Origin: a virus
Lineage: Duplodnaviria > Caudoviricetes
Length of the DNA: 38,900 nt
Virus record (IMG/VR): IMGVR_UViG_3300044477_000126
Location: 1 to 38,900 of that record
Direction: 5' to 3' (one strand)
This document shows, piece by piece, positions 1 through 38,900 of this stretch. Each line of letters opens with the position of its first letter. The stretch's first letter is position 1. The position numbers and the translations under genes were made by a program. The notes beneath the pieces were generated by a model that made no database searches, was not told the origin of the DNA, and saw nothing but the letters and a program-made list of their open reading frames with translations.

Positions 1-155
1 GTATAGAGTTCTTTTACTTCATCAAATAGAAATATTCTAGGTCTGGCCAGCTAAATATTCTAGGTCTGGCCAGCTAAATATTCTAGGTCTGGCCAGCTAA
101 ATATTCTAGGTCTGGCCAGCTAAATATAAGCATTAATCACAATATCTATAACATC
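1..155. repeat. Terminal overlap with 38723-38900 (circular or terminally redundant assembly)
   Basis: 1-155 is identical to 38723-38900 except that the end copy has one extra 23-bp unit. Confidence 0.95.
30..127. repeat. 23-bp tandem repeat AAATATTCTAGGTCTGGCCAGCT x4 (plus partial)
   Basis: Exact units at 30, 53, 76 and 99; no spacers; contains palindrome CTGGCCAG. Confidence 0.97.
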
Positions 156-359
156 ATCAATTAATATTAATGTATCATATTCAAAGCGTCCAGCTTCAAC
201 TCTAGTTCTTATATATATTTTTAGATCATAAAGGCTGCTTAATAATCTAAACCATTCAGACATTTTAATATTGTTTAACTTAGTATCTTTCTTTAATTTA
301 TTTAAATAAGTAATAACTCTTTCTTCGGTATTCTTAATATCATCTTTCATTTCACTCAC
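120..359 (-). CDS. Small hypothetical protein, paralog of 352-597
   Basis: 79 aa; IRTRVEAGRFEYDTLILIDDVI aligns with the neighbour's INNRVEFGEYNSSTLDKIDSII. Confidence 0.7.
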   Translation of the reverse strand: MSEMKDDIKNTEERVITYLNKLKKDTKLNNIKMSEWFRLLSSLYDLKIYIRTRVEAGRFEYDTLILIDDVIDIVINAYI

Positions 360-597
360 TTTCTACAATTAGTTGTAAAGCTCTTACAATTATACTATCT
401 ATTTTGTCAAGAGTAGAGCTGTTATATTCGCCAAATTCGACTCTGTTATTTATCATTGTTCTAATTATAGTCAGTTGCTCAATAAAATCTAGAATGTCTG
501 TTATTTTGCTTTCTATTATCATATTATTTAAAATATCTAAAGACTTAAGAACTTTTTGTTCAGATTCTTTAGAATGATTGTATTTCATTGTAATCAT
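352..597 (-). CDS. Small hypothetical protein, paralog of 120-359
   Basis: 81 aa; GAGGTG RBS upstream; overlaps the next gene. Confidence 0.75.
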   Translation of the reverse strand: MITMKYNHSKESEQKVLKSLDILNNMIIESKITDILDFIEQLTIIRTMINNRVEFGEYNSSTLDKIDSIIVRALQLIVESE

Positions 598-811
598 TTT
601 TTATCACCTCATTTTTTCATTGGGGTAGGGTAATAGATCTAAGGACGAAAAACTTAATTTGTTTCTTTTTGATGAAGATAAAAACTTATTGCAGCAGCTG
701 TATCATTTTTGGTATAATTAAATAGTCGATAAAAAAATAAATGAATTTAGGGTTATTTTCATTTTTGAGATGTGATTATTTAAGATCTAGTCAAACAATA
801 TGTAAAAATTT

Positions 812-842
812 AAAGAGAGTCTACTAAAAAGGCTCTCTTTTT
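812..842. terminator. Probable bidirectional intrinsic terminator
   Basis: AAAGAGAGTC...GGCTCTCTTT stem with A/T tracts. Confidence 0.55.
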
Positions 843-923
843 GTTATAATAAGATTAATAAAAATAATATAAGAGAGGTAATCTTTCTTAATTCTGCATG
901 TAGAGTATCATCTTCTAGATACT

Positions 924-1130
924 CTATTTTTGCGTTAAAGTTTTTATTAATTTATTACAATTATCTTCACACTCTTTGCATTTTAGTTCTATGTGATCTT
1001 TATAGCTAAGAATATTATTATACTCCTGCACAGTAATTTTTACATCAAACCATTCCTCACAGTATAAACAAATAGTTTTAATTTTAACTAAATCTTCTTT
1101 TTTGTTAAAATGTTGCAAACCAATTATCAT
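924..1130 (-). CDS. Small Zn-ribbon-like protein
   Basis: CLYC...CKEC pairs; GGAGG upstream. Confidence 0.6.
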   Translation of the reverse strand: MIIGLQHFNKKEDLVKIKTICLYCEEWFDVKITVQEYNNILSYKDHIELKCKECEDNCNKLIKTLTQK

Positions 1131-1209
1131 TTCATTAACCTCCAGCTATAAAATAAAACCAAAACTGAAAATATTCCAGTACTAACATTAATAATTATTT
1201 CAATGTTTT

Positions 1210-1539
1210 TCATTTCTTATTCTCCTTTTTTAAAAATGTACAGCTATCAGTAAAAAATTTGGTTAGATTCTTTGCAATATATTTAATTGATTTATCACTT
1301 AAATCAATTAATTCACAATGATTTACGGATTTACTTGTTTTGCAAATGCTATTTCCAGTGCACAAATTACATTTTATATATAATGTTTCTGAGTCTCTTA
1401 TCTTTTCATTTTTTGCATAAATGTATCTATATTCAAAATCTATAGTTCTTTTTCTTTCGCCTATTAATTTACGATATACCATTACTTTGAATATTTTTAA
1501 CATTTCCTCATCGTTTTCATTTATTACTAACCTTTTCAT
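1210..1539 (-). CDS. Hypothetical Cys-containing protein
   Basis: 109 aa; AAGGAGAA RBS. Confidence 0.7.
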   Translation of the reverse strand: MKRLVINENDEEMLKIFKVMVYRKLIGERKRTIDFEYRYIYAKNEKIRDSETLYIKCNLCTGNSICKTSKSVNHCELIDLSDKSIKYIAKNLTKFFTDSCTFLKKENKK

Positions 1540-1748
1540 TTATTATTCTCCTTTAATTTTAGTTATTCAAAAATTTTACTTTTCTTTCTAAACTTTTTCA
1601 TAATTATTACAATAAACTTTACTTTGTGTAATAATTATGATACAATGTATATATAAAATAACAAAACAAATAAAATAATTTGCTTGAATATTGCTACATA
1701 TTCAAGCTGTTAATGAATAGTAGATTACCACATCTAATATTCTAATAT

Positions 1749-3269
1749 TTATTTAAAAGCTATTATTTTTTCATCGTCACTGAGCAAGTTTAAGTTATAT
1801 TTGCAGTGTCCTTTAATTTCATACTTATTGTTTCCAGTGAGTTTGTTTGACAAATTATAAGAGTCAACAAGCTCTTTTATTGTTATATCCCACATTATGC
1901 CTTTCCAACTTCTAATTGTAGTTCTTATTTCTAATACATTTTTTTCTCTCATATAATTTTGTATATTTCTACTGCTTTGAGGCATTATATTATTCATCTT
2001 ACAATATTCCTTATAAAACATTATAAACTCATTTTTAGGTACTGTTTCGCAATCATTTGTAATATGACAATAATCTTCTACAAAACTTAATATATTATCA
2101 TTTTGTTTTTTATAAAGAATCACATTGTTGTCTGTTTTTTCTGATGTAGTAAACTTAAATCCATTTTCTATTAATCTATATAACCCAACCATTGACCAAT
2201 TTATAACTTTTTCAAGTTCTTCAGTTATTATCATTTTTGATAATCCATCAATTTTTTTTATTAGTTTTTTATCACAACTTATAACAAGCAATCTTCTTAA
2301 AAAGCCTATTGTTTTGTCTGATGTTTGTGGAAGTTTGTTGCAAGAAAAGGTTATCTTTGCTTTGTTTAAAAAGTTGAATGGATTTGAGTATAGTTCTTTT
2401 GCTTCGATAGAATCTTCTCCAGTAAGTTGTTTTATTAAACTACTATCTTTTATATAAGAGTCTGAAATATCACCACATACATTCATAGCTTTTCCAAATA
2501 ATCTTGCTGCATATTCTTGTCTGCTTAACCTTGATAGATCTACAGATGAAACAAATTCTTCGTCAAATATAGATGAAATTATCCTTATAAGAGTACCTTT
2601 TCCATTCTCTCCTTCGCCGTTAAATACACAAAATTTTTGAGCACCCATATAATTACTAAGACAATAACCAATCCACTCCTGTAGCGTTGGAATATCTTCA
2701 GGATAAAAGCTGTCTGATAAATATTTTTCAAATTTTGTTCCTTTTATACTTGAACTATTTATATTGTAGTTTGACTGAACTTGTCTTGTACTTAGAAACT
2801 TATCTGAATGTTCTTCTAATTGTTTTGTTTTCAGGTTAAACATTCCATTTCTAAAATTAATATAATCATCATCTTTATTTATTTCGTTTGGATTTATGCT
2901 GTTTTCTATCTTTATTATATTTATAACCTTGATAGGATTTTTATCTATATTTGGATCTTTTACATTCATTAACTTCATTATATCGCTTTTAAAATCATAC
3001 TTTTCATATATTCCCTTTTCAGTATTATATTTATAAATGTTTTCAGTTCCTGATATTGATATAATTTTTTGTTTTTTAAAAAACTTATCATAAAATATTT
3101 TTGGGAAAAAACTTATTATATAATTTTCACCTGAATTCTTATCTACACTCCATCTGTAATGCTGTGTATTTTCTGCTGTAACAGATGTAAGTTTTGAATA
3201 AATTTTTTCAGCTTCAATTTCACTTTCCATATTTATATTAAATTCTTCTAATAACAATTCTCTAAACAT
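1749..3269 (-). CDS. D5/P4-family SF3 replicative helicase (D5_N plus ATPase; no evident primase domain)
   Basis: YINFRNGMFNL (D5_N), Walker A GEGENGKGT, IKQLTGEDSIEA, CNKLP, GFLRRL. Confidence 0.9.
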   Translation of the reverse strand: MFRELLLEEFNINMESEIEAEKIYSKLTSVTAENTQHYRWSVDKNSGENYIISFFPKIFYDKFFKKQKIISISGTENIYKYNTEKGIYEKYDFKSDIMKLMNVKDPNIDKNPIKVINIIKIENSINPNEINKDDDYINFRNGMFNLKTKQLEEHSDKFLSTRQVQSNYNINSSSIKGTKFEKYLSDSFYPEDIPTLQEWIGYCLSNYMGAQKFCVFNGEGENGKGTLIRIISSIFDEEFVSSVDLSRLSRQEYAARLFGKAMNVCGDISDSYIKDSSLIKQLTGEDSIEAKELYSNPFNFLNKAKITFSCNKLPQTSDKTIGFLRRLLVISCDKKLIKKIDGLSKMIITEELEKVINWSMVGLYRLIENGFKFTTSEKTDNNVILYKKQNDNILSFVEDYCHITNDCETVPKNEFIMFYKEYCKMNNIMPQSSRNIQNYMREKNVLEIRTTIRSWKGIMWDITIKELVDSYNLSNKLTGNNKYEIKGHCKYNLNLLSDDEKIIAFK

Positions 3270-3438
3270 GTATTTCTCCTTTGCTCTTTGTGATAATTAG
3301 AATGTCATCACATATTTTAATTTCTATTACATCATCATTCTTTATATTCATTTTTTCCATTAGTTTTTTTGGAATTGTTATATATGAAGAATAATCATTT
3401 CTTTTTAATATTCTTCTTGTATAATTCTTGTTTTCCAT
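3262..3438 (-). CDS. AbrB/MazE/SpoVT-like DNA-binding protein (58 aa, not in ORF track)
   Basis: Hand translation MENKNYTRRILKRNDYSSYITIPKKLMEKMNIKNDDVIEIKICDDILIITKSKGEIHV; GGAGGTG RBS; stop overlaps helicase start. Confidence 0.8.
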   Translation of the reverse strand: MENKNYTRRILKRNDYSSYITIPKKLMEKMNIKNDDVIEIKICDDILIITKSKGEIHV

Positions 3439-3470
3439 TTTTTCACCTCCATTTTATTAGTTGTAAAAAT

Positions 3471-3571
3471 AGTGTACATCAATTTTAATTATAAGTCAAT
3501 ACATAAAAGTGAACATTATTTTATTTATTTATTCTTTTATTATTGACTCATATATTTTTTTAGTGTACACT
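3471..3571. promoter_or_regulatory. Divergent sigmaA-like promoters, both TTGACT-N17-TACACT
   Basis: Minus strand: -35 at 3494-3499, -10 at 3471-3476. Plus strand: -35 at 3543-3548, -10 at 3566-3571. Confidence 0.7.
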
Positions 3572-3602
3572 ATTTATATAACTTAAGAAAAGAGGAGATA
3601 AC

Positions 3603-5696
3603 ATGAAATATATTTTTAAGAACAGTGAATACAATTTTGTTAAAAGAAACAATTATAAATCAGACTGGAATTTTTATGATTCAACAAATCTCTTTAAAGA
3701 AAGAATAACAATTGCATCAAAGGACGAGATAAGAATTATTGAAGACATAATAATAATTGGAAATGAAAAACAAAATCATGATAGAAAGATAATATTTGTT
3801 GATACTCAAGAAATTAATGAAAATTCTCTTGAATATCAAATATTAATACTCTCAGACGTAAAAGGAATTAGTTCAAGCAAAGCTTCATCAATAATGAGTG
3901 ATAATGGATTTTCTACAGTAAAAGAATTATTAGAAGCTCTAAAAAACGGAAAGAAAATAAATGGAATAGGAAATAAAAGAAAGCAATTAATAGAAAGACA
4001 ACTTGAAGAAGAAATAAACAAAAGAGATTTTTATAATATAATACTTTTGCTTGATAGTAGAAATATGGCTCAAAAGTTAATAAAAGAATTTGGCGAATGT
4101 GCAATGGAGAAAATAAAATTATTTCCATATGAAACGCTCAAGCCACTGATTGGATTTAAGAAGACAGATGAAATTTGCATAAATAAGTTTAATATAGATT
4201 TAAATGATGAAACAAGAATTAAGTATTTAATAGAATATAAGTTTAATGAATTTAATTCTAAACAAAGTAATTACATTGAACTAAACGACTTTACTAAATA
4301 TTTATTAGAAAATAAAATAAATTGTTCAGTAGAGTCTATATTGAAAAATGATTTGCTATATGTTGAAAATGAAAATGTTTATTTAAAAGAAGTATATAAT
4401 GCTGAAATAAAAAGTGCAAAAATTTTATCAAAAAGTTTTTATAGAGAACTAAATAATAATATACAAGATATTATAGAAGAATATGAAGACAGAAATTACC
4501 AATTACATGAAACACAAAAAGAAGCTGTAAAAGTTCTATTTAAAGAGCCATTATCAATTCTTACTGGTGGAGCTGGAACAGGAAAAACTACAGTTACAAA
4601 GTGTGCGATTGAATGTTTAGAATCACATGGATATGAATGCATACTATTAGCACCAACAGGAAAAGCAGCATTAAGAATGAGAGAGGTTACAAATAGACAA
4701 GCTAGAACAATTCATTCTTTAACTTACATTTTAGAATCTGATGAAGATCTTGATGGAGATTATTTTTTTGATAAGTTTAAATGTAGCATAAACAGTAAAA
4801 AGATTTTAATTGTAGATGAATTTAGTATGGTCGATCAAATATTATTTTATAGATTGCTTAGGTTAATAATTGAAAAAGAGCTTAATATAATAAAAGTAAT
4901 AATGATTGGTGATCCTTATCAATTACAATCTGTTGGTTCTGGAAAAGTATTAAGTGATTTGCTTGAATCAAACAAAATAAAACATGTAAAATTAACAAAA
5001 ACATTTAGACAGCAGGAAGGAAATGTAATAATACAAGAGTCTACAAATGTTAGAAATGCTTTGCCTGTAAATGTAGAACTTAAAACAAATGAATTTTTTG
5101 TTAAGGAGTTTAGCGAACAATTACTAGATACTTTAATTGCAAAAATTAGACCAAAATTTTTATCTGATGTAGATTTTTATAGAAATGTACAAATAACAAC
5201 ATCTCTTAATAAAACATGTGATGTTATAAATGAAAAATTTAGAAGAGATAATAAAAATAGATTTGCTGTAAATGATAAAGTAATAAATTTAAAAAATGAT
5301 TCTGATAGGGGAATTGTAAATGGAGATTTTGGAATAGTTCAATCCATAAGAGAAGAACAAATAACAGACAAGAAAAAAACAGAAATAACAACTGTATATT
5401 TTTATGATTCTGAAAGAATTGTTGAGTTTACTAAAGGAGAATACAGCCAAATTAAGCTTGCATATGCAACTACTGTTCATAAATTACAAGGTTCAGAATA
5501 TGAGTATATTATAATAATTATAGATAAAGACAACCCTATTTTAAATCATAAACTTTTATATACAGCGATTACAAGAGGTAAAAAGCATGTTATAATATTA
5601 GGAGAAAAGGAAATAATTAACAAAGCAGCAACTAGAAAACAAGATTGGTTAAGAAAGACAACTTTTAAAGAAAAATTAATTCAAGAATTTAACTAA
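3603..5696 (+). CDS. recD2: RecD2-like SF1B helicase with N-terminal HhH region
   Basis: TGGAGTGKT, LLAPTGKAA, IVDEFSMVD, IGDPYQLQSVG, AYATTVHKLQGSE, LYTAITRGK. Confidence 0.92.
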   Translation: MKYIFKNSEYNFVKRNNYKSDWNFYDSTNLFKERITIASKDEIRIIEDIIIIGNEKQNHDRKIIFVDTQEINENSLEYQILILSDVKGISSSKASSIMSDNGFSTVKELLEALKNGKKINGIGNKRKQLIERQLEEEINKRDFYNIILLLDSRNMAQKLIKEFGECAMEKIKLFPYETLKPLIGFKKTDEICINKFNIDLNDETRIKYLIEYKFNEFNSKQSNYIELNDFTKYLLENKINCSVESILKNDLLYVENENVYLKEVYNAEIKSAKILSKSFYRELNNNIQDIIEEYEDRNYQLHETQKEAVKVLFKEPLSILTGGAGTGKTTVTKCAIECLESHGYECILLAPTGKAALRMREVTNRQARTIHSLTYILESDEDLDGDYFFDKFKCSINSKKILIVDEFSMVDQILFYRLLRLIIEKELNIIKVIMIGDPYQLQSVGSGKVLSDLLESNKIKHVKLTKTFRQQEGNVIIQESTNVRNALPVNVELKTNEFFVKEFSEQLLDTLIAKIRPKFLSDVDFYRNVQITTSLNKTCDVINEKFRRDNKNRFAVNDKVINLKNDSDRGIVNGDFGIVQSIREEQITDKKKTEITTVYFYDSERIVEFTKGEYSQIKLAYATTVHKLQGSEYEYIIIIIDKDNPILNHKLLYTAITRGKKHVIILGEKEIINKAATRKQDWLRKTTFKEKLIQEFN

Positions 5697-5722
5697 ACAG
5701 CTAAAAACTAGCTGTTTTTTTT
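5695..5722 (+). terminator. Intrinsic terminator after recD2
   Basis: AAACAGCTA-AAAAC-TAGCTGTTT followed by T run. Confidence 0.85.
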
Positions 5723-5726
5723 ATTA

Positions 5727-5997
5727 TTTTAGACACTTTAGACGTTTCGACATTTTCAAAAAGTAAAAACGTCTAAGAAAAAATCCTTATTCTAGAGGGT
5801 TTAGACGCAATTAGACACTTTAGACGTTTTTTTTTGAAACATTTCCTTACACACGTATATATCTTTTTATATATACGTATAAAACTTTTAAATAAAAGTG
5901 TCTAAAGTGTCTAAAGCGTCGAGTAGTATTCATTTTACTATGTTTGAAGGTTAGACGTTTTTATTTTTCAATTTTGCAAAACGTCTAAAGTGTCTAG
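5727..5997. other. Putative replication origin (P4/PICI-type iterons)
   Basis: About 6 TTAGAC(A/G)Y and 5 inverted copies around the AT-rich dyad ACGTATATA...TATATACGT (5853-5878); non-coding. Confidence 0.7.
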
Positions 5998-6319
5998 TAT
6001 TTTTTTACAATTGATATTTTATAATTATTATAGTAAATATTTGTTATTTATTGACCAAACACGAAATATCTCTATTTGATGAAGATAAAACTCAAATGAT
6101 ATCAATTATGATTGATAAAGATTAAACTTGTTCTATATGCCTTAAATTGATTCTGAGGTATATATAAATTGTATTGCTTCATCAATAATGAAATATATTG
6201 AGTTGAGAAGCTATTAAATAAGTATGTTAAAAATTATTGAATTGTGGCAATGAATTTGTCTTTATTAAAAACGCACAAGCGATAAAATATAAATATAATT
6301 TGAAAAGGAGAAAATAAAA

Positions 6320-6706
6320 ATGTTTTACTGGGAAAATGAAATTGAAATTAGTGATTTATTAGGAAAGACAATTATAGATTTTAAATATAGTGATGAAACT
6401 GAAATTTTAACAATAAAATGTGAGTGTGGTAGTATTTATGAGATGCACCATGACCAGGAATGTTGTGAAAATGTTTATCTTTATGACATAATAGGAGAAG
6501 TTAAAGATATTCTGAATAGTGAAATTTTAATGGCTGAAGAAGAAACAAGCTATGATAAAAACGAAGAAATAGATTGTTATCAAGATGAAAGTTTTACTTG
6601 GACATTTTATAAGATTGGAACAGTAAAAGGATATGTGACTCTTAGATGGTTTGGTTCAAGTAATGGATACTATGGAGAACGGGTTGATTTTGTTAAGATA
6701 CAATAA
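6320..6706 (+). CDS. Conserved phage hypothetical protein
   Basis: MHHDQECCENV...TWTFYKIGTVKGYVTLRWFGSSNGYY, a motif I recognise from many phages; AAGGAG RBS. Confidence 0.8.
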   Translation: MFYWENEIEISDLLGKTIIDFKYSDETEILTIKCECGSIYEMHHDQECCENVYLYDIIGEVKDILNSEILMAEEETSYDKNEEIDCYQDESFTWTFYKIGTVKGYVTLRWFGSSNGYYGERVDFVKIQ

Positions 6707-7164
6707 AATATTGAACAATTTTAGGAATTAGGGTAAAATATAATTAATCCTTGTTATGAACTTGAAAGCATTTAAATATTGATAATTGATAATTATTCAT
6801 GATGTTAAAATAAAGCATATTCTCCAAATTGTGCTTTATTTTTTTTGTTTATTTTTATTGATTTGTGATATAATTAAAGGGTCGTTACAATTATCTAGTG
6901 CAATTTAATTTTAAAGATTTTTTGATGGATAAAAAAGGAACTAAGTTTATTAATAAAAAATATTCTTATGTTTCTTTTTTTGTTGAAAAAATGTATAATT
7001 AATATATTCAAATTAGAAAATATACTAAAAATTTAATATTGCATATAGTTTAACATTTGCAGAAAAACACTAGATAATCCGATTTCTAGTGTTTTTTGTT
7101 TGGAAAATTATAATAAAATGATATAATTATGTTAGATAGTTAATTTTTGAAATGAGGTGATAAG

Positions 7165-7923
7165 ATGGAAAAAAGAGATAAAAAGAGTAAAAGAAGTGAT
7201 GATGAGTGGTTCGAGATAGTAGGGCAACAACTAGACTCTGGAATGAAGCCTTCTGACTTTTGCAAAATGTACGGAGTAGAATATAAAACATTTATTAAAG
7301 CAAGAGCAAGAGTAAAAGCAAAAGTTGAAATAGAAAAAAGTTTAAAAATGGGAACAAGCTTTCTAGATAAAATACAAAATATGGAGAAAGAACCACCTAC
7401 CAATATTTCTAATAAAATACAAAATATGGATAATATTGATTTTAAGGAATTAAGCGGAAAAGATATCGTAAATGATTTGAGCGGTACTGGACAAGGAAAT
7501 AACTTTGATAAGCTGTTAGGCGCTGATGATTGTGTTGAGGTGATGACTAATACAATCATTCGAAAAACTCAATATGTTCTGGATCATGAACTAAATAAAA
7601 TGTTCAATATGATGGGGCAAGAGAGAGAACTAAAACAAATTAACGTAAATAAATTAAAGGATTTATCTGTGTCTGTGCTTAGAACTGTCTATCAGAACGA
7701 CATTCAGAAAAGAAGGCTTGAACTTGAAATAATTAGGTCAAATATGGATGCGGAAAAATTATTGATCGAAAAGGAAAAATTAAAATTAGATATAGAAAAG
7801 CTGCAATTAGAGAAAATGAAGCTAGGTTTAATTAAAGATGAATCACAGACAAACGATAACGGGTTTGTAGAGGCATTAAAACAACAAGAGGATATTTGGG
7901 ACGATGAAGAAAATGCTGAATAA
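7165..7923 (+). CDS. Probable terminase small subunit
   Basis: N-terminal HTH-like segment, coiled coil, C-terminal DNGFVEALK...IWDDE typical of TerS upstream of PBSX TerL. Confidence 0.65.
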   Translation: MEKRDKKSKRSDDEWFEIVGQQLDSGMKPSDFCKMYGVEYKTFIKARARVKAKVEIEKSLKMGTSFLDKIQNMEKEPPTNISNKIQNMDNIDFKELSGKDIVNDLSGTGQGNNFDKLLGADDCVEVMTNTIIRKTQYVLDHELNKMFNMMGQERELKQINVNKLKDLSVSVLRTVYQNDIQKRRLELEIIRSNMDAEKLLIEKEKLKLDIEKLQLEKMKLGLIKDESQTNDNGFVEALKQQEDIWDDEENAE

Positions 7924-7951
7924 AATTTTTATAAAATAATGGAGGTATAAA

Positions 7952-8200
7952 ATGTTAAATAAAGTTACGGAAAAAGGAATAAGAGATCAAATAGTTAAGA
8001 CTGAATATTTTGTAGTTGGATTAAAAACTACAATTTGTTGTTTAACTTTAAAAAATGGTTTCGAAGTGATTGGGTTTTCTTCTTGTGTGGATCCAAATAA
8101 TTTTAATAAACAAATTGGTGAAGATATCGCATATGAAAATGCTTTTAACAAGATTTGGGAGCTTGAAGGATATAAGTTACAAAGCGAGTTATGTTTTTAG
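7952..8200 (+). CDS. Gp49-family phage protein
   Basis: TTICCLTLKNGFEVIGFSSCVDPNNFNKQIGEDIA...IWELEGYKL signature. Confidence 0.85.
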   Translation: MLNKVTEKGIRDQIVKTEYFVVGLKTTICCLTLKNGFEVIGFSSCVDPNNFNKQIGEDIAYENAFNKIWELEGYKLQSELCF

Positions 8201-8466
8201 GATTAAGGAAAGCAGATGAAAAAAATATAATAAAAATTTTGGCGTCTAGAATGGCATGGTATAATAAGGAAATAGATAAGAAGTTGCTTGATGATCTGAG
8301 TAGATATAGTTATATTGAAAGAAGTAGGGAAATTGCACAGATTGCAATGGAGGCTGACATATTTGAACAGGTTATTATTGATGCAGATAAAATATATAAA
8401 TGTTGTAGAAATAGAAATTTAGGCTTTATGATTCTTGGCAATGAGGTGATAAAATTAGATGAATAG
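8191..8466 (+). CDS. Hypothetical protein
   Basis: 91 aa; overlaps both neighbours. Confidence 0.6.
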   Translation: MFLGLRKADEKNIIKILASRMAWYNKEIDKKLLDDLSRYSYIERSREIAQIAMEADIFEQVIIDADKIYKCCRNRNLGFMILGNEVIKLDE

Positions 8467-9721
8467 AAGAATACAAAAATCTAATTTTAAATTTAAACAG
8501 TTTAGTCTTAAGCAGAAAAAAGTGTTGACGTGGTGGCACTATAAAAGCCAGTATGACGGAATAATTTGCGATGGTGCGATAAGGGCAGGTAAAACAGTTT
8601 CTTTAGCTGTAAGTTTTGTTATTTGGGCAATGAGTACATTCAGAGATAATAACTTTGCTATGTGTGGAAAAACTGTGGGAAGCTTTAAGAGAAATGTTTG
8701 GATGTGGTTAAAGCAGGCATTAATAAGTTTTGGGTATCAGATTCACGAGATTAGAAACGAGAACCTTGCAACAATTACCTTTAATGAAGTGTCTAATATA
8801 TTCTTCTTTTTCGGTGGAAGAGATGAATCAAGTCAGGACTTAATTCAAGGGCTTACATTGTCAGGCATACTATTTGATGAGGTTGCTTTAATGCCTGAAT
8901 CTTTCGTTAACCAAGCTACTGGTAGGTGTTCTGTGGAAGGCAGTAAATTTTGGTTTAACTGTAATCCAGATTCTCCTAAGCACTGGTTTAAAACCGATTG
9001 GATAGATAAGTGTAAAGAAAAAAACATGTTGAAGCTTCATTTTACAATGGAAGACAATCTAACTTTATCTGAATCAATAAAGGAACGATATAGATTGCGA
9101 TACTCTGGGTTATTCTATAAACGCTTTATATTAGGGCTATGGGTTGTTGCAGACGGCATAATCTATGATATGTTCTCTGAATCAAAACATGTTGTTAAAA
9201 CAGAAAATAGAGACTATACAGAGTATTATATATCTTGCGACTATGGAACTTATAACCCTTGTGTTTTTGGAATGTATGGGAAGCTAAGAGATAAGTGGTA
9301 TAAGATAGATGAATATTATTTTTCTGGCAGAGAAGCTGAGAGACAAAAAACAGATAAAGAGTATGCGGATGATTTAGTTAATTTTGCAAAAGGCAAAATA
9401 ATAAGAGGTATAGTTGTAGACCCTTCTGCATCTAGTTTTATTGCAGAGTTAAAGACTAGACAAATTGCTAAAATATATAAAGCAAAAAATGATGTTGATG
9501 AAGGCATAAAAAATTATTCAACTGTATTAAATAAAGGTGATTTATTATTTAATGACTGTTGTAAGAATTCTTTTAAGGAATTTGCATCATATTGTTGGGA
9601 TGAGAAGGCAAGTTTAAAAGGACAAGATAAGCCTTTGAAGATTAACGATCATACTAAAGATGAAGAAAGATATTTCGTAAACACAATAATGTTTGGAAGA
9701 GAAATTAAGTTTATGAGATAA
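8459..9721 (+). CDS. terL: Terminase large subunit, PBSX family
   Basis: DGAIRAGKT, FDEVAL, FNCNP, CDYGTYNP, VDPSASSF, NDHTKD. Confidence 0.95.
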   Translation: MNRRIQKSNFKFKQFSLKQKKVLTWWHYKSQYDGIICDGAIRAGKTVSLAVSFVIWAMSTFRDNNFAMCGKTVGSFKRNVWMWLKQALISFGYQIHEIRNENLATITFNEVSNIFFFFGGRDESSQDLIQGLTLSGILFDEVALMPESFVNQATGRCSVEGSKFWFNCNPDSPKHWFKTDWIDKCKEKNMLKLHFTMEDNLTLSESIKERYRLRYSGLFYKRFILGLWVVADGIIYDMFSESKHVVKTENRDYTEYYISCDYGTYNPCVFGMYGKLRDKWYKIDEYYFSGREAERQKTDKEYADDLVNFAKGKIIRGIVVDPSASSFIAELKTRQIAKIYKAKNDVDEGIKNYSTVLNKGDLLFNDCCKNSFKEFASYCWDEKASLKGQDKPLKINDHTKDEERYFVNTIMFGREIKFMR

Positions 9722-9948
9722 TGAGGAATAAAATGGATATATTAAAGGCTTTACTTTGGACATTTGTAATATATTTTTCTTTTTTAATTATATTTAAGTT
9801 TTTTACAAATTTTAATGATAATATTAATTATAGAAATGTAGCAAGCAGCACAATTGTAACAGCTAGTGTAGTTACAGGAAGCTTTGTAAGTGTTGATGAT
9901 ACACTAAAAAAGGTTGTGTATGGCTGCGAAAATAATAAAATACAGTAG
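9721..9948 (+). CDS. Small membrane protein inserted between terL and portal
   Basis: Hydrophobic N-terminal helix; TAATG coupling to terL. Confidence 0.55.
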   Translation: MRNKMDILKALLWTFVIYFSFLIIFKFFTNFNDNINYRNVASSTIVTASVVTGSFVSVDDTLKKVVYGCENNKIQ

Positions 9949-9959
9949 GAGGAAAAACA

Positions 9960-11477
9960 ATGTATGTGTATGACTTAGATTTGCTCAAAATGCAGTTAAA
10001 TGCAAATAAAGCAGTAACAGACTCAGAAGTAATAAGCGAAATTATACAAAGTGATCTTATTTCTGCATCCAAGAAAAATATGGAAGATGGCGAAAATTAC
10101 TATTGCTCAAATAATTCTGCTATTTACGAAAGAGTCTTTGAGTATTATAGTCAAGGCAGAAATGTAAAGGATGAATTTAGAGCTAATAATAAGCTTCCTC
10201 ACGGTTTTCTTAAAACACTTATAGACCAAAAAGTAAACTATTCTTTAAGTAAACCAATTACACTAAATAATGCTGACAACATAAAGCAGGTTTTAGATAT
10301 CAATGAATTTATTAGGGATGTTGGTAAGCAGGCTTGCAAAAAGGCTTTTGGATGGTTACATATATTTATAAATGAAAATAACGAGCTAGAAACAAAGGTT
10401 ATAGATTCAGAGGAAATAATACCAATATTTGACACAAGATATCAAGATGAGTTAATTCAAATTATTAGATATTATACATTTACAGTTATAAACGATAAGG
10501 GAACTAAAATAAATAGATACAAGGTTGAGCAATGGACAGCAAAAGAAGTTACTTTTTATGAACAGGACTTAGAGGGAAATTTTGTTTTAGACAGCATGGT
10601 AGAAATAAATCCAGCACCGCATTGGATGATTAACAATTATAGCTTAGGAGAATTGACATATAAAGAAGATCATAGTTGGGGAAAAGTTCCTTTTATACCA
10701 CTTTTCAATAATGACGAGAAATTGACAGACTTAGTACCTATAAAAGCCTTTATTGACTGTTATGATAAGAATATAAGTGACTTTTCTAACAATATTGAAG
10801 ACTTGCAAGAAGCAATTATAAAATTGATAAATTATGGTGGAATGACTGATAGACTTGAGGAATTCTTAGTGTATGTAAAAAAATATAAGGTATTGCCTTT
10901 AGACGATGAGGGCAACGCTGAGTATATGAAGAACGAAATACCATTTGAAGCACGTCTTAAGCTTAAAGAATCGCTTAGAGAGAGTATTTTTGAGTTTGGA
11001 CAAGGCGTTGACAGCAACAAGGTTGGAGATGGAAATATAACCAATATTGTTATAACAAATAGGTATACACAATTAGATCTGAAAGCGAATGATTTTGAAC
11101 TAAACGTTACAAAATTTCTCAAAAAAGTTTTTTGGTTTGCTAATGAATTCTTAAAATTTAGAAATATGCAACAAGATGATATTAAACTAATTGAAATAAT
11201 TTACAATAGAAGTTTGGTAATTAATAATTTAGAAATTGTAGATATGTGTCAAAAATCTGCAGGAATTATAAGTAATAAAACAATTATATCTAATCATCCT
11301 TGGGTTTCTGATGTTGAAGATGAACTGACTCAAATGGAGACAGAAAAAGAAGCAGAAAGAGAAATATATTTCAATACACAACAAGAAAATATGACTATGC
11401 AAGAATCGAAAAATGTCGAAAATGTGGATAACTCTGTGGATAACTCAGACAATGAAATGAGTGATAGTGTTGAATAA
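9960..11477 (+). CDS. Portal protein, SPP1 gp6-like
   Basis: NNKLPHGFLKTLIDQKVNY, GKVPFIPLFNN, IDCYD, ISNKTIISNHPWV; position after terL. Confidence 0.93.
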   Translation: MYVYDLDLLKMQLNANKAVTDSEVISEIIQSDLISASKKNMEDGENYYCSNNSAIYERVFEYYSQGRNVKDEFRANNKLPHGFLKTLIDQKVNYSLSKPITLNNADNIKQVLDINEFIRDVGKQACKKAFGWLHIFINENNELETKVIDSEEIIPIFDTRYQDELIQIIRYYTFTVINDKGTKINRYKVEQWTAKEVTFYEQDLEGNFVLDSMVEINPAPHWMINNYSLGELTYKEDHSWGKVPFIPLFNNDEKLTDLVPIKAFIDCYDKNISDFSNNIEDLQEAIIKLINYGGMTDRLEEFLVYVKKYKVLPLDDEGNAEYMKNEIPFEARLKLKESLRESIFEFGQGVDSNKVGDGNITNIVITNRYTQLDLKANDFELNVTKFLKKVFWFANEFLKFRNMQQDDIKLIEIIYNRSLVINNLEIVDMCQKSAGIISNKTIISNHPWVSDVEDELTQMETEKEAEREIYFNTQQENMTMQESKNVENVDNSVDNSDNEMSDSVE

Positions 11478-12261
11478 TTATGAAACTGAAATGCAGAATA
11501 GAAACATACAAAGTTTTGACGAACTTCATCAAGGGATAAATAATGATTTGTCAGCTTCATTTATAAAATTTGCAGCAGCAGGATTGTTAACTTATGACAT
11601 TATGAAGAAATATGATAGATTGTCTAAACTTGAAGAAAAATTATTTAAATATGTAAATAATTTATTTAATGAGCAAAATTTATTATTACTTGCTTTGCTC
11701 AAGAAAAATTATAAGGATAATTATTTGAGTGAAGCTAAGAAACTTGTAAAACTTGCTGAAAAAGAAATTGAGATTGCAATAATTGAAGCTAAAAAAATGA
11801 TTGAAGATATTAATTTACCAATATCAGGATTAACAATTAAAGACAGAATAAACAAGAATAAGCAAGATACTTTTTTGAAAATAAAAGAAATTATTACAGC
11901 AGCACTAATTAGAGGAACAGATTTAAAGCAGTTAGACAAAGAGATTCTAAAGGCTCTTAAAACATCTGAATATAAGCAGAATAGAATTATACAAACTGAA
12001 ATGAATAGAGTCGAAAACATGGCAATAAATGAGGTATACAAACAAGCTGAAAAAACAGGATTAAAGTTTAAAAAAATGTGGGTAGCTACAATGGATAAAA
12101 AAGTAAGAGATGCTCACAAAACATTAAATGGTAAATATGCGGATAAAGATGGATATTTTCATTTTAATGGATATAAAGCTGAATTTCCTGGGGGATTTGG
12201 GGTAGCAAGTTTAGATATAAATTGTAGATGTAAAACTAGGGCTGTATTTGAGAATAATTGA
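11461..12261 (+). CDS. Minor head protein (SPP1 gp7/Mu gpF-like)
   Basis: RIIQTEMNR, KKMWVATMDKKVRDAH, INCRC. Confidence 0.88.
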   Translation: MIVLNNYETEMQNRNIQSFDELHQGINNDLSASFIKFAAAGLLTYDIMKKYDRLSKLEEKLFKYVNNLFNEQNLLLLALLKKNYKDNYLSEAKKLVKLAEKEIEIAIIEAKKMIEDINLPISGLTIKDRINKNKQDTFLKIKEIITAALIRGTDLKQLDKEILKALKTSEYKQNRIIQTEMNRVENMAINEVYKQAEKTGLKFKKMWVATMDKKVRDAHKTLNGKYADKDGYFHFNGYKAEFPGGFGVASLDINCRCKTRAVFENN

Positions 12262-12279
12262 ATTTAAGGAGATATTTGA

Positions 12280-12621
12280 ATGAAACCAGAATGTAATGAA
12301 AAAGTAACAAGTTGCGATGACTGTACAAGATAGGACAAAAAGATAAATTGTCCGAGTACTCCGGTTGTTTCGGGGTTAGAATTAGAAAAAACAATTGAGA
12401 TGATGAAAAGTGATAACTATATTTTAAGATTTAAAGCAGAATATTATCAGTTGAGAATTAGAATTAGAAAGCTTGAGGATATGTTAACTAAATATCATAA
12501 CAATGAGTTAACTTTTACTCCAATTTGTCCATTTGACATTTTAAAAGATCAGGTTAGTTCAATGAAAAAATATTCATCAATATTAGAGATAAGAGCCGAA
12601 ATAGAAAATATTTGGTTATAA
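12280..12621 (+). CDS. crAss001_48-like phage protein with in-frame TAG at codon 18 (track ORF 12400-12621)
   Basis: RFKAEYYQLRIRIRKL...FTPICP...ILEIRAEIE signature; AAGGAG RBS precedes ATG 12280, in frame with 12400. Confidence 0.65.
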
Positions 12622-12828
12622 TTAACTTTTGGGCAAACAAACTAAAATCATTTCTATTTGATGAAGTAAAACATTTAAAGTTGTTGACAAAATTATCTTA
12701 AGTAGTTGAATTAATTATAGAAAATATATACAATTAAATTATTAGTAAATTGCAGTTTCAAATCTGTAAAAAATTGGTCTAGGTGGTGGGTTACACTAAA
12801 AAAACTAATAGACAAGGAGAATAAAATT

Positions 12829-13437
12829 ATGGAAATCAATGAAATATTAGGTGAAGAACTTTATAATCAAGTTATGTCAAAATTAGGTGATAAGAAGTTA
12901 ATTATAAATGATGGTAATTATATCCCTAAACAAAAATTTGATGATATTAACACAGAAAATAAAATGTTAAAAGAAAAGGTTACTTCATTCGAAAAAAACA
13001 GTATAGAAGTTGAGAAAATTGTAGGAAGTAATAAAGAATTACAAGAACAATTCAAACAACTTCAAGAGAAACATAATCAAGATTTACAGCTTAAAGATAC
13101 TGAAATAAATAATATAGTAAAAAAGAGTGCAATAAAAGAATTGTTAATGAATGAGAGGGCTATTCATCCAGACTTATTAATGAGTCAAATTGATTTTAAT
13201 AGTGTAAATATCGTTGATGGTAAAGTTGATTTTAATTTAGGAGACTTAAGGACTAAATATTCTAACATGTTTCCTACACAAACTATAGAATCAACAAAAC
13301 CAAACGATGCTGGATTTAAGCCAAAAACATCGACTCAAAAACAAATATTAATAGAAAAATATAACGCTGCGGAAAACGCTGGCGATGCAAATTTGATGAT
13401 GACTTTACATAGTCAAATAAAAAATTTGCAAGAATAG
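12829..13437 (+). CDS. Capsid scaffolding protein
   Basis: GNYIPKQKFDDIN plus coiled coil; lies immediately before the capsid gene. Confidence 0.88.
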   Translation: MEINEILGEELYNQVMSKLGDKKLIINDGNYIPKQKFDDINTENKMLKEKVTSFEKNSIEVEKIVGSNKELQEQFKQLQEKHNQDLQLKDTEINNIVKKSAIKELLMNERAIHPDLLMSQIDFNSVNIVDGKVDFNLGDLRTKYSNMFPTQTIESTKPNDAGFKPKTSTQKQILIEKYNAAENAGDANLMMTLHSQIKNLQE

Positions 13438-13446
13438 GAGTAAGAA

Positions 13447-14367
13447 ATGGCATATACTGACAGAGAAGACTTAAATTACCTTGGTATATTATACCGTATA
13501 GGTGCAAATAGAACACCTTTCTTAAACGCGATTGGTGGATTACAAAACACAAAAACTTGTAATAGTTTTGCTTTTCCAATTGCTCAAGCTTGGAGTTTGG
13601 CAGGAGCAAGTCAACCAGCTATTACAGAAGCTGCAAGCATTACAGCACCAACGGCTACAACTTATACTAGAGCACAAGATTATAATACAGTGCAAATATT
13701 TCAAAAGCAATATAGTGTAACTTATGCCAAACAGTCAACCTTTAGAGATATTGGCGGATTATCTCAAGCAGGCGAACCAATCGTTACTGATGAGGTTGCA
13801 TTCCAAAGAAATGGAGCATTGCAACAATTAGCAGTAGATGTAGAATTTACATTCTTGCAAGGTGCTTATCAAGCTGCTTCCAATAGTTCAACGGCTGCAA
13901 AAAGTAGAGGCTTGAAAAATGCAATTTCTACCAATACAGTTGCTGCATCAGCCGCTCTTCTAACTAAAGCAATGATTGATACATTGCTTAAAACTATGGC
14001 AGATAATGGAGCAATATTTTCTAATATGATGGCTTTAGTTAACTCATATCAACTTAAAGTTTTGTCTGATATATATGGATATGCACCAGCTGATAGAAAT
14101 GTTGGCGGAGTAGCTATAGAACAAATTGTTACACCATATGGAAAAGTTGGAGTTATGTATGCGCCTTATATGCCTACAGACGAATTATATCTAACTGAAA
14201 TGTCTGTATGTAAGCCAATGATTTGTCCAGTTGGAGGACAACTTGTTGTTGATGAAGAATTAGCTAAAGTTGGGGCTGCTATGAGTGGTCAAATTTATTC
14301 TCAAATTGGATTAGATTATGGACCTGAGGAATTTCATGGGTCAATTACAGGATTAAAAAATACTTAA
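13447..14367 (+). CDS. Major capsid protein (DUF5309/SU10-like)
   Basis: TPFLNAIGG, NTVQIFQKQYSVTY, QIGLDYGPEEFHGSITGL. Confidence 0.88.
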   Translation: MAYTDREDLNYLGILYRIGANRTPFLNAIGGLQNTKTCNSFAFPIAQAWSLAGASQPAITEAASITAPTATTYTRAQDYNTVQIFQKQYSVTYAKQSTFRDIGGLSQAGEPIVTDEVAFQRNGALQQLAVDVEFTFLQGAYQAASNSSTAAKSRGLKNAISTNTVAASAALLTKAMIDTLLKTMADNGAIFSNMMALVNSYQLKVLSDIYGYAPADRNVGGVAIEQIVTPYGKVGVMYAPYMPTDELYLTEMSVCKPMICPVGGQLVVDEELAKVGAAMSGQIYSQIGLDYGPEEFHGSITGLKNT

Positions 14368-14392
14368 TAGTAGACTTTATCGGTCTACTATT
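14367..14392 (+). terminator. Hairpin/terminator after capsid gene
   Basis: ATAGTAGAC-TTTATCG-GTCTACTAT. Confidence 0.6.
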
Positions 14393-14411
14393 TAAAATAT
14401 GAGGTGATAGA

Positions 14412-14834
14412 ATGAGTTCAGATAATTTAGGCTTTATGCCTCAATTGAGAGATGAGTTAGCACAATTAGAAAAAGCTTTTGCAGGAGATTTAGTATTTGT
14501 AGTAAGTCCTGCAACGGTTGACAAGGTTGCAACAAGTGCAGCTTGGACAAGAACAGTAAAAATTGAGTTGAAGAGTGCTGATGGCAAAGTTCACGACTGG
14601 TTTAATAAAGCAATTACAACTGGTGTAAGTGTTGGAGATACTTCTACTTTGGGAACGGCAACAATTGCAAGTACTACGTTGACATTTACAAAAGGTATTG
14701 CAAGTGTAGTTGTAACTGGCTCTGCACATGCTTGGGTGGCCGGAGAAACAGACACTTTGACAATTGCACAAGCAACAATATTAGGGTATACAGTAGCCTC
14801 TAAAACAAGCGTACAAACTATAGTTTCTGCTTAA
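14412..14834 (+). CDS. Putative capsid decoration / Ig-like beta protein
   Basis: Thr/Val/Ala-rich 140 aa directly after the capsid gene. Confidence 0.55.
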   Translation: MSSDNLGFMPQLRDELAQLEKAFAGDLVFVVSPATVDKVATSAAWTRTVKIELKSADGKVHDWFNKAITTGVSVGDTSTLGTATIASTTLTFTKGIASVVVTGSAHAWVAGETDTLTIAQATILGYTVASKTSVQTIVSA

Positions 14835-14861
14835 TTAAAGTAAGTTAGAAGGTAGTAAAAA

Positions 14862-15479
14862 ATGGATTTAAATGAGTATGTGGGAATAGAACCAAAGTTA
14901 AAAGAAATTTTTTCTATTTTGGAAAATGAAAACATTAACGAATTTAATGATATAAAAGGTATTGAATTTTCTTCAAATAGTGATAGTTTAAAGATTCTTA
15001 GTGACAAAATTGATTCAGTTATTACTGAATTAGGAACAGTTAATGATGATGAAGAAGACAATACTTTGTTAGGCAAAATTTATATATTAGAAAGACATAT
15101 ACATGCTATACAAAAAACTTATCCATATCTTGCAGATGGAATTACGCTTACTGGAGGAGTCCAAGCTTGGACCCTAGGGAATAAGATTGAAGTAATACCA
15201 GCTAATTTTGTAAATAAGCTTTTCGATATACATTGTATAAATACAGGTCAAGCAAGTGCAACAGATACTTATCAAATAGTGTTATGGACTGGATTAGCTG
15301 GACAAGAAGTAATTAGTAGTTCTACTAGGGTAGTTAAAGATTCGCAACAATCGGGGATACTTACTAAGGCTATAATAACACCTTTGTTTAGTCCAAATAC
15401 TCGTATATCTGCTTCTCTTGCAAGTAAATCTGGAGGAAGTGATACTCTTGTAATAAGTGTAGAGTATCACGAATATTAA
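14862..15479 (+). CDS. Hypothetical virion-associated protein
   Basis: 205 aa; acidic N-terminus, beta-rich C-terminus. Confidence 0.6.
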   Translation: MDLNEYVGIEPKLKEIFSILENENINEFNDIKGIEFSSNSDSLKILSDKIDSVITELGTVNDDEEDNTLLGKIYILERHIHAIQKTYPYLADGITLTGGVQAWTLGNKIEVIPANFVNKLFDIHCINTGQASATDTYQIVLWTGLAGQEVISSSTRVVKDSQQSGILTKAIITPLFSPNTRISASLASKSGGSDTLVISVEYHEY

Positions 15480-15490
15480 GAGGTAATAAA

Positions 15491-15754
15491 ATGATATTTT
15501 TAAGTGAAAAGGAAAACTTGATTGTATTGCACCCAAAAAGCGGTGAAATATTGGTTAGGTTTAAGAATGGAAAGTGCTTTATTGATGAAGATAAAAAAGA
15601 TGAAATTGAATTAATGAAAAACTTAGGCTATAAGTTTGAAGAGGAAGTTAAAGAAAATTTATCTGAAATAATACATCAAGAAGCAAAAATACAACAAGAA
15701 TTAATAAATAAAGTAAAAAGACAGAAAAATAATATAGCTAAAGAGGTGATTTGA
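15491..15754 (+). CDS. Hypothetical protein
   Basis: 87 aa; GAGGT RBS. Confidence 0.65.
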   Translation: MIFLSEKENLIVLHPKSGEILVRFKNGKCFIDEDKKDEIELMKNLGYKFEEEVKENLSEIIHQEAKIQQELINKVKRQKNNIAKEVI

Positions 15755-16338
15755 TGAGTGTTCCAAGAATCACAGAAATTTTAGAAAAAGGGTTAAATTC
15801 TTCAGGCAGTTTTAGTTTGGGTTCTTCAACTAATTTTATTGGTAGAAGTGGAGCGGTATGCTTTAAAGCTACTGCAAACTTTACTAGACCTTCTAATACT
15901 ATTCAATATAGTTTGAATGATGCGATTACAAATAGCACATCCGCACCAGCTATAATGAGTTTTGATTTGGCTAGTTTTGGGGCTGTAGTTGGTCAATTTT
16001 TCTGCATAACAAATGCTAGAATTGTAAGTAGTGTAAAACCAACATCAGCTCAATTATCAGCGAATTTATGGGTATTTATGAATACCTTTACAGCAACAAA
16101 TGACAATGCGGAATTAAGTATCGATGATGCTACAGCACAAAGTGGAGGTATAGTAATACCTTGTGGAAATGGTTATCAAACGGCTTTGAATCATAGATGT
16201 TTGAGTGATAGTGGACAATGGATAGGAAAATTGGCAAGTGCTGATACTAAATTATATTTCACATTGCAAGATGCAGGAGCATATACACCACAGGCGGATG
16301 AACGGTTTGATGTTGTGATAGAGGGGATGTTACTGTGA
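15751..16338 (+). CDS. Hypothetical virion-associated beta protein
   Basis: 195 aa; FTRPSNTIQYSLNDAI...AGAYTP; overlaps neighbours. Confidence 0.65.
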   Translation: MMSVPRITEILEKGLNSSGSFSLGSSTNFIGRSGAVCFKATANFTRPSNTIQYSLNDAITNSTSAPAIMSFDLASFGAVVGQFFCITNARIVSSVKPTSAQLSANLWVFMNTFTATNDNAELSIDDATAQSGGIVIPCGNGYQTALNHRCLSDSGQWIGKLASADTKLYFTLQDAGAYTPQADERFDVVIEGMLL

Positions 16339-17360
16339 TTAATCCAGTTTTGAATCGAACTCAAAAAGCTTTGAAACCTATTCTACTACCTTGTGATGCT
16401 GGACTTTTTGATTTTAGTGTGACTGGATGCCCTGTAAAATGGGTATTTCCAGACGGTCGTATTAGTATTGCAAGCAGACCAGCGTTTACTTTAGCAAATG
16501 CTGGAACCGTTAAGCTTTATTCTAAAAAAATTAATGGAAGTACTGTACAGGTTAATGACAACGGAACAGATGCAAGATTTAAAGGTAAACTTAAAAATTT
16601 GCAAGGTAAATTAACTTATTCTTTAAGTTTAGATAGTTGTACTCAGGCAACTGGTAGTTTAGCTGATTTGCAAGGTAAATTAACTGCTACTTTAAACTTA
16701 TATAATTGTGCTCAAATAACAGGTAGTTTAGCTGATTTGCAAGGTAAATTAACTGCTACTTTAAACTTATATAATTGTGCTCAAATAACAGGTAGTTTAG
16801 CTGATTTGCAAGGTAAAATAACTGCTAATTTAAACTTATATAATTGTGCTCAAATAACAGGTAGTTTAGCTGATTTGCAAGGTAAATTAACTTATCTTTT
16901 GAATTTGGGCAATTGTGCTCAAATAATAGGTAGTTTAGCTGATTTGCAAGGTAAATTAACTTATTCTTTAGACTTGAGTAATTGTGCTCAAATAATAGGT
17001 AGTTTAGCTGATTTGCAAGGTAAATTAACTTCTACTTTAAGCTTATATAACTGTGTTCAGGTAACAGGTAGTTTAGCTGATTTACAAGGTAAAATAACTT
17101 ACTTATTAGATTTGAGTAATTGCACACAAATAACAGGTATATACACACCCATTAGTACGGGAATACCAACGATAACACGTCTATCAAACACAGGGTTAAC
17201 AACAAACGACATGGACCAAACACTAATAAACTATGCAACAACAACAAAAAACAACGGAACATTTACAGCAACAGGAAAAACAAGGTCAGCAACATCAGAC
17301 GCAGCAGTAACAACTTTACAAGGTCGAGGATGGTCAATAACAGGATTTACAGTAGTTTAG
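16335..17360 (+). CDS. Leucine-rich-repeat protein (about 8 x 23 aa)
   Basis: Repeat GSLADLQGKLTxxLxLxNCAQIT matches the LxxLxLxxC LRR pattern. Confidence 0.85.
   Translation: MINPVLNRTQKALKPILLPCDAGLFDFSVTGCPVKWVFPDGRISIASRPAFTLANAGTVKLYSKKINGSTVQVNDNGTDARFKGKLKNLQGKLTYSLSLDSCTQATGSLADLQGKLTATLNLYNCAQITGSLADLQGKLTATLNLYNCAQITGSLADLQGKITANLNLYNCAQITGSLADLQGKLTYLLNLGNCAQIIGSLADLQGKLTYSLDLSNCAQIIGSLADLQGKLTSTLSLYNCVQVTGSLADLQGKITYLLDLSNCTQITGIYTPISTGIPTITRLSNTGLTTNDMDQTLINYATTTKNNGTFTATGKTRSATSDAAVTTLQGRGWSITGFTVV
16596..17138 (+). repeat. 69-bp coding tandem repeat (LRR units)
   Basis: GGTAGTTTAGCTGATTT(G/A)CAAGGTAAA recurs every 69 bp. Confidence 0.9.
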
Positions 17361-17370
17361 GGGTGATAAT

Positions 17371-17553
17371 ATGACGAGAATTATAGCAGAAAATGATACT
17401 TATTGGGTGGCTACAAATCGATTAGACGTGTGGCATTATGGATTTGTAAACAAAGGTGAAGAAATCGCGACAGGACAACCAGAATTATTATTATTTGAGA
17501 CTGAAGCAGAAATGTTGGCAATTATCCCAGATGAGTTTAAACAAATGTGGTAA
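17371..17553 (+). CDS. Hypothetical protein
   Basis: 60 aa; GGGGTG RBS. Confidence 0.65.
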   Translation: MTRIIAENDTYWVATNRLDVWHYGFVNKGEEIATGQPELLLFETEAEMLAIIPDEFKQMW

Positions 17554-17579
17554 AAAAATGGAGTTGATAATTAAATATT

Positions 17580-17774
17580 ATGAGCTATTTAGATAATTAT
17601 AAAAATTGCATTAAAGAACTAGAACAAACAAGATTAAAAGCTCTTGAGAATATTGGGATATTCGAAGGAAATGAAAAGAAAGAAACATTTTACTCTAAAT
17701 TAACTTTTCTTTCGAATTCACAAATAAAAGAGCGTAGGTGGTGTTACAATGGCAATAAACAAAACCACGATTAA
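17580..17774 (+). CDS. Hypothetical protein
   Basis: 64 aa; weak support. Confidence 0.4.
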   Translation: MSYLDNYKNCIKELEQTRLKALENIGIFEGNEKKETFYSKLTFLSNSQIKERRWCYNGNKQNHD

Positions 17775-18297
17775 ACAGTTTTTAGGGATATCATCAACGG
17801 ATTATGATACACAAATAGACTTACTTATCCCTATGATGATTGAACAACTTACAGAATATTGCAATGATAAATTTGCTTCTAACAACAATGAAAGTGTATC
17901 AATGATTTTTACACCTACCACAATTACCTTGACAACTACATTACCGTTAGCGATTGGCGATTTTTTTCTGATATATGGTAGTGTTTGGAATGATGGAATA
18001 TATCAGGTTAAAACATTTACAAATGGAGTAATTACAATTGAAGCTAGTAAGGTTATGAGAACAGAAACAATTGAATGTCAAATTGATTTATGTATTTTTC
18101 CACAACAATTTTTGCAATTTGTCTCCGAATTTGCTAAAACTAATGTTGTACAAAATAGCAATGTATCTGAGGAGACAATAGATGATTACTCTATCAAATA
18201 TTTTACTTCATCAGATGTCAAACAATTTGTTCAGAAAAATTCATCAAGCTTGAACAAATTTAGGAAAATGTACAAGGTGAATTATTATGATAACTGA
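17749..18297 (+). CDS. Head-tail connector/adaptor
   Basis: IKQFLGI...YDTQIDLLI...EYCN and VSEETIDDYSIKY motifs. Confidence 0.75.
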   Translation: MAINKTTIKQFLGISSTDYDTQIDLLIPMMIEQLTEYCNDKFASNNNESVSMIFTPTTITLTTTLPLAIGDFFLIYGSVWNDGIYQVKTFTNGVITIEASKVMRTETIECQIDLCIFPQQFLQFVSEFAKTNVVQNSNVSEETIDDYSIKYFTSSDVKQFVQKNSSSLNKFRKMYKVNYYDN

Positions 18298-18583
18298 TTA
18301 TTTTTGTAATACAATAACAGTGCTTACACCTGGAACTCAGAACGAATATGGTGAAATGACTTATACTAGTACTAGTTTGAAGTGCAGAGTAATTTTAGCA
18401 AAAGCAAATTTTGGGCAAGGTGTAAACATGATAGTTTTAGAAGGTAAAGTATTTTCTAGTACCGAAGTGCCAGTTAACTCAAAAATAACATTTGATAATA
18501 TTACATACCAAGTTTATTCATGCAAGAAGTGTCAAGATAAAAGTAAAATAGTATTCTATAAATCTATGTTGAAAGGAGTCTAA
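18287..18583 (+). CDS. Head closure / neck protein
   Basis: NEYGEMTY motif, size and synteny. Confidence 0.6.
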   Translation: MITDYFCNTITVLTPGTQNEYGEMTYTSTSLKCRVILAKANFGQGVNMIVLEGKVFSSTEVPVNSKITFDNITYQVYSCKKCQDKSKIVFYKSMLKGV

Positions 18584-18584
18584 T

Positions 18585-18956
18585 ATGTCATTATTAAGCG
18601 TAATAAAATCTAACTTGCCAGTTACGGAAACTAGCGTATACACTGGAATTATACCAACGGATAGTCCAAATGTGACATTAGGGCTCTTTTTAACTGGAAG
18701 TTATGGAGAAATTGTAACAAGTTCAGGAAAGCCAGTAACAATACGAAAATCTACATTTCAGATAATAGTAAGGGATTCTTCTTATAGTAATGGAATTACA
18801 AGAGCTGAAGCACTATTTATACTGTTTTCTCATCATGCCATAGATGACTCTGGACTAAATTATTATATTACATCTAAGTCAGATATTATAAGCCTTGGCA
18901 AAGATGCAGTAAATAACTCAGAATTTTCATTGAATTTTGATGTAAGAATAAGTTAG
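18585..18956 (+). CDS. Tail terminator-like protein
   Basis: FQIIVR...SLGKD..NNSEFSLNF pattern. Confidence 0.65.
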   Translation: MSLLSVIKSNLPVTETSVYTGIIPTDSPNVTLGLFLTGSYGEIVTSSGKPVTIRKSTFQIIVRDSSYSNGITRAEALFILFSHHAIDDSGLNYYITSKSDIISLGKDAVNNSEFSLNFDVRIS

Positions 18957-18967
18957 AAGGTGATAAC

Positions 18968-19297
18968 TTGAATGTTAATATAAATGTTGTCAGCGGAACA
19001 AAAAGCATTGACAGCTTGGTTAAAAAGTTAAAAGTTGATGTTCCTAAAACTGTTTTGATTGAATCGAATGAAATATTAGATAAGTCGAAAGCTATATGTC
19101 CAGTAATCACAGGGTTTCTTAAGAGTTCTGGAAACGTAAAGCAGGCAGGAAATGAAACTAAAATTTGTTATGATGCACATTATGCAATTTATGTTCACGA
19201 AAGACCAAACTTTTCAAAAGGGTATAAGTGGCTTATAAACACGTTTTCAGACAATAGAAGTAAGTTGATTAAGGCTGTAGAAGAGACATTAAAATAA
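18968..19297 (+). CDS. HK97 gp10-like tail completion protein
   Basis: CPVITGFLKSSG...YAIYVHE...KWL; TTG start. Confidence 0.7.
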   Translation: MNVNINVVSGTKSIDSLVKKLKVDVPKTVLIESNEILDKSKAICPVITGFLKSSGNVKQAGNETKICYDAHYAIYVHERPNFSKGYKWLINTFSDNRSKLIKAVEETLK

Positions 19298-19317
19298 GTT
19301 AAGAAAGGAGAATAAAA

Positions 19318-20076
19318 ATGGCTGTTAAGACACAAGGCACGTTATTCTCTAGTAAAATAATAAATAAAACAGTAGCTTTTTTAGATCAAACAAGTGCAAA
19401 TAATTCTACGACTAAATTGGTAGTATATTTTGATAGAGCATTATGCAGCAATAGCACTGGAACATTATTTGCAAACAATGCTAATATGAAGGCATATTTC
19501 GCATATGATGGAACAGCAGGAAATTATACAAGTGCTACATATGACTTTGCTACAAGAAGTATAACCTTCGTATTCACCGCTGCTGAAAATGGAAAGAAAT
19601 TAACAGTTGCAAACAATACAATATATGACCAACAGGGAATAGAATATGGAAATAATGCAGCAGATTATTATTTATTTACATCTGCAAATACTCCAAAATG
19701 GGCTAAGTCTAATACTACTGATGTAGGATTTACTAATATAGATTTAGTTTTAGAAATACCTGAGATTGGTGGAAAACCTGGTAAGATTGATACAACACAC
19801 TTAGCTAGTACAATAAAGACAAATGTACCTGGCTTAAAAGATCCAGGTGATTTACAGTTCAAATTTATTTATGATAATTCGGCGAACTGGCAAACACTTA
19901 AAACTCTTGAGACAAATGAAACATTAGGATATTTTAAAATAACTTATGATGATGGAACAAGTGTAGAGTTTGAGGGATATGTAACAGTATCAATGGATAG
20001 TGCTAAAATAGATGACAAATTAACCTTTACAGCATCTATTTCGGTTGATGCTATATTCTTATTCACAAATATTTAA
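19318..20076 (+). CDS. Tail tube protein paralog with a ~120-aa inserted domain
   Basis: C-terminal half closely matches 20089-20514 (PEIGGKPGKIDTT.LASTIKTN.PGLKDPGD). Confidence 0.8.
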   Translation: MAVKTQGTLFSSKIINKTVAFLDQTSANNSTTKLVVYFDRALCSNSTGTLFANNANMKAYFAYDGTAGNYTSATYDFATRSITFVFTAAENGKKLTVANNTIYDQQGIEYGNNAADYYLFTSANTPKWAKSNTTDVGFTNIDLVLEIPEIGGKPGKIDTTHLASTIKTNVPGLKDPGDLQFKFIYDNSANWQTLKTLETNETLGYFKITYDDGTSVEFEGYVTVSMDSAKIDDKLTFTASISVDAIFLFTNI

Positions 20077-20088
20077 GGAGGGCTTAAA

Positions 20089-20514
20089 ATGGCAGTTAAA
20101 ACGAAAGGAAGTAAATTTTATTATAGTGAAGCAGGTTCTGTATATACAGAAATATTAGGAGTTATGGAGTTGCCTGAGATCGGTGGAAAACCTGGCAAAA
20201 TTGATACAACTAATTTAGCTTCTACAATTAAAACAAACATGCCAGGATTAAAAGATCCTGGGGATATGGCTTTTAAATTTATATTTGACAATAGTGGTTC
20301 AACTTCTAACTTTAGAGTATTAAAAGGCATGGAAGCAAGTGAAGAATCTGATAATACATCTGATTATTTTAAGGTTCTGTATGATGATGGAACATATGTA
20401 ATTTGGAGAGGTTATGTTACTGTAAGCATGGATGGCGCAAAGGTTGACGATAAATTAACTTTTACTGCTAACATTTCTGCAAGTACTGATTTTACGTGGA
20501 CCAACCCCACTTAA
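20089..20514 (+). CDS. Major tail tube protein
   Basis: IDTTNL...PGLKDPGD...F.GYV tube motif; precedes the chaperone. Confidence 0.85.
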   Translation: MAVKTKGSKFYYSEAGSVYTEILGVMELPEIGGKPGKIDTTNLASTIKTNMPGLKDPGDMAFKFIFDNSGSTSNFRVLKGMEASEESDNTSDYFKVLYDDGTYVIWRGYVTVSMDGAKVDDKLTFTANISASTDFTWTNPT

Positions 20515-20519
20515 TCAAT

Positions 20520-20559
20520 AATGGAGTGATTAAAATTAGAACAAAATATCACTCCATTT
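20520..20559 (+). terminator. Hairpin after tail tube gene
   Basis: AATGGAGTGAT...ATCACTCCATT. Confidence 0.55.
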
Positions 20560-20602
20560 AGCTTTAAAAAATAAAATTATAAATGAAAAGGAAAATAATA
20601 AT

Positions 20603-21028
20603 ATGATTACTACAAGTGTAAAGTTTGCCTCTAAACAATTAAATTTAAGATTGACTACTAGAACTATAAGAAAAGTCTTAAGTGAAGACAAAATAAATCC
20701 TATAAACTTATTATTAAATGCAGTTGATACAAATAACTTAGAAGACTTATTGAAAATAATTAAATTGGCAAGTGTTGAAGAAATCTCTTTAGATGAATTA
20801 AGCGATTTGTATGATGAATGGATAGATGAAGGGTATGGATTAAAAGAGTTAACTGCTTTGACTTTTGAAGTATTCAGACTAGCAGGATTGGCATTTTTAA
20901 AACATGAAAAAAGAACTGCTGAAACCTTGGCATCAATTGGAATAACTGTACCTGAATCAAAAATTGAGACTGATGAAGAAACGGAAAATAGAATAAAAAG
21001 AGCAATGGAATCAGAAAAAAACGCTTAA
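20603..21028 (+). CDS. Tail assembly chaperone (gpG-like)
   Basis: LRLTT, acidic helical, synteny; ends in slippery A AAA AAC. Confidence 0.8.
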   Translation: MITTSVKFASKQLNLRLTTRTIRKVLSEDKINPINLLLNAVDTNNLEDLLKIIKLASVEEISLDELSDLYDEWIDEGYGLKELTALTFEVFRLAGLAFLKHEKRTAETLASIGITVPESKIETDEETENRIKRAMESEKNA

Positions 21029-21384
21029 AGCAAGTTAGCTTATTAGAAGAAATTGACAACTTATTTTATAGTTGGCTTGCAATAAGTGAAAATGTAGAAT
21101 TATTTTGGAACTCTACAATAATAGAAATAACAAAAATTATTGATGGTAGGAATGACAAATTAAAGAGTTATAGAAAAGACTTGCATACACATGCTAGGCT
21201 AGTTTCAATAGGGTTTAATGAACCTAAACAATTCCCAACTTTTAATGACATATGGCAGTATGACAAGGAAATAATAGAACAAAATAAAGAATTAGAAAGA
21301 CAAATGAATAGAGAAAATACAGAATTAAAGCTTAGGAAATATTTTAACTCAAAAAAATATTTTGTTAAGAATAAAAAAATATAA
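21016..21384 (+). CDS. -1 frameshift extension of tail chaperone (gpGT-like)
   Basis: AAAAAAC at 21016-21022; -1 frame is open to 21384 and contains FWNSTIIEI. Confidence 0.8.
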   Translation, partial: KKRLKQVSLLEEIDNLFYSWLAISENVELFWNSTIIEITKIIDGRNDKLKSYRKDLHTHARLVSIGFNEPKQFPTFNDIWQYDKEIIEQNKELERQMNRENTELKLRKYFNSKKYFVKNKKI

Positions 21385-21448
21385 TGCTTCTAAGGATGGA
21401 ATGTTTCTATCTGATGAAGCGTTTTTAATATAGAGAGGAGGTTATTAA

Positions 21449-24400
21449 ATGTCAGTTGAAAATTTAGACATAAAAATAACGGTAAACAGTGACCAAGCCA
21501 TTTCTAAACTTAATCAGGTTAAATCTACGATGAACAACGTTGGCAAGGGTGGAACTGGTGGACTTGCAAACAACTTGAGTGGAATTGGCAATATGTTTAG
21601 CAATATACAAAATTCTGCAAGAGCAAGTTTAAACAATGTTCAAACTGGGATTAAAAACACTAATGCCAACACTTCTACGCTAGGTCAGTCGTTGAATTTA
21701 TTTGGAAATTCGTTAAAAAATATAGCAGGTAAAAACGAGTTTTCTGGTATAGCTACTGGAATGGCTAGAATGATTGGAACTAATTCAAGTTTAATTAGTG
21801 GAATAGGTGGAACATCTTCGGCTTTGGCTGGAATGGGAAGCGCTGGAGGAAGCGCTTTTTCTGGATTAATAGAAGGAGCGACAGGACTTGCAACAGCACT
21901 TGGACCAGTTACAGTTGGAATAGGATTAATTATAGCAGGACTAATTGGATTAGCTGCTTGGAGTGTTCCTGCTGCTGTTAATGCCATGGAGACTCAAAAT
22001 GCTTATGATGTAAAAATTGGTGGACAAAGAGAAGCTGCTAACAAATTTGCTGACAAAATGGCTGGTATGGGTGCATCTAGAATGGCTGTAAAAACCCAAA
22101 CAGCCAACACATATCAACAATTTAGACAGTCGGGTCAATCTCAAGGTGAAGCAATACAAACATCAAAACAAGTTATCGAAAGAGCTTATGATATATCTTC
22201 TCAAGAAAACGTAGACCAAGCAACAGCGGTTAAAATGGTTCAGCAATCTCTAACTGGGGAACATGAGAGAATGAAGGCTATTGGGGTTACGATAACAGAC
22301 AACATGGTAAAACAATATGCTTATAATAATTTAGGAGCAAAAAGAGGGAAAGACTTAAGTCAAGAAATAAAGCTTCAGGCAGAGTTAGGGGTTTTAATGC
22401 AAAGAACTAACTATGCCAAGGGTGATTTTGCAGCAACACAAAATAGTAGTGCTAATCTTGCGAGAAAAATACAGAATCAATGGCAAGAGGTAAAAGTTAC
22501 TGTTGGCATGGCTTTCGAACCTCTTTGGAATGCAATATTAAGAATTACAAGTTCTTCTATAATGCCATTTTTACAAGACCTGGCCGATGGATTTCTAAAG
22601 GTTGCTAGAGGTGTGTATCAAGCAGTTGCAGGAATTTGGGCAGGAGTTAAGGCAATTCTTAATTTAGAAAATCCAATCAAGGCATTCAAAAAAGCTTTTG
22701 ATGATGCAGGAAAAAGTTTTGATACATATTCAGCAGCGGTTAAAAAAAGGGCAATGGATGCTGAAGCTGATACGGATGCAACGAATGCTGAGACTGATGC
22801 ACAAAAGGATTTGGGAAAAGCAGTATCGGATAATATCCAAAGCTTTGACGAGTTGCATTTAATTCAAAAGGACAAAGGTGGTGGTGGTTCGCCTAGTGGA
22901 GGAGGAAGTAGTGGACTAGGTAAGCCAGCTACTGTTGATGAAGTAACTCCATCAAGTGGAGAAAAATTAGATAAAGACAAGGTAATAATACCAATTGCTT
23001 TTGGTCCTGTTCCGCCAATGCCAGAATTACCAAAAGTGGAAGCTGTAAAGGTTCAAACTATATTAAGTGACTGGAGTTCTGAATTTAATAGGTTATCCAA
23101 TTATGTTCAAAGCTTTAAGCCAGCTATTGAAATTGGAGTTGTCGTTGGAGAATTCTCTAGCAAGCTACAAGAAGCATATAACAAGATATCAGAAATAATT
23201 GAAACGAACAAGATTCCAATAGAAGTAAAACAGCAAGAATTAGTTAATAGTTTAGAACAGCAATGGAAAACATATGAAACAACTACAAATACAAATCGTA
23301 CTTTGTTTTACAATGAACTGCTAAACAAGCAAAGTATATATAATAATAATTCGGTTAATAATGACTATGCTTTTAAAAATAACATGATTGCTAATGATTA
23401 TGCATTTAATAATAATGCTATTGCTAATCAATCAGTATTTAATAATCAACTTATAATGCAAAAAAATATTTTATATAATCAGTTATTTAACCAACAAGCT
23501 ATTTATAACTCAAATTATTTAACATCTAATAATATTTTGAACAATACATCACTAAACAATACTATCGTTAACAATGCTTTAATCAATAACCAACATATTA
23601 ATACTTATAACCAAAACTTGACTAATCAAAAAATTTATAAAGATTTATATATTCAAGGGCAAGAAGATACTTTGCAAGGTGCTTTAAACAAAGTTATAGA
23701 ATATAAAGCTAAGTTTAAAAGAGAAACTAATTCAACCATGGAAGGAATTAATAATGAATTATTTGAGGGTGGTATAAAGCAAAACGAACAAATTAATCAA
23801 AACCTTGTAAACTCATATGAAACATGGAGAAAATCAAACGAATGGTATATTCCAATTTCTAATTCATTAGAGGCTGTTTATGGAGTATTTGGATCGTTTG
23901 ATGTAAGTTGGCAAGAAACATTGGTCAATTGGGCAAATAATTCACTTTCAGCAGTTTCAGCTTTTGCAAAAGATGCTCAAAACAATATTGTTAGCTTTTT
24001 TTCTGGAATAATGGATACAGCTGTAAAGTGGGCTAATTCTTTTGGAAGCACGATAACAAGTGCATTTTCAAACTTTGTAAGCGGAATAAAATCACTTGCG
24101 TCAACTGTTGGTGTTTCAATAAGTGCAACAATACCAAGCTGGAAAAACTTAACTAATACATTTTCAGCATTAAAAAAAGAGTTTGTATCAACAATAGACA
24201 TTGAAGGAACAGCATCTACTTTAAGCAAGTTAGGAACAGTCGCAGTTGGTGCATCTATAATTGCAAAAGCAAATGCAGCTGCTAATTCGGTAACAAGTGC
24301 AGCAAGTTCAATAACTAGTTCGGTATCAAGTGCAGCAAGTACAGGTGTAAGCTCGGCAAGCTCAAGTTTAAGCTCCGTTGGTGGAGTTATAGAAAGTTCG

Positions 24401-24796
24401 GTATCAAGGATTGCAGCAGCAATAATTCCTCCGATTTTTGTTGCACCTGGAACATTTAATAATATAGTTCCAGGTAAAAAAGAAAAAGAAGTACCACAGT
24501 TTGCAAGTGGTGGTATAGTAAGTAAGCCAACGATTGGACTTATAGGTGAAGCAGGAATACCAGAAGCAGTAGTTCCTTTAGACCAAAATGGATATTTAAA
24601 TAAGTTGGTAACAAATGCGGTTAACACTGCTGTAAATAATGCTATGATGTGGAGTAATGTAGGTAACAGTAATCAAAATTCTACACCTATAAATTTAGTT
24701 GTAACCCTTGATTCTAAAACTATTGCGCAACAAACATATACTCACTTAAATGATATTTCAAACAAAAATGGTACACCATTAGTGATTAGGAGGTAG
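21449..24796 (+). CDS. Tape measure protein
   Basis: 1115 aa, Ala/Gly/Ser-rich; C-terminal FASGGIV...IGEAGIPEAVVPL. Confidence 0.92.
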   Translation: MSVENLDIKITVNSDQAISKLNQVKSTMNNVGKGGTGGLANNLSGIGNMFSNIQNSARASLNNVQTGIKNTNANTSTLGQSLNLFGNSLKNIAGKNEFSGIATGMARMIGTNSSLISGIGGTSSALAGMGSAGGSAFSGLIEGATGLATALGPVTVGIGLIIAGLIGLAAWSVPAAVNAMETQNAYDVKIGGQREAANKFADKMAGMGASRMAVKTQTANTYQQFRQSGQSQGEAIQTSKQVIERAYDISSQENVDQATAVKMVQQSLTGEHERMKAIGVTITDNMVKQYAYNNLGAKRGKDLSQEIKLQAELGVLMQRTNYAKGDFAATQNSSANLARKIQNQWQEVKVTVGMAFEPLWNAILRITSSSIMPFLQDLADGFLKVARGVYQAVAGIWAGVKAILNLENPIKAFKKAFDDAGKSFDTYSAAVKKRAMDAEADTDATNAETDAQKDLGKAVSDNIQSFDELHLIQKDKGGGGSPSGGGSSGLGKPATVDEVTPSSGEKLDKDKVIIPIAFGPVPPMPELPKVEAVKVQTILSDWSSEFNRLSNYVQSFKPAIEIGVVVGEFSSKLQEAYNKISEIIETNKIPIEVKQQELVNSLEQQWKTYETTTNTNRTLFYNELLNKQSIYNNNSVNNDYAFKNNMIANDYAFNNNAIANQSVFNNQLIMQKNILYNQLFNQQAIYNSNYLTSNNILNNTSLNNTIVNNALINNQHINTYNQNLTNQKIYKDLYIQGQEDTLQGALNKVIEYKAKFKRETNSTMEGINNELFEGGIKQNEQINQNLVNSYETWRKSNEWYIPISNSLEAVYGVFGSFDVSWQETLVNWANNSLSAVSAFAKDAQNNIVSFFSGIMDTAVKWANSFGSTITSAFSNFVSGIKSLASTVGVSISATIPSWKNLTNTFSALKKEFVSTIDIEGTASTLSKLGTVAVGASIIAKANAAANSVTSAASSITSSVSSAASTGVSSASSSLSSVGGVIESSVSRIAAAIIPPIFVAPGTFNNIVPGKKEKEVPQFASGGIVSKPTIGLIGEAGIPEAVVPLDQNGYLNKLVTNAVNTAVNNAMMWSNVGNSNQNSTPINLVVTLDSKTIAQQTYTHLNDISNKNGTPLVIRR

Positions 24797-24801
24797 TAAG
24801 T

Positions 24802-25149
24802 ATGGTATTACAAGTAAATGGAGTAACGATTGCTACTCCTAGTAAATTTCAACAAGATATATATGATATTTCAGACAGCTATAGGAATGTTAATGGAGAT
24901 TTAATATTTCAAAAAATAGCTACAAAATATAAATTGAACATGGTTTGGAATGGTCTTACTGAATCACAAATGAGCACATTGCTAAGTGCGGTAAGTGCTA
25001 CTAAAATTACTGTTACTTATCAAAACTTTGTTACAAATAGCACAGTAACAGGTAATTTTTATGTAGGCGACAGGACAATGCCAATAGCATTAATAAAAAA
25101 TGGAAATATTATATTTGAAAATTTAAGCATGAATTTTATAGAAATGTGA
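24802..25149 (+). CDS. Distal tail-type protein
   Basis: SYRNVNGDL...FYVGDRT...LSMNFIE; follows the tape measure. Confidence 0.7.
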   Translation: MVLQVNGVTIATPSKFQQDIYDISDSYRNVNGDLIFQKIATKYKLNMVWNGLTESQMSTLLSAVSATKITVTYQNFVTNSTVTGNFYVGDRTMPIALIKNGNIIFENLSMNFIEM

Positions 25150-25159
25150 GGTATCTAAA

Positions 25160-26899
25160 ATGCTAAATGTAAGTCAATCTTATAAAGATACTTTTAATTC
25201 TAATTATCTAGAAGTATTTGGTAAAATAGTATGGGATCAGATAGATATTACAGCAAATGAAGACGTAACTGTAACAGGAACGTCAAAACAAGCATTATCA
25301 ACATATACAGAGGTTTATGATTTCGATTATGTATTAGGAAAAAGACTATTAACAATGGAAGACTATAGATGTTTATTAGATGGGACTGTCTTAGTCCCTT
25401 CTAACACATCTAAAGTATATGGCTGGTGGAGTGAAAACTTCTGTGATAGTTCGGCAAATTTTACTCCAAACGAGAAATTAACTTTTAGTTTTACGACTGA
25501 CCATGACAGTATAGGTTATACAGTTGTATTTGATACTGATTTTAATGAGTACGCTGTAGACTTCGATATTATAAGCTACAATTCTTCAAATGCTGTAATA
25601 GACACTAAAACAGTTACAGATAACACATTGGTAACTTATGTAAATTATGGTGGAGTTTCTGATTACAGAAAAATAGAATTAGTTATAAAAAAATGGAGTA
25701 CTGCAAATAGAAGAGCAAGAATAAAAGAGTTTATATTTGGTCTCATAAGAGTTTATGATAAAACTTATAAACTATTAGAATTTAATGTAAGTGAGTCTCT
25801 TGATCTAGATATGAGTGAATGTGTTCCGAACAAAATTGACTGGAAAATAGATAACTCTGATAAGGAATATGATATCTTAAATCCTTCGGGAATATTTAAC
25901 TACTTGCAGTTGCAACAAAAAGTAAAGTGTTATCTAGGTGTAAACAATGAATACTGTAATATGGGTACATTCTATTTAAAAAGTTGGGAATCTGACACTA
26001 ACAGCATATCAGCAAGCTTTACAGCTGAGGATATTTTATCTACATTGAGTAGTAAATATATGAAAAGTGTATTAGGAACTAAAACAGCTGCTACAATGAT
26101 TACAGATATATTTACAGATGCTAATATTGATTCTAGTTTATACAGTATTGATAGCTATTTTTCTACAGTATCTATAAATAGTTGCTTGAATATAGAAAGC
26201 TACAAACAATGCTTGCAGAAAATAGTGGCTGTATGTGGTGGAATTATGTACGTGAATAGGTTTGGAGTAATTCAAATTAAAAAGATGTCAACTGTTAACA
26301 CTAATTATGTTTTACCTCTACACAGAATGGAAAAGTTCCCCAAGATTGTTTTAGATGACCAAGTTAAAACTATATCAACATATATCTACAGCTTTACAGA
26401 GGAGTCTACTTCATCAGAAATTCATAAAGGTACTTTACCAATATCGGGCACTGAAAATATTTGGATAGAACATGATATGGCAAGTAATATAAGTGCAACA
26501 GTTAGTTCTGGAACAATTAATTCTACAACTGCATATACTAAAGCTACATTATTAAATATTACAGCAACTGGAAACATAGAAATAATATTAACTGGCAAAA
26601 AAATAAAAGAAAACAAAACTTTATACAGAGTGAATTATAATGCAAGTGGCCAAGAGATAGAAATAGATAACAAACTAGTTTCAAGTGTGGCTATTGCAGA
26701 AAATTTGATTGATAATCTACATGCAGTTTATGTATTAAAAAATAACATAAATGTGCCATTTTTAGGTAGTCCATTTTTAGAATTAAATGATATAATTAAT
26801 GTAGAGACCAGATTTGACGATTTAGAAGATTCTTATATCATACAGCAGGATTTTAAATATAATGGTGCTTTAAAAAGCAATATTATTGTAAAGGGGTGA
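25160..26899 (+). CDS. Tail tip / baseplate hub protein
   Basis: 579 aa; MGTFYLKSW, MYVNRFGVIQI, GSPFLELNDII. Confidence 0.75.
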   Translation: MLNVSQSYKDTFNSNYLEVFGKIVWDQIDITANEDVTVTGTSKQALSTYTEVYDFDYVLGKRLLTMEDYRCLLDGTVLVPSNTSKVYGWWSENFCDSSANFTPNEKLTFSFTTDHDSIGYTVVFDTDFNEYAVDFDIISYNSSNAVIDTKTVTDNTLVTYVNYGGVSDYRKIELVIKKWSTANRRARIKEFIFGLIRVYDKTYKLLEFNVSESLDLDMSECVPNKIDWKIDNSDKEYDILNPSGIFNYLQLQQKVKCYLGVNNEYCNMGTFYLKSWESDTNSISASFTAEDILSTLSSKYMKSVLGTKTAATMITDIFTDANIDSSLYSIDSYFSTVSINSCLNIESYKQCLQKIVAVCGGIMYVNRFGVIQIKKMSTVNTNYVLPLHRMEKFPKIVLDDQVKTISTYIYSFTEESTSSEIHKGTLPISGTENIWIEHDMASNISATVSSGTINSTTAYTKATLLNITATGNIEIILTGKKIKENKTLYRVNYNASGQEIEIDNKLVSSVAIAENLIDNLHAVYVLKNNINVPFLGSPFLELNDIINVETRFDDLEDSYIIQQDFKYNGALKSNIIVKG

Positions 26900-26903
26900 T
26901 AAT

Positions 26904-27320
26904 TTGGCATGGATAACACCTAAGACCAATTGGACGGCTACAGATTATTTAAATTTTGGTGACTTAAATAGAATAGAAAACAATATAAAATATTTAAGTG
27001 ACTATCTAAATACATTTATGACAAGTCCAACTATATCAACTTCGGTACTAAATAGAGACAAGTTTTATATAGAATATTACACTGGACTAAATAGAATAGA
27101 AACAGATATTTTATCCTTAAAAATATATACTCCATTTATGACATGGATTGACCCAAAAACTACATGGGTTGAGTTAGATGCTATAAGCTATATTGATCTA
27201 AATAGAATGGAAAATGATATATTAGCATTAAAAGATTTGATAGACAAAATGATAGATGCTTTTAGATACTGCGGTGAAGAAAGAAGTATTTGCGGTACCG
27301 AATTACAAAACTTAAATTAA
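26904..27320 (+). CDS. Tail-associated protein with internal duplication
   Basis: W..PKT.W...D......DLNR.EN.I occurs twice. Confidence 0.7.
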   Translation: MAWITPKTNWTATDYLNFGDLNRIENNIKYLSDYLNTFMTSPTISTSVLNRDKFYIEYYTGLNRIETDILSLKIYTPFMTWIDPKTTWVELDAISYIDLNRMENDILALKDLIDKMIDAFRYCGEERSICGTELQNLN

Positions 27321-27333
27321 AGAGGTGAAATAA

Positions 27334-28998
27334 ATGGCATATGCTAAACAAACATGGATTGACAGAGTTGTACAATATGCAAGAAGATACACTAAAACTG
27401 ATATAGATACTGATACAGTTGAATTAGTGCCCGAGCCTGGCACAATTACACAGGCAGGAACAGCAATTACAGCTAGCAGAATGAATAATATTGAAAATGA
27501 AATTGAATTTTTAAGTAATAGACATAACACAACTACAAATACGGGAAACGCTTATATCTTAGCAATAACAAATACAAACTATAATTATCAAGTTGGACAT
27601 ACTTTAACCTTTATAGCAAACGCAACAAATACAGCAGGTGCAACACTTAATGTAAATAATTTAGGAGCAAAAACTATAAAAAAAGAAATTGAAGGAAGTT
27701 TAATCGATCTGTTTTATGGAGATATTGCAATTAATAGAATGTATGAAGTTTTCTATGATGGAACTTACTTTATATTAAAAAAGCCATCTCGAAGAGATGA
27801 AATTAATAGTAGCTCAGGTGCTGGGACAGATGCATATAATATAAATTTAAGTAATGAAAAAATATATGTATATGGCGTTTACAATGGATTAAACATAACT
27901 TTTAAAGCTGATGTATCTAATACAGGTGCTTCAACTATGGTTATAAATGGATCATCAGCAAAAAATATAAAAAGATTTATAGGTGGAATTAAAGTTGATA
28001 TTGAAACTAATGATATTGTCGCTGGTGGTGAATATAATCTAGTTTACGATGGAACTGATTTTATATTACTTAATCCTGAGAATAAAACTATTGTAAGTCA
28101 ATTTTATAACGTTGCTGGAACTTATTCTTGGATAACTCCAGTTTCTGGAAACTATAAATTGATATTAGTTGGTGGTGGAGGTGGAGGAGCAACTGGTTAT
28201 TCTGGAGGTAGTCCAGCCTTAGGTGGAGGCGGCGGAGGTGCCTCTGGAATTTGTAGAAGACATTCAATAAATTTACCAGCTTTTACTAGATTGTCGATTA
28301 CTGTAGGAGCAGGTGGATCTAAATCTAATAATAATAATACAGCTGGAAATTCAGGAGGAACAACATCAATAGTAATGCCTGGAATTGGTGTATATTCAGC
28401 ATCTGGTGGTGGTGGCGGTCAAGCTAACGGTGGTGGTCATGCAGGTGGAACTGGTGGAATGGCTGGTGGTGGAGGAGGTTCTGGAACTGGTAGTGGATCG
28501 TATGGAGGAAATGGTGGAAATTCTGAATCAGCATCTGGCGGTAGTGCTACTAGTTACTATGGTGGAGGGGGTGCGGGCATCTCATCAAATGGAAGTTCAG
28601 CATCAGGAACAACTTCAGGTTCTGGAGGAACCGGTACTAATATTAATTCGATACCTCTTTTAGATTTTACAGGAACTGGAACTTCTGGAACTTCTGGAAG
28701 CGACTCATCTGCTCATTATGGCGGTGGAGGTGGTGCTGGTTATGGAGGGAATGGTGGTGCAGGTGGTCATTATACCGGCGCTAGTTCCCCTCCACCTGGT
28801 GGAGGAGGCGGTGGCGGCGGCGGCTATGGTTCTGATGTTGGAGGAGACACACCCGCTGATGGTTCTGGTCAAACTGGTTTTGGATATGGTGCTGGCGGAG
28901 GTGGAAGTGTTGGAGGCGCTGTAAACTATGCATCATCAGGAATTGTTGGAATGGTTTTAATATATCATTTAATTAATCCAGGTGGTATTTATTCTTAG
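27334..28998 (+). CDS. Tail fibre / receptor-binding protein with Gly-rich C-terminus
   Basis: N-terminal anchor, two copies of a ~95-aa module ending YDGT.FIL, then GGGGG-rich domain. Confidence 0.85.
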   Translation: MAYAKQTWIDRVVQYARRYTKTDIDTDTVELVPEPGTITQAGTAITASRMNNIENEIEFLSNRHNTTTNTGNAYILAITNTNYNYQVGHTLTFIANATNTAGATLNVNNLGAKTIKKEIEGSLIDLFYGDIAINRMYEVFYDGTYFILKKPSRRDEINSSSGAGTDAYNINLSNEKIYVYGVYNGLNITFKADVSNTGASTMVINGSSAKNIKRFIGGIKVDIETNDIVAGGEYNLVYDGTDFILLNPENKTIVSQFYNVAGTYSWITPVSGNYKLILVGGGGGGATGYSGGSPALGGGGGGASGICRRHSINLPAFTRLSITVGAGGSKSNNNNTAGNSGGTTSIVMPGIGVYSASGGGGGQANGGGHAGGTGGMAGGGGGSGTGSGSYGGNGGNSESASGGSATSYYGGGGAGISSNGSSASGTTSGSGGTGTNINSIPLLDFTGTGTSGTSGSDSSAHYGGGGGAGYGGNGGAGGHYTGASSPPPGGGGGGGGGYGSDVGGDTPADGSGQTGFGYGAGGGGSVGGAVNYASSGIVGMVLIYHLINPGGIYS

Positions 28999-29013
28999 AA
29001 AGGTGGTTTTATT

Positions 29014-29772
29014 ATGGCTATAGGAGTATTTTTAAGCCCTTCTTCACAGCCTTGGAACGCATGTAAAATGGGTGATACAGAAGAGCAACATATGAGAGCA
29101 TTAGCTTTTAAAATTAAAGAATTATTTGATAAGGATAATAGATTTAAGTGTATTGTTTGCGAAGAATTTTTTAGTATGACAGAAGATGAGAGACTAACAA
29201 AAGCGGTTCAATTAAGTAACAACTTTTACAATTTAATGGGCGGTAATACTTGGCATGTAGCACTGCATACAGACGCATATAATAGCCAAGCAAGCGGTTT
29301 TAGCTGTTTTTATTTTGGTTCTGGAAGTGGAAAAAAATTAGCAGAAAAAATTAAAACTAATATGACTACAATCTCTAAGTGGGGTTGTAGAAGCATAAGA
29401 GAATATTCAGAGTTAAAAGAACTACGAAAAACTTTAGCAAGTGCTGTACTAATAGAAAATGATTTTCATGATGAGATAAACCAGGCAACGTGGATTCATG
29501 AAAATATTGAAAATGGAAAATTAGCTATGGTTTATTACAAATCTGTTTGCGAGGCTGAAAACTTAAACCCTCTTACATTTGATGAAGTAAAAAAGCCTGA
29601 TGCAGTAGTAACTCCAGCCGATAGCGAACAATGGAAAAAGGATTTAATAAAAGAGGCAATTGATTTAAAATTATTGTATGATACCGCTTGGATGAATGAC
29701 CCAAATAAGCCAATGCCAACGTTTGCTGTTTGTGCTATGGTTACCAGACTATACAAGTTACTAAAAAAATAA
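29014..29772 (+). CDS. Endolysin, N-acetylmuramoyl-L-alanine amidase (Amidase_3) with SLH-like tail
   Basis: FLSPSSQ, TEE, VALHTDA, AVLIENDFHD. Confidence 0.88.
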   Translation: MAIGVFLSPSSQPWNACKMGDTEEQHMRALAFKIKELFDKDNRFKCIVCEEFFSMTEDERLTKAVQLSNNFYNLMGGNTWHVALHTDAYNSQASGFSCFYFGSGSGKKLAEKIKTNMTTISKWGCRSIREYSELKELRKTLASAVLIENDFHDEINQATWIHENIENGKLAMVYYKSVCEAENLNPLTFDEVKKPDAVVTPADSEQWKKDLIKEAIDLKLLYDTAWMNDPNKPMPTFAVCAMVTRLYKLLKK

Positions 29773-29805
29773 AATTACACTACTACAAAGAAAAGAGGTA
29801 TTAAA

Positions 29806-30138
29806 ATGAGCGATATATTAACAGCTACAGACCTTATAAATTTGCCAATTGCGACTGCTATTTTAATTATAGCATATAGAATAGCAATAAAGGTAATAGA
29901 CGCGTTTAAGACGTACAAAGACAACAATATGAGTAACTTATGTTTAGAAATAAAAGAAATGACTAAAACACAGATGCAATTAATTGATCTGATTACAAAA
30001 AGTTTAGTTATAGCAGAAAAAAATAACGAAAAAAATAGTGAGTCATTGAATCAAGTACATTTTCAAATAACATCTATACTAGAAAAAATAGCAGTTATTG
30101 AAGAAAGAGTAGAACAATGCAGAATAAATAAGCAATAA
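29806..30138 (+). CDS. Putative holin-like membrane protein
   Basis: Single N-terminal TM helix plus coiled coil, next to the lysin. Confidence 0.55.
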   Translation: MSDILTATDLINLPIATAILIIAYRIAIKVIDAFKTYKDNNMSNLCLEIKEMTKTQMQLIDLITKSLVIAEKNNEKNSESLNQVHFQITSILEKIAVIEERVEQCRINKQ

Positions 30139-30172
30139 TATATATAACAATTTTTTGTAGTAGTGCTAATAT

Positions 30173-30210
30173 AAAACATGTTGCTAAAAATAAAATGGCA
30201 GCATGTTTTT
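30173..30210. terminator. Terminator at the late/early convergence
   Basis: AAAACATGTTGC...GCAGCATGTTTT. Confidence 0.7.
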
Positions 30211-30434
30211 GTTTTATCTTCATCAAGTAGAAATTCAATTTATTTCTTAGCTTCACAATTACTTAGAAAAATGTTATATTTATTCTAGTATTAAAAGTTT
30301 TAACATATTATTCTCTTTTGTAAATTATTCTTTTGTTTTGTGTAAATAGAAATAGCCAACTAATTTATTTTAGTTGGATATTTTACGTTTATACATTTTT
30401 GGCTATTTTAAAAAAGTATCGACAACATATTATA

Positions 30435-30752
30435 TCACAATCTTTCAATTTTCCACTTCCTTTCGACAAGCTTTTCAATGTGCTTTACATATTTTGATTC
30501 AATAACGTCCTTGCTTGTAGAAGTACAAGATTCCAATATAGACAAAAAAGTAATGCATGCTTGTATAACATCAAAACATTCTGAATACATATTGTCTATA
30601 ATGTGTAATTCTTCTAAATAAGTTAATTCATTATTCATTGATTTATTTACTTCTTCTAACAATTCTTGTAGTTCTTCCTCTACTTTTGCAGATTGCTCTT
30701 TTAAATCTAAGTTTATTCTATTATCATTTATTCCAATTTTATAAAATTCCAT
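30435..30752 (-). CDS. MazG-like nucleotide pyrophosphohydrolase fold protein
   Basis: KVEEELQELLEE...SECFDVIQ pattern. Confidence 0.6.
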   Translation of the reverse strand: MEFYKIGINDNRINLDLKEQSAKVEEELQELLEEVNKSMNNELTYLEELHIIDNMYSECFDVIQACITFLSILESCTSTSKDVIESKYVKHIEKLVERKWKIERL

Positions 30753-30977
30753 TTATTCATAAAAATAATCTATTTCTAGACTATTTTCTCCCTCTCTTTC
30801 TAATTTTTCTTCTTCAGTACTATTATAACATTTTATGCAAATATCATTATCATGGAAGTTTCTTGACACTTTTTTATGATTAATTCTCATATCAAACATA
30901 CTAACTTTTCTAACTGATGTATATCCACAATTTTCACAAACTGTAGTAATTTCAAGAATTGCTTTTTCATATCTCAT
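30753..30977 (-). CDS. Small Zn-ribbon protein
   Basis: CENC...CIKC; GGAGGT RBS. Confidence 0.65.
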   Translation of the reverse strand: MRYEKAILEITTVCENCGYTSVRKVSMFDMRINHKKVSRNFHDNDICIKCYNSTEEEKLEREGENSLEIDYFYE

Positions 30978-31266
30978 TATTACCTCCAGAATTCAAATTG
31001 TTGTCATATATTATTTTATCTTCATCAATAGAAGTGATTCTTGTTACGTACCTGTCAAGTACGCTTATCTCTATTTTAATCTTCTTCTTCAATTCTTTTG
31101 CTCTCTGTACCTTTCTCAAACTTTCTTCTGATAAAAAGATTATCCTGGCCACAAAAGTTTTACAGCTAGAATCATCAATAAAATTTATTTTTGCAGTCAT
31201 CCTCTTATTTTCTATTTGTAACAAAGTAACTCTTTCTATTGTCATATAATCATAATTAATAGTCAT
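30967..31266 (-). CDS. Hypothetical protein
   Basis: 99 aa; GAGG RBS. Confidence 0.65.
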   Translation of the reverse strand: MTINYDYMTIERVTLLQIENKRMTAKINFIDDSSCKTFVARIIFLSEESLRKVQRAKELKKKIKIEISVLDRYVTRITSIDEDKIIYDNNLNSGGNNEI

Positions 31267-31335
31267 TTTTACATTTTCCTCTCATTTAAAATCAAGAGAC
31301 TAAACCTAGTTAGTCTCTATTTGATAAAGAATCTT

Positions 31336-31842
31336 TTAAATTATTTTATTTTGCTTAAGATATTCTCTTATGAAATATTTGAAATAATTATATATATAAT
31401 TTGCACTTGCTTTTTTATCTAAAAATATATAGTCAAAATTATATCTAAATTTATAAGTATTGAGAGTTGCAATTATACTTTGTTGATTTGTTTTACTTCT
31501 ATAAGCTTCATTTAATACATCAATGTAACTTGTTTCTTCTATTATAAGTTGAAATCTTGTGTTATTTTCAGCTGATTTATTCAATTCATTTTCAAATTGT
31601 ATTCTTTTTCTAGTAATATTATTGCAAAATTCATCAATATTCATTTTTCTTTCTACAACGATATCATTTCTAAAGTCATAATCGCAACATACACATGAAT
31701 AGTCAGCAAATTCTAATTTATCATATACTATCTGAACATTATGTTTTTTGAATATATTTGTAATGTGTGAATTTTGATTTTCTCTAGTATCAACTATTAA
31801 TTTAAAAGTCTTAAAGATTTCATCAAAATCTTTTTTGCTCAT
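31336..31842 (-). CDS. ERCC4-domain nuclease (probable resolvase)
   Basis: IVDTREN, ADYS, VVERK motifs. Confidence 0.88.
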   Translation of the reverse strand: MSKKDFDEIFKTFKLIVDTRENQNSHITNIFKKHNVQIVYDKLEFADYSCVCCDYDFRNDIVVERKMNIDEFCNNITRKRIQFENELNKSAENNTRFQLIIEETSYIDVLNEAYRSKTNQQSIIATLNTYKFRYNFDYIFLDKKASANYIYNYFKYFIREYLKQNKII

Positions 31843-32297
31843 ATATTTACACCAAATTTTTCTATAAATATATCTTGAGTCAAAAAGTCTCCAAACTTAA
31901 AGCATAGTACTCTGTTATTATCTAGATTAATAAAGTAGAAAATATCACAATTTCTACTTAAAAATTTTATTTTAATTCTTTTAAATCTAGAGCTTTTATC
32001 ATAGCAACATGTCTTTGCAATTATTGTATCTTCTTGTTGTATTTTTCTCATTTCATTTATGAAAAGTTTCCTTTTTTCATAAAATATAGAAATTTCTTTA
32101 GGTACTCTAGAGTTGTGGATTACTTTTATTTCATCTCTTTTACTCAAGTAATTTCCAGTTGCAACCCTAGAAACTGTCGTACTGCTTACTTTATTTCTTC
32201 TTGCAACCTCACAAATTCTAATATTGTTATTTAAATCTTTTTGAATTTGGTTGACTAGTATCTCATCTAATTTTTTAGGCACTCTCAGCACCTCCAA
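31839..32297 (-). CDS. HTH-containing protein
   Basis: ICEVARRNKVSSTTVSRV. Confidence 0.65.
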   Translation of the reverse strand: MEVLRVPKKLDEILVNQIQKDLNNNIRICEVARRNKVSSTTVSRVATGNYLSKRDEIKVIHNSRVPKEISIFYEKRKLFINEMRKIQQEDTIIAKTCCYDKSSRFKRIKIKFLSRNCDIFYFINLDNNRVLCFKFGDFLTQDIFIEKFGVNI

Positions 32298-32649
32298 AAT
32301 TTGATAATATATTTATATATTCAAAATCTCTTTTATCAATTTGATCTGAAATTTTAAAGACTAATATTATTGTTTTGCTGATTAAATCATAGTCACAATT
32401 GATAATGTTTAAGTATTTATTTGACATCAAATTCGTAATCTCATTTAATGTAAACTTATTCAAACTTAATTTAATTTGTCTGAATGTAGAAATTTCTTGT
32501 TTTATTTTTTCTCTCATGTTTTTATTTTTGAGTGAATTTAAAATGTCTTCTTTTTTTTCAGAAATATTTCTTTGATTAAGATAAAGTACATCATCTTTTA
32601 GATAAAATCTATAACCTACAGAATATAACTCTTTTATTACTTCTAACAT
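32275..32649 (-). CDS. Hypothetical protein (N-terminus resembles TubC_N-like domains)
   Basis: IKELYSVGYRFYLKDDVL...ILNSLK pattern; weak resemblance. Confidence 0.5.
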   Translation of the reverse strand: MLEVIKELYSVGYRFYLKDDVLYLNQRNISEKKEDILNSLKNKNMREKIKQEISTFRQIKLSLNKFTLNEITNLMSNKYLNIINCDYDLISKTIILVFKISDQIDKRDFEYINILSNFGGAESA

Positions 32650-32687
32650 GCTTAAAATCCCCCTTTTATTCTTGTGTAGAGAGTGCT

Positions 32688-33278
32688 TTATTGCACTCTT
32701 ATATATTTGTTATATAATTCATTTGCTTTCTTTTCCTCAACATCTAAAGTGTTGAGTCCAGTTTCTTTTGTAAACTCTTCTTTTGCTTTATCAGCGAATT
32801 TATTTATAAATACCTTCCAAACTTCATTCATTTTAGTTTTTTTATCTAATTTAACTTCTTTCTTAACTTCTTTTTTACTTTCTTCATTTGTATTTGTTGA
32901 ATCAGAATCTTTTGTATCATCTATTAAGAAAAGACCATTTAAAGCGTATTTCCTAGCATAAGATGAACAGCTTCCTGTTATTTGGCTTGAATCCATTCCC
33001 TTTTTTACTTCTTCTTCTCTTGCAATTGCAGCTGTTTCTATCTTTTCTCCTGTATCAATGTCAATTAGTTTTGCAGTAGATTTTATATAAAATCTACCTT
33101 CAACATTAATTATTTCATCCCCTAATATCAATGTTAACCCATTACAGTTTAGAATAGGCTTCAAAGCTTCAAGAACATCTTCACAGCTTCTATATTTATA
33201 TTTACCAAAGCTATTATATTGATTCTTTGGTGCTTTTAATTCTATTTGTACATTAATCAACTTCTTATATATATTCAT
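32688..33278 (-). CDS. erf: ERF-family single-strand annealing protein
   Basis: KAPKNQYNSFGKYKYRSCEDVLEALKP; QITGSCSSYARKYALNGLF. Confidence 0.92.
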   Translation of the reverse strand: MNIYKKLINVQIELKAPKNQYNSFGKYKYRSCEDVLEALKPILNCNGLTLILGDEIINVEGRFYIKSTAKLIDIDTGEKIETAAIAREEEVKKGMDSSQITGSCSSYARKYALNGLFLIDDTKDSDSTNTNEESKKEVKKEVKLDKKTKMNEVWKVFINKFADKAKEEFTKETGLNTLDVEEKKANELYNKYIRVQ

Positions 33279-33363
33279 ATTTATTCTCCTTTTAATATTT
33301 TCATAAAAATTATTCCAATTATCAACCCTACCAAAACTTTTATTATCATTTGAGCACTAGAGC

Positions 33364-33738
33364 CTAAAAAGGCTCGTTTCCCCAATTTTTTTCAATATAT
33401 TCCATTTCTTTTAAGTCAGATGCATAATAAAATTCTTGTGTACATCTGTCATAATACATTTCTTCATCTTCTTCATCATAATATATTTCTTCGTCTATTG
33501 ATTCTCTGTACTCTGCTTCGCTTTTATAAACCTCATTTGTAAACTCATCAAAATTAATTTCTTCAAATGCAATTGCAGTTACTTTGTATCTTCCTCCTTC
33601 AATAGCCTCTGACATGTAACCACTTTTTGACAATTCATTTATTTCATTACAATTAACTTTTCCAACGAACTCACCTTCTAGCTTTACCTTTTTAACAATT
33701 TTATTTACTCTCTTAATCATTTCATTTACTTTTTCCAT
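33364..33738 (-). CDS. Acidic hypothetical early protein
   Basis: 124 aa; D/E/Y-rich C-terminus; strong promoter and RBS. Confidence 0.75.
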   Translation of the reverse strand: MEKVNEMIKRVNKIVKKVKLEGEFVGKVNCNEINELSKSGYMSEAIEGGRYKVTAIAFEEINFDEFTNEVYKSEAEYRESIDEEIYYDEEDEEMYYDRCTQEFYYASDLKEMEYIEKNWGNEPF

Positions 33739-33792
33739 AATAACATTCTCCTTTAAGTTTTATTTTTTTGTTTTGCTCGTTTCTATATTCTT

Positions 33793-33830
33793 ATTATATA
33801 AAAAGTGCTTACATATGTCAACACTTTTTT
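33793..33830 (-). promoter_or_regulatory. Consensus sigmaA promoter with overlapping inverted repeat (copy 1)
   Basis: TTGACA (33816-33821), N17, TATAAT (33793-33798). Confidence 0.9.
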
Positions 33831-33839
33831 AAAATTAAT

Positions 33840-34472
33840 TTATCTATATCTTTGTGATAATTCTAATACTGCTGTTACTTCTGCATTATATAAATTATTA
33901 AAATTGTCTATTATATCTTTTAAATAATTGTAATCATTATAAAAGTCAGAGTTTATAAAAATATCTGTATATTTATCATAGAATTTTATGGCTAATTTTA
34001 CTTCTTCTAATGTTGTCTCAACATAATTTATATTTCTATCATACTGTTTTATAAGTTCAGTATATTTTTCATTGTCATGTCTTCTTACTAATTGTCTATA
34101 TTTTCTGCTTATAGCATCATAAAAAACATGTAAGCTTTTAAAGTCTTTTCTTTCTTCATCAAATGTAACTGGTCTTAGTTTTGTACTATCATATACATTA
34201 TTGCTAATCTCTCTAAAAGCTTCAGAGCTACTCATCTTTTCTACATTGACTAGATAGTTAAAAGCATCTCCACCTCTGCAACATTGTGTAAAGCTGCTAT
34301 ATGTATTAGTCTCATGAAAATAAACAAAATGCCACTTTTTACCGTTACAACAGGGACATTGTTTAAATCTTATTACTCTTTTACCTCTTATATTTTGTTC
34401 TTTTCTTTCTCCAAGAATACGATCTGCAAAATTATAATTTAAAATTGCTTCCTTAAATTGTATATTATCCAT
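33840..34472 (-). CDS. Primase-type Zn-binding (CHC2-like) protein without TOPRIM
   Basis: CPCC...H...CCRGGDAFNYLVNVEKMSSSEA; remainder helical. Confidence 0.7.
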   Translation of the reverse strand: MDNIQFKEAILNYNFADRILGERKEQNIRGKRVIRFKQCPCCNGKKWHFVYFHETNTYSSFTQCCRGGDAFNYLVNVEKMSSSEAFREISNNVYDSTKLRPVTFDEERKDFKSLHVFYDAISRKYRQLVRRHDNEKYTELIKQYDRNINYVETTLEEVKLAIKFYDKYTDIFINSDFYNDYNYLKDIIDNFNNLYNAEVTAVLELSQRYR

Positions 34473-34649
34473 CTAATTTTCCTCACTTTCAAAAATTGGT
34501 TTCAATTTTAACTCATTATTTTTACCAACTTCATAGCTAAAAGCCGTAATTTTTTTTCCAGTTTCAACTAACACTTTTTTCCTATACCAGCTAGGCATTG
34601 TTATCGTAAAACTATTTCCTGACTTCCTTACATTTCTAATATCTCTCAT
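34473..34649 (-). CDS. AbrB/MazE-like DNA-binding protein (58 aa, not in ORF track)
   Basis: Hand translation MRDIRNVRKSGNSFTITMPSWYRKKVLVETGKKITAFSYEVGKNNELKLKPIFESEEN; GGAGGT RBS. Confidence 0.75.
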   Translation of the reverse strand: MRDIRNVRKSGNSFTITMPSWYRKKVLVETGKKITAFSYEVGKNNELKLKPIFESEEN

Positions 34650-34684
34650 TATATTTTTACCTCCAAATGTTATTTTATACTCTA

Positions 34685-34718
34685 ATATTATAATAAGTGC
34701 TTACATTTGTCAACACTT
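34685..34718 (-). promoter_or_regulatory. Related promoter/operator (copy 2)
   Basis: AAGTGTTGACAAATGTAAGCACTT on the minus strand; TTGACA at 34708-34713. Confidence 0.75.
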
Positions 34719-34887
34719 ATTTGTTTTATAAATAATCGTTTTTACCAGTTGTAAAATTGATTTTAGGCTGACTAACTGTAATATATTTCTATCTGATGAA
34801 GATATACAAGTTCTAAATATCTACAAATATTCTTTTATTTGTAATCTCAAATTGTTTTATATATTTTTACATTTTAATTAATTTGTG

Positions 34888-35262
34888 TTGTGACACGCTT
34901 GTGATAAAAAGCTTGTGTTGTGACAGATTTCTTTGTGACAGATTTTGTGTTGTGACAATATTCTTGTGACAGTTTCCAAATTTCTTTGTGACAATTTCCA
35001 ATTATGCTTGTGACGTTTTCCATATTTTTGTGTTGTGACAGATTTCTTTGTGACAGATTTCTTTGTGACAATATTCATTGTGACGCTTTTTTCTTCTACA
35101 TGTAGAAAGAAATTGAACATGATTCTTTGTGACAATATTCATTGTGACACTTTTTTGTGTTGTGACAAGAATTTTTGTGTTGTGACAATTTCCAATTTTT
35201 CTTGTGACAACTGGAAACGTCACAAAGAATTTTCTTGTGTTGTGACAACTTTCTTTGTGACA
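34888..35262 (+). repeat. Polarized TTGTGAC(A/G) box array
   Basis: 18 direct copies, one TTGTGAT, one inverted copy (35218-35225); palindrome TTCTACATGTAGAA at 35094-35107. Confidence 0.95.
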
Positions 35263-35270
35263 AATAAAAA

Positions 35271-35300
35271 AATACCCTAGAATTTTACATCTAGAGTATT
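35271..35300 (-). terminator. Terminator after the 420-aa membrane protein gene
   Basis: Minus strand AATACTCTAG...CTAGGGTATT followed by T run. Confidence 0.6.
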
Positions 35301-35306
35301 GTAAAA

Positions 35307-36569
35307 TCATTTCCAAAACGTTCCATTTGATTTCCTTTCTAACTTTCCTTGACCTTCAAAGAAATCATAAACTTTTCCAACTTCTCGTTCTGGGACTGCT
35401 AAAATTCCTGATAATTTTCTTTGACCTGGCAATTTTTTATTTCCATTTTCTCGTTCAAATTCTAGATACTCAATTACTTTTTTATTTAAAGTGTTTGTTA
35501 GTTCTTTTACAGTTTTTTCTTTTGTTATTTTTTGTTTTATTGGTAAAAATTCCTCTTGTGTAATTATTTCAGTTGAAGTAAAAGATGGGATAGTATTTTC
35601 CAATTTTTTAGGTTCAATTTTTTCTTCTTTGATTTCTAATGAGGCTTTTTTAGTTTTTTTATCTTCATCAAATATAAGTGAGTTAAAGTTTTCTGCTTCC
35701 AGATCTGTTTTGTTATTTGATGAAGAATCTTTTAAACTATCTGGTTCAAATTCTTGGAGTGGGGGAGTGGTACTGTTCGCTTTTTTCTTTGCATCAATAT
35801 AAAATCCTATTCCAGTTAGTTCCAAAACCAAAGAAAATATAAAAAATACTGTTTTCTTATTCTCTTCTGTACCAAATACCGAACTCATACCATCTTCAAC
35901 TTTTAGATTTAAAGTACTCAAATCTTTCTTGTTTTCTTCATTCACAACAATTTCTTGACCTTGTACCTTCAGCAACTCATCTCTCTTATTTTTAATTTGT
36001 TGATCATATTCAGACCTTTTATTATTTATTTCTGTGTTTAATTTTGCCTTAACATCTAGATAAGACTTTGGATAACTATCTCTAGTTTTAACTAAGTCAT
36101 TTACTGCAGCTGTTTTAGAATTTTCTAAGTCTGTTATTTGCTTATTAATCGTTTCAATTGTCTTATCCTTATTTCCTTTTAACTCAATTGCCTTTTCTCT
36201 TGCCTCTTTGCCTTCTAGATCTTTTTGTGCCTGTTTATACTCAATAGAGTTTTTCTTCATGCTGTTTTCTTGCTTATTAGCTTGATTTACGCTAAATACT
36301 AAACTTGCAGTAATAGAAATGCCAAACAGCATCAATGCAAGAATAGCACAATATACACGCCAACCCATTCTTTTACCATAAAATATTTCATGAGAAAAGT
36401 AATATTTCCCCATTTCAGTTGGTATTGCATAGATACAAAATACTAACTTTGCCCAAAATTCGTATCCTTGGCTTTGCATTAAAGCTATTGTAAATGTCGC
36501 ACTTGCAAAAAAACAGAGAAAAGACATATAATTAGATAGAGTTAATTTTTTAATATTGTATTTTTTCAT
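35307..36569 (-). CDS. Four-TM, coiled-coil membrane protein with C-terminal GntR-like winged HTH
   Basis: 3 hydrophobic helices (aa ~11-94), coiled coil, 4th helix TVFFIFSLVLELTGIGFYI, C-terminal KLPGQRKLSGILAVPEREVGKVYDFFEGQGKLERKSNGTF. Confidence 0.8.
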   Translation of the reverse strand: MKKYNIKKLTLSNYMSFLCFFASATFTIALMQSQGYEFWAKLVFCIYAIPTEMGKYYFSHEIFYGKRMGWRVYCAILALMLFGISITASLVFSVNQANKQENSMKKNSIEYKQAQKDLEGKEAREKAIELKGNKDKTIETINKQITDLENSKTAAVNDLVKTRDSYPKSYLDVKAKLNTEINNKRSEYDQQIKNKRDELLKVQGQEIVVNEENKKDLSTLNLKVEDGMSSVFGTEENKKTVFFIFSLVLELTGIGFYIDAKKKANSTTPPLQEFEPDSLKDSSSNNKTDLEAENFNSLIFDEDKKTKKASLEIKEEKIEPKKLENTIPSFTSTEIITQEEFLPIKQKITKEKTVKELTNTLNKKVIEYLEFERENGNKKLPGQRKLSGILAVPEREVGKVYDFFEGQGKLERKSNGTFWK

Positions 36570-36595
36570 ATACTTGTTTTCCTTTCTATTATAGT

Positions 36596-36629
36596 TAAAA
36601 GCTGTATTCAGTTTAGAATACAGCTTTTA
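36596..36629 (-). terminator. Hairpin upstream of the membrane protein gene
   Basis: TAAAAGCTGTATTC-AGTTTA-GAATACAGCTTTTA perfect stem. Confidence 0.7.
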
Positions 36630-36635
36630 TTATTT

Positions 36636-36806
36636 TTATATTCCTATCATCATTTTTTCGACTAATTCGATTAATTCAGGACTTGTTAGATGACTAAACT
36701 TGTACTTCTTAGTTCTTACTTCGATTATGTTATACAGATTATTCTCATTTTTAACCATATACCCATTACTTTGTAAATAATTTACTGCGTCTACTAATTT
36801 AATCAT
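36636..36806 (-). CDS. Small early protein (56 aa, not in ORF track)
   Basis: MIKLVDAVNYLQSNGYMVK...; AAGGAGAA RBS. Confidence 0.7.
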   Translation of the reverse strand: MIKLVDAVNYLQSNGYMVKNENNLYNIIEVRTKKYKFSHLTSPELIELVEKMMIGI

Positions 36807-36948
36807 TTTAATTTCTCCTTTTAATTTTTAATATTTTTTACTTTTATTGTTTTATAAAGTTCGTTTATTTCTTCATTTTTATAACTTAAATCTCTAAAAA
36901 GTATCATTATTACAGTACACAATATTATTATTATCATTCCCATTACTG

Positions 36949-37176
36949 TTATTGCCATTTTTTTATTATCCTTTCTGTTTCAATTTCAATTGTTTTCTTG
37001 TCATTACTTTTATAAATTTCACCAAAAAGAAATATTATTCTGTTTGCTGATTCTATATTTAAAACTTTATTGTATAGTTCTTTGTTTTCTATTGCCATTA
37101 AAACTTTAAGTTTTATTTGTTTAGCTATACTTAAAACTGTCATATCATTATAAATGTTTATATTTAAGTTTTGCAT
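36949..37176 (-). CDS. Small early hypothetical protein
   Basis: 75 aa; AAGGAGAA RBS. Confidence 0.7.
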   Translation of the reverse strand: MQNLNINIYNDMTVLSIAKQIKLKVLMAIENKELYNKVLNIESANRIIFLFGEIYKSNDKKTIEIETERIIKKWQ

Positions 37177-37217
37177 ATTGTTCTCCTTTCAGGAGGGGAT
37201 TAACCCTCCTATTTAAT

Positions 37218-37373
37218 TTAGTTATTATTTGTATCAATATTTTTAATACATTTGCTATTTAGGCAGTAAGGTTCTGTTTTATTTACTGTTAATATTTCGC
37301 TTTTGCAGCTTTTGCATATCCAAACATGAACTTCTTGTCCTTCTCTTCTTATCCTTGTTCCAAAATAAATCAT
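37218..37373 (-). CDS. Small Zn-ribbon early protein (51 aa, not in ORF track)
   Basis: MIYFGTRIREEGQEVHVWICKSCK...YCLNSKC; AAGGAGAA RBS. Confidence 0.65.
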   Translation of the reverse strand: MIYFGTRIRREGQEVHVWICKSCKSEILTVNKTEPYCLNSKCIKNIDTNNN

Positions 37374-37393
37374 GTTATATTCTCCTTTAATTT

Positions 37394-37786
37394 TTATTTT
37401 TTTGAATATGGTCTCACTTTATTTACTAAATCTATTTCTTCTTTAGTAAATAAAGTCAAAAGCTCTTTTGTTGTAAAATTGTGCCAGTATGACCAATCAA
37501 CTCTATTACCAAGAGCATTGTTGTCTAGAGTTGATTGACTTATTCTGAATAAGTATTTTCTGTTACTTTCCCAATTATATCCTATATAGTTATAATCATT
37601 TCCAATTACTTGTGCAATAATTTCTTTTGCTATTCTAGATGTAATTTTTGTGTTTTTTAAATTTGCAAAATTGTTAGAAGGACAAGCTGTTCTTTCGAAT
37701 ATTTTTCCTCCAAATATATAAATTATTTTTCCGTCACAGCCTATCCTTTTGCATCTTGAGTTAAAATTTTTACATAAAATCTCCAC
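37394..37786 (-). CDS. Early hypothetical protein
   Basis: 130 aa; GTG start; AAGGAGAA RBS. Confidence 0.75.
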   Translation of the reverse strand: MEILCKNFNSRCKRIGCDGKIIYIFGGKIFERTACPSNNFANLKNTKITSRIAKEIIAQVIGNDYNYIGYNWESNRKYLFRISQSTLDNNALGNRVDWSYWHNFTTKELLTLFTKEEIDLVNKVRPYSKK

Positions 37787-37966
37787 TTTTATTCTCCTTT
37801 AATTATTTTATTTTGTGTTAAATGCCAGATGGGGAATCGAACCCTACTTAGTCAATCCCAATCAATTAAATTTCAAATATTTCATACATTAATTTTTATT
37901 ATTTGTTTTGTACTACTAAAACTTGGTGGGGAATTGAACCCCACTAAAACCATCAAGTTTAAAATA

Positions 37967-38217
37967 TTATTTAATTCTTTCTATTAGTGACCATATTCCA
38001 TTTACACAATCTACAACATCCTCATCGTCAATTGTTACAAAAGATGTTCTATAGTTGAATATATAATCTTCAGTAAAGAAATCTACATCGCAAGCATTTT
38101 TAAATGATGTATCTTTAACAAATTGTGAGGAAAGAAAATATTATTTAGAAATGATATTTTCTTTCCTCTTGATAGGGTTGTATCTTTAACACTATTAAAT
38201 AATTCTAATATATTCAT
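37967..38217 (-). pseudogene. Small acidic early gene interrupted by a 71-bp insertion
   Basis: Removing 38121-38191 restores a 59-aa ORF with strong RBS. Confidence 0.7.
38108..38191. mobile_element. Miniature hairpin insertion with 13-bp flanking direct repeats
   Basis: TGTATCTTTAACA at 38108-38120 and 38179-38191; internal 15-bp inverted repeat 38127-38168. Confidence 0.6.
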
Positions 38218-38254
38218 AATTATTCTCCTTTAAATTTTATTTTATTTTTTTTAT

Positions 38255-38455
38255 TTATACTTCTTCAGTTGTTCCAATTTTAACTATTTTTGTAGTATTT
38301 CCTAAATATTCAAATCCATTTTCTTTTAACCAAGAATGCTTTAAGTCTATTAATTCATCTATCTTTCTTGCTTTAACTTTTATACCTTGTTCTGTTAAAA
38401 TTTGCTCACATTCTCCTGCATCAATTCTCTTAACTATCTCTAAATTCATATTCAT
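38255..38455 (-). CDS. First early gene, hypothetical
   Basis: 66 aa; GAGGAG RBS; downstream of consensus promoter. Confidence 0.75.
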   Translation of the reverse strand: MNMNLEIVKRIDAGECEQILTEQGIKVKARKIDELIDLKHSWLKENGFEYLGNTTKIVKIGTTEEV

Positions 38456-38509
38456 AATTATTCTCCTCTAAAATTTATTTTATTTGTTTTGCTCACTTGC
38501 TATGATATT

Positions 38510-38547
38510 ATTATATAAAAAGTGCTTACATATGTCAACACTTTTTT
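38510..38547 (-). promoter_or_regulatory. Consensus sigmaA promoter with overlapping inverted repeat (copy 3)
   Basis: TTGACA (38533-38538), N17, TATAAT (38510-38515); core identical to 33793-33830. Confidence 0.9.
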
Positions 38548-38751
38548 TGAAACTTTTTTAATAAATTTCTTATTGCTTATTTTTAGATAATAATGTATAA
38601 TTACTTTATTGCAATAATTACAGTAAATAGTTAATTTATTTCTTAAATATTTTGAGCAGGTGAAGTAGTACTAAATAAAGCTATAAGGCGTTGAGTAAGT
38701 GTCTTATAGCTTTTATTGTTGTGTATAGAGTTCTTTTACTTCATCAAATAG

Positions 38752-38872
38752 AAATATTCTAGGTCTGGCCAGCTAAATATTCTAGGTCTGGCCAGCTAAA
38801 TATTCTAGGTCTGGCCAGCTAAATATTCTAGGTCTGGCCAGCTAAATATTCTAGGTCTGGCCAGCTAAATAT
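38752..38872. repeat. 23-bp tandem repeat x5 (second copy of 30-127)
   Basis: Units at 38752, 38775, 38798, 38821 and 38844. Confidence 0.97.
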
Positions 38873-38900
38873 AAGCATTAATCACAATATCTATAACATC

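Follow-up and report, generated by a model that had tools for sequence, protein, structure and literature searches.

The gene for a protein of 420 amino acids, predicted to be anchored in the membrane, and the polarized array of short DNA boxes that begins directly behind it form a real, conserved module of an unnamed protein family. We describe this module in the phage record IMGVR_UViG_3300044477_000126 (38.9 kb, GC ~28%), whose whole stretch of 38,900 nucleotides is hereafter called the window, and in relatives of the gene. Based on these loci, we consider it quite probable that the protein binds its cognate boxes and thereby tethers DNA in some way. As to its purpose, we favor, on balance, the maintenance or positioning of an unintegrated phage genome, perhaps in a plasmid-like prophage state, which would make the module a one-protein centromere-anchor system.

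The window encodes terminase, an SPP1-type portal, capsid, tail and amidase proteins, a D5-type primase-helicase, a RecD-like helicase, ERF and ERCC4, as annotated with Pfam and PHROG for 32 ORFs and then for 8 more. The best matches of the terminase are in Bacillus-group phages (58-61%), and the primase matches those of Streptococcus phages (~30%). In IMG/VR the record is labeled as linear and 60% complete. The opening bases of the window reappear at position 38723 (an overlap of 178 nt, with one 23-bp unit extra), and identical contigs of 264 and 16,585 nt from run X1 map to both of its ends. These findings make a closed circle, joined at a 23-bp tandem repeat, the most likely form of the window. 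This repeat is perfect, is present in four to five copies (38752-38872 and 30-127), and is intergenic, iteron-sized and located at the circle closure. The array region is reproduced letter for letter in the contigs of run X1, which is probably the source sample and hence not independent, and run X2 contains, at low depth, fragments of a related gene together with part of the array in rearranged form. None of the runs listed as holding the sequence is an RNA run. Two further observations concern the gene map. A promoter-like motif that includes an imperfect inverted repeat is present in near-identical form at 33790-33826, 34692-34721 and 38520-38545, upstream of three leftward gene blocks, and is a candidate early promoter or operator. 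The block of head genes encodes a 341-aa protein (16335-17360) with seven leucine-rich repeats of 23 aa, and a similar 69-bp repeat region is present in the related phage record G001.

Table 1. Positions in the window of the gene, its predicted protein parts, the box array and the origin-like element
Feature	Position	Strand	Remark
Polarized array of 18 TTGTGACR boxes	34888..35262	+	Irregularly spaced; apparently non-coding
Lone inverted box near the gene-proximal end of the array	35218..35225	-	Inverted copy there in the G001 array too
14-bp palindrome in the central gap of the array	35094..35107	.	Unique in the window; no identical copy in G001 or G059
Intrinsic-terminator-like hairpin closing the 420-aa gene	35271..35300	-	Array begins directly behind
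Gene of the 420-aa protein, predicted four-pass membrane/coiled-coil/winged-helix	35307..36569	-	ORF; unmatched in Pfam and PHROG
Membrane helices 1-3, aa 11-92, predicted	36294..36539	-	Conserved polar S23, E52, K55, S85
Long coiled-coil hairpin, aa 109-203, predicted outside the cytoplasmic membrane	35961..36245	-	AF2; side from positive-inside counts
Membrane helix 4, aa 235-258, predicted	35796..35867	-	E250 kept by 51 of the 53 proteins in the alignment
Disordered linker, aa 280-357	35499..35732	-	pLDDT <50
C-terminal winged helix, aa 359-420, GntR-like fold	35310..35495	-	AF2 model, structure superposition
14-bp inverted repeat just upstream of the 420-aa gene	36596..36629	.	Terminator or operator
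Origin-like element, A+T-rich core surrounded by 11 TAGACRY boxes of both orientations	5730..5996	.	Just behind the RecD-like helicase gene; outside the array module

An earlier note on this DNA had described 18 TTGTGAC(A/G) boxes in the same orientation within 375 bp, often 15 bp apart. The count holds, although one copy on the minus strand had been overlooked; the start-to-start interval is 15 bp in six of 17 cases and 14-49 bp in the others. Both the terminator of the gene, behind which the array had been placed, and the 14-bp palindrome in the array gap were recovered, the former as a terminator-like hairpin that runs from 35300 to 35271. The array spans +44 to +420 from the stop codon of the gene. 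In the rest of the 38.9 kb, TTGTGACR is absent from both strands, and none of 100 shuffled sequences reached the 19 copies observed (shuffle mean 1.97, maximum 6). The array-density score was likewise reached by none of 81 control windows of the same record. Arrays of this density (12 copies in 450 bp) are rare, since 673 kb of related-phage loci yielded only the array of G001 itself and one coding tandem. A likeness of the box to the sites of MatP, CRP, DnaA and P4-alpha was set aside as a presumed coincidence.

The layout that had been read from the protein sequence (hydrophobic helices, coiled coil, charged linker and C-terminal wHTH) was reproduced by structure prediction. The AF2 model, for which the input alignment consisted of the query and 50 of the 61 family representatives (11 fragments or tail-less proteins being left out), has a mean pLDDT of 82 and shows helices at aa 11-34, 38-64, 68-106 and 235-266, the hairpin at 109-203, disorder at 280-357 and a wHTH at 363-419 with a pLDDT of 93-95. 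A hydropathy scan called three of the four membrane helices and missed helix 2 because this helix carries E52 and K55. K+R residues average 1.7 at the N-terminus, 0.3 and 2.6 in loops 1 and 2, respectively, and 1.7 beyond helix 4. These values fit the positive-inside rule, and therefore support the predicted topology, also proposed earlier, in which the N-terminus is inside, the coiled coil outside and the wHTH in the cytoplasm. The assignment of the C-terminus to the GntR type stands with respect to its fold, but not to membership of the Pfam family. On the one hand, the predicted wHTH superposes on 4r1h_B (Z 9.6, rmsd 1.9, 62 aligned) and on the DNA-binding domains of YvoA, AraR and LutR (rmsd 1.8-2.0 over 62 columns, but with Foldseek E>0.1); on the other hand, neither the last 80 aa nor the entire protein matched Pfam GntR (PF00392) at E<=10. 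Unlike the GntR regulators, which are soluble proteins with an N-terminal wHTH and a C-terminal effector domain, the 420-aa protein has its wHTH last, behind the membrane helices. Fold searches with the membrane and coiled-coil part gave generic helical matches only. Atlas clusters that are unnamed and mostly viral score 0.92-0.94 by features, which provides a lead to a wider superfamily.

An exhaustive search at E<=1e-3 retrieved 61 representatives of the family. The profile of the C-terminal wHTH is matched by 52 of them, and 51 have the full layout of membrane helices plus C-terminal wHTH; it should be noted that this profile was built from eight loci, some of which are within the 61, and that most of the misses are short, probably truncated proteins. 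Of the 51 homologs with the full architecture, 46 were called with three N-terminal helices, and the length of the linker ranges from 40 to 163 aa across the family. Sub-threshold matches to DUF4407 (15.9-20 bits vs a gathering threshold of 31.3) were obtained for five of 55 homologs and for the G001 protein, and none for the window protein. Searches of INPHARED phages and PLSDB and two GTDB pattern scans gave no family match, viral scans with the window protein and with its close alignment were empty, and the family gene was found in none of 41 records reached via capsid, terminase or motif matches, most of which are fragments. A search of the open-access literature returned no description of the family.

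DNA was available for seven other independent homolog loci, L019 and L021 being duplicates of L018 that were counted once. The record G001 (31.9 kb, with terminal repeats) was found by terminase similarity and then matched by the family profile, and its array was noticed only afterwards. Its homolog, a genuine though remote family member (hhalign 98.7%, E 3e-16) of ~20% identity (19% by hhalign), is followed, directly past its terminator, by 17 exact copies of TCACTTAG at +46 to +460 from the stop codon, with a central stretch of variant boxes, and none of 62 G001 control windows reached the score of this array. Both arrays have the same polarity relative to the gene and an inverted copy near it, but they are made of different box words. 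The genes on the far side of the array also differ, AbrB-like in the window and a holin gene in G001, which suggests that the array travels with the membrane gene. In the record G059 (41.9 kb, CheckV 100%), no array was found downstream of the homolog gene; the boxes are inside the gene, which contains ACGCAA ten times without overlap on its sense strand, in all three frames, that strand being devoid of the word in the rest of the 41.9 kb. In a shuffle test with synonymous codons, 11 copies (one overlap counted) compare with 0.88 expected and place the gene first among 18. A coarser comparison by windows ranked 4 of 24 control windows above the gene, the top one being that of the origin-like array of G059. 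At L018, the linker region contains five copies of TTAAGCCTA, four of them in one frame, a weak cluster that is partly explained by a duplicated KPN peptide. At L020, L022, L023 and L024, no box cluster was detected in or after the gene on contigs of 3-12 kb, of which L022 ends 67 bp past the stop codon. With two clear, one weak and four negative loci among the seven, the view that homologs have adjacent arrays applies to the downstream array of G001 and the in-gene boxes of G059, and not to the majority of the loci.

The three clear words (window, G001 and G059) fit, in our reading, WCRCWW on the sense strand of the gene. The fact that related viruses pair the same gene with a different box sequence makes it likely that the protein grips its own boxes. 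The box word alone does not predict the gene, since a motif search for triple TTGTGACA gave 11 loci, none with the family gene nearby, and triple TCACWWAG was found at at least 121 loci, 80 of them with full flanks, the family gene being present, among those listed, only in G001 itself. Other loci from these searches carry boxes in a different setting. L007, L015 and L017 have three TTGTGACA boxes with 14-bp spacing upstream of a small-terminase-like gene, and no family gene there. An irregular, non-coding array of a 15-bp box containing CTCACTAAG is present at L183 (3501-3678), at L131 and L146 and at about ten similar loci, upstream of terminase genes of phages of ~50% GC and unrelated to the membrane-wHTH family.

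In the mechanism that we propose, the four helices would seat the protein in the host membrane, with the winged helix in the cytoplasm, where it would bind the boxes that follow its gene, holding the phage DNA at the membrane without a motor. Many copies of the protein would load onto the 19 boxes, resulting in a multivalent grip, and the flexible linker would tolerate their irregular spacing. Clustering of the protein, or its docking to a landmark in the envelope, may be the task of the outward coiled coil. The unintegrated phage circle would in this way be kept and placed during growth, division or sporulation.

Precedents for one-protein DNA-membrane anchors are RocS of S. pneumoniae and Par of pSK1 (PMC11500499) and RicO/ricS of S. 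aureus (10.64898/2026.03.06.710092), and the mechanism of such one-protein segregation systems is described as still open (PMC11500499). RocS, RicO, pSK1 Par and RacA-ram resemble the module in that a single protein, without an ATPase, combines a winged helix, a coiled coil and membrane contact, a tie between DNA and membrane having been proposed or shown; pSK1 Par and RacA also bind repeated sites. These proteins have an N-terminal MerR-type wHTH followed by the coiled coil, whereas the order is reversed in the window protein, whose N-terminus consists of membrane helices, and RocS, RicO and, by prediction, Par end in an amphipathic helix, whereas the modeled window protein ends in a beta-wing. 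Its anchor would also differ, being made of four predicted membrane helices, with the coiled coil predicted outside and a GntR-like wHTH, and its boxes, unlike the sites of the RocS group, are collected in a single polarized array linked to the gene, whose word changes from phage to phage. Pfam scans of the window protein and its homologs gave no match to DUF536.

Most likely, the system would work like RocS, RicO and pSK1 Par and be built more like Streptomyces SpdB2. SpdB2 has four predicted membrane helices and a coiled coil, forms pores, binds DNA and occurs on plasmids and phages, actinophages among them, but it has its coiled coil at the N-terminus, binds DNA without sequence specificity and acts together with TraB (PMC4447253). 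TraB with clt (PMC4447253) and FtsK with KOPS share with the module a C-terminal recognition domain on a membrane-anchored protein and polarized short boxes, and a polarized 8-bp repeat cluster near the gene is a trait common to TraB/clt and the window; unlike them, the window protein lacks the FtsK/SpoIIIE translocase domain. SpdA2/sps of pIJ101 is similar in that the sites lie inside or beside the gene of the DNA-binding protein itself and that segregational stability is affected, but SpdA2 is a protein of 135 aa with an N-terminal binding domain and 1-3 palindromes, compared with 10-23 direct boxes here, and the part of PMC4170104 considered describes no membrane anchor for it. If its function is that proposed above, the module would be a variant among the known motor-free DNA-membrane tethers. 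Phages are also known to encode membrane-associated, DNA-binding coiled-coil proteins with a single anchor, namely p16.7 of phi29, which binds non-specifically, and TubY of c-st, which works with TubZ.

How small temperate or carrier-state phages persist without an integrase or Par motors is an open question. Tyrosine or serine integrase, ParA, ParB, FtsK and tubulin had no match in the window record (G000), G001 and G059, with the positive controls matching, in agreement with the claimed absence of integrase, ParA and ParB from the window; this sets the module apart from TubY/TubZ and from the type I, II and III partition systems, which require ParA, a tubulin motor or ParB. The actin-like motor PF17989 also had no match, though no control genome passed the cut-off. 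Among near-complete relatives, which were chosen by virion genes and are at least 80% complete or circular (G059 and G017, found through the family, being excluded), the gene is present in none of seven integrase-positive and in two of four integrase-negative genomes (p=0.11, and p=0.3 without the window genome), so that a link of the gene to integrase-free genomes is suggestive only and not significant. The integrase-free, near-complete G011 and G032 are without the gene, and the phage of L018, whose homolog has the weak cluster only, encodes both a tyrosine and a serine integrase. The three clear cases are circular records, the window most likely so.

It is well known that partition genes usually adjoin replication-initiator genes. 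The family gene adjoins a replication initiator at four of the five remaining loci (L018, L020, L022 and L023), and these neighborhoods point to plasmid-type maintenance or transfer modules. L023 contains in addition iterons, an FtsK/SpoIIIE gene and a tyrosine recombinase gene. Its plasmid-like block at 4442-12205 comprises the membrane-wHTH gene, a small DNA-binding gene and the genes for Rep3 (with 22-bp iterons), FtsK/SpoIIIE and the tyrosine recombinase, and is reminiscent of Streptomyces-type transfer modules, here in a host of 27% GC. A cassette at L018 (6353-9224), located between the lysis genes and the integrase, consists of a second replication initiator, a divergent excisionase-like HTH gene and the membrane-wHTH gene, and possibly reflects a dual integrated and plasmid lifestyle. 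The plasmid-like contig L022 also encodes a 160-aa protein with HTH_17 and a coiled coil (981-1576), which we take to be RocS/Par-like and whose own gene holds ~12 GTTACA boxes in both orientations.

The array might be read by another protein, such as a helicase or primase at an origin, a terminase at a pac site or a host factor, with the neighboring gene being incidental. A CHC2 Zn-finger gene is located 400 bp from the array, and the short TTGTGACA triplets described above precede small-terminase-like genes in unrelated phages without the family gene. However, the window has a separate origin-like element, and the array is therefore probably not an origin bound by the helicase or the Zn-finger protein, the alternative raised in the earlier note. 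ATCTAAC boxes with the same layout lie directly behind the primase-helicase gene of G059, which thus has both an origin-like array and in-gene boxes; we presume this layout to be that of primase-helicase origins, and by analogy both elements would be origins. If the origin is elsewhere, the polarized array is available to a different reader; the sole neighbor common to all three clear cases is the membrane gene. Moreover, G001 has no BLASTP match to the helicase or the Zn-finger protein of the window, yet its array is at the same place by the membrane gene, and a pac site was rejected because the terminase genes are ~11 kb distant round the circle. A foreign reader is therefore highly improbable. 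The CHC2 gene (33840-34472) is also far from the D5-type primase-helicase gene (1749-3269), which suggests a split primase. We also consider it very unlikely that the protein is a membrane-bound one-component regulator that would follow the logic of ToxR and CadC, its coiled coil sensing the envelope and its winged helix controlling the next promoter via the array. The GntR-like fold would suit such a role, as would a sigma70-like promoter at 34713, 175 bp past the array and facing the AbrB-like and Zn-finger genes, and the G001 array likewise precedes a gene block; but an operator would be far smaller than 19-23 boxes over 400 bp, the genes downstream of the array differ between the phages, and the boxes of G059 are spread through coding sequence.

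Two other explanations retain the binding of the boxes and change its purpose. The protein could help to move DNA through a membrane or septum, either forming a pore in the manner of SpdB2 or serving as the detached recognition module of a TraB/FtsK-type pump of phage or host, in which case the array would be clt-like. Strict polarity is typical of translocase-loading sites, 8-mer boxes such as KOPS are known for TraB and FtsK, the four membrane helices carry the conserved charged residues E52, K55 and E250, and an FtsK/SpoIIIE gene lies downstream in L023. SpdB2 itself combines four helices, pores and DNA binding, and clusters of DUF2637, to which we assume SpdB2 to be linked, are under-the-bar structural neighbors of the window protein (TM 0.41 and 0.34). 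Against this, Pfam DUF2637 was matched by none of 55 homologs at E<=0.01, FtsK/SpoIIIE was found in none of the four phage records tested and at one of eight loci, three of these being short contigs, and the DNA binding of SpdB2 is non-specific; a role in DNA passage thus has a small but appreciable probability. Alternatively, the same tether might act in lytic growth only, organizing replicating or packaging DNA at the membrane in a way analogous to p16.7 of phi29. The window phage may indeed be purely lytic, as neither a repressor nor a plasmid-type Rep was identified in the window, which is also without a detected integrase; the gene is found among early and replication genes in the window and in G059, and the replication module has a D5-type primase-helicase with its own origin-like element. 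But p16.7, being sequence-nonspecific, does not need a dedicated array, and the family also occurs on the plasmid-like contigs L022 and L023, with virion genes absent from view, so that an exclusively lytic role seems rather unlikely.

Maintenance or positioning of the unintegrated genome remains the purpose that we prefer. More tentatively, and with considerable doubt, the module could represent a new, motor-free class of segregation systems, in which the coiled coil reads a landmark of the envelope, namely the division or sporulation septum, and the wHTH holds on to a polarized, rapidly changing centromere of its own, located within the gene or behind it. Integrase-free phages and plasmids of low-GC Gram-positive bacteria would by this means be inherited or enter the spore. 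The module may then represent, within the Firmicutes, a design that spans phyla and is related to SpdB2 and DUF2637. The module is a portable gene-plus-site cassette of 1.7 kb that comes in natural orthogonal variants, with three box words, and therefore binding, specificity swap, tethering and plasmid stabilization are directly testable. If verified, this would assign a function to an unannotated family and provide programmable DNA-to-membrane anchors. As a minor observation on the linker, that of the family member P0005 contains 15 GEV tripeptide repeats, which may mirror, at the protein level, an array of DNA boxes inside the gene.
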